Shown here: piece after piece, positions 1 through 64,000 of the stretch
How the letters are laid out: the number at the start of each line of letters is the position of its first letter
How positions within the stretch are numbered: the first letter of the stretch is position 1
Source of the DNA: an uncultured Alphaproteobacteria bacterium
GTDB taxonomy: Bacteria; Pseudomonadota; Alphaproteobacteria; HIMB59; GCA-002718135
Direction: 5' to 3'
DNA: 64,000 bases
Assembly (NCBI GenBank): GCA_902577425.1
Contig: CACGZD010000006.1
Location: 10,722 to 74,721, forward strand
Translations under genes and position numbers: made by a program
The notes under the pieces: generated by a model
Databases searched by the model: none
Told to the model about the DNA's origin: nothing
Seen by the model: only the letters and a program-made list of their open reading frames with translations

Positions 1-276
1 AACATCTGGTGTTTCTATACAAATATGACCCCATCCATTACCTTTGTCGTAAATATCTTTTTGATCCCAGTTATGAGTTAGTTCTAAAGTTGGAAATTCA
101 GTTTCAGGTCCATAACCAATAAATGTATTCGTAAATTTACCTTCTGGATAATCTGTTTTACGAAGAACTGACATTCCCAATATTTCACAATAAAATTTTA
201 GAGATTGATCAAGATTTTGAACACGCATCATAGTATGAGCTAATCTGAATCCCTGATTTATTTTTTTCTGTTCCAT
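1..276 (-). CDS. gloA: Lactoylglutathione lyase (glyoxalase I), truncated by the window edge
   Basis: Not in the ORF track. Manual translation MEQKKINQGFRLAHTMMRVQNLDQSLKFYCEILGM...LELTHNWD...GNGWGHICIE matches GloA motifs (HTMxRV, LELTHNW, GxGxGHI). Confidence 0.9.
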   Translation of the reverse strand, partial: MEQKKINQGFRLAHTMMRVQNLDQSLKFYCEILGMSVLRKTDYPEGKFTNTFIGYGPETEFPTLELTHNWDQKDIYDKGNGWGHICIETPDV

Positions 277-290
277 TTTTTTTTGATTTT

Positions 291-1355
291 TTAAGATTTA
301 TTTATGGACTTAATCACAATTTTTTGGAATGCGCGAACACTATTTTCCCAATGCGGGGATAATAATCCACCATTTTTAGCAGCTGATGATAATCTACCTA
401 TTTGTAATCTTTCACATATTTCATGATCTTCTTTATGAACATCCCACCATAAATTTCTTAGTTTATTGATCTCTTTTTTCTTTAATTGCATATCTTCCGT
501 CAAATAAATAACACGCTTTTGATGAGTGATACCGGGCTCAACAGGAATATTTAAATGTACACCTATCTGTCCAGGGTAATAAGTTCCAATTATGAAATTT
601 GGAAACAGTGAAAGATACTTTGAACTTACAGATAAGCTATCAGCAGAGGTACTTTCTTCATTTAAATCTACGGCACTTCCATAACATCTTCCATCAACTA
701 TTGTGTAATGATCTTTAAGTGGCTGACTTGTAGTTGTTTTATGAACAAACTGCACATGATAAGGCTCTATATAATTTTCAATTAGAAATTTCCAATTTGT
801 ATTAATGTTTCCAAAATCCAAAGTAGCTACTGGATTAATTTTTTTTAAATTTATATTTTGGAGATGTTTAAATAAAGGAGAAGCATATTTTTCAAATGGT
901 AAAGCTTTATTATTTAAATTTATAAAAATCCAATCATGCCAAATCTTTACTCGCACAGATTTTAATCCATTTTTTTTTCTAAGAAAACCTTTAGGTTGAT
1001 GGTTATTAGTTCCACCAAAGTGAGGAGAAGCTACCAAATTCCCCTTAAGATCATAAGACCATGCATGATAAGGGCAGCTAATAATTTGACCAACATTTTT
1101 TGCTTTATCTACTAATTTTAAACACCGATGACTACAAACATTATGAAAGGCATTAATTTTATTTTCAGATTCTTTAATTAAAAGAATAGGTTGTTCAGCT
1201 ACATTTATTGGAAGTACATCTCCTTTATTTTTTAATTCATGCTTAAAACCTACAAAAACCCAATTTTTTTCAAATATATTTTTGCTTTCTTTAGCCCAAA
1301 AATTTTTATCAGTATAAGCTTTTGAAGGTAGTCCTTTAAATATATTATTAGACAT
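291..1355 (-). CDS. Rieske non-heme iron oxygenase alpha subunit (choline monooxygenase/quaternary-amine oxygenase-like)
   Basis: Rieske motif CSHR...CPYH and mononuclear Fe motif ENYIEPYHVQFVH...ED. Likely start MSNN at 1355; the ORF track extends to 1412. Confidence 0.85.
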   Translation of the reverse strand: MSNNIFKGLPSKAYTDKNFWAKESKNIFEKNWVFVGFKHELKNKGDVLPINVAEQPILLIKESENKINAFHNVCSHRCLKLVDKAKNVGQIISCPYHAWSYDLKGNLVASPHFGGTNNHQPKGFLRKKNGLKSVRVKIWHDWIFINLNNKALPFEKYASPLFKHLQNINLKKINPVATLDFGNINTNWKFLIENYIEPYHVQFVHKTTTSQPLKDHYTIVDGRCYGSAVDLNEESTSADSLSVSSKYLSLFPNFIIGTYYPGQIGVHLNIPVEPGITHQKRVIYLTEDMQLKKKEINKLRNLWWDVHKEDHEICERLQIGRLSSAAKNGGLLSPHWENSVRAFQKIVIKSINKS

Positions 1356-1468
1356 AATCTTTATATGCTCCAAAAAAAGAATAAGAAAATCATATCCACA
1401 AAACCTTATCACAAACTCATTTAAAATAAACTATAGTGTTTATAAATTCGTGATATAAGAAATTTAAT

Positions 1469-2428
1469 ATGACAGATAATACTTATGACAAAGGTAGATT
1501 GAACTTACCATTCGTAGGCATATGCACATTTGGAAAATACCCTTATGTAGAAGATTGGGATAATATTAATGCAGATGTTGCAGTTATGGGTGCACCTTTT
1601 GATTTTGGAAGTCAATTTCGCACAGGATCAAGAATGGGACCAAGAGCAATAAGAGAGGCGTCTACATTGTTTTCATTTGGACATGCAGGAGCATATGATT
1701 TTGAAGACGATATAACTTATTTACCATCAAAAACTACTAAAATTGTAGATATAGGTGATGCAGATATTATTCATACAGATACGTTAAAAAGTCATGCAAA
1801 CATAAAATTTGGAGTTGAAAAAATTTTAGACTCAAAAGCTATTCCAATTGTTATGGGAGGCGATCATTCTATAAATATTCCTTGTATAGATGCTTTTGAA
1901 AAAGAAGATCCTTTTCATATTATTCAAATTGACGCTCATTTAGATTTTGTTGATCAAAGACATGGAGTAAAATATGGGCATGGCAACCCCATGAGGAGAG
2001 CTTCTGAAAAGAAATATGTTTCAGGAATGACTCAGATAGGTATTAGAAATGTTTCATCTACTTCTAAAGATGGGTACATAGATGCTAGATCACGAGGTTC
2101 TTCAATTTTTTCTGTCAGGCACCTTCGTCGTCTTGGTATAGAAAAAATACTAGAATCTATTCCTAAGAACAAAAGATATTATATTACAATCGATATAGAT
2201 GCTTTTGATCCTTCAATTGCAGCTGGCACAGGTACTCCTAGTCATGGTGGATTTTACTATTATGAAGTTCTTGAATTACTTGATGCTATAATTAAACAAG
2301 GTGAAGTTATAGGCATGGACTTAGTTGAAGTTGCCCCAGATTATGATCCAACTTTTTCCACATCAACACTCGCAGCTCAATTGTTAATGAATGCTATTGG
2401 AAGAATTTTATATTATAAAAATTTGTAG
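1469..2428 (+). CDS. speB: Ureohydrolase (agmatinase/guanidinobutyrase family)
   Basis: GGDHS, DAHLD, DIDAFDP, GTGTP and DLVEVAP motifs. The exact guanidino substrate is uncertain. Confidence 0.8.
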   Translation: MTDNTYDKGRLNLPFVGICTFGKYPYVEDWDNINADVAVMGAPFDFGSQFRTGSRMGPRAIREASTLFSFGHAGAYDFEDDITYLPSKTTKIVDIGDADIIHTDTLKSHANIKFGVEKILDSKAIPIVMGGDHSINIPCIDAFEKEDPFHIIQIDAHLDFVDQRHGVKYGHGNPMRRASEKKYVSGMTQIGIRNVSSTSKDGYIDARSRGSSIFSVRHLRRLGIEKILESIPKNKRYYITIDIDAFDPSIAAGTGTPSHGGFYYYEVLELLDAIIKQGEVIGMDLVEVAPDYDPTFSTSTLAAQLLMNAIGRILYYKNL

Positions 2429-2445
2429 AATTAAAAAAAATCAAA

Positions 2446-3549
2446 ATGAGCTCAGTTTTAATAGACGATGATAACTGTTTGTTAATTCAAAATGATGATC
2501 TATCAAAATTTTTGTTACACCCTCAATGGCTTCGAGAAAGATTATCTGAACCAGATTATGTGGATACAAATAATAAGCAAAGACTTTACGAACCATCTTT
2601 ATTAAATCAAAATTTAAAAATAATAGAATATTCTTTAGAAGGAAATAATTTAAATATTTATTTTTCAGATGGCGCAAAAGGCACTTTCTCATTACAGAAT
2701 TTGTTAGCTGAAATAAACAAGACTGATACTATTCCATTAAAAACACCATGGAAAAATAGTTTTACTAAGTTACCAATTTTTGATCATGAAAAATTAAGTA
2801 ATCAGAAAAATTTAATTAAAATGTTAGAAAATTTTCAGCAATTAGGTTTTGTTATTATTTCAAATATATCAAAAGCTGAAGGCACTGTAATAAAGTTTGC
2901 TGAAAGTTTGGGTCCAGTAAGAACAACAAATTTTGGCAAACATTTTGATGTTGTTTCAAAACCAGATCCTAATGATTTAGCATATACGAGTCTTGGTCTT
3001 ACGGCTCATACTGATAATCCTTATAGAAAGCCAATTCCAGGAATTCAAATTTTGCATTGTATTGCTAATGAAGCAAAAGGAGGAGATTCTTGTCTTGTTG
3101 ATGGATTTGCTATAGCTGAGCATTTAAGAGAGACTGACAAAGAAGCCTTTGAAATATTAACTCAAACAGATGTTTTGTTTAAATTTACTGACAAAGATAT
3201 TCTTTTAGAAAATTATGGTAAATTAATTGAATTAGATGATTTTGGAAATTATGTACAAAGTAGATTTAGTGGAAGATTAGATTTTGTAACATATTTAGAG
3301 CCAAAAAAATTGGAAAAATTTTATTCTGCAAGAAGAAAAATTTTTAACTTATATGCTTCAAAAGAATTTGAAATTAAATTTAGGTTAGAAGGTGGAATGC
3401 TTATGATGTTTGATAACTTAAGAATATTACATGGACGAACTGAATATGATGTGAGTACCGGCTTTAGACATTTGCAAGGATGTTATATTGATCACGACTC
3501 TACTGAAGGTAAGCTTAGATTATTAAAATCTATTAAATTTAATAAGTAA
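2446..3549 (+). CDS. TauD/TfdA-family Fe(II)/2-oxoglutarate dioxygenase, gamma-butyrobetaine hydroxylase-like
   Basis: HTD...DNLRILHGR facial-triad motifs, RHLQGCY C-terminus, BBOX-like N-terminal region (WLRE...QRL). Confidence 0.85.
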   Translation: MSSVLIDDDNCLLIQNDDLSKFLLHPQWLRERLSEPDYVDTNNKQRLYEPSLLNQNLKIIEYSLEGNNLNIYFSDGAKGTFSLQNLLAEINKTDTIPLKTPWKNSFTKLPIFDHEKLSNQKNLIKMLENFQQLGFVIISNISKAEGTVIKFAESLGPVRTTNFGKHFDVVSKPDPNDLAYTSLGLTAHTDNPYRKPIPGIQILHCIANEAKGGDSCLVDGFAIAEHLRETDKEAFEILTQTDVLFKFTDKDILLENYGKLIELDDFGNYVQSRFSGRLDFVTYLEPKKLEKFYSARRKIFNLYASKEFEIKFRLEGGMLMMFDNLRILHGRTEYDVSTGFRHLQGCYIDHDSTEGKLRLLKSIKFNK

Positions 3550-3563
3550 TTTAAAAAATTAAA

Positions 3564-5039
3564 TTATCTAATTACAAAAGGATCATCAATTTCTTTTGTT
3601 GATGTATTAATCCATGTAGTTTTTGTATTGGAATAATCTTTCATTACCTCTAATCCTGACTCTCTACCATACCCACTATTTTTAAATCCACCAAAGGGAG
3701 CAACTGGAGAAATTAATCGATAAGTATTAACAAATACAATTCCTGCTTGTACAGCTTTTGAAACTCTCATTGCTATTCCATTATTTTCTGTAAATATTCC
3801 AGCGGCAAGCCCAAAACTATTATCATTCATTAATTTAATTGCATTTTCTTCATCTTTAAATTTCATTACAGATAAAACTGGACCAAATAATTCATTCTCT
3901 GCAACAGGCAAATTATGATTTGCACACTCAATTATTGTAGGCTCAAAATAATAACCATTTTTAAATTTATCAACTTTATTTCCCCCAGTAATTATTTTAC
4001 CTCCTAATTCCTTTGTTTGTCTAATTTTTTCTTCTATATTTTGTAATTGATTTAAAGTAGCAAGGGGTCCTAGTTGAGTTGTAGTTGATAAAGGATCGCC
4101 AATTTCAATTTCTTCTACTCTATTTTTTAATTCCTCTAAATATTCATCATAAATTTCTTCTTGCAAATAAAGTCTTGAACCAGCAATACAACTTTGACCA
4201 CCTGCCCCGAATATACTTGCCATAATTCCATTAATAGCATTGTTTTTACGAGCATCTTTAAAAACTACTACTGGACTTTTTCCACCAAGTTCTAGAGATA
4301 TTTGAGATAAATTTTCTGCAGAGTTTCTAATAATATGTTTTGCTGTATGGACACCTCCTGTAAATGCTATTTTATTAATTTTTGGATGCGAAGTAAGTAA
4401 CTTGCTACAAGTATCTGCAAAACCAGTTATAATATTTACTACACCTTTTGGTATTCCAACTTTATCAATAATTTTTGCAAATTCTAATAATGGAGTAGGG
4501 GCAATTTCTGATGCCTTAATAATAATAGTATTACCCATTGCTAAGGCTGGAGCAAGTTTGACTGCAGTGAGAAACATTTGTGAGTTCCATGGTATTATCG
4601 CAGCAACAACACCAACAGGAACTCTGGTGGTGAAAACATGCATATCTTCTTTATCTATTGGAAGCGTTGATCCTTCAATTTTGTCAACCAACCCAGCATA
4701 GTAATAATAATATTCAGCGATATAATTTGCCTGAAATCTTGTTTCTTTAAATAATTTCCCAGTATCTTTTGTTTCTATTGTTCCAAGTAATTCTGCTTTC
4801 TCCTTAAGTTGATCACCAATTGCTCTTAAATAGTTTGCTCTTTTGCTAGGAAATATTTTTGACCATTCTCCACAAAAAGCATTATGTGCTGCTTCTACGG
4901 CTGAATTCACCTCATACTCTTCCGCGAGTGAAATTTCTGCAAATTCCTTTTCAGTCGATGGATCAACAGACTTAAAAGATTTACCTGATTTAGATTCAGT
5001 GAATTCACCGTTGATATAATTTTTAAACTGCTGCATCAA
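3564..5039 (-). CDS. Aldehyde dehydrogenase
   Basis: IIPWNS, FTGG, LELGGKSP, GQSCIAGSR (catalytic Cys), ELFGPV, PFGGFKNSGYGRE. Confidence 0.95.
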   Translation of the reverse strand: MMQQFKNYINGEFTESKSGKSFKSVDPSTEKEFAEISLAEEYEVNSAVEAAHNAFCGEWSKIFPSKRANYLRAIGDQLKEKAELLGTIETKDTGKLFKETRFQANYIAEYYYYYAGLVDKIEGSTLPIDKEDMHVFTTRVPVGVVAAIIPWNSQMFLTAVKLAPALAMGNTIIIKASEIAPTPLLEFAKIIDKVGIPKGVVNIITGFADTCSKLLTSHPKINKIAFTGGVHTAKHIIRNSAENLSQISLELGGKSPVVVFKDARKNNAINGIMASIFGAGGQSCIAGSRLYLQEEIYDEYLEELKNRVEEIEIGDPLSTTTQLGPLATLNQLQNIEEKIRQTKELGGKIITGGNKVDKFKNGYYFEPTIIECANHNLPVAENELFGPVLSVMKFKDEENAIKLMNDNSFGLAAGIFTENNGIAMRVSKAVQAGIVFVNTYRLISPVAPFGGFKNSGYGRESGLEVMKDYSNTKTTWINTSTKEIDDPFVIR

Positions 5040-6106
5040 ACCTCAAATATATTTTTATTATCATAATATTTGCTCATATTTGTTTTCCATTCATAATAGT
5101 TGTTTTTGTGTATTAGTGACACTGTGAATCCCCCAAATCCTCCTCCGGTTAATCTTGCACCCTCTGCTCCAGATGTATTTGATCTTTCAACAATCAAATC
5201 AACATCTTCAGTTGAAGCTTCAAAATCTTTTGAATATGATTGATGGCTTTCATTCATTAACTTTCCAAATGATTTAATATCTTTATTTAATATATACCCC
5301 TTTGCTTCGAGGACCCTAGCATTTTCAGTAATAACATGTCTTGCTCTTTTTAATATTAATTCATCTTTTATTTTATTTTGATCAAATTGCCCTGGTTTAA
5401 TTGAACCTAAATATTCTGTGCCAAGATACTCTTCAGCCTTTTTAAGTTGGTTATACCTTTCATTATATGCGCTATCTCTAAGATTTCTTTGTACGGCAGA
5501 GTCAACTAAACAAAAAACCCAATTATCTGGTAGGTCTATCAATTCAAATTTTAAACTTAAACAATCTAAAAAAAAAGCCTTTCTATGAATACCAATTGAG
5601 GAAACCATTTGATCCATGATCCCTCCTGAAACACCTATATAATTACGTTCAACTTTTTGAGCTAAAATTGCAATATGTTTTTCTGTGTATTCAGTATTAA
5701 AAAAACTATTTAGTGACTTTAAAACGGCAACGCAAAGAGCTGATGATGATGAAATGCCACGACCTATTGGAATAGTTGAGGATATATAAATATTTAAATG
5801 AGTATTAGGTATGTTTTTGTTTTCATCATAAAATACAAATAAAGAACCTTTTACATAATCAACCCATTTATTATTTTTTGACTTAATAAAGTCAGTAAAA
5901 TTTATTTGCTCGTTAAAATGTTCAGAATAAACTTGATATTTTTTGTTTTCATTTTTTGAAATTTGAATAGTTGTTTTAAAATTTAGAAGAGATGGCAAAA
6001 CATACCCTCCAGTATAATCAGTATGCTCACCTATTAAATTTACTCTTGCATGCGCACTGTTAACAACTGAAAAATCAGTATTAAATATATCTTTAAAACT
6101 CTTCAT
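5036..6106 (-). CDS. galK: Galactokinase (GHMP kinase)
   Basis: RVNLIGEHTDY, PIGRGISSSSA, GIMDQ and GARLTGGGFGG motifs. Confidence 0.9.
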   Translation of the reverse strand: MKSFKDIFNTDFSVVNSAHARVNLIGEHTDYTGGYVLPSLLNFKTTIQISKNENKKYQVYSEHFNEQINFTDFIKSKNNKWVDYVKGSLFVFYDENKNIPNTHLNIYISSTIPIGRGISSSSALCVAVLKSLNSFFNTEYTEKHIAILAQKVERNYIGVSGGIMDQMVSSIGIHRKAFFLDCLSLKFELIDLPDNWVFCLVDSAVQRNLRDSAYNERYNQLKKAEEYLGTEYLGSIKPGQFDQNKIKDELILKRARHVITENARVLEAKGYILNKDIKSFGKLMNESHQSYSKDFEASTEDVDLIVERSNTSGAEGARLTGGGFGGFTVSLIHKNNYYEWKTNMSKYYDNKNIFEV

Positions 6107-6125
6107 AAACTAAATATATAAATTA

Positions 6126-7994
6126 TTGATAATGAAAATAAACTCAATTTTTGCTAAAAATAATAAATTAAAAATATCCATTTTTAATAATCAATACAAA
6201 CATGGTGATTTTAAAATTTGTTTTTCTCTGATTTATTCTATTCAAGAAATTGATGGTGGAACAATATCAAAAAAAATTGGTAGATACTATGAAATATACT
6301 CTGAACAAGATGAAGTAACTCTTACACTACAGGAACCAAGGATAGGCTCTTATAATCTTTCATGCGGCCCTGAGGGATTGTTTGTTTTAGGAAAAAATAA
6401 TCAAATTATAGAGTGTAAAATTGATTCCTTAAAATTTGAAAGCCCTATACCTCAAATTTTATATTCTGATGATCAGGATAAAATATTTGATCCAGTAATT
6501 CCGCTTCCTAATATTTCAAAATTAGAAAAAGAAACTATTCATATTAAAAATTTAGATTTTAAAATACCTCCAGATGAAAATGATTTTTTTAAAAATTTTG
6601 ATAATTTACTAAAAGTATCTGACATAAAATTTAATTTATCAGTGGGACATTTAATAATTTTTAATAAACAAAAATTAAAATCTGAAGAATATAAAATTAA
6701 AATTAAGAAAGATTCAATTTCGATCGATTATTCTGATTATGGAGGAAAGTTTTATTCAATAATAACTCTGATACAGCTTATAAACTTTTATAATACAAAT
6801 CTACCTCTTGGATTAATTGAAGATAGACCAGCTTTAAATTGGAGAGGTATGCATTTAGATTGTGCTAGACAATTTTATACCATTGATGAAATAAAAAGAC
6901 TTATGGACTATATGTGTTTTTTTAAATTAAATCGTTTTCACTGGCATTTAACAGATAATGAAGCTTGGAGAGTTGAATTAGAGTGTTATCCTAATTTAAC
7001 AAAAGTGGGTGCATTTAGAGGTTATAATCATACAATTCCACCTTTCTATGGCACTGGTTACAATAAAACTGGAGGTTATTATTCTCGCAGTCAAATTAAT
7101 GAATTGATTGTGTATGCAAAACAAAGAAATATTGAAATTATGCCTGAGATTGATTTACCAGCACACTCCTGGACATTGCTTCAAGTTATGCCTGAGTTAA
7201 GAGACTCAAGCTCCAATATAATTTCAAAAGACGTAGGTAATTATGCTAATAATACAATTAATCCTGCAGTAGAGGAGACAAATATCTTTTTACAAAATAT
7301 TTTAGAAGAGTTAAGCAAAATATTTTCATTTAACATAATTCATGTTGGAGTTGATGAAAGACCAAAAGAGTCATGGGAGGGATCACCCAAAGTAATTGAG
7401 TATATGAAAAAAAACAATATTGAGTCGTTTGATGAATTGCAAGATCATTATATGAACAATATCATTAGTATTTTAAAAAATTCAAATAAGCTAACAGCAG
7501 CTTGGAACGAGGCTGCATTACCTCCTCACAATGATATTGGCTCTGCTGGAAGTGGAGGAAAAGTTGATAAAAATTGCATTATATTTGCTTGGGAGCATCC
7601 TGATGTCGGTTTAATGTCTGTAAAAAAAGGTTTTAAAACAGTTCTTTGTCCAGGTCATAAAACATATTTTGATATGGCTTACAATAACTCTACATATGAA
7701 AGAGGAATTTGTTGGGCTGCCACAATAGAAGTAAAAGAAGTTTTTGATTGGAATCCTCTTCAAGATTATGAATCTGATGATTTAGAAAATGTGTTAGGTA
7801 TTCAGGGTCAACTTTGGTCAGAAACAATTACAGATAAAGAATACTTTGATCAAATGATTAACCCTCGCCTCTCAGCACTTGCTGAAATAGCTTGGTGCAA
7901 AAAAGCAAAAAGATCATGGTCTCAATTTAGATCATCGTTAATAAATAATTTAGAATATTTATCAAAATTGGGGTGGAAGTTTCATAATTTTTAG
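6126..7994 (+). CDS. Beta-N-acetylhexosaminidase (GH20)
   Basis: WRGMHLDCAR, FHWHLTDNEAWR, PEIDLPAH, HVGVDE catalytic pair, LWSE, PRLSALAE. Confidence 0.92.
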   Translation: MIMKINSIFAKNNKLKISIFNNQYKHGDFKICFSLIYSIQEIDGGTISKKIGRYYEIYSEQDEVTLTLQEPRIGSYNLSCGPEGLFVLGKNNQIIECKIDSLKFESPIPQILYSDDQDKIFDPVIPLPNISKLEKETIHIKNLDFKIPPDENDFFKNFDNLLKVSDIKFNLSVGHLIIFNKQKLKSEEYKIKIKKDSISIDYSDYGGKFYSIITLIQLINFYNTNLPLGLIEDRPALNWRGMHLDCARQFYTIDEIKRLMDYMCFFKLNRFHWHLTDNEAWRVELECYPNLTKVGAFRGYNHTIPPFYGTGYNKTGGYYSRSQINELIVYAKQRNIEIMPEIDLPAHSWTLLQVMPELRDSSSNIISKDVGNYANNTINPAVEETNIFLQNILEELSKIFSFNIIHVGVDERPKESWEGSPKVIEYMKKNNIESFDELQDHYMNNIISILKNSNKLTAAWNEAALPPHNDIGSAGSGGKVDKNCIIFAWEHPDVGLMSVKKGFKTVLCPGHKTYFDMAYNNSTYERGICWAATIEVKEVFDWNPLQDYESDDLENVLGIQGQLWSETITDKEYFDQMINPRLSALAEIAWCKKAKRSWSQFRSSLINNLEYLSKLGWKFHNF

Positions 7995-8023
7995 TATTAT
8001 GATTATTATTTTAGGGTGATAAA

Positions 8024-9169
8024 ATGAAAATTGGAACAGTAGGGTTAGGAAACAGAATAGCACATGTATATCATGAATTATCTCAAATTAATAAAGATGC
8101 AGAATTAATTGCCTATACTGATCCTTTGCCGATAGGTAGGGAATATGCAGAAAAAAATAATTTTTTTCCTAAAAAAAGTTACCCTACTCTAAAAGAAATG
8201 ATTAGTAGTGAATCCCTTGATTTACTTATGATTGGATCACCAAATCATTTGCATTTAGAACACATAAAAGAAGGACTATCTTCAGGTTTAAAAATTTTTG
8301 CCGAAAAACCAATTGTCATTGATGAAAATCAAACTGTTGAATTAGCTAAACTTATTAAAGAATATGGAAGAGATAAAATTCTCGTTGGATTAGTCTTGCG
8401 TTACTCTCAACATGCTAGATCTGTTAGAGATTTAATTAATAGAGATATAATTGGTAACGTTATATCAATAGAGGCATCTGAACATATTATGCCCTGGCAC
8501 GGAGGTTTCTTTATGCGCAATTGGAGAAGAAAAGAAAAATATTCTGGAGGTTTTATGTTAGAAAAATGCTGCCACGATATTGATTTCTACTCCATGATTA
8601 CAAATAGTAGACCAATAAAAGTAGCTAGTTTTGGAGGAAGAAATTCATTTATTCCCAACAATCAACCTAAAGATTCAATTGAGGAATATACAAGATATAA
8701 TTTAAAGGGTTGGGAGGCAAATGAAAAAGTATTTGATAGTGATGCAGACATAGTTGATCATCAAGTAGCTATTATTGAATATGAGAATGGTGCAACTTTA
8801 GCTTTTCATACTAACATGTGTGTACCAGATGAATTTAGAAGATTTGCTGTTATTGGAACTAATGGGATGGTTGAAGGAGATTTTGTAAGAGGTTTTTTAA
8901 AAGCTCATGATCAAAAAAATAATGTAATATTAGATGAAAATTATGGAGCAGCTTTTGGCATGATAAAAGGTCATTATGGTGCAGATAGTTTAATGCTTAA
9001 AGATATTAATGCACATTTAATTAATTCTGAATCATCACCATTGCCAGTTGGAGTAATAGATTGTATGGAAGCAGGAATTGTTGCCATGAAGATAGATGAA
9101 TCAAGAAAAAGTGGTAAAATAATTGATATAAGACCTACATGGAAAAATATAGATAGTATTCTTGGTTAA
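8024..9169 (+). CDS. Gfo/Idh/MocA family oxidoreductase
   Basis: GTVGLG Rossmann start, EKP motif, GGFMLEKCCHDID. Confidence 0.9.
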   Translation: MKIGTVGLGNRIAHVYHELSQINKDAELIAYTDPLPIGREYAEKNNFFPKKSYPTLKEMISSESLDLLMIGSPNHLHLEHIKEGLSSGLKIFAEKPIVIDENQTVELAKLIKEYGRDKILVGLVLRYSQHARSVRDLINRDIIGNVISIEASEHIMPWHGGFFMRNWRRKEKYSGGFMLEKCCHDIDFYSMITNSRPIKVASFGGRNSFIPNNQPKDSIEEYTRYNLKGWEANEKVFDSDADIVDHQVAIIEYENGATLAFHTNMCVPDEFRRFAVIGTNGMVEGDFVRGFLKAHDQKNNVILDENYGAAFGMIKGHYGADSLMLKDINAHLINSESSPLPVGVIDCMEAGIVAMKIDESRKSGKIIDIRPTWKNIDSILG

Positions 9170-9171
9170 AA

Positions 9172-10077
9172 ATGAAAATGAAAACTAAACTTAGGTCATA
9201 CAATTCTCCTACTTTTTTAGCTTATGCACTCATAGCCCCAGCAGCTATTTATATTTTATGTATTGTTGCTTGGCCATTAATTGAAACTGTTAGATTATCT
9301 TTTACTAATTCAAGTTTAGCTGGAGAAGAATATATTGGTTTTGAAAATTATGAAAAAATGATTTCGAGTAAAAAATTTAATAAAATTGTTATTAGAACTT
9401 TTGTTTGGATGTTTTTTTCTGTGAGTCTAAAATTAATAATTGGTTTAATAGGTGCAGTATTATTAAATGCGAATGTATTTGGAAGATCAGCTTTTAGAGT
9501 TTTAGTAATGCCCCCGTGGGTAGTGCCCATAGCTATTGGAATGCTTGGCTGGCTTTGGTTATATAATGGATATTTCGGAATAATAGCAGGAGTTGGAATG
9601 CGAACAGGAATATTAGACGGACCTTTTGGATTTCTAGCTTATAAACAAAGCGCTTTTATTTCAACAGTAATAGCTGATGTTTGGGTTGGTGTACCTATGG
9701 TAACAGTTTTTTTTCTTGCAGCAATGCAAGGTGTTCCAAAAGATTTATATGAAGCAGCCTATTGTGATGGCGCTTCAAGGTGGTCACGATTTTTTAGAAT
9801 TACATTACCTCAAATAACACCTGTTATTGTGACTATGTCAATACTGTCTGCTATTTGGACATTTAATTCCTTTGAAATTATTTGGATTTTAACTGAAGGA
9901 GGGCCAAGAGGAGCAACAACAACACTTATTATTGATACTTATAAGCAAGCTTTAGGTAACTATAAATTTGGAAGAGGTGCTGCAAGGGCAGTTGTAGTAA
10001 TGATTTTGTTAACTTTATTTGCGGGCTTTTATTTAGCTTTACTTGCGAGAATAAACAAAAGGGTAGCTCATGAATAA
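9172..10077 (+). CDS. Carbohydrate ABC transporter permease (MalF-like)
   Basis: Multiple TM helices, EAA loop LYEAAYCDGA, LTEGGP. Confidence 0.92.
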   Translation: MKMKTKLRSYNSPTFLAYALIAPAAIYILCIVAWPLIETVRLSFTNSSLAGEEYIGFENYEKMISSKKFNKIVIRTFVWMFFSVSLKLIIGLIGAVLLNANVFGRSAFRVLVMPPWVVPIAIGMLGWLWLYNGYFGIIAGVGMRTGILDGPFGFLAYKQSAFISTVIADVWVGVPMVTVFFLAAMQGVPKDLYEAAYCDGASRWSRFFRITLPQITPVIVTMSILSAIWTFNSFEIIWILTEGGPRGATTTLIIDTYKQALGNYKFGRGAARAVVVMILLTLFAGFYLALLARINKRVAHE

Positions 10078-10909
10078 ATATACAATTTTAGAAAAATTAT
10101 TAATTTATTTTGGAATTTTAATATTTATGACATTTATTCTTTTACCTTTTGTTGAAATGTTTTATGCCTCTTTAAGGCCTTTAGACCATTTATTTAGATC
10201 ACCTTATCAATTTTATTCAGATGATCTTTCATTTTGGGCATATAGTGAAATGTGGAAAACTGTTCCTATGCTTGGACGTTACATTTTTAATAGTTTTTTT
10301 CTTGCAACAGTAACTTCTTTATTAACTTTATTATTTGTTATTCCAGCAGCTTATTCATATGCAAGATTCAAATTTCCTGCAAAAAATACTAGTTTGTATC
10401 TTTTACTTGCAATTAATATGTTTTCTGGTGCTGTACTATTAATACCTTTATATAAATTATTAAGAACATTTGGTTTGTTAAATACTTATCAAGCAATGAT
10501 AGTTCCAGGAGTAGCTTTTTTAATTCCCACTTCAATTTGGTTATTAAAATCATATTTTGAAAAAATTCCAATTGAATTAGAAGAAGCTGCCTTTTGTGAT
10601 GGAGCTACAAGAATTCAAATACTTAGACATGTTATAGCTCCTTTAAGTACACCTGGTTTAGTTGTTGTAGGTATCTATGCATTTATAGGTTCTTATGCTC
10701 AACAATTTTTATTTGCAATTTCATTTAATCAAAAGAAAGAATTTATGCCTATACCTGCAGGTCTTTATGAATTTATTGGTTACACTACTGTTAAATGGAA
10801 TGAAATGATGGCTGCTTCCTTAGTAGGTATAGCTCCTGTTCTCCTTGTTTTTTTATTTTTACAAAAGTATATTGTGGAAGGATTAACAGCAGGAGCTGTA
10901 AAAAACTAG
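10070..10909 (+). CDS. Carbohydrate ABC transporter permease (MalG-like)
   Basis: EAA loop LEEAAFCDGA, C-terminal LQKYIVEGLTAGAVK. Confidence 0.92.
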   Translation: MNKYTILEKLLIYFGILIFMTFILLPFVEMFYASLRPLDHLFRSPYQFYSDDLSFWAYSEMWKTVPMLGRYIFNSFFLATVTSLLTLLFVIPAAYSYARFKFPAKNTSLYLLLAINMFSGAVLLIPLYKLLRTFGLLNTYQAMIVPGVAFLIPTSIWLLKSYFEKIPIELEEAAFCDGATRIQILRHVIAPLSTPGLVVVGIYAFIGSYAQQFLFAISFNQKKEFMPIPAGLYEFIGYTTVKWNEMMAASLVGIAPVLLVFLFLQKYIVEGLTAGAVKN

Positions 10910-11013
10910 AAAAACAGTCCCTTTTTTTTTAAAAATAAACAATATTCTTACTTGATACACTTCTAGTATTAACTTAATCATAATAGTTATAAATATAATT
11001 ATACGGAGGAAAT

Positions 11014-12225
11014 ATGAAATTTACCTTTATTAAAACAACACTTATTGCTTTTGTAGTGTCTCTGTTTAGCTCATTTCATTTAATGGCTACAGACATGCAT
11101 GGTGTTATGTGTGGTGGTGAAATTCGACCTGCAGACCAAGCTGTAGTAGATCAATTTATGGCAGATAATCCTGGTGTTAATGTTACTATGGAAGCTGTTC
11201 CTTGGGGAACTTGCCAAGATAAAGTTATAAACTTGGCCATAGCAGGAGATCCTGTGAGTTTTTCTTATGTAGGATCAAGAACTCTAAAAGGTTTAGCTGA
11301 AAATGGACATATTGTTGCAGTTAATATTCCTGATTCACAAAAGAAAATGTATCAACCAGGTATATTAGACACAGTATCTTACAAAGGGGAAATTTGGGGA
11401 TACCCTCATGCTTTTTCTACAAAAGCCCTTTTTATGAATTGTGGTATTCTTGAACAAGCTGGTTTAGCTTGCAATGGCCCACAGTCTTGGGATGAACTTT
11501 ATGCAATGGCTGAAACTATTAAAAATAATACAGGAATTGCAGGTATTGGTTTAACTGGAAAAGATTTTGATAATACTATGCATCAATTTTTGAACTATCT
11601 TTATAGTAATGGGGGACAAGTAATTGATCCTGATACTAATGAAATAACTTTAGATAGTCCGAATACTGTTGAAACTTTAGAGTTTTATGCAAAGTTAGCA
11701 AATGTTTCTCAAGAAGGACCATTAGCTTGGGAGCGTTCCCAGTTAACTGAACTATTTAATGATGAAAAAATAGCTATGTATATCAATGGTCCTTGGGGAG
11801 CTGGGCAACACAAAGAAGAACTTAGTGTGAAAACTGTAAGAATTCCTGCTGGTCCAAATGGTAGCCAAGGAACACTTTTAATCACTGATAGTGTTGCAGT
11901 CTTTAATAATACTGGTCATGAAGATATGGCAAGTGCACTTGTGGCTCAGCTTACTTCAGGTGATGCTCAATATGATTTAGATACTAGTTGGGGTCTAACT
12001 CCAATTATGCAATATCCTCAAATTGGTAAGGTAGCGCCATACAATACAGATTATTGGATGATGTTTATTGATGCCATTGCAGATGGAGGTCCTGAGCCTC
12101 TATTTGTAGATTATAAAGCTTTTCAATCAGTTATGAATTCTATGATTCAAGGAGCAATTCTTGGAGAAGGAGATGCGGCTGATTTAGTTGCTGAAGCAGC
12201 TGAAGAATTGGAAGAGTATAAATAG
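11014..12225 (+). CDS. Carbohydrate ABC substrate-binding protein (probably GlcNAc/amino-sugar)
   Basis: Signal peptide, SBP family 1 features (AMYINGPW), strong RBS GGAGG at 11005. Substrate inferred from the nag context. Confidence 0.85.
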   Translation: MKFTFIKTTLIAFVVSLFSSFHLMATDMHGVMCGGEIRPADQAVVDQFMADNPGVNVTMEAVPWGTCQDKVINLAIAGDPVSFSYVGSRTLKGLAENGHIVAVNIPDSQKKMYQPGILDTVSYKGEIWGYPHAFSTKALFMNCGILEQAGLACNGPQSWDELYAMAETIKNNTGIAGIGLTGKDFDNTMHQFLNYLYSNGGQVIDPDTNEITLDSPNTVETLEFYAKLANVSQEGPLAWERSQLTELFNDEKIAMYINGPWGAGQHKEELSVKTVRIPAGPNGSQGTLLITDSVAVFNNTGHEDMASALVAQLTSGDAQYDLDTSWGLTPIMQYPQIGKVAPYNTDYWMMFIDAIADGGPEPLFVDYKAFQSVMNSMIQGAILGEGDAADLVAEAAEELEEYK

Positions 12226-12239
12226 ACAAATTTTAAAAT

Positions 12240-12266
12240 AAGGACTGCCTTTTGGCAGTCCTTTTT
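12240..12266 (+). terminator. Rho-independent terminator after the SBP gene
   Basis: aaggactgcc-tttt-ggcagtcctt stem followed by a T-run. Confidence 0.85.
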
Positions 12267-12346
12267 ATTTAGTATAAAAATTTTCTAAACATTTTTGATA
12301 TTTAATAGATAATAATCTTAAATTATTAATGTATATATAATATTCA

Positions 12347-14152
12347 ATGTGTGGAATTGTCGGTATTGCTAGCAAAAATAATTGTATAGATAATATTTTG
12401 TCTGGATTATATTCTCTTGAGTACAGAGGTTATGATTCATCGGGATTAGCAACAATAAAAAATAATCATTTTGAATATAGTAAAAATATTGGTAAAATTT
12501 CTAATTTACAAAAATCTGTTAAAAATAATAAATTAATTGGAAATGTTGTAATTGCTCATACTAGGTGGGCAACTCATGGCAAACCTTCTATAAAAAATTG
12601 TCATCCATTTATAAAAGATAACTGTGTTTTAGTTCATAATGGTATCATTGAAAATTATACAGATTTAATAAATTATTATTCAATAAAACAAAAAAATATT
12701 AAATCAGATACAGACTCTGAAATTATTGCTGAAATATACAATAAGTTATTAAATGAATTTAATAATCCTATTGAAGCTATCAAAAACCTAAATAAAAAAA
12801 TAGTAGGATCATTTTCTTTTGCATTTTTAGTCCATGGATCAAAATCAATATATGTAACAAGAAGAGGGAGTCCTTTAGTTTTAGGTAGTGGAGAAGGATT
12901 TAATGCTGTTAGTTCTGATGTCTTAGGTTTGCCAGATAATACAAAAGAAATTATTTTTTTAGAGGAAAATGATATTGCCGAAGTAAATGATACTTCAATT
13001 CTAATTTATAATAATAACAAAATCATCAAGAGAGAAAAACATAAATTTATTCCAAAAAAAGAATTTAAAGTTAAAGGAAATTACAAACATTTTATGGAAA
13101 AAGAAATTTTTCATCAACCAATAAGTATTGAAGATACAATTTTGAATTTTGCTGATAAAAAAAGAAAAGTTGTTTATTTACCTAAAACTAATATTAAATT
13201 TAATGAATTTTCAAACATAATTATAGTTGCTTGTGGAACAGCTTACCATTCTTGTATGGTGGCAAAATATTGGATTGAAGAGATGACTGACTTCAATGTT
13301 TCAATTGATATAGCCTCTGAATATAGATATCGCAAAAATAAAGTTAATAAAAACTCCCTAGGAATTGTTGTATCGCAGTCAGGTGAAACTATGGACACGT
13401 TAAAATGTTTAAGTAAATTTAAAAAAAATAATATTTTCACAATATCTATAGTAAATGTTTTAAATAGCTCAATTGCTAGATTAAGTGATTTTATTTTACC
13501 TACTTTAGCTGGTCCTGAAATTGGCGTTGCTTCCACAAAAGCTTTTACTTCTCAATTATCTGTTTTAGCTCTATTTGTACTTAATCTTCAACAAGGAAGT
13601 AAAAATATTAATAAGATTTTTTTTAATTCTATTTTTAGTATCCACAAATCTGTTAAAGAAATTTTAAAAAAAGAAAATGAATTTAAGAAAATAGCTAAAA
13701 AATTAGTCGATACTAAAAGCATTTTTTATATTGGTAGAGGTGCCATGTATCCTATTGCATTAGAAGGTGCCTTAAAGTTAAAAGAAATTACCTATAAGCA
13801 TTGTGAAGGTTATGCCGCTGGAGAACTAAAACATGGCCCGTTAGCCTTAATTGAAAATAATATACCTGTTATTGTTTTAGCTCCTTTTGATGAAAATTAT
13901 TCTAAATTACTCTCAAATATACAAGAGGTTAAAGCTAGAGGTGGAAGAATTATTATGATTACAGATAGGGATGGTGCAAAAAAAGTAAAAAAATATTGTG
14001 ATCAAATTGTAATAATACCAAAAACAAATTTTTTAACATCCCCAATATTATATTCGATACCAGTCCAGTTAATTGCTTATTATTTAGCAGTTTTTCTTGG
14101 AACAGATGTCGATCAACCAAGAAATTTAGCGAAATCTGTTACTGTAGAATAA
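12347..14152 (+). CDS. glmS: Glutamine--fructose-6-phosphate aminotransferase
   Basis: N-terminal MCGIVG, LEYRGYDSSG, HTRWATHG, SQSGET, C-terminal DQPRNLAKSVTVE. Confidence 0.97.
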   Translation: MCGIVGIASKNNCIDNILSGLYSLEYRGYDSSGLATIKNNHFEYSKNIGKISNLQKSVKNNKLIGNVVIAHTRWATHGKPSIKNCHPFIKDNCVLVHNGIIENYTDLINYYSIKQKNIKSDTDSEIIAEIYNKLLNEFNNPIEAIKNLNKKIVGSFSFAFLVHGSKSIYVTRRGSPLVLGSGEGFNAVSSDVLGLPDNTKEIIFLEENDIAEVNDTSILIYNNNKIIKREKHKFIPKKEFKVKGNYKHFMEKEIFHQPISIEDTILNFADKKRKVVYLPKTNIKFNEFSNIIIVACGTAYHSCMVAKYWIEEMTDFNVSIDIASEYRYRKNKVNKNSLGIVVSQSGETMDTLKCLSKFKKNNIFTISIVNVLNSSIARLSDFILPTLAGPEIGVASTKAFTSQLSVLALFVLNLQQGSKNINKIFFNSIFSIHKSVKEILKKENEFKKIAKKLVDTKSIFYIGRGAMYPIALEGALKLKEITYKHCEGYAAGELKHGPLALIENNIPVIVLAPFDENYSKLLSNIQEVKARGGRIIMITDRDGAKKVKKYCDQIVIIPKTNFLTSPILYSIPVQLIAYYLAVFLGTDVDQPRNLAKSVTVE

Positions 14153-14154
14153 TT

Positions 14155-14883
14155 TTACTTCAATTTATTATTGATAAAAGCATATTTTTTTTCTAAAATT
14201 TCATTATGTTTTTTGCTATTAGGTAAATTGGAACTTAAGTAAAAAGGAAAAGGATTTTGATTTTTTAATTTTGAAGACATTTCAAGCCACAAGGAATTCA
14301 AAATAAATATTCCTGCAATTGTAGAAGATGAAGTTACTCCAAAATCTTTATAATTTATTAAAGTATCACCTATAGGACTGTAATTATCTATATAAATATC
14401 GTTATAGAAATAAAGTTTTGATTTTTTGATTTTTTTCAACTTATCTGAATAAGTTTTAGAAGTTACACCGATAACATATATTTTTTTATTTTTCATTATC
14501 TTTGCTATTTCTATAGATAATCGATTAATACCACTGGTTGAAAAAATAATTATAGAGTCATTTTTAGTAAAATTATATTTCTTTAAAATATTTTTAGCTA
14601 ATTTTGGATTTCTTTCATACTCTGATGCTTTTTTTATGCCATAAGAAAAATCTATTCTTTTATCTAAAATTGGAGTAACCCCAGCAAATGCTCCAGCTCT
14701 ATGCAAACATTCTTCTGCTATACAATGATTATGACCAGTACCAAAAACATACACAATCCCTCCATTAACATAGTTGTTGGATAATTTGCTGGCAATTAAT
14801 TTAATCTTATTTCTTTCATTTTTAGAAATTTTTTTTAATATTGAGGATAATTTTTTAGAAAAAATATCTATAGAGTTTTTCAT
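14155..14883 (-). CDS. SIS-domain sugar isomerase-like protein
   Basis: YVFGTGH, IIFSTSG and IDNYSPIGD motifs of single-SIS proteins. Confidence 0.8.
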   Translation of the reverse strand: MKNSIDIFSKKLSSILKKISKNERNKIKLIASKLSNNYVNGGIVYVFGTGHNHCIAEECLHRAGAFAGVTPILDKRIDFSYGIKKASEYERNPKLAKNILKKYNFTKNDSIIIFSTSGINRLSIEIAKIMKNKKIYVIGVTSKTYSDKLKKIKKSKLYFYNDIYIDNYSPIGDTLINYKDFGVTSSSTIAGIFILNSLWLEMSSKLKNQNPFPFYLSSNLPNSKKHNEILEKKYAFINNKLK

Positions 14884-14945
14884 AGATAGCTTATAATGAA
14901 AAAACGAATCAAAAAAAATTAAAATTATTAATTTAGGAAATTATC

Positions 14946-16028
14946 TTGATATCATTAAAAGGCAAAATTGTTAACTTTGACGAAACCTTCAATGGAGAAA
15001 TAATTTTCAATAAAAAAATAGATAAAATCACAAGGTCAAAATCTATACAAAATGAAGATTATATAATTCCTGGATTTATAGATCTGCATTGCCATGGAGC
15101 TAATGGTTTTGATACAATGGATGGATGGAATTCTATTAAAAAAATGTCAGCATACCATTTGAGTAATGGCACTACATCTATTTTACCAACAACTTGGACT
15201 AGTACAATAGAACATACATTTAACGCACTAAAAGAGTTTAAAAACTTTAAGAATACTAACACTAATATATTAGGTGTTCATTTAGAGGGGCCTTTTATCA
15301 ATCCAAACAAGCTAGGGGCACAACCTCCGCTAACGATAAATCCATCTATTGAATTTATTAAAAAATTGATAGATGTTGCTCCGATCAAAGTTATCACCCT
15401 TGCTCCAGAGTTAGATGGCATGGATGACTTTATTTATCATTTAGACAAGCTTAAAATTAATATTCAATTTGGGCATTCTTTAGCTGATTTTGAATGTTGT
15501 GCTAAATTTATGAATAAATATAGTATTGGATTTACGCATCTTTATAACGCTATGTCAGGTAATCATCACAGAAGTTCAGGGGTTTTAGGTGCTGCTTTAG
15601 AATTAGGATCTTTTGCAGAAATTATTTGTGATCTTAATCATGTTAATCAAACTTCTATTAAGATTGCTAAAAAATGTATTAAAAATTTGTATGCTGTTAG
15701 TGATTCAATGGGAGCTACTGGATTAGAAAATGGAATATATAATTTTTTTGGAGTTGATATTGAAAAAATAGATAAAAAAGCTGTTGTTAAAAAAACTAAT
15801 GCTTTAGCTGGAAGTGTAATCAATATGCATGATACTTTTTCCAATTTAATTAAATTAAAATTTTCTTTAAATGAAGCTGTTAAAATGACTAGTTACAATG
15901 CTGCTCAATATATAAAAGAAAATGAGCTGGGATATATCGGAGAAAATAAAATATCTAATATTTTAGTTTTAGATAAAACTTTAAAAATTAAACAAATATA
16001 TTTAAATGGAATTAAAATTAATGAATAA
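14946..16028 (+). CDS. nagA: N-acetylglucosamine-6-phosphate deacetylase
   Basis: PGFIDLHCHG, HLEGPF, TLAPE, GHS, THLYNAM, LAGS. Confidence 0.93.
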   Translation: MISLKGKIVNFDETFNGEIIFNKKIDKITRSKSIQNEDYIIPGFIDLHCHGANGFDTMDGWNSIKKMSAYHLSNGTTSILPTTWTSTIEHTFNALKEFKNFKNTNTNILGVHLEGPFINPNKLGAQPPLTINPSIEFIKKLIDVAPIKVITLAPELDGMDDFIYHLDKLKINIQFGHSLADFECCAKFMNKYSIGFTHLYNAMSGNHHRSSGVLGAALELGSFAEIICDLNHVNQTSIKIAKKCIKNLYAVSDSMGATGLENGIYNFFGVDIEKIDKKAVVKKTNALAGSVINMHDTFSNLIKLKFSLNEAVKMTSYNAAQYIKENELGYIGENKISNILVLDKTLKIKQIYLNGIKINE

Positions 16029-17043
16029 TTCAAAAGTATTAGAAGAAGCATTAAGTATACCATCAATAATTGAAAATTTTTCAAATATTGATAACAATCC
16101 TTATATTGAAACAGCTAATTTGATTAATCAAAAAAAAATTAAATATATTGTTACTATAGCTAGAGGAACATCAGATTGTGCTGCTCTTTATAGCTCTTAT
16201 ATTTTTGCTAAATATCTCGGTCTACCTACTTATAGTATGCCTCCTTCAATTATTACTCTTGAAAAATCCCATTTTGATTTTTCAGAGGCTTTAGTTATTA
16301 TAATTACTCAATCAGGTAAAAGTTCTGACTTAATTGAATGTGAAAAAAAATCAAAAGAAATGGGAGCAAAAACTATTTTAATTTCAAATAATGAAAATAG
16401 TCCAATAAATAATCAGTCTAACTATTTTTTTAATATGTTTGCTGATGAGGAGAAAAGTGTTGCTGCAACTAAATCATTTGTTCAAACTTTGTTAATATTA
16501 ATAAAGTTTGTTTTTTATTGCTTAGAAAAAAAAGATATAAATGATGATATAAAAAATTTAAGTGAGTTTCTTTTGAGAGATTCTAATAATCAGTGGGAAA
16601 CGGAGATAGTAGACAATACCATTAATACAGGATTTATACTTGGCAGAGGTGTTGGCTTCGCACTTTCAAATGAAATATCTCTTAAGTTTAAAGAATTATG
16701 CCAAGAAATGATAGAGCCATTTAGTAGTGCTGAAGTGATGCATGGGCCTAAAAGTTTAATTCAAGACTCATTTAAACTCTTTATTTTAGAAATGAATGAC
16801 AACAGTGGTTTAACTGTTAAAAAAGATAGTAATGAAATTACCAATTATACAAAATTAATTTATAATATTTCTTCAAATAATGAATCCAAAACAAGCTTTT
16901 TCTATCCACCAAATAAAATAACTGAATTAGATTCAGTGGTAATGATGACAAAATTTTATCCTTGGATCATCCGCTATTCTTTAAGCAAAGGACTTAATCC
17001 TGATAAACCACGTTATTTAACAAAAATAACAGAAACATTTTAA
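16021..17043 (+). CDS. Glucosamine-6-phosphate deaminase, double-SIS type (NagB-II)
   Basis: ARGTSD, TQSGKS, SVAATKS, EISLKFKE, SAEVMHGP, PDKPRYLTKITET. Follows nagA. Likely start MNNSK (ORF track start 16006). Confidence 0.85.
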   Translation: MNNSKVLEEALSIPSIIENFSNIDNNPYIETANLINQKKIKYIVTIARGTSDCAALYSSYIFAKYLGLPTYSMPPSIITLEKSHFDFSEALVIIITQSGKSSDLIECEKKSKEMGAKTILISNNENSPINNQSNYFFNMFADEEKSVAATKSFVQTLLILIKFVFYCLEKKDINDDIKNLSEFLLRDSNNQWETEIVDNTINTGFILGRGVGFALSNEISLKFKELCQEMIEPFSSAEVMHGPKSLIQDSFKLFILEMNDNSGLTVKKDSNEITNYTKLIYNISSNNESKTSFFYPPNKITELDSVVMMTKFYPWIIRYSLSKGLNPDKPRYLTKITETF

Positions 17044-17048
17044 AACAT

Positions 17049-18668
17049 TTGGATAATTTTGATATAGTTATTGTTGGAGCTGGTTCAGCTGGATGTATAG
17101 TTAGTAATCAAATAATTAAAAATACGAACTTAAAAGTATTATTAATTGAAGCAGGGCCAGGTGATAATAGTCCAACTATCCAAGTACCCCTTGGTTATGG
17201 TATGACTTTCTATCACAAAAAAATGAATTGGAATTTTTATTCTAAAGCACAAAAGAATTTAAATAATCGAGAAATTTATTATCCACGAGGAAAAGTTTTA
17301 GGAGGATCTGGATCAATTAATGCTATGATTTATGCACGAGGATTAAGTTCAGATTTTCAAAATTGGAATTTAAGTAGTGATTGGTCTTGGGAAAATATTA
17401 AAGCTACCTATGATCAAATAGAATTTACTGTTAGTGATAAAACAAATATATTACCTCCTAATAAAATTCCAGTAAATGATGTAAGCAAAAAACATCATCT
17501 CATATTAAGAAATTTTTTTGATGCAGCTAATGATTTTAAATTTAACTTTAATAAACAACTAAAAACATCTCTAGAAAATCAAGTTGGAAATTACAATGTT
17601 AACATATTTAACGGATTTAGAACTTCATCATCTAAAGTTTTTTTAAAACCTATAATCAAACATCCTAATTTAACTATTTTTACTAAAACAGAAGTTTTAA
17701 AATTAAATTATGAAAATAATAAAATAATAAGTTTAAAGATTAAGCACAAAAATAAAGTAATTTCAGTAAAACCAAAGATAGGTACAATCTTATCAAGTGG
17801 AGCAATAATGACACCTTATCTTTTGCTAAAATCAGGTATAGGTAATGCCGAAGAACTAAATAATTATAATATCCCTATCAATTTACACAGTCCTCATATT
17901 GGTAAAAATTTACAAGATCATTTAGGTTTAGATTACTTATACAAAACATCTATGACGACTTTAAATTATGATCTAGGTACTTGGAGTGGAAGAATAAAAT
18001 CAATTTTAAAATATTTATATAATAGAACAGGTCCTTTTGCATTAAGCCTCAATCAAGGAGGAGGGTATATTAATTGGAATTCTTTAGACCCTTACCCTAA
18101 CATTCAACTATATTTTAACCCATTAACTTATTCAGTTTCTTATAAAAAAAATAGACCTTTACTTAAAACTGATAAATTTAATGGTTTTATCATTGGCTTT
18201 AATTCATGTAGGCCAAAAAGCCTTGGGGAAGTTAAATTAAGAGCATCTAAAACAGATTATTTACCAAGTATAGATCCAAAATATTTAAGTGATGAAAGAG
18301 ATATTCATGATTTATATTCGGCTTTTGATTTTATTAGAAACTTTTCAACAAATAGACACTTAAAAGAAATAATTGATTCATCAGTAAATATTACTCCAAT
18401 AAATGCAAATAATGAGGAATTACTTGGCCACTTTAAATCAAATGCTGGCACTGTTTATCATCCTTGTGGAACATGTCGTATGAGTAAAGATATTAATTCA
18501 GGCGTTGTCTCTGAAAAACTAAAAGTTCATGGTATTAAAAATTTATGGATAGTGGATGCTTCTATTATGCCAAATATTACATCAGGAAATATCAATGCCC
18601 CTGTTATGATGCTATCATATTTATCTAGTAAAATTATTATAGAAGAATTAAAACAAAAATATAAATGA
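17049..18668 (+). CDS. GMC oxidoreductase (choline dehydrogenase-like)
   Basis: GAGSAG FAD motif, RGKVLGGSGSIN, NLQDH, YHPCGTCRM, VDASIMP..SGNINAP. Confidence 0.92.
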   Translation: MDNFDIVIVGAGSAGCIVSNQIIKNTNLKVLLIEAGPGDNSPTIQVPLGYGMTFYHKKMNWNFYSKAQKNLNNREIYYPRGKVLGGSGSINAMIYARGLSSDFQNWNLSSDWSWENIKATYDQIEFTVSDKTNILPPNKIPVNDVSKKHHLILRNFFDAANDFKFNFNKQLKTSLENQVGNYNVNIFNGFRTSSSKVFLKPIIKHPNLTIFTKTEVLKLNYENNKIISLKIKHKNKVISVKPKIGTILSSGAIMTPYLLLKSGIGNAEELNNYNIPINLHSPHIGKNLQDHLGLDYLYKTSMTTLNYDLGTWSGRIKSILKYLYNRTGPFALSLNQGGGYINWNSLDPYPNIQLYFNPLTYSVSYKKNRPLLKTDKFNGFIIGFNSCRPKSLGEVKLRASKTDYLPSIDPKYLSDERDIHDLYSAFDFIRNFSTNRHLKEIIDSSVNITPINANNEELLGHFKSNAGTVYHPCGTCRMSKDINSGVVSEKLKVHGIKNLWIVDASIMPNITSGNINAPVMMLSYLSSKIIIEELKQKYK

Positions 18669-19762
18669 AAATAAAGAAATTAGAAACTTTTACCAAACCA
18701 TTTGTAAGTTTTGTTAAAGTTACTTTAGAAGATGGCTCAACTGGAATTGGGCAAATGTCAACTTATCATGCTGATATAACAGCACAAATATTTCATAAAC
18801 AGGTTTGTCCTTGGATTTTAGGAAAGAACTATGAAGATTTTGAAGACATTGAAAACTTAATATTAGAAAAAGAACATAAATTTCCTGGCTCTTATTTATT
18901 ACGTGCAATTGCTGGTTTGGATACAGCATTATGGGACCTAAAAGGAAAACTAAAAAAGTTACCAGTTGTTTCATTAATTGGTGGCAATCCTGGTTTTCTA
19001 AAAATTTATGGATCATCTATGAAAAGAGATATTCAGCCTTATGATGAAGCAAAAAGATTTAAAACTCTTCAAGATGAAAAAGGTGTAAGTGCATTCAAAT
19101 TTAGAATTGGATCAGAATGTGGAAGAGGAAAAGATGAATGGGAAGGTAGAACAGAAGAAATTGTTAGATTAATTAACAAAGAACTTGATATATCTACATC
19201 TAAACTAGTTGATGCAAATAGCTGCTACTCTTCTGAGCAAGCAATAGAGATTGGCAAGTTACTTATAGATAATAATATAACTCATTTTGAAGAACCGTGC
19301 CCTTATTGGGACCCAGAAGAAACAAAAAAAGTTACAGAAGCACTAGAAATTGATGTCACAGGAGGAGAACAAGATTGTGATTTTAGAATATGGAAAGATA
19401 TGATTGATAGAAAAATTGTTAATATATTTCAGCCAGATGTTATGTACATGGGAGGACTAACAAGAATCTTAAAGCTAGCTAATATGATTAATAAGTCTGG
19501 TTTTACGTGCACACCTCATGCTGCAAATTTATCTCTTGTCACAGTTTGTACAATGCATTTTTTAAAGGCTATACCCAATGCTGGTAAATACTTAGAATAC
19601 AGTATTGAGGGTGAAGATTATTATCCATGGCAGAAAAATTTATTTTCTAAACATCCATTCAATATTATTGAAGGAAATGTTGAAATTTCTGATGATCCTG
19701 GATGGGGCGTTGAAATTAATAAAAATTGGCTTGAAACATCAGATTATAAAATTTCTGAATAG
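18665..19762 (+). CDS. Mandelate racemase/muconate lactonizing enzyme family protein
   Basis: DTALWDLKGK, VDAN, FEEP, GGEQ, QPD, PH and PGWG enolase-superfamily motifs. Confidence 0.9.
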   Translation: MKIKKLETFTKPFVSFVKVTLEDGSTGIGQMSTYHADITAQIFHKQVCPWILGKNYEDFEDIENLILEKEHKFPGSYLLRAIAGLDTALWDLKGKLKKLPVVSLIGGNPGFLKIYGSSMKRDIQPYDEAKRFKTLQDEKGVSAFKFRIGSECGRGKDEWEGRTEEIVRLINKELDISTSKLVDANSCYSSEQAIEIGKLLIDNNITHFEEPCPYWDPEETKKVTEALEIDVTGGEQDCDFRIWKDMIDRKIVNIFQPDVMYMGGLTRILKLANMINKSGFTCTPHAANLSLVTVCTMHFLKAIPNAGKYLEYSIEGEDYYPWQKNLFSKHPFNIIEGNVEISDDPGWGVEINKNWLETSDYKISE

Positions 19763-19816
19763 GATTGAATTGAATTAAGTTAAAATATATAATCTTTATA
19801 AAAAAGGTAATTATAT

Positions 19817-20005
19817 ATGGCTACTTATGAATGTTCTAAGTGTGGAATGTCTGTAAACGCAACATGTGGTAAATGTGATGATCCATTAATTGATGATACA
19901 ATTGATGTAAATGGTACTTCTGTTCAAGTTTCAAAATGTCCTAATGATCATGGCAAAATAAAATCACCAAGTTGTTGTGGTGAAGATATGTCTTGCACGT
20001 TATAA
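19817..20005 (+). CDS. Small Cys-rich putative metal-binding protein
   Basis: 62 aa, 8 Cys in a CxxC-CxxC-CxxxH-CC-C pattern, RBS-like AAGG upstream. Confidence 0.75.
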   Translation: MATYECSKCGMSVNATCGKCDDPLIDDTIDVNGTSVQVSKCPNDHGKIKSPSCCGEDMSCTL

Positions 20006-20010
20006 AAAAA

Positions 20011-20805
20011 CTATTTTAAAAAATTTTTAATTTCTAAATTTACCAATTTAGATTTTTCATAATACGCCATATGCTTCATTGATTTAATAATTTTTATTTG
20101 ACTGTTTTTAATTTCTTTATGTAATTTCATACTCATTTTAGGTGTAGAATTTATATCTTTTTCGCCAGTAATTATTAAAGTTGGAAAAGTAAATTTATTA
20201 AAATTGATTTTTTCATTATTAGATTTAGTAAATAATTTATATACTGGTAAAAAATTTTCTTTTTTATTTTTTTCTAATATTTTATAAAATTTTTTATATA
20301 TTTTAGGATTTTCTTTTAAATACTTTTCTGAAAACCATCTTTTAATTGCTATATTTGAAATACTACTTCCCTTAAGTGCCAATTGATACCTTGAAAATAC
20401 TAAATCTTTTTCTTTTTTTGATCTTTTATAAACTGAAGAAATTAATACTAACTTATTAATTTTTTTTTTAAAATTATTGCAAAATTGGAGAGCAATTAAA
20501 CTTCCTATTGAAAAACCTATTAAATTAACTTTTGTAAAACCTAGATAATTTATAAGGTTATTTAATTGAATACTTAAATTTTGATAGTTTATTTTTTTTA
20601 AATTTTTTTTTGTCATACCATGATTTAATAAATCATAGAAAAGAATATTCTTTTTAAAATATTTTTTTTGATTAGACCAAGCTGAACTATCTAATCCAAC
20701 TCCATGAATAAAAATTGTGGGGATATTTTTTTTATCTAAGTGGTATTCATAGTAAGTGTCATTTTTATCATAACCTTTTATAAATTTGTTGGTTATGGTT
20801 TGCAT
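20011..20805 (-). CDS. Alpha/beta-fold hydrolase
   Basis: FIHGVG oxyanion motif, GFSIG nucleophile elbow, GEKD and H catalytic positions. Confidence 0.88.
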   Translation of the reverse strand: MQTITNKFIKGYDKNDTYYEYHLDKKNIPTIFIHGVGLDSSAWSNQKKYFKKNILFYDLLNHGMTKKNLKKINYQNLSIQLNNLINYLGFTKVNLIGFSIGSLIALQFCNNFKKKINKLVLISSVYKRSKKEKDLVFSRYQLALKGSSISNIAIKRWFSEKYLKENPKIYKKFYKILEKNKKENFLPVYKLFTKSNNEKINFNKFTFPTLIITGEKDINSTPKMSMKLHKEIKNSQIKIIKSMKHMAYYEKSKLVNLEIKNFLK

Positions 20806-21977
20806 TAAGATGCTTGTTTAATTCTAGCCTTACTCTTATCTTTAAAATGAGGTATTACTTTTTCAGTAAACATTTTAATACTATTCATACAATCTTTATG
20901 ATTTACACCTGGAAAATTTGACCACACTTGCAAGTATTTTAAGTTTAATTCTGATTGTAATTCTTCAATTTTCGAAATAACATAGTCAATTGTACCAAAC
21001 AGCATATTACGCTCATGGAGAAAGTCATAATTAAGTAAATCAAGTTTATTTTCAGTTTTTGGAAGTTCTTCATCAGGATTCATATGATTACCTAAGCCTC
21101 TCCAATGACATACCCACTTAATATAATTTATCATTTGTTCGCCAGCTTTTTCCTTAGCTTCTTCCATCGAATTAGCTAAAAACATATCTCTTACCAAACA
21201 TATTCCTTCGCCCATTTCGACATTTCTTTTTTCAATTTTTGATTTAGCATTTTTGTAAACCTCAAAACGTTTTTTTAGAGTTTTAACTGTAGGTATCCAC
21301 ATTATAGTATTGATATTATTTTTTGCTGCCCACTCTATAGAACTGTTACTATCTACTACTTGCCAAAGAGGAGGGTGGGGTTTCTGAATGGTTCTAGGCA
21401 CAATACTTAATTTCTTTAAAATTTTTGTTTTAATATCCATAAATTCTTCATCAGGAGGGCTCATACTATGATTCCATTCAAAATTTGGAGTAGGGTATGT
21501 ATAAAATTCACCCTTGTGTTCAAAAAATTTTTCAGACCATGCTTTTTTTAATATTGTTATTGTTTCTTCAAATAATCTAAAATTTTTTTCATTATTCTTT
21601 GTGTCTGCCTCCGGATTAATGTTTAAGGCTTCTCTTCCATAAATTCCTCTTCCAATTCCAGCCTCGACTCTTCCATTAGATAATTGATCTAATAAGGCTA
21701 TATCTTCAGCTATTCTTATTGGATTCCAAAAAGTAATAATACTTGCAGCTTGACCTATACGAATATTATTTGTTCTTGCAGCTATATCTGCACTTAACAT
21801 TAGTGGGTTGGGGCATATTTCCATTCCTTCATGACTAAAATGATGTTCAGTGAACCAAATAGAGTCCCAATTATTTTGATCACAATAAATGGATATTTCT
21901 CTTATTTCATCTAAGATTTGATTATATTTTTTTTTATTATTCCAATTTGTTGAATTACAAAAATAACCGAATTTCAT
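20805..21977 (-). CDS. LLM-class (luciferase-like) flavin-dependent monooxygenase
   Basis: WFTEHHF, PNPL, RIAEDIALLDQLSNGRVEAGIGRG. The true start is probably MKFGYF at 21977, after the SD GGAGG (ORF track start 22013). Confidence 0.9.
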   Translation of the reverse strand: MKFGYFCNSTNWNNKKKYNQILDEIREISIYCDQNNWDSIWFTEHHFSHEGMEICPNPLMLSADIAARTNNIRIGQAASIITFWNPIRIAEDIALLDQLSNGRVEAGIGRGIYGREALNINPEADTKNNEKNFRLFEETITILKKAWSEKFFEHKGEFYTYPTPNFEWNHSMSPPDEEFMDIKTKILKKLSIVPRTIQKPHPPLWQVVDSNSSIEWAAKNNINTIMWIPTVKTLKKRFEVYKNAKSKIEKRNVEMGEGICLVRDMFLANSMEEAKEKAGEQMINYIKWVCHWRGLGNHMNPDEELPKTENKLDLLNYDFLHERNMLFGTIDYVISKIEELQSELNLKYLQVWSNFPGVNHKDCMNSIKMFTEKVIPHFKDKSKARIKQAS

Positions 21978-22053
21978 ACCTACCCTCCAACTTTTGTAGG
22001 CGACCGATCCCACTTTCGTATTTTACGACGAGTTATGTATCGCAATATACATA
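21978..22053 (-). promoter_or_regulatory. Candidate structured 5' leader of the LLM gene
   Basis: Locally GC-rich. Hairpins UAUGUAU/AUACAUA and UCGUA/UACGA, plus GCCUAC/GUAGGU enclosing the SD. Confidence 0.4.
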
Positions 22054-22149
22054 GTATTCTTTACTGAGAAAAAAACAATAAATATGTAATAAATTGTTAA
22101 TTAAAACTGTGATAATGTTAATTTATTTAATAAAAGCTTTAATTTATTA

Positions 22150-22809
22150 ATGATTAAAAATATAATATTCGATTTTGATGGAGTTCTGGTGGATAGTGAG
22201 AAACTTGTTGGTCAGGCTTTTGCACAATATTTGATAAATAGAAATATCCCATTTTCTGAACAAGAATTTGCACTTTATGCTGGAAAAAAAACTATACATA
22301 TAATTCAAGAACTTTCTGAAAAATTTAATATTGAAAATCAAAAAATTTTTTTTGATGATATTATGAAAATTGCCTTAGATATTTTTGTAAATGAATTAAC
22401 ACCAGTACCAGGAGTAGAAAGTTTTTTAAAAAATTCAAATTGTAATTTTTTTATTGGATCTAATAGTATGAAAGAAAGAATTCTTATAGGTTTAAAAAAA
22501 GTAAATTTCGAAAGTTATTTTAAAGAAGATAAAATATTTTCTTTTGATATGGTGAGTAATCCAAAACCAGAGCCAGATGTATATTTAAAAGCAATAGAAA
22601 CTTATAAACTAAATAAAGATGAAACAATTATTATTGAAGATAGTGCAGTAGGAGTAACTGCAGGCGTAAAAGCAGGTGTAAAAGTTGTGGGCTTAACTGC
22701 TGGAGGACATTGGTTTCCTAATAGATCAAAACAAGAATTACTAGATGCAGGAGCTGATTTAATTATTGATAGTTATATTGATTTATCTAAACAAATTATA
22801 GACTTATGA
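22150..22809 (+). CDS. HAD-family phosphatase (subfamily IA)
   Basis: FDFDGVLVDSE, KPEPDVY, IIEDS. Confidence 0.9.
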   Translation: MIKNIIFDFDGVLVDSEKLVGQAFAQYLINRNIPFSEQEFALYAGKKTIHIIQELSEKFNIENQKIFFDDIMKIALDIFVNELTPVPGVESFLKNSNCNFFIGSNSMKERILIGLKKVNFESYFKEDKIFSFDMVSNPKPEPDVYLKAIETYKLNKDETIIIEDSAVGVTAGVKAGVKVVGLTAGGHWFPNRSKQELLDAGADLIIDSYIDLSKQIIDL

Positions 22810-23270
22810 CTGAAGGACCATTAGTTAAAGGAAATCCTCTAAGAATTTCAGTCTATGCATTATTTTTTTGTTATATTATTGGGGAATTTATTTTACCAAA
22901 GTATCATTTAATTTATATTATTAATTTAATAGGCATAATTGGTTTAATTATTAGTCTAATATTTTTCATTTCTGGATTTGAAATTTTTAAATCTTATAAA
23001 GAAAACCCTGTTCCAACTTCAGCTTCTAAAAGATTAATTAAAACTGGAATTTTTGCATATACTCGCAATCCTATTTATTTATCCTTTGTTTTATTCCATT
23101 TTAGTATGTTTCTTGTTTTTGAAAATGTTATGTATTTTTTAACTTCTATAATATTGTTTATATGGATACATAATTATGTAATTAAACCAGAAGAAGAATA
23201 TCTGACTAATACTTTTGGAGATGAATACATAAGATATAAAGAAGCTGTTAGTAAATGGATTATTTTTTAA
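22806..23270 (+). CDS. Isoprenylcysteine carboxylmethyltransferase/PEMT-family membrane protein
   Basis: LIKTGIFAYTRNPIYL, EEEYL...FGDEYIRYK. Confidence 0.88.
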   Translation: MTEGPLVKGNPLRISVYALFFCYIIGEFILPKYHLIYIINLIGIIGLIISLIFFISGFEIFKSYKENPVPTSASKRLIKTGIFAYTRNPIYLSFVLFHFSMFLVFENVMYFLTSIILFIWIHNYVIKPEEEYLTNTFGDEYIRYKEAVSKWIIF

Positions 23271-23470
23271 TATAGAAGTATATAAGAGATTTAGAGTTAT
23301 GATTAAATTATTAATATTTTTTATAATATTAATAAGTCATAATAGATATGCCCAATACGACTCTAAAGACAAAAATAGAGTAATAGATACTTCTGATCAA
23401 ATAATAATTTTATATAATTTAGCTAAAAAAAATATTGAAGATAAAGAATTAAAAAATGAAATATTAAATT

Positions 23471-24331
23471 TTAATTATATATTAAATTTTTAATTCTTTG
23501 ATTTTTATCAATTTTGATCACTATGTCAGCTTTTTTTGGCAGTACTTTAATCATAAATTTAGTAATTTTTTCATAATGAGATATAAAATATTTCAATTCT
23601 TTTTTATTCATGATTTTTTTATTATGTTTTTTTATCATCATTTTTTCTTGTTTAGATCTCCAATTTAAAACATAGTCAAAACTTGGAGATTTTAAAAAAA
23701 TTTTCTTTCCAAACAGATTAAATAAATTTGCATATTCATTTTTTAATTTTTGATTATAAAAATTTCTCCATATCATTTCAGGATCTTCTTTTTTTTCTAA
23801 AAAATTAATATTTTTATATAAATATTTTTTTTGTATTGGGGGTGTTCCACAACACCATCCTTCAAGCATTAAAATATCAGCTTTTTTTATTATTTTTTCT
23901 CTTTTCTTTGAACGATCATCCTTAAGTTTATCAAATATAGGTTTAATAATAGGATACTTCTTATTTTGAAACGAAATAATATCCTTTGTTAATTTATTTA
24001 TATCATGTGTTCCTGGAACACCTCTAGTAATTAAGAGTGGGTGGATTTTTTTTGACAATATTAGTCTTTCTTTTTTTGATAAATAATAATCATCTAAACT
24101 TAATGTTAATATTTTTTTTTTATAAAATTTAGAAACATTTTTTTCAATAATTTTTAGTAAGGTTGATTTACCAATACCTTGAGACCCAGAAATCAAAATT
24201 TTTTTTTGTTTTGAATTAGCAATATTGTCAATTATAGGTAATATATATTTACTTATGTATTTTTTTGGAAATTTTTTCTTAGTTAAAATGTTTAAGTCAT
24301 TACTTATTGAATTGACAATTTTATTTTTCAT
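23471..24331 (-). CDS. P-loop kinase, plant-type D-glycerate 3-kinase (GLYK)-like
   Basis: SGSQGIGKST, SLDDYY, RGVPGTHD, EGWCCG, WRxxQE. Confidence 0.75.
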   Translation of the reverse strand: MKNKIVNSISNDLNILTKKKFPKKYISKYILPIIDNIANSKQKKILISGSQGIGKSTLLKIIEKNVSKFYKKKILTLSLDDYYLSKKERLILSKKIHPLLITRGVPGTHDINKLTKDIISFQNKKYPIIKPIFDKLKDDRSKKREKIIKKADILMLEGWCCGTPPIQKKYLYKNINFLEKKEDPEMIWRNFYNQKLKNEYANLFNLFGKKIFLKSPSFDYVLNWRSKQEKMMIKKHNKKIMNKKELKYFISHYEKITKFMIKVLPKKADIVIKIDKNQRIKNLIYN

Positions 24332-24391
24332 AATATTTATGTATCAATTTACTATATTAAAGCTAAGAGTATATAGAAAGTATAGCAACTT

Positions 24392-24985
24392 ATGAAATTT
24401 TTATTTGATTTAGGTGGTGTATTTTTTGATTGGGATCCTAAATTTTTTTTTAAAAAAATAATTTCTGACAATGATGAAATGGATTTTTTTTTAACAAAAG
24501 TTTGCAATGATGAATGGAATTTAGCCCAAGACTCAGGGCGCAGCATTGAAGATGGAGAAAAAGATATTATTAGAAAATTTCCTCAATATGAAAATCTTAT
24601 CAGGCAATACTATCCAAATCATAGAAAAATGATTAAAGGAATTTTTCAGTCTTCAGTTAATATTTTAATAAAATTAAAACAAGATAATTATGAATGTTTC
24701 GTTCTATCTAACTGGTCTTCTGAAACATTTATAGATATACCTAAAGAATTCAAATTTATGGAAAATTTTGATGGTTTGTTGATTTCTGGAGAAGATAAGC
24801 TTGTTAAACCTGATCCTAAAATTTATTTATTAGCTATAGATAGATTTAATTTAGATCCACAAAATACTGTATTTATTGATGATAAGTTAGTAAATATTGA
24901 AGCTGCTAAAAAACTAGGATTTAAAACAATACATTTGACTAATCCTAATACAATTGAAGCTGAGATAAATAAGTTTATAAAATAA
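24392..24985 (+). CDS. HAD-family phosphatase/dehalogenase-like
   Basis: FDLGGV, LSN, KPDPKIY, FIDD. Confidence 0.88.
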   Translation: MKFLFDLGGVFFDWDPKFFFKKIISDNDEMDFFLTKVCNDEWNLAQDSGRSIEDGEKDIIRKFPQYENLIRQYYPNHRKMIKGIFQSSVNILIKLKQDNYECFVLSNWSSETFIDIPKEFKFMENFDGLLISGEDKLVKPDPKIYLLAIDRFNLDPQNTVFIDDKLVNIEAAKKLGFKTIHLTNPNTIEAEINKFIK

Positions 24986-25023
24986 AATAAAGTCATTAAA
25001 TATAATTTAAATTTAATTTTATT

Positions 25024-25097
25024 AAAAAAATCATTGAGCAGAGAAGTTTGCCAGAGGAATACTTCTAGGAGGAAATAATATGAAACTCTCTGCTCAT
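25024..25097 (-). ncRNA. Candidate small RNA with anti-SD/anti-AUG internal loop
   Basis: 14-bp outer stem (25035-25049 / 25083-25096), internal CAUAUUAUUUCCUCC, U7 tail. A LacI-type operator and a TATATT hexamer lie immediately upstream on the minus strand. Confidence 0.55.
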
Positions 25098-25110
25098 AAT
25101 AATAATATAA

Positions 25111-25124
25111 CCAAAACGTTTTGG
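25111..25124. promoter_or_regulatory. LacI-family operator (second copy)
   Basis: Perfect palindrome CCAAAACGTTTTGG, 13/14 identical to the site upstream of aglE. Confidence 0.75.
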
Positions 25125-25140
25125 AGTAATAAAATAGGAA

Positions 25141-25191
25141 CGAATCGGTAATATTTATAAATTATTAATGATTAATAAATATACCGATTCG
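25141..25191 (-). terminator. Long inverted repeat, probable terminator of the agl operon
   Basis: cgaatcggta(a)tatttat ... ataaata-taccgattcg, 17 bp downstream of the ATPase stop. Confidence 0.55.
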
Positions 25192-25208
25192 ATTAATTAT
25201 TGTTATTA

Positions 25209-26288
25209 TTATTTAAAAGCTTGGTTGTTACTATCAAATAATTGACAACGTGAAGCTGTGAATCCAACTTTTACAGTATCGCCAACCTTAATATTAGAAT
25301 CGCCTTCAGTTTCTACAACGAGAGGTTCGCCATCTTTTTCCAAATATAGAAATGTACCAGATCCAAGTTTTTCAACTACAAAAACTTTACTTTCCCAACT
25401 TGAATCACCATCTTGATTAACCAATAAGTGTTCAGGTCTAATGCCCAATGTAACTGAGTCACCATTTGATGAGTTTGAAGATGTTTTTGGTATTGTGATT
25501 TTGGATGTTCCAAAAATATCTATTTCTGTAGAGTTATTCGTAGAACTTAAGATTTTAGAATCAATAAAATTCATTTTTGGCGATCCAATAAAGCCTCCTA
25601 CAAAAAGATTTGATGGATTGCTATACAATTCCATAGGAGAGCCTTTTTGTGATACTATACCTTCATCTAAAACAACTATATCATCTGCTAATGTCATTGC
25701 CTCAGTTTGATCGTGTGTTACATAAATCATTGTTGCGTTAAGTTGATCATGTAATTTAGCTAACTCAACACGCATTTGAACTCGAAGAGCTGCATCCAGA
25801 TTTGATAAAGGCTCATCGAATAAGAAAACTTTTGGTTTTCTGGTTATAGCTCTACCAATGGCTACACGTTGTCTTTGACCTCCAGAAAGTTGCTTTGGTT
25901 TTCTTTGAAGATAATCTTCAATTTGTAAAATCCTTGCTGCTTCTTGCACTCTTTCATTTATTTCATCTTTTGATCTTTTTTCTAATTTTAACCCAAAAGC
26001 CATATTATCAAAAACTGTCATATGTGGGTACAAGGCATAAGACTGAAATACCATTGCAATATTTCTCTGTTTAGGAGGAAGATCATTAACGACTTCTCCA
26101 TCAATAGAAATTGTCCCAGAATTAATATCTTCTAATCCTGCAATCATTCTTAACATCGTTGATTTTCCACACCCACTTGGGCCAACCAAAACTGTAAAAG
26201 ATTGACTTTTTATATCAAGAGAAATGTCTTTAATAACATGAACATCTCCATAATATTTATTTATAGTATTTATATTTATATCTGCCAC
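25209..26288 (-). CDS. aglK: Sugar ABC transporter ATP-binding protein (MalK/AglK)
   Basis: GPSGCGKST, FQSYALYPHM, LSGGQRQR, DEPLSNLD, YVTHDQ. Likely GTG start at 26288 after AAGGAGGA (ORF track start 26315). Confidence 0.88.
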   Translation of the reverse strand: MADININTINKYYGDVHVIKDISLDIKSQSFTVLVGPSGCGKSTMLRMIAGLEDINSGTISIDGEVVNDLPPKQRNIAMVFQSYALYPHMTVFDNMAFGLKLEKRSKDEINERVQEAARILQIEDYLQRKPKQLSGGQRQRVAIGRAITRKPKVFLFDEPLSNLDAALRVQMRVELAKLHDQLNATMIYVTHDQTEAMTLADDIVVLDEGIVSQKGSPMELYSNPSNLFVGGFIGSPKMNFIDSKILSSTNNSTEIDIFGTSKITIPKTSSNSSNGDSVTLGIRPEHLLVNQDGDSSWESKVFVVEKLGSGTFLYLEKDGEPLVVETEGDSNIKVGDTVKVGFTASRCQLFDSNNQAFK

Positions 26289-26352
26289 TTCATCCTCCTT
26301 TGAGCGATCTTTCAAGCAGATTTAGTTTATTCCAATATTGATTTAGAAGCAA

Positions 26353-27666
26353 CTAAATTAAATAACCAAGGTGTTGATATTGTTTTTCTATCATATGATT
26401 TAAAAGCTTTTCTGCATTATTTACATTATTAACTACTGGATCAGCTAAAAGGGCTTTTAGAGCTTTGTCTTTAGATTTTTCCAGAATTGCTTCAGCTGTT
26501 AATCTCATTACGCTTACTTGACTTAGTAACAAAGTAGAAAAATCAAAAGGATAATTTTCTAATTTAATACCATGAATTCCTTCTTTATTAATTTTTCCAG
26601 GTACTTCCACTACAATATTTTCAGGCAAATATTCTATATATCCTTTATTAGGTAAATTTACTGCAGCTTCCTCATAATTTAAATCTTGAATTATTCCCTC
26701 AATAATTTTTACTACTCGTTCTTTTGGTTTTTTTTGAAGATCAAAATAATCTTGGTATGATTCTTCATTCTCATAAAATGTAAGACATTTTTCTCTATAT
26801 TTTGTATAAAACTCTAAAATAGCTTCATGATCAGCTACACTATACGCCCATTGAATATATTCTCCTAAATGACTATCTGTTGTAATTGGAAGATAATTGT
26901 ATCTATTAAATAATTCAAAAAAAACTCCTCTTTCTGCACCAGGCTTTTGTCCCCAAATTTCATGATCATTTACATAATTTTTGAAATATTCAGGTCCTTT
27001 TTTTCTAATGATTGAATATGCGTCTTTTGCTGTATCTTTAAATTTTGCTTCTGTAAGAATACTTAAATGATTTAATCCTCCAGCTCTATATTCAATATTT
27101 TCAAATGGAGTATTTAAAATATCTGGAAGTTGTCTTTCCATGGATGCTATCTCATGGCAAAGACCTATAAATTTCATTGAAGGATATTTTGTAGTTATTG
27201 TTTGACAAACTCGTTGCATAGGATTTGAATAATTGAAAACATACGCATTTGGACAAATTTTATTAATATCATCACAAATTTCAACTATTGGTGGTGTAAC
27301 TCTTAGAGAATGAAAAAGACCTCCAGGACCCCCATTCTCTCCAAAAACTTGTTTAAAGCCATATTGAAGAGGAACTTTCCAATCTTGATCCCATAAATCA
27401 AATCTTGGTTGTACTTCAATTGATATAATACAAAAATCAGCATTTTTGATAGCGTCTTTTCTTGAGGTGGTTGCTTCTATTCTAAAGTTTAAATTTAATT
27501 TTTCTTTATATTTCTTTGCTATTAATTCTGTATTTTTTAAAGATTCAGCATTGATATCATGCAGAACAATTGTAGATTTATCAAGTATCTTTGATTTAAA
27601 AATATCACCTATTGTTCCTAATCCAAAGTTTGTGCTCCCAGCTCCAATCAAAACAATTTTACTCAT
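26353..27666 (-). CDS. Family 4 glycoside hydrolase (NAD/Mn-dependent alpha-glucosidase/alpha-galactosidase)
   Basis: LIGAGS, GENGGPGG, NYSNP, GLCHE, GLNH, VVEVP. Confidence 0.9.
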   Translation of the reverse strand: MSKIVLIGAGSTNFGLGTIGDIFKSKILDKSTIVLHDINAESLKNTELIAKKYKEKLNLNFRIEATTSRKDAIKNADFCIISIEVQPRFDLWDQDWKVPLQYGFKQVFGENGGPGGLFHSLRVTPPIVEICDDINKICPNAYVFNYSNPMQRVCQTITTKYPSMKFIGLCHEIASMERQLPDILNTPFENIEYRAGGLNHLSILTEAKFKDTAKDAYSIIRKKGPEYFKNYVNDHEIWGQKPGAERGVFFELFNRYNYLPITTDSHLGEYIQWAYSVADHEAILEFYTKYREKCLTFYENEESYQDYFDLQKKPKERVVKIIEGIIQDLNYEEAAVNLPNKGYIEYLPENIVVEVPGKINKEGIHGIKLENYPFDFSTLLLSQVSVMRLTAEAILEKSKDKALKALLADPVVNNVNNAEKLLNHMIEKQYQHLGYLI

Positions 27667-27669
27667 AAT

Positions 27670-28809
27670 TTAACCCTTTACTGACCCTGCAACTAAACCT
27701 CTAATAAAATATCTTTGTAGTAAAAAAAATATCAAAAGAGGGACTGTCATAGATACAAATGCGCCTGTTGTCAAAATTTCCCAATTCTCTCCTCTTGATC
27801 CCAAAAGCTCTCTTAATTTTGCAGTAATAATTATTTCACTTGGTACTTGATCTAAAAATACTAAACCTACTAATAAATCATTCCAAACCCACAAAAATTG
27901 AAGAATAAATACAGAAGCAAAAGCTGGAATCGATAAAGGTAAAATAATTTTTTTAAATATATCGTAATGATTGGCTCCATCAACTCTTGCAGCCTCTATC
28001 ATTTCATGAGGTAAAGATTTAATAAAATTTCTTAAGAGAAAAGTAGTTGAAGCTAAGCCAAAACCAGTATGCGCCATCCATACACCGGGATAAGATTTGG
28101 AACTAATATTAAATAAATTACTAATATCATTATAAAGACTTAAAAGAGGAATTAAGGACATTTGTAAGGGCACTACAAGAGAGGCAATTACAGTAGCTAA
28201 CAACAAATCTTTACCAAAAAATCTCATCCAAGAAAGAGCATAAGCAAAAAATGAACAAATTATTAATGGTATCACTGTAGATGGAATTGCCACAGCTAAT
28301 GTATTAATAAATGCCTGACCAACACCTTCATTTAGCAGAACTTCTTTATAATTATTTAATGTAAATTTTGGAGGACTACTAGCTGTTATAAAAACTCTTT
28401 TACCTTTTTTATTCTCAAAGGGTATTTGAGATTTCCAAATATAGTCACCAGTTTCACTAATTTCTATTTTACTTCCATCTTTAAAAATTGCTTCTTCATT
28501 GATTAAAAATTCATTTATATTTTTAGAAGTTATTCCAAAACTTTTAATTTTTTTTCCAGTTTTTGTGTTAAATATATTTCCTTTAATAATATAATTATTA
28601 TTTTCTTTAAATTGAGATTCATATCCTGCTGTTCTATAAATTTCATTAATTTCAGTAGTAAATAATGATGTCCACCAACCACTTGTAGCAAGTAAATCTT
28701 TATCTCTAAATGAACTTATTAAAAGTCCAAAGGTTGGAATAATCCAAACTATTACAAAAATTAATAAAATTATTTGTGAAACAATTGAAGAAAAAAAACT
28801 TTTTTTCAT
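27670..28809 (-). CDS. aglG: Alpha-glucoside ABC permease (AglG-like)
   Basis: SGWW motif, large periplasmic loop, EAARVDGA, LQRYFIRGLVAGSVKG. Confidence 0.8.
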   Translation of the reverse strand: MKKSFFSSIVSQIILLIFVIVWIIPTFGLLISSFRDKDLLATSGWWTSLFTTEINEIYRTAGYESQFKENNNYIIKGNIFNTKTGKKIKSFGITSKNINEFLINEEAIFKDGSKIEISETGDYIWKSQIPFENKKGKRVFITASSPPKFTLNNYKEVLLNEGVGQAFINTLAVAIPSTVIPLIICSFFAYALSWMRFFGKDLLLATVIASLVVPLQMSLIPLLSLYNDISNLFNISSKSYPGVWMAHTGFGLASTTFLLRNFIKSLPHEMIEAARVDGANHYDIFKKIILPLSIPAFASVFILQFLWVWNDLLVGLVFLDQVPSEIIITAKLRELLGSRGENWEILTTGAFVSMTVPLLIFFLLQRYFIRGLVAGSVKG

Positions 28810-29792
28810 TATATTTTTTGTTCCTCTTTATGTCTGTATATGTTTAATATCATTATTGGAATAACAGCAATCATTATAATTATTGCAAATACACTTCCTC
28901 TTCCTGAATCACCGCCACCCCTAAACATCCAGTCGTACATAAGATTAGCTAAGACATCTGTTTGCCACATACCATTTGTAAGAGCTAAAATTATATCAAA
29001 GATTTTCAATACAAGTATTGTGATTATGGTCCATATAACTAATATTGTTTGTTGAAGATAAGGAATAATTATTGAAGTAAATATTTTTAATTCATTTGCT
29101 CCATCAATTCTAGCTGCCTCTAGCATATCTTTTGGAACACCTCTTAAGGCGGCACTAAAAATTACCATAGCTAAACCTGTTTGTATCCAAATCATCACTG
29201 CCATTAAAAAAAGATTGTTCCAAAGTGGAATAGTTAACCAAGCTTGAGGTTCGTATCCAAGAAATACTATAATTGCATTTAAAAAACCTATTTGTTGATC
29301 TCCAGGACCCCTGTAATCATAAACAAATTTCCAAATAACACCAGCACCTACAAATGATATTGCCATAGGCATAAAAATAAGAGACTTTGCAATTGTTCCC
29401 CACCAAAGTTTGTCTGCTAAATTAGCGATAACTAAACCAAAAAAAGTACTTAATGTTGGAACTATTAAAAGCCAGCCAAGATTATTTAAAATGGCTCTTT
29501 TGAATTCGGGGTTTTGTATAGCCCAAATATAATTGCTAATTCCTACAAAATCTCTACCATATTTATCATAAAAGCTCAGTCTTACAGTTTCAAAAACTGG
29601 ATATAAAATGAATATTAAGAGAACAATAAAACCTGGCGCTATAAAAATTATTACCCTTATTGACGAGTCATTTATTGATTTTTTAGAAGTTTTTTCAGTA
29701 AAAAAATCTAATAAAAAATTAGATAAATGAAAGTATGCAACGCATACCAACACTCCAATAAAGATATATACAAATAAAGAAAAAATAGTCAC
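28809..29792 (-). CDS. aglF: Alpha-glucoside ABC permease (AglF-like)
   Basis: FMPMAISFVGAGVIWKFVY, WIQTG, EAARIDGA. Confidence 0.8.
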   Translation of the reverse strand: MTIFSLFVYIFIGVLVCVAYFHLSNFLLDFFTEKTSKKSINDSSIRVIIFIAPGFIVLLIFILYPVFETVRLSFYDKYGRDFVGISNYIWAIQNPEFKRAILNNLGWLLIVPTLSTFFGLVIANLADKLWWGTIAKSLIFMPMAISFVGAGVIWKFVYDYRGPGDQQIGFLNAIIVFLGYEPQAWLTIPLWNNLFLMAVMIWIQTGLAMVIFSAALRGVPKDMLEAARIDGANELKIFTSIIIPYLQQTILVIWTIITILVLKIFDIILALTNGMWQTDVLANLMYDWMFRGGGDSGRGSVFAIIIMIAVIPIMILNIYRHKEEQKI

Positions 29793-29808
29793 AAGAAAAT
29801 ATTATATT

Positions 29809-29844
29809 AAAAAATTAGACGAGCAAGTTAATTGCTCGTCTAAT
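29809..29844 (-). terminator. Intra-operon stem-loop/terminator after the SBP gene
   Basis: attagacgagcaa-gttaa-ttgctcgtctaat 13-bp stem followed by a U-run on the minus strand. Confidence 0.75.
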
Positions 29845-29854
29845 ATAGGAGGTA

Positions 29855-31162
29855 TTATTTTATTGAATCCCAACTTGCTTGGATTGCATCAGCAACATCT
29901 TTTGCAGATTTTCCGTTAGTATAATCTACCATACCAGTCCAGAAACTTCCTGCTCCAATAGCGCCAGGCATTAAGTCTGATCCATCAAATCTAAATGTTG
30001 TTGCACCAGTTAAGATTTCTCCAAGTTTTCTAAAAGTATCACTTGAATAAGCACTTAAATCAGCATTTTTATTTGGAGTTAAGAAACCACCTTTTGCCAT
30101 CCACCATTCATTTGGTTCTGGATGCAGTAAAAATTTCAAAAATTCCATTGTAGCTTGATTTTCATTAGTTGCTGCAAATAATGTTCCACCACCAAGTACT
30201 GGCTTTCCTAAATCTTTAGTTGAATAAGCAGGAAAATAAAAGAAATCATAATCTACACCAGCTTCCACACCTTCAGGAAAGAAAGCAGGAATAAAACTTG
30301 CTTGACGATGCATCATGCATTCAGCAGGCGATGTAAATAATCCATTTGGAGCATCTCTAAAATCAGTTGTAGCAACAGCTTTTGAGCCTCCATTGACATA
30401 TTTGTCATTCAAAGCAAAAGAGCCAAAAAAATCCATAGCTTCTAAAACTCTTGGATCATTAAATGGCATTTCATTTGATACCCACATATCATAGACAGAA
30501 GGGTCATGCGTTCTTAGCATTATATCCTCCATCCAATCAGTAGCAGGCCAACCAGTTGCATCTCCTGAACCTAAACCAATACACCAAGGTGTATTCCCAT
30601 CACTAGCCATTTTTTCTGTTAATGCTATAAGATCTTCCATTGTAGTTGGAACTTCATATCCATTGTCTTCAAAATTATCTGGTGAATACCAAACTAAACT
30701 TTTAACATTAACTTTGTAAAAAATTGCATAAAATTGATCATTTCCATTTTCATCTGGATATGTAGCTAAATCAACCCATGATTGACCAGCTGCATAATTG
30801 TCCATAACTGCTTTTTTAACATCATCACTTAAAGGCCTTAAACCACCAATAGCAGCCATGTTAGCAGCTAAACCTGGTTGTGGAAATATTGCTATATCTG
30901 CTGGACTTCCAGCTTTAATATCAATCACAATTTGTTGTTCAAAACTATCGGAACCACCATATTCAACTGTTGCTCCTGTAGCCTTTTCAAAAATTGAAGC
31001 TATTTCTCTCATATAACCATCTTCTGGAGCTAACCAAGGACCAGAAATTGTAACTTTTTGACCACTTAGATCTGGACCACTATATGAGCCTGCAAAAGCA
31101 CTGGTATTTAAAACAAAAATAGAAGTAACAACTGCAAGAATTAGTTTAATTGTTTTTTTCAT
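29855..31162 (-). CDS. aglE: Alpha-glucoside ABC substrate-binding protein (AglE-like)
   Basis: Signal peptide; PQPG, KSLVWY, PWCIGLGSGDATGWPATDWMED, FRFDGSDLMP. ATG start at 31162 after GGAGG (ORF track start 31174). Confidence 0.85.
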   Translation of the reverse strand: MKKTIKLILAVVTSIFVLNTSAFAGSYSGPDLSGQKVTISGPWLAPEDGYMREIASIFEKATGATVEYGGSDSFEQQIVIDIKAGSPADIAIFPQPGLAANMAAIGGLRPLSDDVKKAVMDNYAAGQSWVDLATYPDENGNDQFYAIFYKVNVKSLVWYSPDNFEDNGYEVPTTMEDLIALTEKMASDGNTPWCIGLGSGDATGWPATDWMEDIMLRTHDPSVYDMWVSNEMPFNDPRVLEAMDFFGSFALNDKYVNGGSKAVATTDFRDAPNGLFTSPAECMMHRQASFIPAFFPEGVEAGVDYDFFYFPAYSTKDLGKPVLGGGTLFAATNENQATMEFLKFLLHPEPNEWWMAKGGFLTPNKNADLSAYSSDTFRKLGEILTGATTFRFDGSDLMPGAIGAGSFWTGMVDYTNGKSAKDVADAIQASWDSIK

Positions 31163-31199
31163 TCTTCCCTCCAATTATAAATGTAACCAGCATAATTTA

Positions 31200-31220
31200 C
31201 CAAAGCGTTTTGGTTGTCAA
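31200..31220 (-). promoter_or_regulatory. LacI-family operator adjacent to a TTGACA -35 box of the aglE promoter
   Basis: Minus strand reads TTGACA-A-CCAAAACGCTTTGG-TAAATT, in the divergent aglE/LacI intergenic region. Confidence 0.8.
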
Positions 31221-31280
31221 TTATAAATAAATATATATTTAAGATAATATGTATATGTGTATATATCTTTGTAAAATCTT

Positions 31281-32303
31281 ATGAATATTAAAATTTTAGC
31301 AAAAAAATTGCGGCTTTCAATCACAACTGTTTCTAGAGCTTTAGGAGGTTATTCAGATGTTAGTGAAACTACAAGAAAAAAAGTAATTAAATATGCTAAA
31401 AAATATAAATATTCTCCTAATCCTAATGCAAGTAGTTTAGCTTCAGGTAAATCCAACACCCTTGGTTTTGTTATACCTTTATATGGACTTAATTCTAATA
31501 CTTTGAATCAAGCATCTTTTTTTGAATTTATTGCTGGAATGTCTACCAAGATTCATTCTGAAAATATTCAATTTTTTATGATGTTTGCAAATAATAAATT
31601 GGAAGAAAAAAATGCTTATGAAAAACTAATTAATGTACAAAAAGTAGACAAAATTATTTTGCATAATTTAAAAAAAAATGACTCTAGAATAGGAATGTTA
31701 AAAAAAAATAAAATTAAATTTGTAGCTTGGGGCAGAACTCAAGGATTGATTGACTACTCATGGGTAGATTTAGACAATGAAGGAAGTTCTAAATTAATAA
31801 TGCAATATTTAATTGAAAAAAATCATAAACATATAGCGTATATAAATATTGAAGAAAATTATAATTTTGCCTTTCAAAGAAAGCAAGGCTATCTTGACTC
31901 TCTTAAGAAAAATAAAATTAAATTTAATAAAAATTATTATATTTCTGTAAAACATGAAGATCCTGATCAAAGTTCTGCAGTCATTCAAAAAATGTTAAAC
32001 AAAAATTCAAAAATCACAGCTATAATTTGTTCCACTGAATATTCTGCTGTTGGCGCAATCAAGGCATGTAATCAATTAAATAAGAAAATTGGTAAGGATA
32101 TATCTATTATTACTTTTGATGGCCCAGTAGTTGGGACTTTAGCTAACCCATCTTTAACTGCAATTACACATGAAAGAAAAAATTTAGGCCACAAAGCTAT
32201 TGAAATTCTGACAGATATGGATAAAGATAATAGAGTTCATACTCATTTAGCTAAGGCGAAAATCATTGAAAGAGGATCTGTTTGTAAATTAAAGAAAAAT
32301 TAA
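31281..32303 (+). CDS. aglR: LacI-family transcriptional regulator (AglR-like)
   Basis: HTH LSITTVSRAL...YSPNPNA, sugar-binding domain, divergent from aglE. Confidence 0.85.
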   Translation: MNIKILAKKLRLSITTVSRALGGYSDVSETTRKKVIKYAKKYKYSPNPNASSLASGKSNTLGFVIPLYGLNSNTLNQASFFEFIAGMSTKIHSENIQFFMMFANNKLEEKNAYEKLINVQKVDKIILHNLKKNDSRIGMLKKNKIKFVAWGRTQGLIDYSWVDLDNEGSSKLIMQYLIEKNHKHIAYINIEENYNFAFQRKQGYLDSLKKNKIKFNKNYYISVKHEDPDQSSAVIQKMLNKNSKITAIICSTEYSAVGAIKACNQLNKKIGKDISIITFDGPVVGTLANPSLTAITHERKNLGHKAIEILTDMDKDNRVHTHLAKAKIIERGSVCKLKKN

Positions 32304-32387
32304 GTTTATTTATATTTAATTCTCATTTGTTTAATGTGGTATTTATTTAATTTATAGAAAATTAAAAACTTAATATATAAGGGTTTT

Positions 32388-33689
32388 ATGAAGTTAGTTT
32401 TAGTTGGAACCGGTTATGTAGGCCTTGTATCTGGTTCTTGTTTTGCTGAATTTGGATACGAAGTAATTTGTGTTGATAGTGACGAGTCTAGAATTTTAGA
32501 ATTAAAAAAAGGTAATTGTCCTTTTTTTGAACCTGGAATGGAAGAGTTATTATCAAAACATAGGGATCAAACTAAACTACTTAGTTTTACAACTTCTTTG
32601 CCTGAAGCCATGGAAGATGCTGATATAATATTTATTACTGTAGGTACTCCATCTAAAAGATTAGAGGAAGAAGCAGACTTAAGCGCTGTATGGAATGTTG
32701 CAAAAGATATAGCTAACAATATAAAAAAATACTGTTTAGTTGTAACTAAATCAACTGTCCCTGTGGGAACCACTAAAGAGATTAAAAAAATTATATCAAA
32801 AATTGTAACTAAAGAAAATTTTGATGTTGTTTCTAATCCAGAATTTCTTAGAGAGGGGTCAGCTATAAATGATTTTATGCGTCCAGATCGTATAATCATA
32901 GGAACTGATAATGAAAAATCAACAAAAATTATGAAAGAATTATATCGTCCATTATATTTATTAGAAACTCCTATTATTTCTTCATCTATAGAATCTTCAG
33001 AAATAATAAAATATGCCTCTAATAGTTTTTTAGCTACAAAAATTAGTTTTATAAATCAAATTGCGGATTTATGTGAGTCTATTGGCGCTGATGTCCAGGA
33101 GGTAGCTAAAGGAATGGGGATAGATAATCGAATAGGCTCAAAATTTCTTAATGCTGGACCTGGTTTTGGAGGCTCATGCTTTCCTAAAGATGTTAAAGCT
33201 TTTACATCTTCAGCAAAAAAACAAAATATAAATTTGTCAATCTTAGACGCTGTAAATTTATACAATCAAAATCGACCATTAGAAATATCAAAAAAAATAA
33301 TTAATTTAAAAAACTATAATAAAAATTCAAAATTAGCTTTATTGGGATTAAGTTTCAAACCTAATACGGATGATATTCGTGATTCTACTTCTCTTAAAAT
33401 TGCACAGTACTTATTTGATCAAGGTATATCAATCAATTGTTATGACCCTGTAAGTAATGATAATGCTATGAATTTATTTCCTAATTTTAAATATTTTAAA
33501 AATGCCTATGAAGCAAGTGAAGCAGTTGATGCAATAATAATAGGTACTGAGTGGAATGAGTTTAGGGCTTTAAATTTTTTAAAACTAAAGAGCCTTATGA
33601 AAAATTTAGTAATTTTTGATTTAAGAAATATCTATAATAAACAAGAACTATCAGATTTAGGATTTGAGTATTATGGAATTGGTAAATAA
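32388..33689 (+). CDS. ugd: UDP-glucose 6-dehydrogenase
   Basis: GTGYVG, VGTP, KSTVP, NPEFLREG, GFGGSCFPKD, FKPNTDDIR. Confidence 0.95.
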   Translation: MKLVLVGTGYVGLVSGSCFAEFGYEVICVDSDESRILELKKGNCPFFEPGMEELLSKHRDQTKLLSFTTSLPEAMEDADIIFITVGTPSKRLEEEADLSAVWNVAKDIANNIKKYCLVVTKSTVPVGTTKEIKKIISKIVTKENFDVVSNPEFLREGSAINDFMRPDRIIIGTDNEKSTKIMKELYRPLYLLETPIISSSIESSEIIKYASNSFLATKISFINQIADLCESIGADVQEVAKGMGIDNRIGSKFLNAGPGFGGSCFPKDVKAFTSSAKKQNINLSILDAVNLYNQNRPLEISKKIINLKNYNKNSKLALLGLSFKPNTDDIRDSTSLKIAQYLFDQGISINCYDPVSNDNAMNLFPNFKYFKNAYEASEAVDAIIIGTEWNEFRALNFLKLKSLMKNLVIFDLRNIYNKQELSDLGFEYYGIGK

Positions 33690-35082
33690 TTTTTTTATAG
33701 AAAAATTTAATCCTGAAGTACTTAGGGAATATGATATTCGAGGAATTGTTGAAAAAGATATTAATCAAAACACAGCTTATACGATCGGTAGAATATTTGG
33801 ACATATAGTAAGTAATAGTTTTAATGAAAAATCTATTGTTGTTGGTTATGATGGAAGAAATACTTCTCCAAATCTTCAAAAAGCTTTGTGTGAAGGGCTT
33901 ATTGAAAGTGGATCAAATGTAAAAAATATTGGTTTATGTCCAACACCAATGACATATTATGCTCACCATTTTTTAAATACTAATGCAGCAATTATGGTCA
34001 CTGGGTCTCATAATCCTTCTGAATATAATGGTTTTAAAATGGTATTAGATAGGAATCCTTTTTATGCAAAAGATATTCAAAATTTTAAGAATTTAGCTGA
34101 TGTTAATAAGCTTATAAAAGGGCAGGGAAAGCTTGAATTTATTGATGTTAAAAATCATTATATAGATCGTAATCTTGAAAATATTAGTTTTAAAAAAAAA
34201 TTAAAAGTTGCTTGGGACATAGGCAATGGATCAATGGGAGTAGTTATGGATTCTATTGCATTGAAAATGAAAAATATTGAAAATATACTTATAAACAAGG
34301 AAGTCGATGGAAATTTTCCAAATCATCATCCTGATCCAACAGTAGCAAAGAATATGATTCAACTAATTGAAACAGTGAAAGAAAATAATTGTGATGTTGG
34401 GTTAGCATTTGATGGAGATGGAGATAGACTAGGCGTTGTAGACAATAAAGGTAGAATAATTTGGGCTGATCAATATATGTTATTATTAGCTAAAGAAATA
34501 TCATCTATTTATAAAAATCCAAAAATTATTATGGATGTTAAATGTTCCAAAGTTTTTTTTGATGAAGTAAGAAAATTTAATTGTGAACCAATTATGTATC
34601 AAACAGGCCATTCACCAATTAAAGAAAAAATGAAAGAGCTGAATTCTCCTTTATCAGGAGAAATGAGCGGTCATGTTTGTTACGGCGATGATTTTTATGG
34701 GTATGATGACGCTTTATATGTTGCTTTACGCTTACTTAGAATTTTATCACAAGAAAAAGAAACTTTGTCAGAATTAATAAATCAATTTCCTAAAACTATT
34801 TCAACACCTGAAACAAGGTTTGACGTAGATGAAATAAGAAAATTTGAAATTATTGAAGAAATAAAAGAAAGATTAAAAAATAAGAAAGAGGAAATAATTG
34901 ATATTGATGGTGTGAGAATACAAAATAATCTTGGATGGTTTTTAATTCGCGCTAGCAATACTCAAAATCAACTCACCTGTAGAGCTGAAGCTTTAAACAA
35001 AGAGGATCTTAAAACTTTAACAAATTTGATTGAAGATCAGCTATCATTAAGTGGTGTTAATTATAAATTTAGCCACGAATAA
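33664..35082 (+). CDS. Phosphomannomutase/phosphoglucomutase
   Basis: REYDIRG, TGSHNP, FPNHHPDP, FDGDGDR, GEMSGH, RASNT. Confidence 0.93.
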   Translation: MSIMELVNNFFIEKFNPEVLREYDIRGIVEKDINQNTAYTIGRIFGHIVSNSFNEKSIVVGYDGRNTSPNLQKALCEGLIESGSNVKNIGLCPTPMTYYAHHFLNTNAAIMVTGSHNPSEYNGFKMVLDRNPFYAKDIQNFKNLADVNKLIKGQGKLEFIDVKNHYIDRNLENISFKKKLKVAWDIGNGSMGVVMDSIALKMKNIENILINKEVDGNFPNHHPDPTVAKNMIQLIETVKENNCDVGLAFDGDGDRLGVVDNKGRIIWADQYMLLLAKEISSIYKNPKIIMDVKCSKVFFDEVRKFNCEPIMYQTGHSPIKEKMKELNSPLSGEMSGHVCYGDDFYGYDDALYVALRLLRILSQEKETLSELINQFPKTISTPETRFDVDEIRKFEIIEEIKERLKNKKEEIIDIDGVRIQNNLGWFLIRASNTQNQLTCRAEALNKEDLKTLTNLIEDQLSLSGVNYKFSHE

Positions 35083-36169
35083 AACAATCTCGCTTGTACT
35101 TTTTTAATCTTGAGCAGGCTAATTTTGCATCCTTTTTTGAAAAGAATTGAAATCTAGACTCATATAGCTGTTTTCCATTAGACCTAATGAGAGTTACTGT
35201 AGCCTCTTTATTATTTGTTGTTTTTGGATACTTTTTTCTTATTAACTTTAAATGTTTTTCTGCATTTTTTTTATATTTAAATGTTCCTACAACTACTATG
35301 TAATTATTTTTAGAAGTATTAACATTTATTTTTTTAGAAGTTACTGTTTTTTGATTATTTGTTTTTTCTATTTTTAGTTTTTTAAAAGATCTATCCATAA
35401 GAAATGCAAGACTTTTATTTCTTTGTTTTCCTGTATCTCCACCAAAATACACACCTATAAGTCTTTTATTCTTTCTAACCGCCGAAAAAGCTAATTGAAA
35501 ACCTGAAGCCCTAATATATCCTGTTTTTATTCCATCCGCACCTTCATAAGAGAGCATTAATTTATTATGTGTTTTATAAGTTTTATTTTTCCAAACAAAT
35601 TTTGTTTTACTAAAAAGTTTATATTCATTAGGAAAATTTGTAATTAAAGCATTTGCTAAAATAGCTATGTCACGTGCAGTTGTCATTTGTGCTCTATTTG
35701 GAAGTCCATGGGCATTTTTAAAAGTAGTTTTGTTCATTCCAAGATTTCGAGCATATGAAGTCATTAATTGTGCAAATTCTTTTTCTGTTCCAGATATATT
35801 TTCTGCAACAACAGTGGCTACATCATTTGCAGATTTAATGATTAGTGCCATTACAGCATCTTCTACACTAATACTTGTTCCTTCTTCCAAATAAAGTTTA
35901 CTTGGTGATTCAGAAGCTGCAAATTTTGAAACTTTTAATTTTGTTTGCCAACTTAATTTATCTTTATGTATATAATCAAAAACTATATAAAGAGTCATAA
36001 TTTTTGTTAGAGATGCAGGAAAATTTAATGTATCAGCATTAACCTCAAATAAAACTTCTTTAGTTTCATAATCCATTACTATAGCAGCTTTTTTTGCAAA
36101 TAAACTATTTGAAACTAGAACAATGAAAATGAAAAAAAAGACTTTAATGTATGAAGAAATCTTAAACAT
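35069..36169 (-). CDS. D-alanyl-D-alanine carboxypeptidase (S11) with C-terminal SPOR domain
   Basis: PASLTKIMT (SxxK), SAN (SxN), KTG; SPOR-like C-terminus. Confidence 0.9.
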   Translation of the reverse strand: MFKISSYIKVFFFIFIVLVSNSLFAKKAAIVMDYETKEVLFEVNADTLNFPASLTKIMTLYIVFDYIHKDKLSWQTKLKVSKFAASESPSKLYLEEGTSISVEDAVMALIIKSANDVATVVAENISGTEKEFAQLMTSYARNLGMNKTTFKNAHGLPNRAQMTTARDIAILANALITNFPNEYKLFSKTKFVWKNKTYKTHNKLMLSYEGADGIKTGYIRASGFQLAFSAVRKNKRLIGVYFGGDTGKQRNKSLAFLMDRSFKKLKIEKTNNQKTVTSKKINVNTSKNNYIVVVGTFKYKKNAEKHLKLIRKKYPKTTNNKEATVTLIRSNGKQLYESRFQFFSKKDAKLACSRLKKYKRDCFIRG

Positions 36170-36271
36170 GTAATCTGTATTCTTCTAACATATCTTTTTC
36201 GCTTCTCTCAAATAGAAATATATTTAATCTTGAAAAAGAAATTATATAAAATTAGAAAAATTAGCCAGAAC

Positions 36272-36736
36272 CTATTTTATCTTTATTATTGCATCTATTT
36301 CTACTGAAATATTAAGAGGTAAGGCTATGGATCCTACTGCAACTCTAGTATGTTTACCTTTATCTCCAAAAATTTTTACAAGAAGATCTGAAGCACCATT
36401 AATAATTATAGGTTGATTTGCATAATTTGGATTACAATTTACAAAACCTCCTATTTTTATAAAATTATCAAGCCTGTCCCAGTCTCCAGCAATACTTTGT
36501 TTCAATATTGCAATAATATTGAGACAGCATAATTCTGCTGCCAATATAGCTTCTTTATCGGTTATTTTATCTCCTACTTTTCCGCTATAAATAATTTGAC
36601 CGTTTTTTGAAGGAGCTTGACCAGATATAAATACTAAATTATCAGTAATTTTATATGGAACATAATTTGCAACTGCTGAGGGAGGTTCTGGTATTTCTAG
36701 CCCTAAATCCTTGATATTTTTTTCAAACAAGTGCAT
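36272..36736 (-). CDS. RidA/YjgF family protein
   Basis: ANYVP, FISGQ, NGASDLL, GKHTR, VEID. Confidence 0.9.
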   Translation of the reverse strand: MHLFEKNIKDLGLEIPEPPSAVANYVPYKITDNLVFISGQAPSKNGQIIYSGKVGDKITDKEAILAAELCCLNIIAILKQSIAGDWDRLDNFIKIGGFVNCNPNYANQPIIINGASDLLVKIFGDKGKHTRVAVGSIALPLNISVEIDAIIKIK

Positions 36737-36779
36737 TAGGTATTTTATAAAACATTTTTAGAGAAGGTAAAGAAAAGAT

Positions 36780-37349
36780 ATGATTAAATTTAAAGAATTA
36801 TTTTTTTTGTTTATATTCATATTAACTATTTTAATAGGAAGGTTATCAATGGCAAACGAAGATAGAGATACAATAAATATGACTTTAAAAGATGGGGTAG
36901 TTGTTATTGAGACTAGACCAGATCTAGCTCCAAAACATGTTTCACAAATTAAACAACTGATTTCTGAAGGACAATATGACGGAGTTGTTTTTCATAGAGT
37001 TATAGATGGTTTTATGGCACAAACTGGTGACGTGGAATTTGGAAATTCAGAAAATAGTGATTTTAATTTATCTAGAGCTGGTACAGGCGGATCTAAAATG
37101 TCTAATATCCCAGCTGAATTCTCTAATGAAAATCATACAAGAGGAACTTTATCTATGGCCAGAGCGCAGGATCCAAATAGTGCAAACAGTCAATTTTTTA
37201 TCTGCTTTCAAGATTGTTCTTTTTTAGATGGACAATATTCAGTATGGGGACAAGTAATAGAAGGAATGGAATTTGTAGATAATATTACTAGAGGCGAGCC
37301 ACCTCAAAGCCCTGACAAGATTATTAAAATGGAGATTGTGACTAAATAA
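36780..37349 (+). CDS. Cyclophilin-type peptidyl-prolyl isomerase
   Basis: FHRVIDGFMAQTGD, SMAR..PNSANSQFFI, LDGQYSVWGQV; N-terminal signal-like segment. Confidence 0.93.
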   Translation: MIKFKELFFLFIFILTILIGRLSMANEDRDTINMTLKDGVVVIETRPDLAPKHVSQIKQLISEGQYDGVVFHRVIDGFMAQTGDVEFGNSENSDFNLSRAGTGGSKMSNIPAEFSNENHTRGTLSMARAQDPNSANSQFFICFQDCSFLDGQYSVWGQVIEGMEFVDNITRGEPPQSPDKIIKMEIVTK

Positions 37350-37352
37350 ATC

Positions 37353-38438
37353 ATGTTTGTTGCTGATTTGCACAATGATCTTGTTCAAAGAGCAATGATT
37401 GGTGAAGATGTTAGTAAATTTACAAAAGATGGTCATACTGATTTATTTAGATTAATTGAATCTTGTATTGATTTAGAAATTTTAATTATCTGGGTTTCAA
37501 CCATAGATAAATCAGAGAGTGCATTTCAGAAAGCAAATGAAATGTATGATAAATTAGAAGCACTATCAAATAGCAATGATCTAGTAGATATTCCTAAAGA
37601 CCTTAATGGCATAATAAACAATAAAAAAAATAATCTTCTTTCAATTCCAATTGGAATAGAAGGGGGGGAGGCATTAGAAAACTCTATAGATAAGCTTTTT
37701 CATTTTATTGAAAGAGGCATTTTGTATTTTGGCCCAACTTGGAATCATTCTTTAGATTGGGTTTCGTCCGGCAAGGATGAGTTTGAGAATAATGATAAAA
37801 TAAAGACAAAAGGTCTATCTAAATTTGGAAAAGAAGTGATTCATGTTTGTAATGAAAATAATGTTATTATTGATGTTTCGCACATAGGAGAAAAAAGTTT
37901 TTGGGATATATCTTCTATTTCAAAAAAACCATTTATTGCATCGCATTCAAGTGTCTATAATTTATGTCCTCATTTTAGAAATCTTAAAGATGAACAGATA
38001 TTAGAAATTAAAAATTCTCAAGGACTTATTGGAGTTAATCCATATCCATTTTTTATTGATCCTAATTTTGAAAAAAAAGAGTCAAATTATGTTAAAAATA
38101 TTAAAAAAGAATTAGATCAAATAGGAATAAGTGACCCTAACCCAAATTCAAAATGGATTAAAAAACAACATTATTTGCAAAAAAAATTAACAGAAATTGT
38201 TCCTTCTTTAGATTTATTTATAGACCATATAGAATATATTATAAAATTAATTGGAATTGATTATGTAGCTATAGGAAGTGATTATGATGGCTTAGATTGT
38301 TTGCCAAAAGGTTGGAATAGTTGTCTTGATCATATAAAAATCTCTGAGTCACTAGATCAAAAAGGATATTCATTTTTAGAGATTGAAAAAATAATGGGAA
38401 AAAATTTTTTAAGACTTTTAGAAAATAATTTTAAATAA
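37353..38438 (+). CDS. Membrane dipeptidase (peptidase M19)
   Basis: DLHND, IEG, TWN, DVSH, ASHS, RN, GSDYDG. Confidence 0.9.
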   Translation: MFVADLHNDLVQRAMIGEDVSKFTKDGHTDLFRLIESCIDLEILIIWVSTIDKSESAFQKANEMYDKLEALSNSNDLVDIPKDLNGIINNKKNNLLSIPIGIEGGEALENSIDKLFHFIERGILYFGPTWNHSLDWVSSGKDEFENNDKIKTKGLSKFGKEVIHVCNENNVIIDVSHIGEKSFWDISSISKKPFIASHSSVYNLCPHFRNLKDEQILEIKNSQGLIGVNPYPFFIDPNFEKKESNYVKNIKKELDQIGISDPNPNSKWIKKQHYLQKKLTEIVPSLDLFIDHIEYIIKLIGIDYVAIGSDYDGLDCLPKGWNSCLDHIKISESLDQKGYSFLEIEKIMGKNFLRLLENNFK

Positions 38439-39039
38439 TTCTATAAAATAACATTAGGGATATAATTATTAAAACAATTCCTGTAGTTTTTTGAATCATT
38501 AATTTTTTTTCAATTAATAAATTTTTAAGACCATATCCTGTTACTAAAATACTAACAATAATATACCATATCGCATCAATTAAAGATGCTGTTAGAACAA
38601 GAATTGTATTAAAATAAAAAGAAGCATCAATCACAATAAATTGTGAGTATACAGCAGTAAACCAAATCAAAATTTTAGGATTGATAATTGCTATAGTAAA
38701 TCCTTGTAAAAAAGAATTAATTTGGTTTTGTTTTTCTTCTTTTTTATCTTGTTTATTTTTTTGAAAAATAAACATTAATCCAAACAAAAATAATAAAACT
38801 AAACCTATAATTTGAATTATCATAAATATTGTTTGATTAGTTTGAAGAATTAAGCCAAGTCCCAGCACAGCTAATGTTGCATAAACACCAATTCCTAAGC
38901 CATGACCTATAGAAGTTAAGATACCTGCCAATCTATTGAAATTTACATTGTTTCTTATTACAATAGCCAAAGATGGGCCCGGAGACATAGCCCCTGCAAT
39001 GCAAACAATTGCAAATTGAGACCAGATAAAAAATGTCAT
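38431..39039 (-). CDS. LysE/RhtB family translocator
   Basis: SPGPS and NPK motifs, about six TM helices. Confidence 0.9.
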   Translation of the reverse strand: MTFFIWSQFAIVCIAGAMSPGPSLAIVIRNNVNFNRLAGILTSIGHGLGIGVYATLAVLGLGLILQTNQTIFMIIQIIGLVLLFLFGLMFIFQKNKQDKKEEKQNQINSFLQGFTIAIINPKILIWFTAVYSQFIVIDASFYFNTILVLTASLIDAIWYIIVSILVTGYGLKNLLIEKKLMIQKTTGIVLIIISLMLFYRII

Positions 39040-39779
39040 TTATTTATATCTTTAATTATTTTTAGATATTTCTTAATTGTGTTTTCTAATCCAAAATTAA
39101 TTGAATCAATTATTATTGCATGACCTATAGAAACTTCTTTTATTAAAGTAATTTCTTTTAAAAAAAAATTGAGATTTTCTAAGTTTAAATCATGCCCAGC
39201 ATTAAAATCAATTATAGGAAAATTTTTCTTAATATAATTAACTACTTCTTTATATGGTTTAATAGACTCATCTTTTTTTGATTTATAATTATGGGCATAA
39301 TCAAAAGTATATAATTCTACTCTATTTGGTTCAATTACTTCTAAATTTTCTAAAGTATTGATAGAAGGACTGACAAATATTGATACTCTGATATTATTTT
39401 TTTGAAACTCTTTAATGACTTCTTTTAAAAAAATTTTATTTTCTTTGCAGTCCCACCCAAAAGAAGATGTAATTGCTTCTGGTGGATCTGGAACAAGTGT
39501 AACTTGATTAGGTTTTGCCTCTAAAACTTTTTTAATAAATAATTCCGAAGGATATCCTTCAATGTTAAATTCAATTTTGCTATTATCTAATAATAAATTT
39601 TTAATATCTTTCAGGTCAGCGAATTTTGTGTGTCTTTCATCTGGACGAGGGTGTACAGTAATTCCATCTGCTCCATACAGAATACATTTTTTACATATTT
39701 CTATAAGATTTGGATAATCAGTACCTCTAGAATTTCTAAGAAGAGCAAATTTATTTACATTAATACTAAGCCGCGTCAT
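39036..39779 (-). CDS. pdxJ: Pyridoxine 5'-phosphate synthase
   Basis: LSINVNKFALLRNSRG, GITVHPRPDERH, NAGHDL, EVSIGHA. Confidence 0.95.
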   Translation of the reverse strand: MTRLSINVNKFALLRNSRGTDYPNLIEICKKCILYGADGITVHPRPDERHTKFADLKDIKNLLLDNSKIEFNIEGYPSELFIKKVLEAKPNQVTLVPDPPEAITSSFGWDCKENKIFLKEVIKEFQKNNIRVSIFVSPSINTLENLEVIEPNRVELYTFDYAHNYKSKKDESIKPYKEVVNYIKKNFPIIDFNAGHDLNLENLNFFLKEITLIKEVSIGHAIIIDSINFGLENTIKKYLKIIKDINK

Positions 39780-39858
39780 TTTATAATTATTCTCTTTACC
39801 TATTAATATTTATGTAACATATATCACAGAATAAGAATAATATAAAAATGGAGGTAAT

Positions 39859-40173
39859 ATGGCTACACTAATATATAGACGAACGATGCAAGTTCATATG
39901 GATAAGCTTAGTGAGGCAATGGAAATTGCAACTGCGCAAGCTAAAATTTTCAAAGAACTTACTGGCAATGATGAATTAGTATCTTTTCAAATTGGAGGTA
40001 ATCCAAGAACAATTTGTCGTCAAAGAATGGTTGAAATGGATAAATTAGGAGAAGATGATGCAAAAGTATCAGAAGATCCTAAATGGCAAGAATTAGAAAA
40101 ACGACACAAGGGTGTTTTTGTAGATGGAACTATGGTTGATGAAATGCGTTATGTTATTAATATGCCAGAATAA
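39859..40173 (+). CDS. Hypothetical protein, possibly NIPSNAP-like dimeric alpha-beta barrel
   Basis: Strong RBS (GGAGG), own downstream hairpin, ~100-aa size with a DPxWQ helix. The fold is inference. Confidence 0.65.
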   Translation: MATLIYRRTMQVHMDKLSEAMEIATAQAKIFKELTGNDELVSFQIGGNPRTICRQRMVEMDKLGEDDAKVSEDPKWQELEKRHKGVFVDGTMVDEMRYVINMPE

Positions 40174-40189
40174 TTTTATTTATTAAAAT

Positions 40190-40206
40190 AGCGGGCTCAG
40201 CCCGCT
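40190..40206 (+). terminator. GC-rich hairpin, probable terminator
   Basis: agcgggc-tca-gcccgct, with only a weak U-tract. Confidence 0.5.
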
Positions 40207-40285
40207 TGCCATATTAAAAATATTTTTTTAAACTTTTTTTAAATTTATTTCTTTTCATTTAAATTTTTTAGAATATCTATCTTAA

Positions 40286-41770
40286 ATGAGAAGTTTATTT
40301 GTAATTTTAGGCAATCAATTATTTGATACTAAATATATACGTGATTTTAAAAATTCTACATTTTTTATGCGTGAAGATTATGAACTTTGCACTTATCAAA
40401 GACACCATAAATTAAAAATATTATTATTTTTGTCCTCAATGCGATCTTATGCAGATTTATTAAAAAATGAAAAATACAAAATAAAATATTTTGATTTAGA
40501 TAATGATTTTAAAGTTCCATATGAAAGAAAGTTAAAAAATTTTATAATTAAAAATAATATTACTGAATTAATTACATTTGAAATAGAAGATAAATTTTTT
40601 GAAAATAAAATAAGAAAATTAGTAAATACAATTGAGATAAAGTGGAAAATAATAGATTCTCCAATGTTTCTTAATTCTAGAAAAGAATTTAGGAATTATT
40701 TAAATCTTACTAAAAAACCATTAATGGCTAATTTTTATAAAATTGTAAGAAAAAAATATAATATTTTAATGGATGGTGATAAGCCTAGAGGAGGTAAATG
40801 GAGTTATGATAGTGAAAATAGAAAAAAATTACCAAAAAATTTTCAAATACCAATTATTCCTCAAATTCAAGAAACTAATCATACAAAAAAATTAAAAGAT
40901 ATAGTTACAAAAAAATTTTCAAAACATCCAGGTGATATTAAAAATTTCTGGATACCTACAACTCAGAAAGATGCTGAAAAATGGTTAAATTTTTTTATAA
41001 AAAATAAGTTAAATTTATTTGGTGATTATGAAGATGCAGTTGATAAAGACAATAATATTTTGTTTCATAGTGCACTAAGTCCGCTTATAAATTTGGGTTT
41101 ATTAACACCATTACAAATAATAAAAGAAATAAAAAAAGTAGAAAAAAAAATAAAAATTAATTCATTTGAAGGTTATTTTCGACAAATAGCAGGATGGAGA
41201 GAGTTTATAAGAGGTATATATCAAAACTATGACAAAAACTTAGAAAAAAATAATTTTTTTAATCATAATAATTTTTTTAAAAATAGTTGGTATGAAGGAA
41301 CAACTGGGTTAGTGCCACTTGATCATTCTATTAAAAATTCAATTAATTATGGATGGACCCATCATATAGAATGTTTGATGATTTTAGCTAATTTAATGAA
41401 TCTTTGTGAGATAAAACCAAAGGAAGTTTATAATTGGTTCATGGAAATGAATATGGATTCATCAGATTGGGTTATGATGCCAAATGTTTACGGGATGGGA
41501 CTTTTTAGTGATGGAGGAATTTTTTCTTCAAAACCTTATATTTGTGGATCAAGTTATATAATGAAAATGATGAACTTCAAAAAAGGTAAGTGGAATGATG
41601 TTATGGATGGATTATATTGGAGATTTATTAATAAAAATAGAAATTTTTTTTTAAAAAATCCAAGATTATCCATGATGGTTAGAATATTTGATAAAATGAA
41701 AATTGAAAGAAAAAATTATATATTAAATGAAGCAGAAAAATTTATTAACAAAAATACCTATGTCAAATAA
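40286..41770 (+). CDS. Prokaryotic (6-4) photolyase/CryPro (PhrB-like) protein
   Basis: ILGNQL, HKLKI..FLSSMR, GGKWSYDSENRK, FGDYEDA, HSALS..INLGLL, EGYFRQIAGWREF, WVMMPNVYGM, KPY. Confidence 0.9.
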   Translation: MRSLFVILGNQLFDTKYIRDFKNSTFFMREDYELCTYQRHHKLKILLFLSSMRSYADLLKNEKYKIKYFDLDNDFKVPYERKLKNFIIKNNITELITFEIEDKFFENKIRKLVNTIEIKWKIIDSPMFLNSRKEFRNYLNLTKKPLMANFYKIVRKKYNILMDGDKPRGGKWSYDSENRKKLPKNFQIPIIPQIQETNHTKKLKDIVTKKFSKHPGDIKNFWIPTTQKDAEKWLNFFIKNKLNLFGDYEDAVDKDNNILFHSALSPLINLGLLTPLQIIKEIKKVEKKIKINSFEGYFRQIAGWREFIRGIYQNYDKNLEKNNFFNHNNFFKNSWYEGTTGLVPLDHSIKNSINYGWTHHIECLMILANLMNLCEIKPKEVYNWFMEMNMDSSDWVMMPNVYGMGLFSDGGIFSSKPYICGSSYIMKMMNFKKGKWNDVMDGLYWRFINKNRNFFLKNPRLSMMVRIFDKMKIERKNYILNEAEKFINKNTYVK

Positions 41771-42110
41771 AGTTTTATTTAATAATTCATGTAGTATTTG
41801 TAGATTTGAAATAAATCATTACAAAAAAATTTCTGATAATTCTTTTGAATGGATAGATATAACAAATAATGAGGAAGCAATAAGATTAACTTCTAAATCA
41901 AAAAAAGATTTACTAAGACGCTTACATGTTATTGATGGCAATGAAGTTATTTGTGGCGCAAAAGCTTTTATTTTTATATGGAAAAAAATTCCAAAATATA
42001 GGATGTTATCTAAGATACTTGAATTAAAAATATTTTTTTATTTTTTTAATTTGTCTTATGAAATAGTAGCTTTTTTATTGTATATTAAAAATAGAAAACA
42101 GCTAAAATGA
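41760..42110 (+). CDS. DCC1-like thiol-disulfide oxidoreductase (DUF393)
   Basis: FNNSCSICRFEI (CxxC), LHV, GAKAF..IW. Likely start MSNK (ORF track start 41727). Confidence 0.8.
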   Translation: MSNKVLFNNSCSICRFEINHYKKISDNSFEWIDITNNEEAIRLTSKSKKDLLRRLHVIDGNEVICGAKAFIFIWKKIPKYRMLSKILELKIFFYFFNLSYEIVAFLLYIKNRKQLK

Positions 42111-42240
42111 AAAAAAAATTACCAAGTAAAGTATGTCCAAAATGTAAAAGAAATTTTAATTGGAGAAAAAATGGTCACTTAATTGGCATAAAGTTAAATA
42201 CTGTTCAAAAAAATGCTCATCTAACAAAATTTTTGAATAA
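42107..42240 (+). pseudogene. DUF2256-family small Cys protein, frameshifted in an A-run
   Basis: LPSKVCPKCKRNFNWRK continues as WSLNWHKVKYCSKKCSS in another frame. Adding one A to the A6 run at 42166-42171 restores the typical WRKKW...W..VKYCS..C sequence. Confidence 0.8.
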
Positions 42241-43360
42241 TTTTTGGAATATAATTTTTAAAATTAAAAAACCCTTTATTACAATATTGCCATGCAAATA
42301 GATCAATTTCCCTATACAAAAAATTTACTTTTGTAAGATTAATTAAATTTATAAAATCTAAATTCTCTCCCACATAGGGATAAAAAATATAAAAATCTTC
42401 TTTTATCTTTTTGATATCATCTATGTTGATTATATCACAACTTATTGATTTTTTATTCAATCTATTTAATTGATCATTGATTAAATCATTTTTAAAATTT
42501 ATGACTTTTTTACACAAACTATTTTTTCTATTATCATTTTTAACAATAATTATTTTTTCAAATATTTTATCATTGTATTCACTATTTTCAAAAAAGAGGT
42601 TATTTTCAAATATTAAAAGTTTTTTACTTCCTTCTATTTTTTTATTTTTTAATTCTTTATTAATTATAGAATATTCTATATTTTCTTTTATAGGCAAAGC
42701 ATTTTCATTAATTGCAATTTTTTTATATTTTTCATTGGTAAATTTTCTAATATTCCATTCTTTTGCAAGATAATGTTTTCCTTTTGTTTGTATCCCCGCT
42801 ACCCATCTCCAACTTAATGTATTTGAAGCTGTATCTCCATCATATAAATATTTCATAAAAAATGCTGCCCCTAATTCCCAAGGCAAATTAAAGGTAAAAA
42901 TCCAGATACTGGCAAACCACATTCGAGCATGATTATGTAGGTAATTACTCTCTTTTAATTCTTTTACCCAATCATTAAAGCATTCAATATTGCTATTGCC
43001 CTCAGTTACCTGAATATATTTTCTATTATCTTTGAATTCATCTTTCAGTTTTTTTAGATTTTTTAAATAATTTTTCCAAACTTGTGGCCTTAACTCCAAC
43101 CAACCTCTCCAATAAATTCTCCATAGAATTTCTTGAATAAACTTTTCAGAAGTAAGGTATGAATGTTTTTTTAAAGATTCTCTAATAACTTCATTTTCAC
43201 TAAGAATTCCGTGAGTAATGTATGGAGACAAATTTGATGTTGTTGTTTTATTATCAATATCAAATTTAAAATTTCTTAATTTAGAATAATTTATCAACTT
43301 TTCTTCAATAAAATATGTTAAATTTTTTTTTGCTTCAATTCTTGTAGGTTTAATTATCAT
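42221..43360 (-). CDS. Photolyase-like protein with N-terminal FAD-binding domain (NewPHL/short photolyase-like architecture)
   Basis: Starts directly with the helical FAD domain: YSKLRNF, SNLSPYITHG, KFIQEILWRIYW, YLHNHARMWFAS, DGDTASNTLSWRWVAG. Confidence 0.85.
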   Translation of the reverse strand: MIIKPTRIEAKKNLTYFIEEKLINYSKLRNFKFDIDNKTTTSNLSPYITHGILSENEVIRESLKKHSYLTSEKFIQEILWRIYWRGWLELRPQVWKNYLKNLKKLKDEFKDNRKYIQVTEGNSNIECFNDWVKELKESNYLHNHARMWFASIWIFTFNLPWELGAAFFMKYLYDGDTASNTLSWRWVAGIQTKGKHYLAKEWNIRKFTNEKYKKIAINENALPIKENIEYSIINKELKNKKIEGSKKLLIFENNLFFENSEYNDKIFEKIIIVKNDNRKNSLCKKVINFKNDLINDQLNRLNKKSISCDIINIDDIKKIKEDFYIFYPYVGENLDFINLINLTKVNFLYREIDLFAWQYCNKGFFNFKNYIPKIIQKFC

Positions 43361-43441
43361 ATAATTATTTTATTAAATTTTGTTTATATTTATAAATTTT
43401 AAATAATAATCAATATAGAATTTTTTAATTTTGTTATTATA

Positions 43442-43684
43442 TTGAAAGTAATGAATAATAATATTGATTTAATTATCAAATTAGCATGGCATGATAAATC
43501 ATCATTTGAAAAAATTTTCAGATTATATGGCGTTTCTGAAAAAGAGGTCATTTTAATAATGAGAAAGAACCTGAAACCCAGTTCTTTTAGAATTTGGCGC
43601 AAGAGAGTATCTGGTAGAAAATCTAAACATGAAAAAAAATTTAAATTATTGGATAAGAAAAATAATTCTTATGAGTCAATATAA
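43442..43684 (+). CDS. TIGR03643/DUF2805 family small protein
   Basis: IIKLAWHD..SFE.I...G.SEKEVI.IMR..LK.SSF..WRKRV.GR..KH pattern. Confidence 0.8.
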   Translation: MKVMNNNIDLIIKLAWHDKSSFEKIFRLYGVSEKEVILIMRKNLKPSSFRIWRKRVSGRKSKHEKKFKLLDKKNNSYESI

Positions 43685-43729
43685 TGACCGTTAGTTCCCT
43701 TTTTTTATATTTCAATTTAAAATAATTAA

Positions 43730-44419
43730 TTAAAGTTTTTTTTGGTTAATTACAACATCAACTAAAATAGCAATAAGAAGATTGAGCATTGTGATGGCAC
43801 AAATAATAATAAAACTAAAAAAATAGATCCACGCCCACCAAAATATTTCTTGTAAAGGAAGCATGACAGTTTCCCAGCTTGATAGAGTTAAAACTTGAAA
43901 TAAGGTAATTAATGATACTCCAACATCATTCCATCTTTCTGGAATATGACTTGCAAAGAGCATAGATCCAATTGTTGCATAAATATAAAGTATAATAAAA
44001 AGCAATAATCCTACATAAAAAACTCTTTTTATAGAATCAATTAAAGCTTCAATTATCTTCTTTAGTTCTGGAATAGCTGATATTAATCTTAATACTCTAA
44101 ATACCCTTAATAATCTTAATAACAGAAAACTTGAATTGTTTGGAATTGGAATTAGAGATACTAAAACTATTAAAGTATCGAAGATATTCCATCCATTCTT
44201 AAAAAAATTAATTTTTTTTGGCTCACCTATAAATCTAATTAAAATTTCAATAACAAAAAAAATTGTGATTAAATAATCAAGTATTTTTATTGAATTTGCA
44301 ATGTATGCATTTAATTCATATGTGCTAACTCCAAGTGTGATAGCATTTAAAATTATTATTGTAATAACAATAAATTGAAAAATTCTTGATGAATTTAATT
44401 TAAATAACAAATTTGACAT
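43730..44419 (-). CDS. 6-TM voltage-gated cation channel (BacNav-like ion transporter)
   Basis: S2 FVIEILIR, S3 WNIFD, S4 RLLRVFRVLR, pore LFQVLTLSSWE, S6 LNLLIAILV. Confidence 0.9.
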   Translation of the reverse strand: MSNLLFKLNSSRIFQFIVITIIILNAITLGVSTYELNAYIANSIKILDYLITIFFVIEILIRFIGEPKKINFFKNGWNIFDTLIVLVSLIPIPNNSSFLLLRLLRVFRVLRLISAIPELKKIIEALIDSIKRVFYVGLLLFIILYIYATIGSMLFASHIPERWNDVGVSLITLFQVLTLSSWETVMLPLQEIFWWAWIYFFSFIIICAITMLNLLIAILVDVVINQKKL

Positions 44420-44565
44420 TATAATTTATTTTATATTATACTTTTTTAATTGCTTTTCAATTATGACGCTTATGAGGACAGTTATACCTTGTTTAAAATA
44501 TTAATTAAAAGTTAAATAAATTAATCCATTTAAATTTTAACTTCATTGTGATAATTGAGGATATA

Positions 44566-45324
44566 ATGTCAAAAAATTTTGCAGTTTATCCAAGTTTATT
44601 AGAAAAAACTGTTTTTGTTACTGGTGGAGCTTTAGGTATTGGAGCGGAGATTGTAACAGCTTTTGCTAAACAAGGTTCGAAAGTTGGTTTTCTTGATTTG
44701 GATATAGAGGCTAGTAAAAAACTTGCAAAAAAGTTGGGAGATAATGTTCATTTTGAAATATGTGATTTAACTAGTATTTCAGCTATGCAGACATCGATGA
44801 AAAACTTAAAGAAACTGATAGGATCTGCTGATATTTTGATTAATAATGCAGCAAATGATGATCGTCACGATTGGAAAGATGTAACAGAAGATTATTGGAA
44901 TGAAAGATTATCAACAAATCTTCGTCACCAATTTTTTGCTATTCAGCATGTTGCTCCTGAAATGATAAAAAAAGGTGGAGGATCAATTATCAATATAGGT
45001 TCAAATTCTTGGTGGGAGGCGGGCGGTGGATTTCCAGCATATGCCACTGCCAAATCAGCAGTTCATGGATTAACTAGAACAATGGCAAGAGATCTAGGTA
45101 AGCATCGTATTCGAGTTAATACTGTGGTTCCAGGATGGATTATGACCGATAGACAAAAAAAATTATGGGTTACTCCTGAAGCTTTAGAAAATCAACAAAA
45201 GCGTCAATGTCTACCAGATCTTATAGAGCCTGTTTATGTTGCTCGCATGGTTTTATTCTTAGCTTCAGATGATGCTTCAATGTGTACAGCAAATAATTAT
45301 ATGGTTGAAGCTGGTTCAATTTAA
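44566..45324 (+). CDS. SDR sugar dehydrogenase (D-xylose/aldose 1-dehydrogenase-like)
   Basis: YPSL..K.VFVTGG..GIG, NNAANDDRH, YATAK, VVPGWIMTDRQ. Likely start MSKNF (ORF track start 44548). Confidence 0.8.
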   Translation: MSKNFAVYPSLLEKTVFVTGGALGIGAEIVTAFAKQGSKVGFLDLDIEASKKLAKKLGDNVHFEICDLTSISAMQTSMKNLKKLIGSADILINNAANDDRHDWKDVTEDYWNERLSTNLRHQFFAIQHVAPEMIKKGGGSIINIGSNSWWEAGGGFPAYATAKSAVHGLTRTMARDLGKHRIRVNTVVPGWIMTDRQKKLWVTPEALENQQKRQCLPDLIEPVYVARMVLFLASDDASMCTANNYMVEAGSI

Positions 45325-45333
45325 TAAAATTTT

Positions 45334-45831
45334 TTAATTGATATTGATTTTAGAAATCATACCACTTTCGTAATGACCAGGTACATTACAAGCAGCTTCT
45401 AGAATAAGATCAGTATTAAATTTCCATATTATTTCGCTACTCTTATTTGGTTCTAATAAAACACTATTTGAATGAGAGTGAGCCATGGAATGATTAGTTT
45501 TTGAAATTTCTTTCATCTTTTCATAATCAATTTTGTCTCCTAGTAAAATTTCGTTTTCCATCATTTCCATCATTTCAGGCTGATGGTTTAAATGCATTTT
45601 TTTTGTCGCTATATTAAATTCATGAACAAGTAATCCAAGATTTTTGACTAAGAATTTAATTGTTTCACCTTTTTTTATATTTATTACATTTGGCTCAAAA
45701 TAATTATCATACATTTTTATTTCAATAATCCTATCTACCTCAGAAGATTCACCTTTTTTACCTATATGATTCATAGAAGCTGCAAATCCTATATTAGGAA
45801 TAAGAAAAAGTAAAAAAATAAGAATCTTCAT
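45334..45831 (-). CDS. Periplasmic cupredoxin (CopI-like copper-binding protein)
   Basis: Signal peptide, HEF, His/Met-rich segment, C-terminal ACNVPGHYESGM type-1 Cu ligands. Confidence 0.85.
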   Translation of the reverse strand: MKILIFLLFLIPNIGFAASMNHIGKKGESSEVDRIIEIKMYDNYFEPNVINIKKGETIKFLVKNLGLLVHEFNIATKKMHLNHQPEMMEMMENEILLGDKIDYEKMKEISKTNHSMAHSHSNSVLLEPNKSSEIIWKFNTDLILEAACNVPGHYESGMISKININ

Positions 45832-45880
45832 AATATTTAATATCTAACTAGTTAATGAATTAAATATTTCAATATGAAAT

Positions 45881-45919
45881 ATTAATGGTGCCACAGGGCA
45901 GAATCGAACTGCCGGCTTA
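45881..45919 (-). repeat. 39-bp direct repeat of the tRNA-Thr 3' end (att-like)
   Basis: attaatggtgccacagggcagaatcgaactgccggctta is identical to 46498-46536. Confidence 0.95.
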
Positions 45920-46047
45920 ACCCTTGCTAAGTCTGGTATTTGAATTCTAATTTAATTACCTTTGCACAAATATCAGAATCAATCACTTGTCTTTTAATCA
46001 GAATCATATTTAAAATGATATAGTTAATTATAATAATAGGAGAATTT

Positions 46048-46449
46048 ATGATTGAATCTGCAGGGGGAATGGTGCCCTTTTTGTGCCACGTATTTTTAAT
46101 TTTATTCGGAGGTTTTTTTGGATTAAATTTTGCATTTAATAAGAATTTTGCTAGCAAAAATTTTGGGTTTGATAATATTCAGGCAACTTATATGGGTAGA
46201 CCGTTAGGTTTTTTAATGACTGGATGTGTTGTGATGGCTTTTTTTGCATTGTTTGAAATAGCAGGAGTAACATCTGCTAATGAAATATTTGGTGCTATAT
46301 TTATATTCACTGTTTTAGCTTTTGTTTACAATATCTCATTAGTTATGAAAATCTTACCAACTCATGATGGTAATGATCACCATATTAAAAATGCTATAAG
46401 ACCATTAATTCCAATGATTGTAATTTTAATTAGGTATTTTAATTTATAA
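46048..46449 (+). CDS. Hypothetical membrane protein (~4 TM)
   Basis: RBS AGGAG, four hydrophobic segments, own terminator. Confidence 0.8.
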   Translation: MIESAGGMVPFLCHVFLILFGGFFGLNFAFNKNFASKNFGFDNIQATYMGRPLGFLMTGCVVMAFFALFEIAGVTSANEIFGAIFIFTVLAFVYNISLVMKILPTHDGNDHHIKNAIRPLIPMIVILIRYFNL

Positions 46450-46459
46450 TTATAAAAAT

Positions 46460-46489
46460 TAAATAGCACTCAAATTAGAGTGCTATTTA
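46460..46489. terminator. Probable bidirectional terminator between the cassette gene and tRNA-Thr
   Basis: taaatagcactc-aaatta-gagtgctattta 12-bp stem. Confidence 0.7.
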
Positions 46490-46502
46490 TATTCAAGATT
46501 AA

Positions 46503-46577
46503 TGGTGCCACAGGGCAGAATCGAACTGCCGGCTTATTCATTACCAATGAATTACTCTACCCCTGAGTTACTGCGGC
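46503..46577 (-). tRNA. tRNA-Thr (GGT)
   Basis: Cloverleaf with acceptor GCCGCAG/CTGTGGC, anticodon arm ATTCA-TTGGTAA-TGAAT, T arm GGCAG-TTCGATT-CTGCC, encoded CCA. Confidence 0.95.
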
Positions 46578-46662
46578 ACAATTAGCTAAATATCATGAGT
46601 ACAAATTATTTGTTATAAAAAAAATAAAACAATGAGATTATTCACAAAATATTTGATGAAAT

Positions 46663-47145
46663 TTAATTTGCTAAATTTTCAACTATTTCAGTATTATTAG
46701 TAAAATTAAAAATTTTGGGAGAAATTTTAATTTTTGAAGAGCGATTACCTCCACCTAATATTACATAATCTCGATTCATAATTTTTGAGTCAATCCATAT
46801 TGGCAAATTATCTGGTAAAGTAAATGGAGTAACACCTCCTATTTCCATATTTGTTAATTTAATAGTTTCTGCAGCATTAGCGAAAGAAACCTTTCTTGCT
46901 TCTAATTTTTTTCTGATCACATTATTTATATTTAATTTATTTGTAGCTAACAATGCGCAGGTAACATATTTTAATTCACCAGTTTTAGTTTTTACAATAA
47001 TGGCGTTAACGGAGTCTTCAAGTTTAATATTATATTCTTTACAAAATACTTGGGTGTCCGCCATATTAGGATCACAGTCCATTATTTCAAATTCTATATT
47101 TGTACTTTCTAAAAACTTTCTTATTTGAGGGAGAGTATCTGTCAT
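46663..47145 (-). CDS. YbaK/aminoacyl-tRNA deacylase family protein
   Basis: KVSFA, MEIGGVTPF, ILGGGNRSSKI. Confidence 0.85.
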   Translation of the reverse strand: MTDTLPQIRKFLESTNIEFEIMDCDPNMADTQVFCKEYNIKLEDSVNAIIVKTKTGELKYVTCALLATNKLNINNVIRKKLEARKVSFANAAETIKLTNMEIGGVTPFTLPDNLPIWIDSKIMNRDYVILGGGNRSSKIKISPKIFNFTNNTEIVENLAN

Positions 47146-47176
47146 TTAATTAATCTTATAGATAAATTAACAATCT

Positions 47177-48193
47177 TTAACCATCCTTATAATAATAACT
47201 ATATCCATTTATAGCTGGAGCTCCACCTAGATGAGCATATAAAATTTTAGATCCATCAGGAAAAAATTTCTTTTTAGCGAGATCAATTAAGCCTTGCATT
47301 GATTTTCCTTCATAAACTGGGTCAGTTATCATTCCTTCTGTTTTAGCTGCTAACCGAATTGCATCATTAGTTTCTTCACTTGGTACTCCATAAGATGGGT
47401 AAGCATAATCAGGATTTATAATTATTTCATCATCCTTAATTTCTCTTCCAAGCTCAACTAGTTTAGCGGTATTAGAAACAATTTGTTTAACTTGAGATCT
47501 TGTTTGCTCATAAGTTGCCGAAGCATCTATTCCTATGACACGGTCAGCTCTATTATCATCTGCAAAACCCACAATCATTCCAGCTTGAGTAGATCCTGTT
47601 ACTACACACACAATAATGTAATCAAATTTAAATCCTAATTCCTTTTCTTGCTCTTTTACTTCTTCAGCAAAGCCTACATAACCAAGTCCACCATATTTAT
47701 GAACTGATGCTCCAGCTGGAATACCGTAAGGTTTCCCACCTTCATCTTTTATAGCTTGAATAGCTTCTTCATAACTTTTTCTAATACCTATATCAAAACC
47801 ATCATTAACTAATCGGCTATCAGCGCCCATTAAACGAGTTAAAAGTATGTTGCCAACTCGATCATATACTCCATCATAATGTGGAACCCACTTTTCCTGA
47901 ACAAGTCTGCATTTCATTCCTATTTTAGCAGCTGTTGCTGCAACCATTCTAGTATGGTTGGATTGAACGCCGCCAATTGAAACTAAGGTATCAGCACCAG
48001 AATCAATTGCATCAGGAACAATATATTCAAGTTTTCTTAGTTTGTTTCCTCCAAAAGCTAAACCTGAATTACAGTCATCTCGCTTTGCATAAATTTCTAA
48101 ATTACCTTGTAATTTTCTAGAAAGTCTCGGTAAATGCTCTATTGGTGTTACTCCAAAAGTTAATGGATATCGCTTAAACTTTTTTAAATTCAT
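47177..48193 (-). CDS. acdS: 1-aminocyclopropane-1-carboxylate deaminase
   Basis: 338 aa; [28 protein letters not shown]; diagnostic E295 (DPVYE) and L322 (HLGG) present. Confidence 0.92.
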
Positions 48194-48228
48194 TACTAAC
48201 TAAATATCATATAATATATGATAAAACC

Positions 48229-48630
48229 ATGAAGATTAAAAAAATTGATTTATTCATATTAAGTATAAATATTCTTTTTTTTGTTTATTATTCTTTTCAA
48301 CTTTTAGTTTTTACAGATGAATTTGCTATTAGGAATATTGGTGCATTTAACCATGCTATAGCAGGTTTATCAGAAATATTAGGTATTATTTTTCTCTCAT
48401 TATCAATAGGTTTAATTATAATTTTATATAAAGGAATAAAGAATCAACTACCATTATTTATAACAATATTGCTTATACAATTAATTATTTCATTAAATTT
48501 TTGGAGATATATATTAACTAATAGTCCAGGTGAGACAGATCTTTTTACAATATCTATTAACGCATCAATCTTCTCTTTTTGTTCATTGCTAACAATATTA
48601 TTTATTTTTAATAATAAAAAATATTTGTAG
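48229..48630 (+). CDS. Hypothetical membrane protein (~4 TM)
   Basis: Four hydrophobic segments; fills the gap between flanking genes. Confidence 0.7.
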   Translation: MKIKKIDLFILSINILFFVYYSFQLLVFTDEFAIRNIGAFNHAIAGLSEILGIIFLSLSIGLIIILYKGIKNQLPLFITILLIQLIISLNFWRYILTNSPGETDLFTISINASIFSFCSLLTILFIFNNKKYL

Positions 48631-48659
48631 AGAATTGAATTTTGTTTTAAATTAAAATT

Positions 48660-49256
48660 ATGAAAGAAATTGAATTTTGGTTTTCTATTGGAAGTACATA
48701 TACTTATTTAACCGTTGAGAGAATTTTTTCTGTTGAAAAAGAAAATAATGTTAAATTTATTTGGAAACCTTTTAGCGTAAGACAAATAATGATTGAGATG
48801 GAAAATGTTCCTTTTACACCACCTCCAAAGAAAAATAAATCTGATTACATGTGGAGAGATATAGAAAGAAGAGCTAAATTTTATGGATTTGAAGCAAAAG
48901 TTCCTGCGCCATACCCTCTAAAAGAATTTGATTTAGCAAATAAAATTGCAGTTTTAGGTATGGATCAAGAATGGGGTATTCCTTATGTTAAAAAAACTTA
49001 TCGAAGATGGTTTCAGCAAAGCTTGGAGCCAGCTTTAGAACCAAATGTTACTGAGATACTAAATCAACTAGAATTAGATCCTATTAAAACTATAGAATTG
49101 GCAAAAAGTGAAAATATAAATCAAAAATATTTAAATCAAACTGAAATAGCGAAGAGTAAAAAAATTTTTGGTAGTCCAACTTTTATTTATAACGATGAAG
49201 TTTTTTGGGGAGATGATAGACTTGAAGATTGCATTAAATGGTCAAATTTAAATTAA
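48660..49256 (+). CDS. 2-hydroxychromene-2-carboxylate isomerase/kappa-GST (DsbA fold)
   Basis: EFWFSIGSTYTY, YMWRDIERRA, IFGSPTF, FWGDDRL. Confidence 0.88.
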   Translation: MKEIEFWFSIGSTYTYLTVERIFSVEKENNVKFIWKPFSVRQIMIEMENVPFTPPPKKNKSDYMWRDIERRAKFYGFEAKVPAPYPLKEFDLANKIAVLGMDQEWGIPYVKKTYRRWFQQSLEPALEPNVTEILNQLELDPIKTIELAKSENINQKYLNQTEIAKSKKIFGSPTFIYNDEVFWGDDRLEDCIKWSNLN

Positions 49257-49291
49257 TTTATTTATATAGATTTCAAAAACTTTAGATTTAA

Positions 49292-49813
49292 TTAATTTTC
49301 ATAAGGTATAATTCTTATAGTGTTTCCATAAATAATAATTACTCTTTGATTGTTAGGAAGAGGATCTTTATCACCTTGTACAAAAGCTTTATCCTGATTA
49401 TTTTCACAACTCAAAGTACTTTCCCCACAATTATCAATATTAATAATATATTGAAAACCATCATGGTTTCCTAATGCAGCTTGTATTACTGATCCAGCTG
49501 CAGCACCGCCTACAGTACCAAAAACTATACCAATATCTTGACATTTAGTTCCGGCAACTTCTTCTTCTCCACAAATATGCGCTCCAAGCAAAGCTCCAAT
49601 TAATCCTCCGGCAGTGGCACCAATCCAATCACTCTCTCCTTTAATTTTAACTGGTAAAGAAGTTTTGATAGTCCCATATTCAACAGCTGTAACTTTTTGG
49701 GCATCTGTATTTTGAACAATCGTAGGTGAAGTATTAGAGCACGAATAAATAAATAATAGAGTTATAATAGTTATAAATTTAAACATATTAATCATAATAA
49801 TAGTATACTTCAA
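49292..49813 (-). CDS. Glycine-zipper outer-membrane lipoprotein (SlyB-like)
   Basis: Lipobox IYSC, GATAGGLIGALLG / GTVGGAAAG glycine zippers. The start may be a later Met. Confidence 0.75.
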   Translation of the reverse strand: MKYTIIMINMFKFITIITLLFIYSCSNTSPTIVQNTDAQKVTAVEYGTIKTSLPVKIKGESDWIGATAGGLIGALLGAHICGEEEVAGTKCQDIGIVFGTVGGAAAGSVIQAALGNHDGFQYIINIDNCGESTLSCENNQDKAFVQGDKDPLPNNQRVIIIYGNTIRIIPYEN

Positions 49814-49930
49814 AAAATGTTCAAATTAAGTTAACATATTAATTAGAATTTATTTAATTTTTTTTTATTATTTCATTAACATGCATTCTATTATATTACC
49901 AAAAAATTGATTTTTCCTGATAAATAAAAT

Positions 49931-50494
49931 ATGACCAAAAAAATTTACCTTATTCGTCATGCTCAATCTGAAGCAAATATAGCAGCAGATTTAGATAATC
50001 CTACTTATTACTTTGACGCTCCAATAACTACAGCGGGAGAAAAACAAGCATTAAATGCTAAAGAAAAACTAAAAAATATTAATTTTGATTTAATGGTTTG
50101 CTCTCCTATGACACGAACTTTGCAAACTTTTGATATCATATTTCCAAAACCCATTTCTAATACAATAATCTTGCCATTAATAAGAGAATATATTGAACAC
50201 TCTTGTGATGTAGGTAGACAGCCTCATTTATTGAAAAAAGATTTTCCTAATCATGACTTTTCACATATCAATAAATATTGGTGGAACAATGATATTCCTA
50301 TCAATGAAAAAAAAATTAATCATGAAACTATAAATGAATTAGATATGCGTGTAGAAAAATTTAAAAATTGGATAAAAAAAAGAGAAGAAAAAACTATTGC
50401 TGTAATTTGTCATGGTACTTTTATTTCAAGAATAATTCATTTTTTTCTAAATAATTGTGAGTTTGAAATTTGGCACTTAAAAAATGGTAAGTGA
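49931..50494 (+). CDS. Histidine phosphatase family protein
   Basis: LIRHAQS, SPMTRTLQT, IRE, CHG. Confidence 0.88.
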   Translation: MTKKIYLIRHAQSEANIAADLDNPTYYFDAPITTAGEKQALNAKEKLKNINFDLMVCSPMTRTLQTFDIIFPKPISNTIILPLIREYIEHSCDVGRQPHLLKKDFPNHDFSHINKYWWNNDIPINEKKINHETINELDMRVEKFKNWIKKREEKTIAVICHGTFISRIIHFFLNNCEFEIWHLKNGK

Positions 50495-52295
50495 TTTAAT
50501 TTTTTCTTTAAGAGAAACTTCAGTTAGTTTTGGCAAAAAAATTATTTTTGATAATCTTGATGTTAATATTCATAGAAAAGATTTAATAGCACTAATTGGA
50601 AAAAATGGAGTTGGGAAATCAACTCTTATGAGAATAATTAGTGATAAACAAGATTTAGATCAGGGTGAAGTTTGGCAGTTAAATAATATACGGGTAAGTT
50701 TTTTTAGTCAAAAATTTGAATTAGAGGAATCTTATTCTATTGAAAATGAATTACTAAATATTTTAGATAATGAAGAAGACTCATATAAAATAGATATTTT
50801 TTGTAATAATTTACAATTAAATAAAAAAGATATTATTAAAAATTTATCAGGAGGTCAAAAAAGAAGAGTTGGATTAATTAAGTCTCTAATTAATGAATCA
50901 GATATACTATTATTAGATGAACCTACTAATCATTTAGATTTAGAATGCATTATTTGGTTAGAAAATTATTTAAAAACCTTCAAAGGATCCATAATTTGTG
51001 TAAGTCATGATAGAACTTTTTTAAGTAATTTTACTAATAAAGTTTTTTGGTTAGATAGAGGAAATTTAAGAGTAAGCCCCTCAGGATTTAAAAATTTTGA
51101 TCGATGGTCGCAAGAAATGTTTGAACAAGAAGCAAGAGAACTAAAAAATAGAAAACAATTTGTTAATATTGAAGTTGAATGGGCCAATAAAGGAGTAAAA
51201 GCTAGAGTTAAAAGAAATGTTAAAAGATTAGAAAGGGCTAAAGAATTAAAAGATCAACTTGAAAAAGATGAGTCATCATATCGTAAAGCTATTCAAACTG
51301 TTAAAATAAATAAGATTATTCCAGGTTTAGATAATTCTAAATTTATAGCTGAGTTTAATAAGGTAAGTATTGGTTATGAAATTCCAAAAAAAACAATTCT
51401 AAAAGATATTAATTTAAAAATTAATAAAAAAGATAGAATAGGTCTTATTGGCAAGAATGGAACAGGCAAATCTACATTTTTAAAGGCTTTGTTGGGAGAA
51501 ATTAAAAGTCAAAAAGGTACAATTAAATTAAAAAAGAATATGAACTTTTCTTATTTTGATCAACTACGCAATGATCTTAATACTGATAATTCGCTAAAAA
51601 AAATATTAGTGCCTAGTGGAGGTGATTATTTAAAGGTTCAAGGAAAAGATAGACATGTGTGCTCTTATTTAAAGGATTTTATGTTTGATCCATCTAAAGC
51701 AACTGATAGTATTAGTACTTTATCTGGTGGTCAACAAAATAGATTACTACTTGCAAAAGTGCTCGCTAATCCTCAAACAGGATTGATACTTGATGAACCT
51801 ACAAATGATTTAGATTTAGAAACTATGGATTTATTAACTGAAATGTTATCAAATTATTCTGGTACTTTGCTTATTGTTTCTCATGATAGAGATTTTTTAG
51901 ATCAAACTGTTAATAAGATATTATATTTTGATGAAAAAGGGCAAGTCTCCATTTTTCTTGGAGGATACAGTGATTTTCTTAAAAGTCAGCAAAATGAAAA
52001 AATCATTAAATCGATCTCAAAGAAAAAAAATAATTATAAAGTTGTTTCTTCAAAAAATAATAAGAAACTATCTTTTAAATATAAATATGAATTAGAAAAT
52101 TTGCCAAAAGAGATTGAAGATCTTGAAAATAAAATAAACGATATTACTAAAGAATTAAAAAATTCCAATTTGTATTTGAGTGATGCAAATAGATTCAATG
52201 AAATCACCAGTGAAATGTTAGAATTAAAAAAAGTATTATCAATTAAAGAAGAAAGATGGTTATTTTTATTAGAAATTGAAGAAAAAAATGAATAA
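50484..52295 (+). CDS. uup: ABC-F ATPase (Uup-like)
   Basis: Two NBDs (GKNGVGKST/GKNGTGKST, LSGG, LDEPTN) and a C-terminal KLSFK...ERW coiled-coil domain. Confidence 0.85.
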   Translation: MVSDLIFSLRETSVSFGKKIIFDNLDVNIHRKDLIALIGKNGVGKSTLMRIISDKQDLDQGEVWQLNNIRVSFFSQKFELEESYSIENELLNILDNEEDSYKIDIFCNNLQLNKKDIIKNLSGGQKRRVGLIKSLINESDILLLDEPTNHLDLECIIWLENYLKTFKGSIICVSHDRTFLSNFTNKVFWLDRGNLRVSPSGFKNFDRWSQEMFEQEARELKNRKQFVNIEVEWANKGVKARVKRNVKRLERAKELKDQLEKDESSYRKAIQTVKINKIIPGLDNSKFIAEFNKVSIGYEIPKKTILKDINLKINKKDRIGLIGKNGTGKSTFLKALLGEIKSQKGTIKLKKNMNFSYFDQLRNDLNTDNSLKKILVPSGGDYLKVQGKDRHVCSYLKDFMFDPSKATDSISTLSGGQQNRLLLAKVLANPQTGLILDEPTNDLDLETMDLLTEMLSNYSGTLLIVSHDRDFLDQTVNKILYFDEKGQVSIFLGGYSDFLKSQQNEKIIKSISKKKNNYKVVSSKNNKKLSFKYKYELENLPKEIEDLENKINDITKELKNSNLYLSDANRFNEITSEMLELKKVLSIKEERWLFLLEIEEKNE

Positions 52296-52335
52296 TGTTT
52301 GCGAATTTTTATAAATAATATTAATTTAATTAGTT

Positions 52336-52500
52336 ATGAATAATAGACAAATAAACATCCTTGGATGGATATTATTTATAGTTTCTGCAATTGGATTCTT
52401 GATATCTAGCGTAGGAAATTTTTGGAGTATGTTTGGTAGTATTTTTTTTTTAGTAGCATGTATAATTTTTTTAATTCCTTTTTTTAGAAAAGATAGTTAA
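52336..52500 (+). CDS. Small two-TM membrane protein (54 aa)
   Basis: Below the ORF-track cutoff. Manual translation MNNRQINILGWILFIVSAIGFLISSVGNFWSMFGSIFFLVACIIFLIPFFRKDS. Confidence 0.7.
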   Translation: MNNRQINILGWILFIVSAIGFLISSVGNFWSMFGSIFFLVACIIFLIPFFRKDS

Positions 52501-52523
52501 GCTTTTTAAATTTTATTAAATAT

Positions 52524-53330
52524 ATGAATAATTTCAAAATATCACAAATACAATTTCAAGCTAAAGATACCCCATTAGAAAATGCATTATTATTAGAAAA
52601 TCTTTTTCAAAAAACTTTAAATTTTAAACCTGATTTAATTTGCACTCCTGAATGTAGCAATATTATAACTCATGACAAAAAATATTTATTAAATAATTCC
52701 ACTTATCAATATAATTGTCCAATTATCAAAAAAGCTAAAATTTTTGCTAAACAAAATAAAGTTTTTATTAATATTGGATCTTTGTTACTTAAATTAAAAG
52801 GAAATAAAAAGTTAGTTAATCGATCAATATTAATTGATAATAATGGAAAAATTAAATCTATCTATGATAAAATACATTTGTTTGATGTAAATATTAGTTC
52901 TAGAGAAACACATAGAGAATCTCATTTTTTTATTAAAGGCAAAAGAAAAGTATTAAGTAAAATTAAAAATGTTAAAATAGGATTTACTATTTGTTATGAT
53001 CTAAGGTTCCCTGATTTATATAGATATCTTGCTAAAAAAGGCGCTGAAATTATATTAATACCTGCTGCGTTCACTGTTCCTACAGGTGAAGCTCATTGGA
53101 ATACTCTAGTAAGAGCAAGAGCTATTGAGAATTCTGTTTATGTTGTTGCTACAAATATGTGTGGCTCACATCATTCTGGTAGAAAAACTTATGGTAACTC
53201 TATTATATTTAATCCTTGGGGGATAAAATTAAATCATGCTTCATCAAAAACTAAGATTATTAATACGACTATTGATTTAAAAGAAATTAATAGAGTTAGA
53301 AAAAGAGTTCCATCAATTTATAATGATTAA
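52524..53330 (+). CDS. Carbon-nitrogen hydrolase (Nit1/deaminated glutathione amidase-like)
   Basis: PE, YDKIHLFDV, TICYDLRFP, PAAFT..TG.AHW, RARAIEN. Confidence 0.92.
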   Translation: MNNFKISQIQFQAKDTPLENALLLENLFQKTLNFKPDLICTPECSNIITHDKKYLLNNSTYQYNCPIIKKAKIFAKQNKVFINIGSLLLKLKGNKKLVNRSILIDNNGKIKSIYDKIHLFDVNISSRETHRESHFFIKGKRKVLSKIKNVKIGFTICYDLRFPDLYRYLAKKGAEIILIPAAFTVPTGEAHWNTLVRARAIENSVYVVATNMCGSHHSGRKTYGNSIIFNPWGIKLNHASSKTKIINTTIDLKEINRVRKRVPSIYND

Positions 53331-53946
53331 ATATAACGCTCTTATTAATGGAATTGGAACGAGTGTTAAAACGAAAAAATATTATGATGAATGGTCTAAA
53401 GATTATGATAAAATTTTAAATCAATGGAATTATAATGCTCCAAAATCTTCCTCTAAAATTCTAAAAAGATTCCTTAATAAAAATCCAAATGAAATATTAG
53501 ATTTAGCATGTGGAACTGGTTTATTTGGTAAAGAATTAAAAAAAATTTATCCAAAATCGTCTATTGATGGTTCAGATATTTCTACAAAATCTCTATCTCA
53601 TGCTAAATTAAAGAAAGTATACAACAGATTATTTGTTAATGATTTTAACAAGAATTTTATTTTTAAAAAAAAATATAATCTAATTACATGCATAGGTTCA
53701 CTTACTTATAATAGCAATCCTCAAAAATTATTACTAAAAGTTAGTAATATAACTAAAAAATCAGGATTTTTTATATTTTCTCATAGAGTAGATTTATGGC
53801 AGAAACAAAATTTTGATAAAATTTTAAGTGATTTATCAAATAAATGGCAAAATATATTTATATCAAGAAAATTGCTATATTTGCCTAAAAACAAAGATTT
53901 TAATAATAAAATTAAAATTAAGATAGGATTATTAAAAAAGATTTAA
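53323..53946 (+). CDS. Class I SAM-dependent methyltransferase
   Basis: YDEWSKDYD, ILDLACGTGL, DIS. Confidence 0.88.
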   Translation: MIKYNALINGIGTSVKTKKYYDEWSKDYDKILNQWNYNAPKSSSKILKRFLNKNPNEILDLACGTGLFGKELKKIYPKSSIDGSDISTKSLSHAKLKKVYNRLFVNDFNKNFIFKKKYNLITCIGSLTYNSNPQKLLLKVSNITKKSGFFIFSHRVDLWQKQNFDKILSDLSNKWQNIFISRKLLYLPKNKDFNNKIKIKIGLLKKI

Positions 53947-54025
53947 TAAAATTTTATATAAATTTGTTTAAAAATAGAGAATCGGATATTGTTCACTTGG
54001 TTTATCTTCTATCCTAAACCATTTT

Positions 54026-54065
54026 AAAAAAGAAGGGGTAATACGCCGTTATCCCTTCTTTTTTT
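54026..54065. terminator. Bidirectional terminator between the methyltransferase and mntR
   Basis: aaaaaagaagggg-taa...tta-tcccttcttttttt stem with flanking A and T runs. Confidence 0.8.
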
Positions 54066-54074
54066 AATTATTAA

Positions 54075-54470
54075 TTATAAATTTTTAATTTTGTTGAACT
54101 TTTGCATTTTCATCAATGTCTTATTACTAACATGATGCTCAATTCCTTCAGCATCAGCTGCTGCTACTTTTTGATCTAAACCAAGATTTATTAAAAAATT
54201 GTAAACTATATTATGTCTTTTTTTTGATATACTTGCTATCTTTTGACCCTTAACTGTAAGAAATATAGATCTGTAAGGCTCTTTTTTTATAAAACCTTGT
54301 GAATGCAATCTTTTAATAGTCTTATTGGCAGTGGCTTGAGCAATATCTAGAGCATTAGCTATATCAACAATTCGAGCTTCTCCATTTTTATTTAATAATT
54401 CAGCTATGAGTTCAAGATAGTCTTCTGTATTCTCAGTTTTATGTGCATTTCTTACTTTTGTAAAAGACAT
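54075..54470 (-). CDS. mntR: Manganese-responsive DtxR/MntR regulator
   Basis: TEDYLELI, ARIVDIA, PYRSIFLT, RH, DAEGIEHHVS. Confidence 0.92.
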   Translation of the reverse strand: MSFTKVRNAHKTENTEDYLELIAELLNKNGEARIVDIANALDIAQATANKTIKRLHSQGFIKKEPYRSIFLTVKGQKIASISKKRHNIVYNFLINLGLDQKVAAADAEGIEHHVSNKTLMKMQKFNKIKNL

Positions 54471-54512
54471 AATTTTCTAATACCTTATTTTTGATAATTT
54501 TTCATTAAGAAT

Positions 54513-54534
54513 AAATATAGCCATAGCTATAAAT
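54513..54534. promoter_or_regulatory. MntR operator
   Basis: AAATATAGC-CATA-GCTATAAAT resembles the enterobacterial MntR box AAACATAGC-N4-GCTATGTTT and lies between the divergent mntR and transporter genes. Confidence 0.8.
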
Positions 54535-54571
54535 TTTAGCTATATATGTATATAAATAAAAAAAATTATAT

Positions 54572-55735
54572 ATGAATGCACTTTTTAATGCCATTAAAGA
54601 CAGAGGTAATATTGTTTTAGCAAATGATGGAAGATTGCTAAAAAAATCTTTTTTTGGATTAATAATTTTAGCATGTGCTTTTCAACCTGGTGAATTTGGT
54701 ATTATAATCAGACAATCAATGACTGACGCCTATTTACAAGTTTCAGTTTTTGTAGGTTTTACATTATTTATTTTTATAGGTTTAGATAGCCTAACTAAAT
54801 TTGATATTGCTTCTTTTCTAATTAAAACTAAAAAAATTCATGTTCCAATTGCCGCCCTTCTTGGTGCCCTACCAGGATGTGGGGGTGCAATTATTGTTGT
54901 TACACAGTATATTCAAGGAAGAATAGGTTTTGGTTCTTTAGTAGCAGTTTTAACTGCGACAATGGGAGATGCTGCATTTTTAATATTGGCCATTGAACCT
55001 AGCACTGGTCTTTTAATATTTGTTATTGGTGCTATAGTAGGAATTATAAGTGGTTATATTATAGATATTATCCATGATTCTAACTATTTATCTAATCCTA
55101 CTTCTAAAATAAAAATTTCAGAAAAATTAAATAAGACTTTTGTTTCTAAATTTAATTTTTTTTGGTTGGCTATTTTTTTACCAGGTTTTTTAGTAGGAAT
55201 TTTAGTCGCTTTTCAAATTAATATTTCTGAATATTTGATTATATCAGATAAAATAAGTTTATTACCAATCATTGGCTCAGCTGGTGCAATTTTATCAATT
55301 TTTATGTGGTCATTAAATCCTTTAAGTGATTTCCAATGCTCAACTGATAAATCAAGAGGTTTATTATCTAGAGTAGTTGATACAACAAATTTTGTTTCAA
55401 CTTGGGTGATTTGTGGTTTTTTAATTTTTGAAATTTTTATGTTTTTTTCTTCAATAGATTTGAAAGTTTTTTTTAATATTTGGCTTCCATTTGTTCCATT
55501 AATTGCAATTTTATTTGGCTTCCTTCCTGGATGTGGCCCTCAAGTTGTAGTTGCAACTTTTTATCTTAATGGATTTATTCCTTTTTCAGCAGAAATTGGA
55601 AATGCGATTTCAAATGATGGAGATGCGCTTTTTCCTGCTATAGCGCTATCCCCTAAAGCTGCAATAATTGCTACATTATATAGTGCCATACCAGCTATAT
55701 TAGTTGCATATGGATATATGTATTTTTTTGAATAA
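54572..55735 (+). CDS. Putative manganese transporter (MntX-like)
   Basis: Duplicated PGCG motifs, ATMGDAAF and SNDGDALFP, ~10 TM, divergent from mntR. Confidence 0.82.
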   Translation: MNALFNAIKDRGNIVLANDGRLLKKSFFGLIILACAFQPGEFGIIIRQSMTDAYLQVSVFVGFTLFIFIGLDSLTKFDIASFLIKTKKIHVPIAALLGALPGCGGAIIVVTQYIQGRIGFGSLVAVLTATMGDAAFLILAIEPSTGLLIFVIGAIVGIISGYIIDIIHDSNYLSNPTSKIKISEKLNKTFVSKFNFFWLAIFLPGFLVGILVAFQINISEYLIISDKISLLPIIGSAGAILSIFMWSLNPLSDFQCSTDKSRGLLSRVVDTTNFVSTWVICGFLIFEIFMFFSSIDLKVFFNIWLPFVPLIAILFGFLPGCGPQVVVATFYLNGFIPFSAEIGNAISNDGDALFPAIALSPKAAIIATLYSAIPAILVAYGYMYFFE

Positions 55736-55757
55736 ATGATCTAAAAATAAAGTTTTG

Positions 55758-55964
55758 TTATTCTATATTGATCTTTCCAGAAATTGTATTTGCTAATCCA
55801 ATAGATTCTATTTTTAGTTGCATCTGAATATCAATAGAATCTCCTGATTTAATTAATCCTTTTTTATCAGCTAAATTAATTTCATTTTCTAATATTCTTT
55901 GAGATGAAATTCCTACTTTTTTTAAAAATTTTCTAATTTCCATATTTAAATTATCTTCATTCAT
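55758..55964 (-). CDS. Small conserved hypothetical protein (DUF6494-like)
   Basis: MNED.LNM.IRKFLK.VGI.SQR pattern; RBS AAGGA. Confidence 0.75.
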   Translation of the reverse strand: MNEDNLNMEIRKFLKKVGISSQRILENEINLADKKGLIKSGDSIDIQMQLKIESIGLANTISGKINIE

Positions 55965-56020
55965 GATATGTCCTTTTTATATAATTCTAGATATTTTATT
56001 GTAATTTGCCAACTCATATT

Positions 56021-56161
56021 ATGACTAAAAATAAAGATAGATCATCTAAATCTAAACATAAAGAGACATTAACAAAGTTACGAATTAAAAAATTAGAAGA
56101 AAAAATGAAGATGAATTTAATAAAAAGAAAGAAAAATACTAAGAAGATAAAAAATGGATAA
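56021..56161 (+). CDS. Small basic hypothetical protein upstream of murA (46 aa)
   Basis: Manual translation MTKNKDRSSKSKHKETLTKLRIKKLEEKMKMNLIKRKKNTKKIKNG; its stop overlaps the murA start. Confidence 0.55.
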   Translation: MTKNKDRSSKSKHKETLTKLRIKKLEEKMKMNLIKRKKNTKKIKNG

Positions 56162-57407
56162 ATTAATTATCCAAGGAGAATCAGATTTATTTGGCTCAAT
56201 AGATATTCCTGGTTCTAAAAATGCATCACTTCCAATATTAGTAGCATCTTTGCTGAGTAAAAAAAATTTAAATCTATCCAATATTCCAAATCTTCAAGAT
56301 GTTAAATCCATGATATTATTATTAAGAAGTTTTGGAGTAAAAATTATTGAAAATAACTCTAAATTTACTTTAAATGCTGAAAATTTAAAAAATAATATTG
56401 CAGATTATGATTTAGTTAGAAAAATGAGAGCATCTATTTTAGTTCTGGGCCCTTTACTAGCTCGTTTTAAAAAAGCTAAGATTTCGTTGCCAGGAGGGTG
56501 TTCAATTGGCACTAGACCAATAGATATTCATTTAGATAGTTTAAATAAATTAGGTATCAATTTTGAGATTGAAAATGGTTTTATAACTGGATTAGCTAAT
56601 AATGAATTAATGGGAAATATAATTGATTTACCATTTCCAAGCGTAGGTGCAACTGAAAATATAATGATGGCTGCAATTTTAGCAAAAGGAAAAACAATAA
56701 TTAATAATGCAGCTAAAGAACCAGAGATAATAGATTTAGGAGAATGTCTTAATTCTATGGGTGCAAAAATTATTGGGCATGGAACAAATACAATTAACAT
56801 TGAAGGAGTGAATAACTTACATGATTCAAGTTATGATATTATGTTTGATAGAATAGTTGCGGGAACATATGTTTTGGCTGCAGTTATGATTAATAAAAAA
56901 TTTACTGTTAAAAATATTAAAACTAAATATCTAGAATCTTTAATTCAAACCCTAATAAAAATGAAAGCCAATTTAATTGTTAATGATAACGATATTACAA
57001 TATTACCCTCAAAAAAAATAATAGGTATTAATATAGAAACAGCTCCTTACCCAGGTTTTCCAACTGATCTTCAGGCTCAAATAATGGCTTTAATGTGCAT
57101 AGCAAATGGACCATCTACAATTAAAGAAAAAATTTTTGAAAATAGATTTATGCATGTATCTGAATTAAATAGATTAGGTGCAAATATAAAAATTAAAAAA
57201 GATATAGCATATGTAGCTGGAAATACAAAATTTAAAGGAGCTCAAGTAATGGCTAGTGATTTACGAGCAAGTGTTAGTTTAGTACTTGCAGGTCTTTGTG
57301 CAAAGGGAGAGACTACAGTAAATAGAGTATATCATTTAGATAGGGGATATGAAAAAATTGAGGAAACTCTTGGTATTTGTGGACCTATCATAAGAAGAGA
57401 AAAATAA
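56154..57407 (+). CDS. murA: UDP-N-acetylglucosamine 1-carboxyvinyltransferase
   Basis: GSKNA, MRAS, LPGGCSIGTRPIDIH, SVGATEN, FPTDLQAQ, DLRA, DRGYE. Confidence 0.98.
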   Translation: MDKLIIQGESDLFGSIDIPGSKNASLPILVASLLSKKNLNLSNIPNLQDVKSMILLLRSFGVKIIENNSKFTLNAENLKNNIADYDLVRKMRASILVLGPLLARFKKAKISLPGGCSIGTRPIDIHLDSLNKLGINFEIENGFITGLANNELMGNIIDLPFPSVGATENIMMAAILAKGKTIINNAAKEPEIIDLGECLNSMGAKIIGHGTNTINIEGVNNLHDSSYDIMFDRIVAGTYVLAAVMINKKFTVKNIKTKYLESLIQTLIKMKANLIVNDNDITILPSKKIIGINIETAPYPGFPTDLQAQIMALMCIANGPSTIKEKIFENRFMHVSELNRLGANIKIKKDIAYVAGNTKFKGAQVMASDLRASVSLVLAGLCAKGETTVNRVYHLDRGYEKIEETLGICGPIIRREK

Positions 57408-57458
57408 AATTTTTTATAGAAGTTTTTTTATACAAGTATAAAACGAGCTAAATTTATT

Positions 57459-58106
57459 ATGAAAAAAGATATTATTATAGCTGTACCTCGTGGTAGAATA
57501 ATTGATGAAGCAAAAAAGATTTTAAATAAAACTTCTTTTGCTCCTGACCCATTGCTATTTGATTCAAAAACAAGAAAATTAACTTTTGGATCAAAAAAAA
57601 AGAATATTAAATATATTAAAGTTAGGGCTTTTGATGTTTGCACTTTTGTTGCTTTTGGAGCAGCTCAAATAGGCATAGCTGGAGATGACATTATTCAAGA
57701 GTTTGCTTATTCTGAAGTTTATGCACCTTTAAAATTAAATATAGGTCATTGTAGACTTTCTGTGGCAGCTCCTCTAAAGCTTATTAACAAAGAAGATCCA
57801 TCTACTTGGAGTAATATTCGAATAGCTACAAAATATCCAAATCTTTCTAAGAAATTTTTCGCCTCTAAAAGTGTACAGGTAGAGACAATAAAGCTTAATG
57901 GTTCAATGGAATTAGCTCCTTCTTTATCTATGTGTAGAAGAATTGTTGATTTAGTTTCTTCGGGTAAAACTTTAAAAGAAAATGGTTTAAAAGAAGTAGA
58001 AAAGATTATTGATGTTGAGTCTAAATTAATTATTAATAGATCTGCCTATAAAACGGAAACCAAAAAAATCGAATCTATTATTAATGAAATAGAGAATATT
58101 ATTTAA
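57459..58106 (+). CDS. hisG: ATP phosphoribosyltransferase, short form
   Basis: AVPRGR, GIAGDD, IATKYP, GSMELAP, IVDLVSSGKTLKENGL; 215 aa with no regulatory domain. Confidence 0.95.
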   Translation: MKKDIIIAVPRGRIIDEAKKILNKTSFAPDPLLFDSKTRKLTFGSKKKNIKYIKVRAFDVCTFVAFGAAQIGIAGDDIIQEFAYSEVYAPLKLNIGHCRLSVAAPLKLINKEDPSTWSNIRIATKYPNLSKKFFASKSVQVETIKLNGSMELAPSLSMCRRIVDLVSSGKTLKENGLKEVEKIIDVESKLIINRSAYKTETKKIESIINEIENII

Positions 58107-59401
58107 TGAAATTTCTAAATACTAATAATAAATTATTCTACAAAGAACTTGATTTTATATTAAAAAAAAGATCGTATAATAGTACTACAAAAGTAGATAA
58201 GGAAGTATATCAAATAATAAAACAAGTAAAATCCCATGGAGATAAAGCATTATTTAAATATGCGAAAAAATTTGACAAATCATCTATTAATAAAAAAAAT
58301 ATATTATTATCTAAAGAAATTTTAAAATCTTATAAAAACAAAATAGATGACGAAATATTAAAAGCTTTTAGAATTGCAATTCACAATATTACTAATTTTC
58401 ATAAGAAACAAATGCCTAAAAGTTTCCAAATCAAAAAACATGGGGTTAAAACAAGTGCTAAATGGACTCCAATACAATCAGTAGGTCTTTATATTCCAGG
58501 CGGACTAGCGTCTTATCCTTCTTCATTAATTATGAATGTTATTCCTGCTAAAGTTTCTGGAGTCAAAAGAATAGTACTTATGACCCCTTCAAAATCAAAC
58601 AAGATTAATCCATATATCCTAGCTTTAATAGATGAATTAAAAATAAGTGAAGTTTATCAAATTGGTGGAGCTCATTCTATTGCTGCTTTAGCATTTGGTA
58701 CAGAAAGCATAAAACCAGTTAATAAGATATTTGGACCCGGTAATGCTTATGTGGCTAGCGCCAAAAAACAAGTTTTTGGAGATGTTGGCATTGATTTAAT
58801 TGCAGGTCCTTCTGAAATAGTCGTAGTAGCTGATTCTAAAAATGATCCAAAATGGGTTGCTTCAGATTTAATTGCTCAGGCAGAACATGATGAAAAAGCT
58901 CAATCAATATTAATAACTGATAGTAGGGATTTCGGAAATAAAGTGCTATCTTCAATTCAGGATTTAATTTCAAGTTTACCAAAAAAAAATACTATTAAAA
59001 AAAGTCTTGATAAATATGGATTAATAATTTTAGTAGATGATTTTAAAAATTGTCATAATATAATTAACAATATTGCCCCTGAACATTTACATCTTCAAAA
59101 CAAAGATCGAAATAAAATTCATAAGAAAGTAATTAATGCAGGAGCTATTTTCTTAGGTAAATATTCATCAGAAGTTTTTGGAGATTATATTGTTGGAACA
59201 AATCATATTTTACCAACATCAGGAACAGCTAAATTTTCTTCAGGTCTTGGCGTTTTAGATTTTATGAAAAGATCTTCAATAGTTGAGATGAATTTTTCTG
59301 GCTATCAAAAATATGCTTCTAAAGTTGCTAAGATGGCAAATATCGAAAACCTTGACGGACATAAATTATCTGTAAAAATTAGACAAAATGATAAAAAATA
59401 A
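58106..59401 (+). CDS. hisD: Histidinol dehydrogenase
   Basis: GLYIPGG, GPGNAYVA, IAGPSE, AQAEHD, APEHL, GDYIVGTNHILPT. Confidence 0.97.
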   Translation: MKFLNTNNKLFYKELDFILKKRSYNSTTKVDKEVYQIIKQVKSHGDKALFKYAKKFDKSSINKKNILLSKEILKSYKNKIDDEILKAFRIAIHNITNFHKKQMPKSFQIKKHGVKTSAKWTPIQSVGLYIPGGLASYPSSLIMNVIPAKVSGVKRIVLMTPSKSNKINPYILALIDELKISEVYQIGGAHSIAALAFGTESIKPVNKIFGPGNAYVASAKKQVFGDVGIDLIAGPSEIVVVADSKNDPKWVASDLIAQAEHDEKAQSILITDSRDFGNKVLSSIQDLISSLPKKNTIKKSLDKYGLIILVDDFKNCHNIINNIAPEHLHLQNKDRNKIHKKVINAGAIFLGKYSSEVFGDYIVGTNHILPTSGTAKFSSGLGVLDFMKRSSIVEMNFSGYQKYASKVAKMANIENLDGHKLSVKIRQNDKK

Positions 59402-59434
59402 ATATATAGGTATTTTAATATTTATGGAATTTTA

Positions 59435-59653
59435 ATGCCAAAAGAAGGATCAATTGAGTTTCAAGGAGTAGTATTAGAATTACTTCCAAATGCGATGTTT
59501 AAAGTTAAATTGCAAAATGATCACGAAATATTAGCTCACTCTTCTGGAAAAATGAGAAAAAATAGAATTAGGGTATTGGCTGGAGATAAAGTAACCGTTG
59601 AAATGACCCCATATGATCTTACAAAAGGTCGAATAACATTTAGATGGAAGTAA
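59435..59653 (+). CDS. infA: Translation initiation factor IF-1
   Basis: [39 protein letters not shown]. Confidence 0.98.
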
Positions 59654-59820
59654 AAAAAAATAAAAAAACTAAGCCCAAGAAACACTATAAAATAGCCAAA
59701 TGTCCAATTTGTAGAAATAAATCTATAATTGAATTTTCTCCCTTTTGTTCAAAAAAATGTAGTGATGTGGATTTAATGAAATGGCTTTCTGATGAAAATT
59801 ATATAAATTTAAATGAATAA
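59644..59820 (+). CDS. yacG: DNA gyrase inhibitor YacG
   Basis: Below the ORF-track cutoff. Manual translation ...[35 protein letters not shown] (CxxC...PFCS..C...DL..W). Confidence 0.9.
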
Positions 59821-59884
59821 ATAATCTTAAATTATAAAAATATAATTGAATAAGTTAAAAAAACAATTTATCACGAGTTTTTTT

Positions 59885-59960
59885 GCCCAGATAGCTCAGT
59901 TGGTAGAGCAAAGGACTGAAAATCCTTGTGTCCGTGGTTCAATTCCACGTCTGGGCACCA
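59885..59960 (+). tRNA. tRNA-Phe (GAA)
   Basis: Acceptor GCCCAGA/TCTGGGC, D arm AGCTCAGTTGGTAGAGC, anticodon arm AAGGA-CTGAAAA-TCCTT, T loop TTCAATT, CCA. Confidence 0.97.
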
Positions 59961-60004
59961 TCTTTTTTTTGCATGAGGGTAAATTCTTATTGTAATAGTA
60001 TGAT

Positions 60005-60979
60005 ATGGAAAAAAAAATATTAGTATTTTCTAACGGTGAGAAAATAGGTGATGGAATTATAAAATTACCTCTTTTATATGAAATAAAAAAAAGACTACCT
60101 CAACATAAATTAGTGTGGGTTACTAATAAAGGATCAACAACCTATAATGATAAATTAAAATTTATAGCTAAGCAATATATAGATGAAATAATTGAGAAAG
60201 CAGATCTAAGCCCTTTTTTTTGGATGAAGGTATCTAAAAATTATGATTTTGAAAATACTTTTTATGAATATATCTTAGATACTCAAAAATCTTTATATAG
60301 AACGATTGCCTTAAAAAGAATTAAAAATAAAGAATTTATTTCTGCAACAGCCAATGGTCTTTTTTCATCTATTAAATTTATAAAAAAAAATAAAAGAAGA
60401 TATTATTTAGATGATTTATTTGCTCTTTTAGATTTAATCAAAAAATCCAAAATAGAAGACAATTTTAAAATTAAAATACCCAAAGATCTTAATTTGAATT
60501 TAAATAAATTTTTTAAGAAAGATCAAAAATATTTTGGAATTGCTCCTGGGGCAGGAGAAAAAAATAAAATTTGGCCTTTAGAAAATTTTATTAAGGTTGG
60601 AAAATATTTCTTAAATAAAGATTATAAAATTGTTTTATTTTTAGGACCTGAAGAAAAGCATTTAAGAGAAAATATTCTTAATCAATTTCCAGAAGCAATT
60701 ATTCCTGAAGAATTAATTTCAAATTTTTCTAATATCGAAACTGTTATAGCTTCTACCAAATATCTTAAATTTGCATTATGTAATGATAGTGGCATTAGCC
60801 ATATGCTTTCAACTAGTTATTGCCCTCTAATTAAATTATTTGGCCCAAAAGAATCTTTAAAATTTACTCCTAATAATAAAATGATACATACAATATCTGC
60901 CTCTAAATTTAACAACAACAAAATAGATTCTATTCCAAGCAAATATGTTATTGATACTATTGATAAAGTAATTCAATAA
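60005..60979 (+). CDS. Glycosyltransferase family 9 (heptosyltransferase-like)
   Basis: IGD, PGAG..NK.WP, NDSGISH, LFGP. Confidence 0.88.
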   Translation: MEKKILVFSNGEKIGDGIIKLPLLYEIKKRLPQHKLVWVTNKGSTTYNDKLKFIAKQYIDEIIEKADLSPFFWMKVSKNYDFENTFYEYILDTQKSLYRTIALKRIKNKEFISATANGLFSSIKFIKKNKRRYYLDDLFALLDLIKKSKIEDNFKIKIPKDLNLNLNKFFKKDQKYFGIAPGAGEKNKIWPLENFIKVGKYFLNKDYKIVLFLGPEEKHLRENILNQFPEAIIPEELISNFSNIETVIASTKYLKFALCNDSGISHMLSTSYCPLIKLFGPKESLKFTPNNKMIHTISASKFNNNKIDSIPSKYVIDTIDKVIQ

Positions 60980-61024
60980 GATCAGATTAAATTGGACAAC
61001 ATAAATTTCGATCTTTAAACATGA

Positions 61025-61738
61025 TTGAATAATATGTTTAAATTTGAAAAACTAGTATTTGGTGATTTAGGTTGGGGAGATGAGTTTCTATTAGCAATGC
61101 TCATGACAATAGTGGTTAGTATTTTGTCTATGGGACTTGGAATTTTTATAGCAATTTTTGCAGCTTGGGCAAAATTAACTTCTTCAAAAATATTAAAATT
61201 TATTTCAAGTTTTTATACTACTGTGATTAGAGGCATTCCAGAATTATTAGTGATATATTTAATATTTTTTGGAGGAAGTGCTTTAGTCATGAAAATAGCT
61301 AAGGTATTTGGATATAATGGTTATATAGAGTTAAATGCACTTACAATTAGCGTAATAGCTATTGGAATTATCTCTGCAACATATTCAAGTGAAGTTTTAA
61401 GAGCAGCATATTTGTCAATTCCCAAAGGTCAAGCTGAAGCTGCTAAATCTCTTGGTCTATCTAGATGGCAAATTTTTTTAAAAATATTAACTCCACAAAT
61501 ATTAAGACACGCTATACCTGGTCTGGGAAATGTATGGCAGGTAACTTTAAAAGATACATCTTTAATTTCAGTAACTGGATTGGTAGAAATAATGAGACAA
61601 ACACGAATAGCATCAAATGTGGAACATTCCCCTTTAACTTTTTTAATAACAGCGGCTTTCCTTTACCTGTTTCTAACAACCTTTTCTTCTAAATTTTTTA
61701 ATTTTTTAGAAAGAAAAACAAAAAAAGGTTATGCATAA
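61025..61738 (+). CDS. Polar amino-acid ABC permease (HisQ-like)
   Basis: RGIPEL, GQAEAAKSLG, PGLGN, KDTSL. Confidence 0.9.
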   Translation: MNNMFKFEKLVFGDLGWGDEFLLAMLMTIVVSILSMGLGIFIAIFAAWAKLTSSKILKFISSFYTTVIRGIPELLVIYLIFFGGSALVMKIAKVFGYNGYIELNALTISVIAIGIISATYSSEVLRAAYLSIPKGQAEAAKSLGLSRWQIFLKILTPQILRHAIPGLGNVWQVTLKDTSLISVTGLVEIMRQTRIASNVEHSPLTFLITAAFLYLFLTTFSSKFFNFLERKTKKGYA

Positions 61739-62452
61739 ATGCTCTTTAATATCATATCATATATAACTGAAACTTTAATTTATAAAAATTTTATATTAGT
61801 TTTTAGTGCATTAGATGAAACTTTGTTATTACTTTTGATTTCTTTGCCATTAGGTTTTGTTCTTTCATTAATTTTTGCTTTAGGGAGAATATCTAAATAT
61901 ACTATAATTTCAAGGGCAGTAGCCAGTTACATCTTTACAATTAGAGGAACTCCATTGCTTGTACAAATTTATTTAATTTATTTTGGTTTAGGATCTATAA
62001 AAGCAGTAAGAGAAAGTATTTTTTGGGTATTACTTAAAGAGCCTTTTTGGTGTGGTGTTTTAGCATTAACTATTAATACTGTTGCATACGGTGCCGAAAT
62101 ATTTAGGGGAGGAATACAATCAGTAACAAAAGGACAAATAGAGTCTGGACAAGCCTTAGGTTTTTCAACAATAAAATTATATAGGCGAATAGTCTTCCCA
62201 ATTGCTTTAAGACAAGTTCTTCCTACTTATGGCAATGAATTAATTCTTATGGTTAAAGCAACTTCATTAGTAAGTTTAACAACTTATATGGAGATGACTG
62301 GTATTGCTAGAAAAATTATGGCCAAAACATTTGCCCCAGTTGAAGCTTTTGTAGCTGCAGGTATACTTTATTTATTTTTAAATTTTTTAATGGTTCAATT
62401 AGTGCAATACCTAGAATGGAAATACAATCCTCATCTCAGATTAAATAATTAA
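61739..62452 (+). CDS. Polar amino-acid ABC permease (HisM-like)
   Basis: RGTPLLVQ, AEIFRG, NE.ILMVKATSL. Confidence 0.9.
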   Translation: MLFNIISYITETLIYKNFILVFSALDETLLLLLISLPLGFVLSLIFALGRISKYTIISRAVASYIFTIRGTPLLVQIYLIYFGLGSIKAVRESIFWVLLKEPFWCGVLALTINTVAYGAEIFRGGIQSVTKGQIESGQALGFSTIKLYRRIVFPIALRQVLPTYGNELILMVKATSLVSLTTYMEMTGIARKIMAKTFAPVEAFVAAGILYLFLNFLMVQLVQYLEWKYNPHLRLNN

Positions 62453-62462
62453 TTTAAACAAA

Positions 62463-63356
62463 TTAAATTATATACCCAATAGCATCAATTACACTTTTCA
62501 AATATGAGTATCCTTTTTGAGCATATATATATGGGTTTGCTTTATCTGGGTCTTGTTCAGCTTCAATTACTAGCCATTTATTATATTTATTTTCATATAA
62601 GATTTTAAGCAAAGGCAAGTAATCTATACATCCATCGCCAGGAACAGTAAAAACACCTTTTAAAAAAGAGTCTCTAAAACTTAAGTTATTTGACAAGGAA
62701 ATTTCTAAAATATCTTTTCTAATATCCTTACAATGTACATGATTAATGCGCGAGATATATTTTTTTAAAATATTTTCATAATTTGCTTCTGCAAATAGTA
62801 AGTGACCAGTATCATAAAGAAGAAAAGTTTTGTCATTAGTTTCGTTGATAAATTTGTCTACATCTGTTTCAGTTTGAATAATTGTACCCATATGTTCGTG
62901 ATAAGACATTGGTAAACCTATATCAAATAACCTATTAGAAATTTCAGATATTTTTTTTCCATAAGGTGTCCACTCATTATCTTCTAATTTTGGTCTAGAC
63001 TTTAAAGGCATATCCCCAAAACTTTGAATAGAGTCAGATACATCAGCAAAAACAAAAACATCAGATTTAACAAATTTAAGAAGATCTATATGATCTTTCA
63101 TAGCAGACCATTCTTCTTCTACAGATCTTTTTCTTAGTAATGAGCCATACCATCCACCAGGCATTTTTAATCGATATTTATTTAATAAAAACTTTATTAT
63201 GCCAGGATTACGAGGAAATTTTCCACCAAGTTCAATTCCACTAAATCCAGATTTAGAGGCTTCTTCTAGGCAAGTTTCTATTGGGGTATCTCCTCCAAGT
63301 TCTGGCATATCATCATTACTCCAGGCTATTGGTGCTATTCCTAAATTAATTTTCAT
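62463..63356 (-). CDS. iolE: Myo-inosose-2 dehydratase
   Basis: GIAPIAWSNDDMPELGG, HEHMGT, YDTGH, HVHCKDIR, FTVPGDG, EAEQDP. Confidence 0.93.
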   Translation of the reverse strand: MKINLGIAPIAWSNDDMPELGGDTPIETCLEEASKSGFSGIELGGKFPRNPGIIKFLLNKYRLKMPGGWYGSLLRKRSVEEEWSAMKDHIDLLKFVKSDVFVFADVSDSIQSFGDMPLKSRPKLEDNEWTPYGKKISEISNRLFDIGLPMSYHEHMGTIIQTETDVDKFINETNDKTFLLYDTGHLLFAEANYENILKKYISRINHVHCKDIRKDILEISLSNNLSFRDSFLKGVFTVPGDGCIDYLPLLKILYENKYNKWLVIEAEQDPDKANPYIYAQKGYSYLKSVIDAIGYII

Positions 63357-63424
63357 AATCTTTTATATTATTATAATTATTTATATATTTCATTATTTAA
63401 AAGTATAATTTAAATAAATAAATA

Positions 63425-64000
63425 ATGAAAGTTTTAATAGTTGATGGAAATGAAAAATCTGCATCTGATCTATATACTGAGCTTGGTATGCTTACTCAAT
63501 ATGAAGTATATAAAAAAGTTTTAGAGAATATTTCGGATATAGAATTAGATATTGTAGTTATTCATCCTGCAAATCTTAACGATTTTTTACCTAAAGGAAT
63601 AAATTTGGATGATTTTGATGGCATAGTTTGGACAGGTAGTGTTCTAAATATATATGATTATGGCCCATCTATAGAACGTCAAATCGATTTAGCAAAAAAT
63701 CTTTTTACTAAAGAAAACAAAATATTTGGTAGTTGTTGGGGCTTGCAAGTATTAGCAACTGCTGCTGGAGGAACTGTAAGGAAGAATCCTAAAGGATTAG
63801 AAGCAGTGATTGCTAAAAACATAACTATAAATGAAAAAGGAAATAATCATCCAATGTATAAAGGAAAACCAAAAGTTTTTGATTCTTTTTGTTGGCATTA
63901 CGATGAAATAGAAAAGTTGCCTAATGAAACAATAGTATTGTCTTCTAATGATCAGAGTAAGGTGCAATCTATTTCTTTTTCAAAAAATCAATCTAAAGTA
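63425..64000 (+). CDS. Class I glutamine amidotransferase-like protein, truncated by the window edge
   Basis: Not in the ORF track. Manual translation MKVLIVDGNE...DGIVWTGS...FGSCWGLQV...GG...HYDEI with the nucleophile motif GSCWG. Confidence 0.88.
   Translation, partial: MKVLIVDGNEKSASDLYTELGMLTQYEVYKKVLENISDIELDIVVIHPANLNDFLPKGINLDDFDGIVWTGSVLNIYDYGPSIERQIDLAKNLFTKENKIFGSCWGLQVLATAAGGTVRKNPKGLEAVIAKNITINEKGNNHPMYKGKPKVFDSFCWHYDEIEKLPNETIVLSSNDQSKVQSISFSKNQSKV

Follow-up and report, generated by a model that had tools for sequence, protein, structure and literature searches.

A candidate trans-acting anti-RBS small RNA gene behind an alpha-glycoside-type ABC operon in HIMB59 Alphaproteobacteria

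The convergent gap between a HAD-family gene and the MalK-like ABC ATPase gene (aglK) that closes a sugar ABC operon contains a conserved stem-loop element. We read this element, with a probability of about 60%, as the gene of a small trans-acting anti-RBS RNA that acts on the mRNA of a family-5 substrate-binding protein (SBP_5) and is coupled to the sugar operon. The DNA analyzed was a 64,000-nt stretch from an uncultured alphaproteobacterium (the window), of which the gap occupies positions 24986–25208. The stem-loop (25036–25095), the A7/U7 tract and the palindrome all lie inside the gap, as a preliminary description of the DNA had reported, and each feature it named was found (Table 1). 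As judged from sequence comparison, the element is likely to represent a new, Hfq-independent family of trans-acting anti-RBS sRNAs, and the candidate RNA would be about 75 nt long here and about 115–120 nt in most relatives.

Table 1. Features of the element and the adjoining sugar operon in the window
Feature	Position	Strand	Basis or remark
HAD-family gene	24392–24985	+	left flank of the convergent gap
U7 tract, candidate RNA 3' end (A7 on the plus strand)	25024–25030	-	sequence; abutted by the extended stem in the MFE fold
P1 outer helix, 3' arm, RNA AAACUUCUCUGCUC	25036–25049	-	fold and covariation
P2 inner hairpin with second CCUC motif, RNA CUAGAAGUAUUCCUCUGG	25051–25068	-	comparison
Seed, near-invariant, single-stranded GUUUCAUAUUAUUUCCUCC	25068–25086	-	complement of SD, spacer, AUG and 4 nt
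P1 outer helix, 5' arm, RNA GAGCAGAGAGUUU	25083–25095	-	fold and covariation
-10-like TATATT	25104–25109	-	read from sequence; 8 nt upstream of the stem
LacI-type operator CCAAAACGTTTTGG, perfect palindrome	25111–25124	.	sequence; 13/14 identical to the operator at 31200–31213
-35-like TTATTA	25127–25132	-	palindrome fills the 17-nt spacer to the -10-like box
Long hairpin right behind the aglK stop codon	25141–25195	-	fold; candidate terminator of the agl operon
MalK-like ABC ATPase (aglK)	25209–26315	-	right flank of the gap; last gene of the sugar operon
Sugar ABC operon: SBP_bac_1, two permeases, GH4 glycosidase, MalK-like ATPase	25209–31174	-	
Primary LacI-type operator CCAAAGCGTTTTGG	31200–31213	.	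in the SBP/LacI divergent promoter
LacI-family regulator, candidate AglR	31281–32303	+	divergent from the sugar operon

The minus-strand fold agrees with the one first proposed: 9 bp of outer stem, a bulge and 3–4 further bp lead to the U7 tail. Its minimum free energy was −20.5 kcal/mol (z = −3.1); of 200 shuffles, one was equally stable. The relatives were compared in alignment A2, which was fitted to the covariance model and in which many rows are close kin. This comparison shows the predicted anatomy, in which P1 and the small P2 frame a near-invariant, single-stranded seed, UUCAUAUUAUUUCCUCCUA, and the U tract would end the RNA. In P1, 99.7% of cells were paired (62 distinct sequences), compared with 50–64% in slid controls, and two pairs were altered on both sides: G-C in 45 and A-U in 17 for one, and G.U in 45, A-U in 16 and U-A in 1 for the other. 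A further compensatory variant, GGUAG/CUACC, was found in G148. The claim of a structured minus-strand element is thus borne out by its conservation across genera and by the G-C/A-U covariation of its stem. The inner hairpin originally drawn, CUAGA/UCUGG, is possible, but the equivalent helix of the relatives lies in a slightly different register; there, 97.8% of cells were paired, with variation between U-A (45) and U.G (11), and the P2 segment is also one arm of a long alternative terminator hairpin. The anti-RBS segment CAUAUUAUUUCCUCC, the complement of GGAGGAAATAATATG at 25068–25082 on the plus strand, had a mean unpaired probability of 0.62.

The element was assigned to the minus (aglK) strand because the G.U pairs of its stem fit that strand only: 618 of 620 P1 cells pair on it versus 470 of 620 on the opposite strand, where 148 G.U cells become C.A. 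These 148 of 620 mismatched cells argue against a function of the plus strand, be it as a tiny leader ORF (MKLSAHNNNITKTFWSNKIGTNR) behind a strong RBS or as a decoy SBP_5 TIR in the 3' UTR of the upstream gene. A perfect GGAGG-7 nt-ATG is indeed present on the plus strand, and one metatranscriptome contig (X1 record 1, below) links the HAD 3' end with the element. However, the ATG is absent in G006, G148 and G107, the upstream plus-strand gene varies among lineages, and the reading frame is not conserved because 1-nt indels occur right after the ATG. The plus-strand peptide was rejected since neither its frame nor its ATG is conserved, and we consider any plus-strand function very improbable.

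Covariance model R1 detected one copy of the element per genome in 68 of 151 genomes of the order, G000 included; 67 of the 79 same-family genomes were positive versus 0 of 71 in the sister family. In every locus inspected, the element adjoins the 3' end of the malK-like gene, and its other neighbor differs among lineages, being a HAD gene, a DAO oxidoreductase gene or a G3P dehydrogenase gene. The bases just 5' of the stem are highly variable in the alignment, whereas the stem and loop are fixed. The seed is identical in 87 of 88 aligned elements, though the stem varies.

The near-invariant loop is 19 nt long. Of 81 family genomes, 44 contain precisely two copies of its complement, GGAGGAAATAATATGAA. 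Counted as the 17-mer complement of the seed, it was present in two copies in 44 of these genomes, in one copy in 28 and absent from 9, and a reversed 17-mer used as a control gave 0 occurrences in all 81. One of the two copies is the element, and the second site was the start of an orthologous SBP_bac_5 gene in all 14 cases examined (81–82% amino acid identity), which Pfam places among family-5 (Dpp/Opp-type) ABC binding proteins. In G000, the seed is the exact complement of the translation start of the SBP_5 gene G000:C2:127801-129369, which lies outside the window, and the predicted duplex comprises 18 contiguous bp and about 7 more across a bulge. The genome-wide duplex scan was performed with the 22-nt seed as the query, in place of a 45-nt query, because the latter gave many artefactual long-loop duplexes. 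The SBP_5 TIR ranked first of 2376 ORFs in G000, at −26.4 kcal/mol against a mean of −8.6 (sd 4.1). Duplexes between each genome's own seed and own TIR ranged from −23 to −32 kcal/mol in five element-bearing lineages. Among 96 GGAGG-type TIR candidates, three contain a 17-mer with another genomic occurrence. Two of these duplicate each other as TIRs; for the SBP_bac_5 TIR alone, the second copy is at a site other than a translation start, namely the element. The loop is complementary to real translation starts of ABC substrate-binding-protein genes, following the AbcR-like logic that had been proposed for it.

Other targets were also considered. The top duplex matches were SBP_bac_5, SBP_bac_3, OpuAC, SBP_bac_1 and Peripla_BP_4 genes, and binding proteins accounted for 7 of the 9 top-ranked TIRs submitted to Pfam, the SBP_5 gene included. 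Many binding-protein TIRs have AGGAGGAAA in common, and this enrichment may have no other cause than that the strongest SD sequences belong to these genes. The second-ranked target, an AapJ-like SBP_bac_3 gene, was rejected as a conserved second target since no more than 13 of 81 genomes retain its exact 18-mer. Pairing in cis with the RBSs of the agl operon was likewise rejected as weak; the best value was −12.8 kcal/mol, at the start of the SBP gene given in the ORF list, and none of these RBSs was among the top 25 of the genome-wide scan.

It could also be supposed that the RNA is real and that its loop is constrained by a partner protein, by the ribosome or by a wide range of strong-SD mRNAs, the SBP_5 match being incidental. 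The loop is unchanged in lineages whose SBP_5 TIR has a different spacer: in G030, G150 and G021, the three operator-bearing genomes of the large genus that were examined, the TIR has drifted until a contiguous SBP_5 match of 11 nt, with flanks, remains. The loop is likewise unchanged in G009 (91% complete), where the element is present and neither an SBP_5 orthologue nor another TIR with the 12-mer was found, and the AGGAGGAAA core is common to many binding-protein TIRs. SBP_5 was not found in G133, G107, G001, G002 and G004 either (67–84% complete), so the loop may have partners besides SBP_5, or be constrained by another. Against such an incidental match, the exact 17–18-nt identity and the pairing upstream of the SD are specific to one orthologous gene (14/14 second sites), and the exact 18-mer of the second-best candidate is kept only in the 13 genomes mentioned above. 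In G006, loop and TIR both read AGGAGGAAATTAT, a common departure from the usual AAATAAT. This is the single case of loop/TIR co-variation, because SBP_5 was not found in G107, G001, G002, G004, G009 and G133. Taken together, a constraint unrelated to SBP_5 appears rather unlikely, and pairing with the SBP_5 mRNA is preferred.

Seven metatranscriptome RNA runs from four studies contain part of the stretch, and four were examined as contigs. X1 record 1 (351 nt, depth 3.9) contains the HAD 3' end and 25033–25096 in a variant with a 38-nt deletion. X4 record 13 (317 nt, depth 7.4) spans 25101–25402. Neither contig gives strand, ends or level. These low-depth contigs over the element could derive from DNA carry-over.

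X4 record 13 links the aglK 3' end with the first 13 nt of the stem, as would be expected if the element merely formed the sugar operon's 3' untranslated end and intrinsic terminator, with no role in trans and with an SBP_5 match left as the relic of an old inverted duplication. Perhaps, in a variant of this account, a bidirectional terminator serves the convergent gene too. The element lies directly downstream of aglK on the same strand and has a stem and U7. As in a rho-independent terminator, the stem abuts U7, and among the distinct relatives a T run of at least 5 lies behind the element in 19 of the 20 that are type A and 57 of the 60 that are type B, type B comprising most of the clade and the main genus. 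A simple terminator scanner gave no flag at the element in the window because the loop is larger than the scanner limit. The hairpin after the aglK stop codon is present in all lineages, with its arms GAATCGGTA...TACCGATTC kept in relatives, and is the probable, possibly leaky, terminator of the agl operon as judged from its fold. In the window, this hairpin was not flagged by the terminator scan, so read-through into the element is plausible. However, a terminator needs no more than a stem and a U tract, whereas here the 19-nt loop segment is the invariant part (87/88) while the stem varies, and in G011 a separate hairpin with a terminator-like score already stands behind aglK. A relic would not remain identical across the genera of a streamlined genome, and the loop change in G006 agrees with that genome's own TIR. 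A mere terminator is thus an unlikely explanation, and the element is better regarded as a candidate sRNA gene.

The palindrome had been described as 13/14 identical to the operator in the aglE/aglR promoter, and this was confirmed. When up to 2 mismatches are allowed, that operator is the only further match in the window; the resulting 2 matches compare with 0.23 expected, and a count of 2 was attained in 1 of 100 shuffles. Across the 1.52-Mb genome, the 25111 site is the only perfect copy of the palindrome, and three sites were found at up to 1 mismatch, the third without the central CG. The same 14-mer is present at the equivalent operon-promoter place in G011, G030, G021 and G009. The primary operator likewise lies between TTGACA and the -10 of the SBP (aglE) promoter. 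In the alignment, a TAnnnT hexamer was seen 6–10 nt upstream of the stem in every lineage that was inspected by eye, and in G011 the stem follows about 6 nt after the end of a promoter-like TTAATA-18-TAAAAT. In this 28% GC genome, promoter calls are consensus-level; the window site has 8 of 12 matches, below the threshold of the consensus scan, and was not flagged.

An operator stands beside the element in 17 of 20 distinct type A sequences versus 2 of 60 type B sequences, being missing in the other 58. The suggestion that a LacI-type repressor controls the RNA therefore holds in part: the operator fills the spacer of a weak promoter-like site in this genome and is kept in 17/20 type A sequences, but accompanies only 2/60 of type B. 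LacI control of the candidate RNA is plausible here and not general. The palindrome could instead be an auxiliary operator of the agl operon, acting by looping or as a roadblock, and not the operator of a small-RNA promoter. It is the best operator copy in the genome, and the RNA is kept without it in most relatives. The operator-to-stem distance is 15 nt or 42 nt depending on the lineage, which is hard to reconcile with one fixed promoter geometry. Nevertheless, the palindrome lies about 6 kb from the primary operator, past the last stop codon and hairpin of the operon, a roadblock at this place would shield nothing except the element, and in the window the palindrome fills a 17-nt spacer in just the way seen for the primary operator. 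An auxiliary role is accordingly a minor possibility, which we hold doubtful, and control of a promoter of the candidate RNA is preferred for this genome.

The element had been said to belong to no known family, and an Rfam covariance-model search gave no family for it. At gathering thresholds, the whole window returned two tRNAs only and no family at the element, and the region 24900–25300, searched at E up to 10, returned only chance-level matches to MIR6149 and PVX_3. Hfq (PF17209) was found in 0 of 1 own genome and 0 of 27 family genomes at least 85% complete, while the positive controls were detected. AbcR1 and AbcR2 are Hfq-dependent alphaproteobacterial sRNAs of Agrobacterium, Sinorhizobium and Brucella. 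The element resembles them in its accessible anti-Shine-Dalgarno seed, in the ABC substrate-binding-protein TIRs that are its predicted targets, and in its alphaproteobacterial host. It differs in that AbcR genes are tandem with a short CUCCCA-type motif, whereas the element is single-copy with a long, near-perfect antisense match to one TIR, has no homology to AbcR, is physically linked to a sugar operon and occurs in a clade where no Hfq was found. We consider it an analogue and not a member of AbcR, because it has no Rfam match, no Hfq gene accompanies it and it is single-copy.

Other known sRNAs share single properties with the element. In enterobacteria, GcvB and DapZ, the latter derived from a 3' UTR, depend on Hfq and pair through G/U-rich seeds with C/A-rich enhancers. 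They repress the synthesis of Dpp/Opp-type binding proteins by pairing at or near the ribosome-binding site, as predicted for the element, but its CCUCC anti-SD would cover SD and AUG directly, and there is no homology. MalH is an sRNA from the 3' end of the maltose ABC operon of E. coli and Vibrio, processed from the operon mRNA and targeting porins. The element likewise stands at the 3' end of an operon for a sugar ABC transporter and is hence predicted to be co-induced with sugar uptake; in contrast to MalH, a terminator-like hairpin (in some lineages also an operator and promoter-like boxes) separates it from the last gene, and its predicted target is the binding protein of another transporter. 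ChiX/MicM and Spot 42 are Hfq-dependent and are controlled by CRP or a decoy mRNA. As predicted for the element, they are anti-SD small RNAs silencing a nutrient-uptake gene within a carbon-source hierarchy, but they belong to another phylum, are unrelated in sequence and have no LacI-family repressor as controller. The main-text literature searched, with PMC6429828, PMC11109978, PMC10308909, PMC5069720 and PMC7368042 among it, yielded no account of a trans-acting sRNA in the HIMB59/AEGEAN-169 clade.

In the mechanism we propose, the candidate RNA would be transcribed on the strand of the malK-like gene, immediately behind this last gene of the alpha-glycoside-type ABC operon. In type A, including this genome, it would be driven by a weak promoter with the LacI-type operator in its 17-nt spacer, and in most type B relatives, which have no operator, by read-through or a constitutive promoter. 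Its seed is predicted to pair with the SD, spacer and AUG of the SBP_5 mRNA (G000:C2:127801-129369), and the duplex would block the 30S binding site and lower synthesis of the SBP_5 transporter; the seed might also pair, more weakly, with further binding-protein mRNAs that have a strong SD. The RNA would act without Hfq because the duplex is long.

The preliminary description went on to propose a catabolite hierarchy over competing transporters. One conserved target, the family-5 binding protein, was found, and the hierarchy itself we infer. A more speculative proposal, put forward only tentatively, is that in this Hfq-less, streamlined clade a single sugar-co-induced RNA, born as an inverted copy of its target's RBS region, runs the nutrient hierarchy. 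Induction would occur through the LacI-type repressor or by read-through, and the Dpp/Opp-type transporter would be silenced. The shared AGGAGGAAA core might dampen a whole set of highly expressed binding-protein mRNAs, and in most relatives the RNA could toggle between closed P1 and the long terminator hairpin, which leaves the seed free. Oligotrophic oceans harbor HIMB59/AEGEAN-169 bacteria in abundance; their genomes are small and have few regulators, and the finding bears on how such cells prioritize nutrients. If true, it would exemplify Hfq-independent control at the RBS through which sugar uptake is tied to a second uptake system. The candidate is directly testable because its seed, conserved target, linked operon and, in some lineages, repressor site are defined.

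For the substrate of the SBP_5 transporter, no NCBIfam equivalog reached its cut-off, and the best PDB relative was 5u4o (E 1.3e-38). Among the genera without the element, G005 and G007 have no orthologue of the operon binding protein or of SBP_5, and G022 (genus g8) has none of the operon binding protein, the sole protein sought there. In G008 and G010, both genes are present and the operon order is different, with the ATPase gene not last and the LacI gene not nearby. The SBP_5 TIRs of G008 and G010 also differ, and the G000 seed paired with TIRs from two genera without the element at −15 and −18 kcal/mol.

The convergent gap at 24986-25208 separates the gene of a HAD-family hydrolase from that of a MalK-like ABC ATPase (aglK). 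The preliminary description of this gap, as a palindrome, a TATATT stretch, a stem-loop and a U7 tract, was confirmed in the sequence, each part in its place, and the outer helix of the stem-loop (P1) directly abuts the U7 tract. The minus-strand fold has a free energy of -20.5 kcal/mol (z = -3.1). No Rfam family matches the element, and at gathering thresholds Rfam recognises nothing in the window but two tRNA genes (46506-46577, minus strand; 59885-59957, plus strand). In the adjoining sugar operon, the nearest NCBIfam models are an alpha-galactosidase subfamily for the GH4 enzyme and MalK/UgpC for the ATPase, both below the equivalog cut-off. On the most likely reading (confidence about 0.6), the element encodes a small RNA of a new family that acts in trans against ribosome-binding sites and is coupled to the sugar operon; its main predicted target would be the mRNA of a Dpp/Opp-type binding protein.

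Features of the element, its surroundings and its predicted target (window coordinates unless a contig is named)
Feature	Position	Strand	Remark
HAD-family hydrolase gene	24392-24985	+	left border of gap
U7 tract	25030-25024	-	
Stem-loop of element	25095-25036	-	
AT-rich stretch with TATATT	25109-25104	-	
Perfect palindrome CCAAAACGTTTTGG	25124-25111	read on -	
Long hairpin	25195-25141	-	directly 3' of aglK stop
MalK-like ABC ATPase gene (aglK)	25209-26315	-	right border of gap, last gene of operon
Sugar operon	25209-31174	-	SBP_bac_1 binding protein, two permeases, GH4 glycosidase, MalK-like ATPase
LacI-family gene	31281-32303		divergent from sugar operon
Predicted SBP_5 target gene	G000:C2:127801-129369		in the window's genome

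When relatives were searched at the DNA level, 25035-25110 proved 80-90% identical between genera of its family, and the element always lay beside the 3' end of a malK-like gene. The covariance model R1, built on an alignment of 17 loci (A1), was run on 151 genomes from the order and detected exactly one copy in each of 68, the window's own included; the tally by family was 67 of 79 genomes in its own and 0 of 71 in the sister family. An exact-pattern scan of a species-representative collection gave 79 stretches, each in a marine alphaproteobacterial genome of single-cell or metagenomic origin. HIMB59 is the label of several, and the clade is therefore HIMB59/AEGEAN-169. The far-side neighbour varies: the window has HAD there, most of the large genus a DAO-family oxidoreductase, and G021 a same-strand G3P-dehydrogenase gene. 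The element travels with the ATPase gene and has no fixed partner on the other side. In G021 (L053, G021:C34:41000-53000) it follows the MalK-like ATPase of an operon with a Peripla_BP_4-type rather than an SBP_bac_1 binding protein, and CCAAAACGTTTTGG is also present at that operon's promoter. Two genomes, G008 and G010, have the sugar operon and SBP_5 (the predicted SBP_bac_5 target gene) and lack the element; in both, the operon does not end with the ATPase gene, no LacI gene adjoins it and the SBP_5 translation-initiation regions (TIRs) are different. In G010 (L192, G010:C17:57500-67500), the ATPase gene precedes the binding-protein gene across a gap (239-403) with a degenerate operator-like word, ACAAAACATTTTAG, and no LacI gene was found nearby.

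The helices were evaluated in a larger alignment fitted to the model (A2; 88 elements, 62 distinct sequences, many rows being close relatives). Over the 62 sequences, the 10-bp outer helix is 99.7% paired, compared with 50-64% in slid controls. At pair 10/73, 45 sequences have G-C and 17 have A-U; at pair 17/66, G.U is seen in 45, A-U in 16 and U-A in one. A further C-G to U-A change in the stem comes from G148, and in the inner helix, where U-A and U.G alternate, pairing amounts to 97.8%. G.U pairs occupy three outer-helix positions in most sequences, and 618 of 620 outer-helix cells are paired on the aglK strand versus 470 of 620 on the opposite strand. A plus-strand mini-ORF was rejected, as it has 1-nt indels after its ATG, and the ATG itself is absent in G006, G148 and G107. 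The pairing pattern and the failure of the mini-ORF argue, on sequence evidence, that the functional product is an RNA read from the aglK strand, and the covariation supports the structured minus-strand element proposed earlier. The stem and a few bases upstream vary; the seed segment of the loop, UUCAUAUUAUUUCCUCCUA, reads the same in 87 of the 88 sequences.

The seed complement, GGAGGAAATAATATGAA, occurs twice in 44, once in 28 and not at all in 9 of 81 family genomes, and its reversed control has zero copies in every one of them. One of the two copies is the element. The second copy was examined in 14 cases and each time proved to be the SD-spacer-ATG of an orthologous SBP_bac_5 protein of 522 aa (81-82% amino acid identity, family assigned by Pfam), so the loop described as an anti-RBS segment does complement a real translation start of an ABC binding-protein gene. 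This gene heads a Dpp/Opp-type ABC operon with two permeases and a fused ATPase, and the pairing continues upstream of the SD over a 1-2-nt bulge. In a scan with the 22-nt seed, the SBP_5 TIR was the best of 2376 ORFs in the window's genome at -26.4 kcal/mol (mean -8.6, sd 4.1), followed by the start of an SBP_bac_3 (AapJ-like) gene at -23.4 kcal/mol. Pfam was run on nine of the top 16 duplexes (ranks 1, 2, 4, 6, 7, 8, 11, 12 and 16), ranks 3, 5, 9, 10 and 13-15 being excluded as their start sites looked unreal. Seven of the nine are ABC binding proteins, the others being an APH-family protein and ATP synthase subunit c; this enrichment may simply reflect strong SDs. Among 96 GGAGG-type TIR candidates, three have a 17-mer recurring in the genome. 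Two of these duplicate each other as TIRs, and only that of SBP_5 has its second copy outside a translation start. Upstream of the SD, about 45 nt of the SBP_5 5' UTR are conserved (GAAGTAGTATGGGTCTACCATCAAATTTCTAT...; L086 9371-9470 and its counterparts in L061-L084). Short words within them are self-complementary (ATGG/CCAT), so the leader may itself be structured.

In three operator-bearing genomes of the large genus (G030, G150 and G021), the SBP_5 spacer deviates and the contiguous match falls to 11 nt; their own-seed/own-TIR duplexes still reach -23 to -24.5 kcal/mol. In G006, from another genus, an altered loop is matched by its own SBP_5 TIR (both AGGAGGAAATTAT) in a weaker duplex of -18.6 kcal/mol, a single event of loop/TIR co-variation. 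SBP_5 was not found in G133, G107, G001, G002 and G004 (67-84% complete), and G009 (91% complete, element present) yielded neither SBP_5 nor another TIR with the 12-mer. The AapJ-like 18-mer is kept in just 13 of 81 genomes. SBP_5 appears to be the best and most conserved predicted target; given the drifted TIRs and the genomes where it was not found, it is perhaps not the sole constraint on the loop.

A mechanism of this kind is known. AbcR-type sRNAs act through anti-SD pairing, GcvB and DapZ repress Dpp/Opp binding proteins, and the sRNA MalH comes from the end of a maltose operon. The element resembles each in function, respectively in its anti-SD seed, its predicted target and its position, but lies outside every curated family and is distinguished by a single copy, a clade lacking Hfq and an antisense match that is long and near-perfect. 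A search for Hfq genes found none, either in the window's genome or in the 27 family genomes with a completeness of at least 85%. The clade, the missing Hfq and the clean, testable target make the element noteworthy. In the main-text portions of the literature searched, we found no description of an sRNA in the HIMB59/AEGEAN-169 clade. The available part of the AEGEAN-169 paper (PMC10308909) presents an alpha-glucoside transporter as a clade feature; the terms sRNA, riboswitch and noncoding do not occur in it.

Part of 24700-25500 is present in seven runs of marine metatranscriptomes (four studies), and the four runs examined consist of contigs alone. A contig of depth 3.9 links the 3' end of HAD to 25033-25096 in a 38-nt-deletion variant like that of G001 and G002, and another (depth 7.4) covers 25101-25402. 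Both come without strand or ends and may be DNA carry-over.

The palindrome is the sole perfect copy in the 1.52-Mb genome, and its single relative in the window is CCAAAGCGTTTTGG at 31200-31213, in the SBP/LacI promoter (2 matches vs 0.23 expected). As read from the sequence, it lies in a 17-nt spacer between TTATTA and TATATT, 8 nt before the stem, and the primary operator is similarly placed, with TTGACA on one side and the SBP promoter's -10 on the other. The window scan flagged no promoter at the operator (score 8 of 12) and no terminator, the element's loop being larger than the scanner limit. G011 has a terminator-like hairpin behind the ATPase gene and, after it, a promoter-like TTAATA-18-TAAAAT whose end lies about 6 nt upstream of the stem. 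At the operon promoter, the primary operator is kept in G011, G030, G021 and G009. Upstream of the element, an operator-like site (at most 2 mismatches) is found in 17 of 20 distinct type A sequences (GAGCAG stem), always either 15 or 42 nt away, versus 2 of 60 of type B (GGGCAG stem). The LacI control proposed in the preliminary description is therefore not general in the family, and is plausible for the window's genome and its type A relatives only. Outside the window, a second operator-like site, CCAAAGCGTTTTAG, on contig C1 of the same genome (about 514123), between ATGACA and ATAAAT, has a -35/operator/-10 layout like that of the SBP promoter and may be another LacI-family-repressed promoter.

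Type B and G030-like genomes carry, about 10-60 nt downstream on the RNA strand, a partial, inverted duplicate of the 3' half of the element that is absent from the window (e.g., L010 of G028 and L006 of G030). It would form a long hairpin of about 28 bp with a U run, predicted to compete with P1 and leave the seed 5'-single-stranded, and the RNA of these relatives may be two-state. The hairpin directly 3' of the aglK stop has arms (GAATCGGTA/TACCGATTC) kept in several genera and a long, variable AT-rich upper stem.
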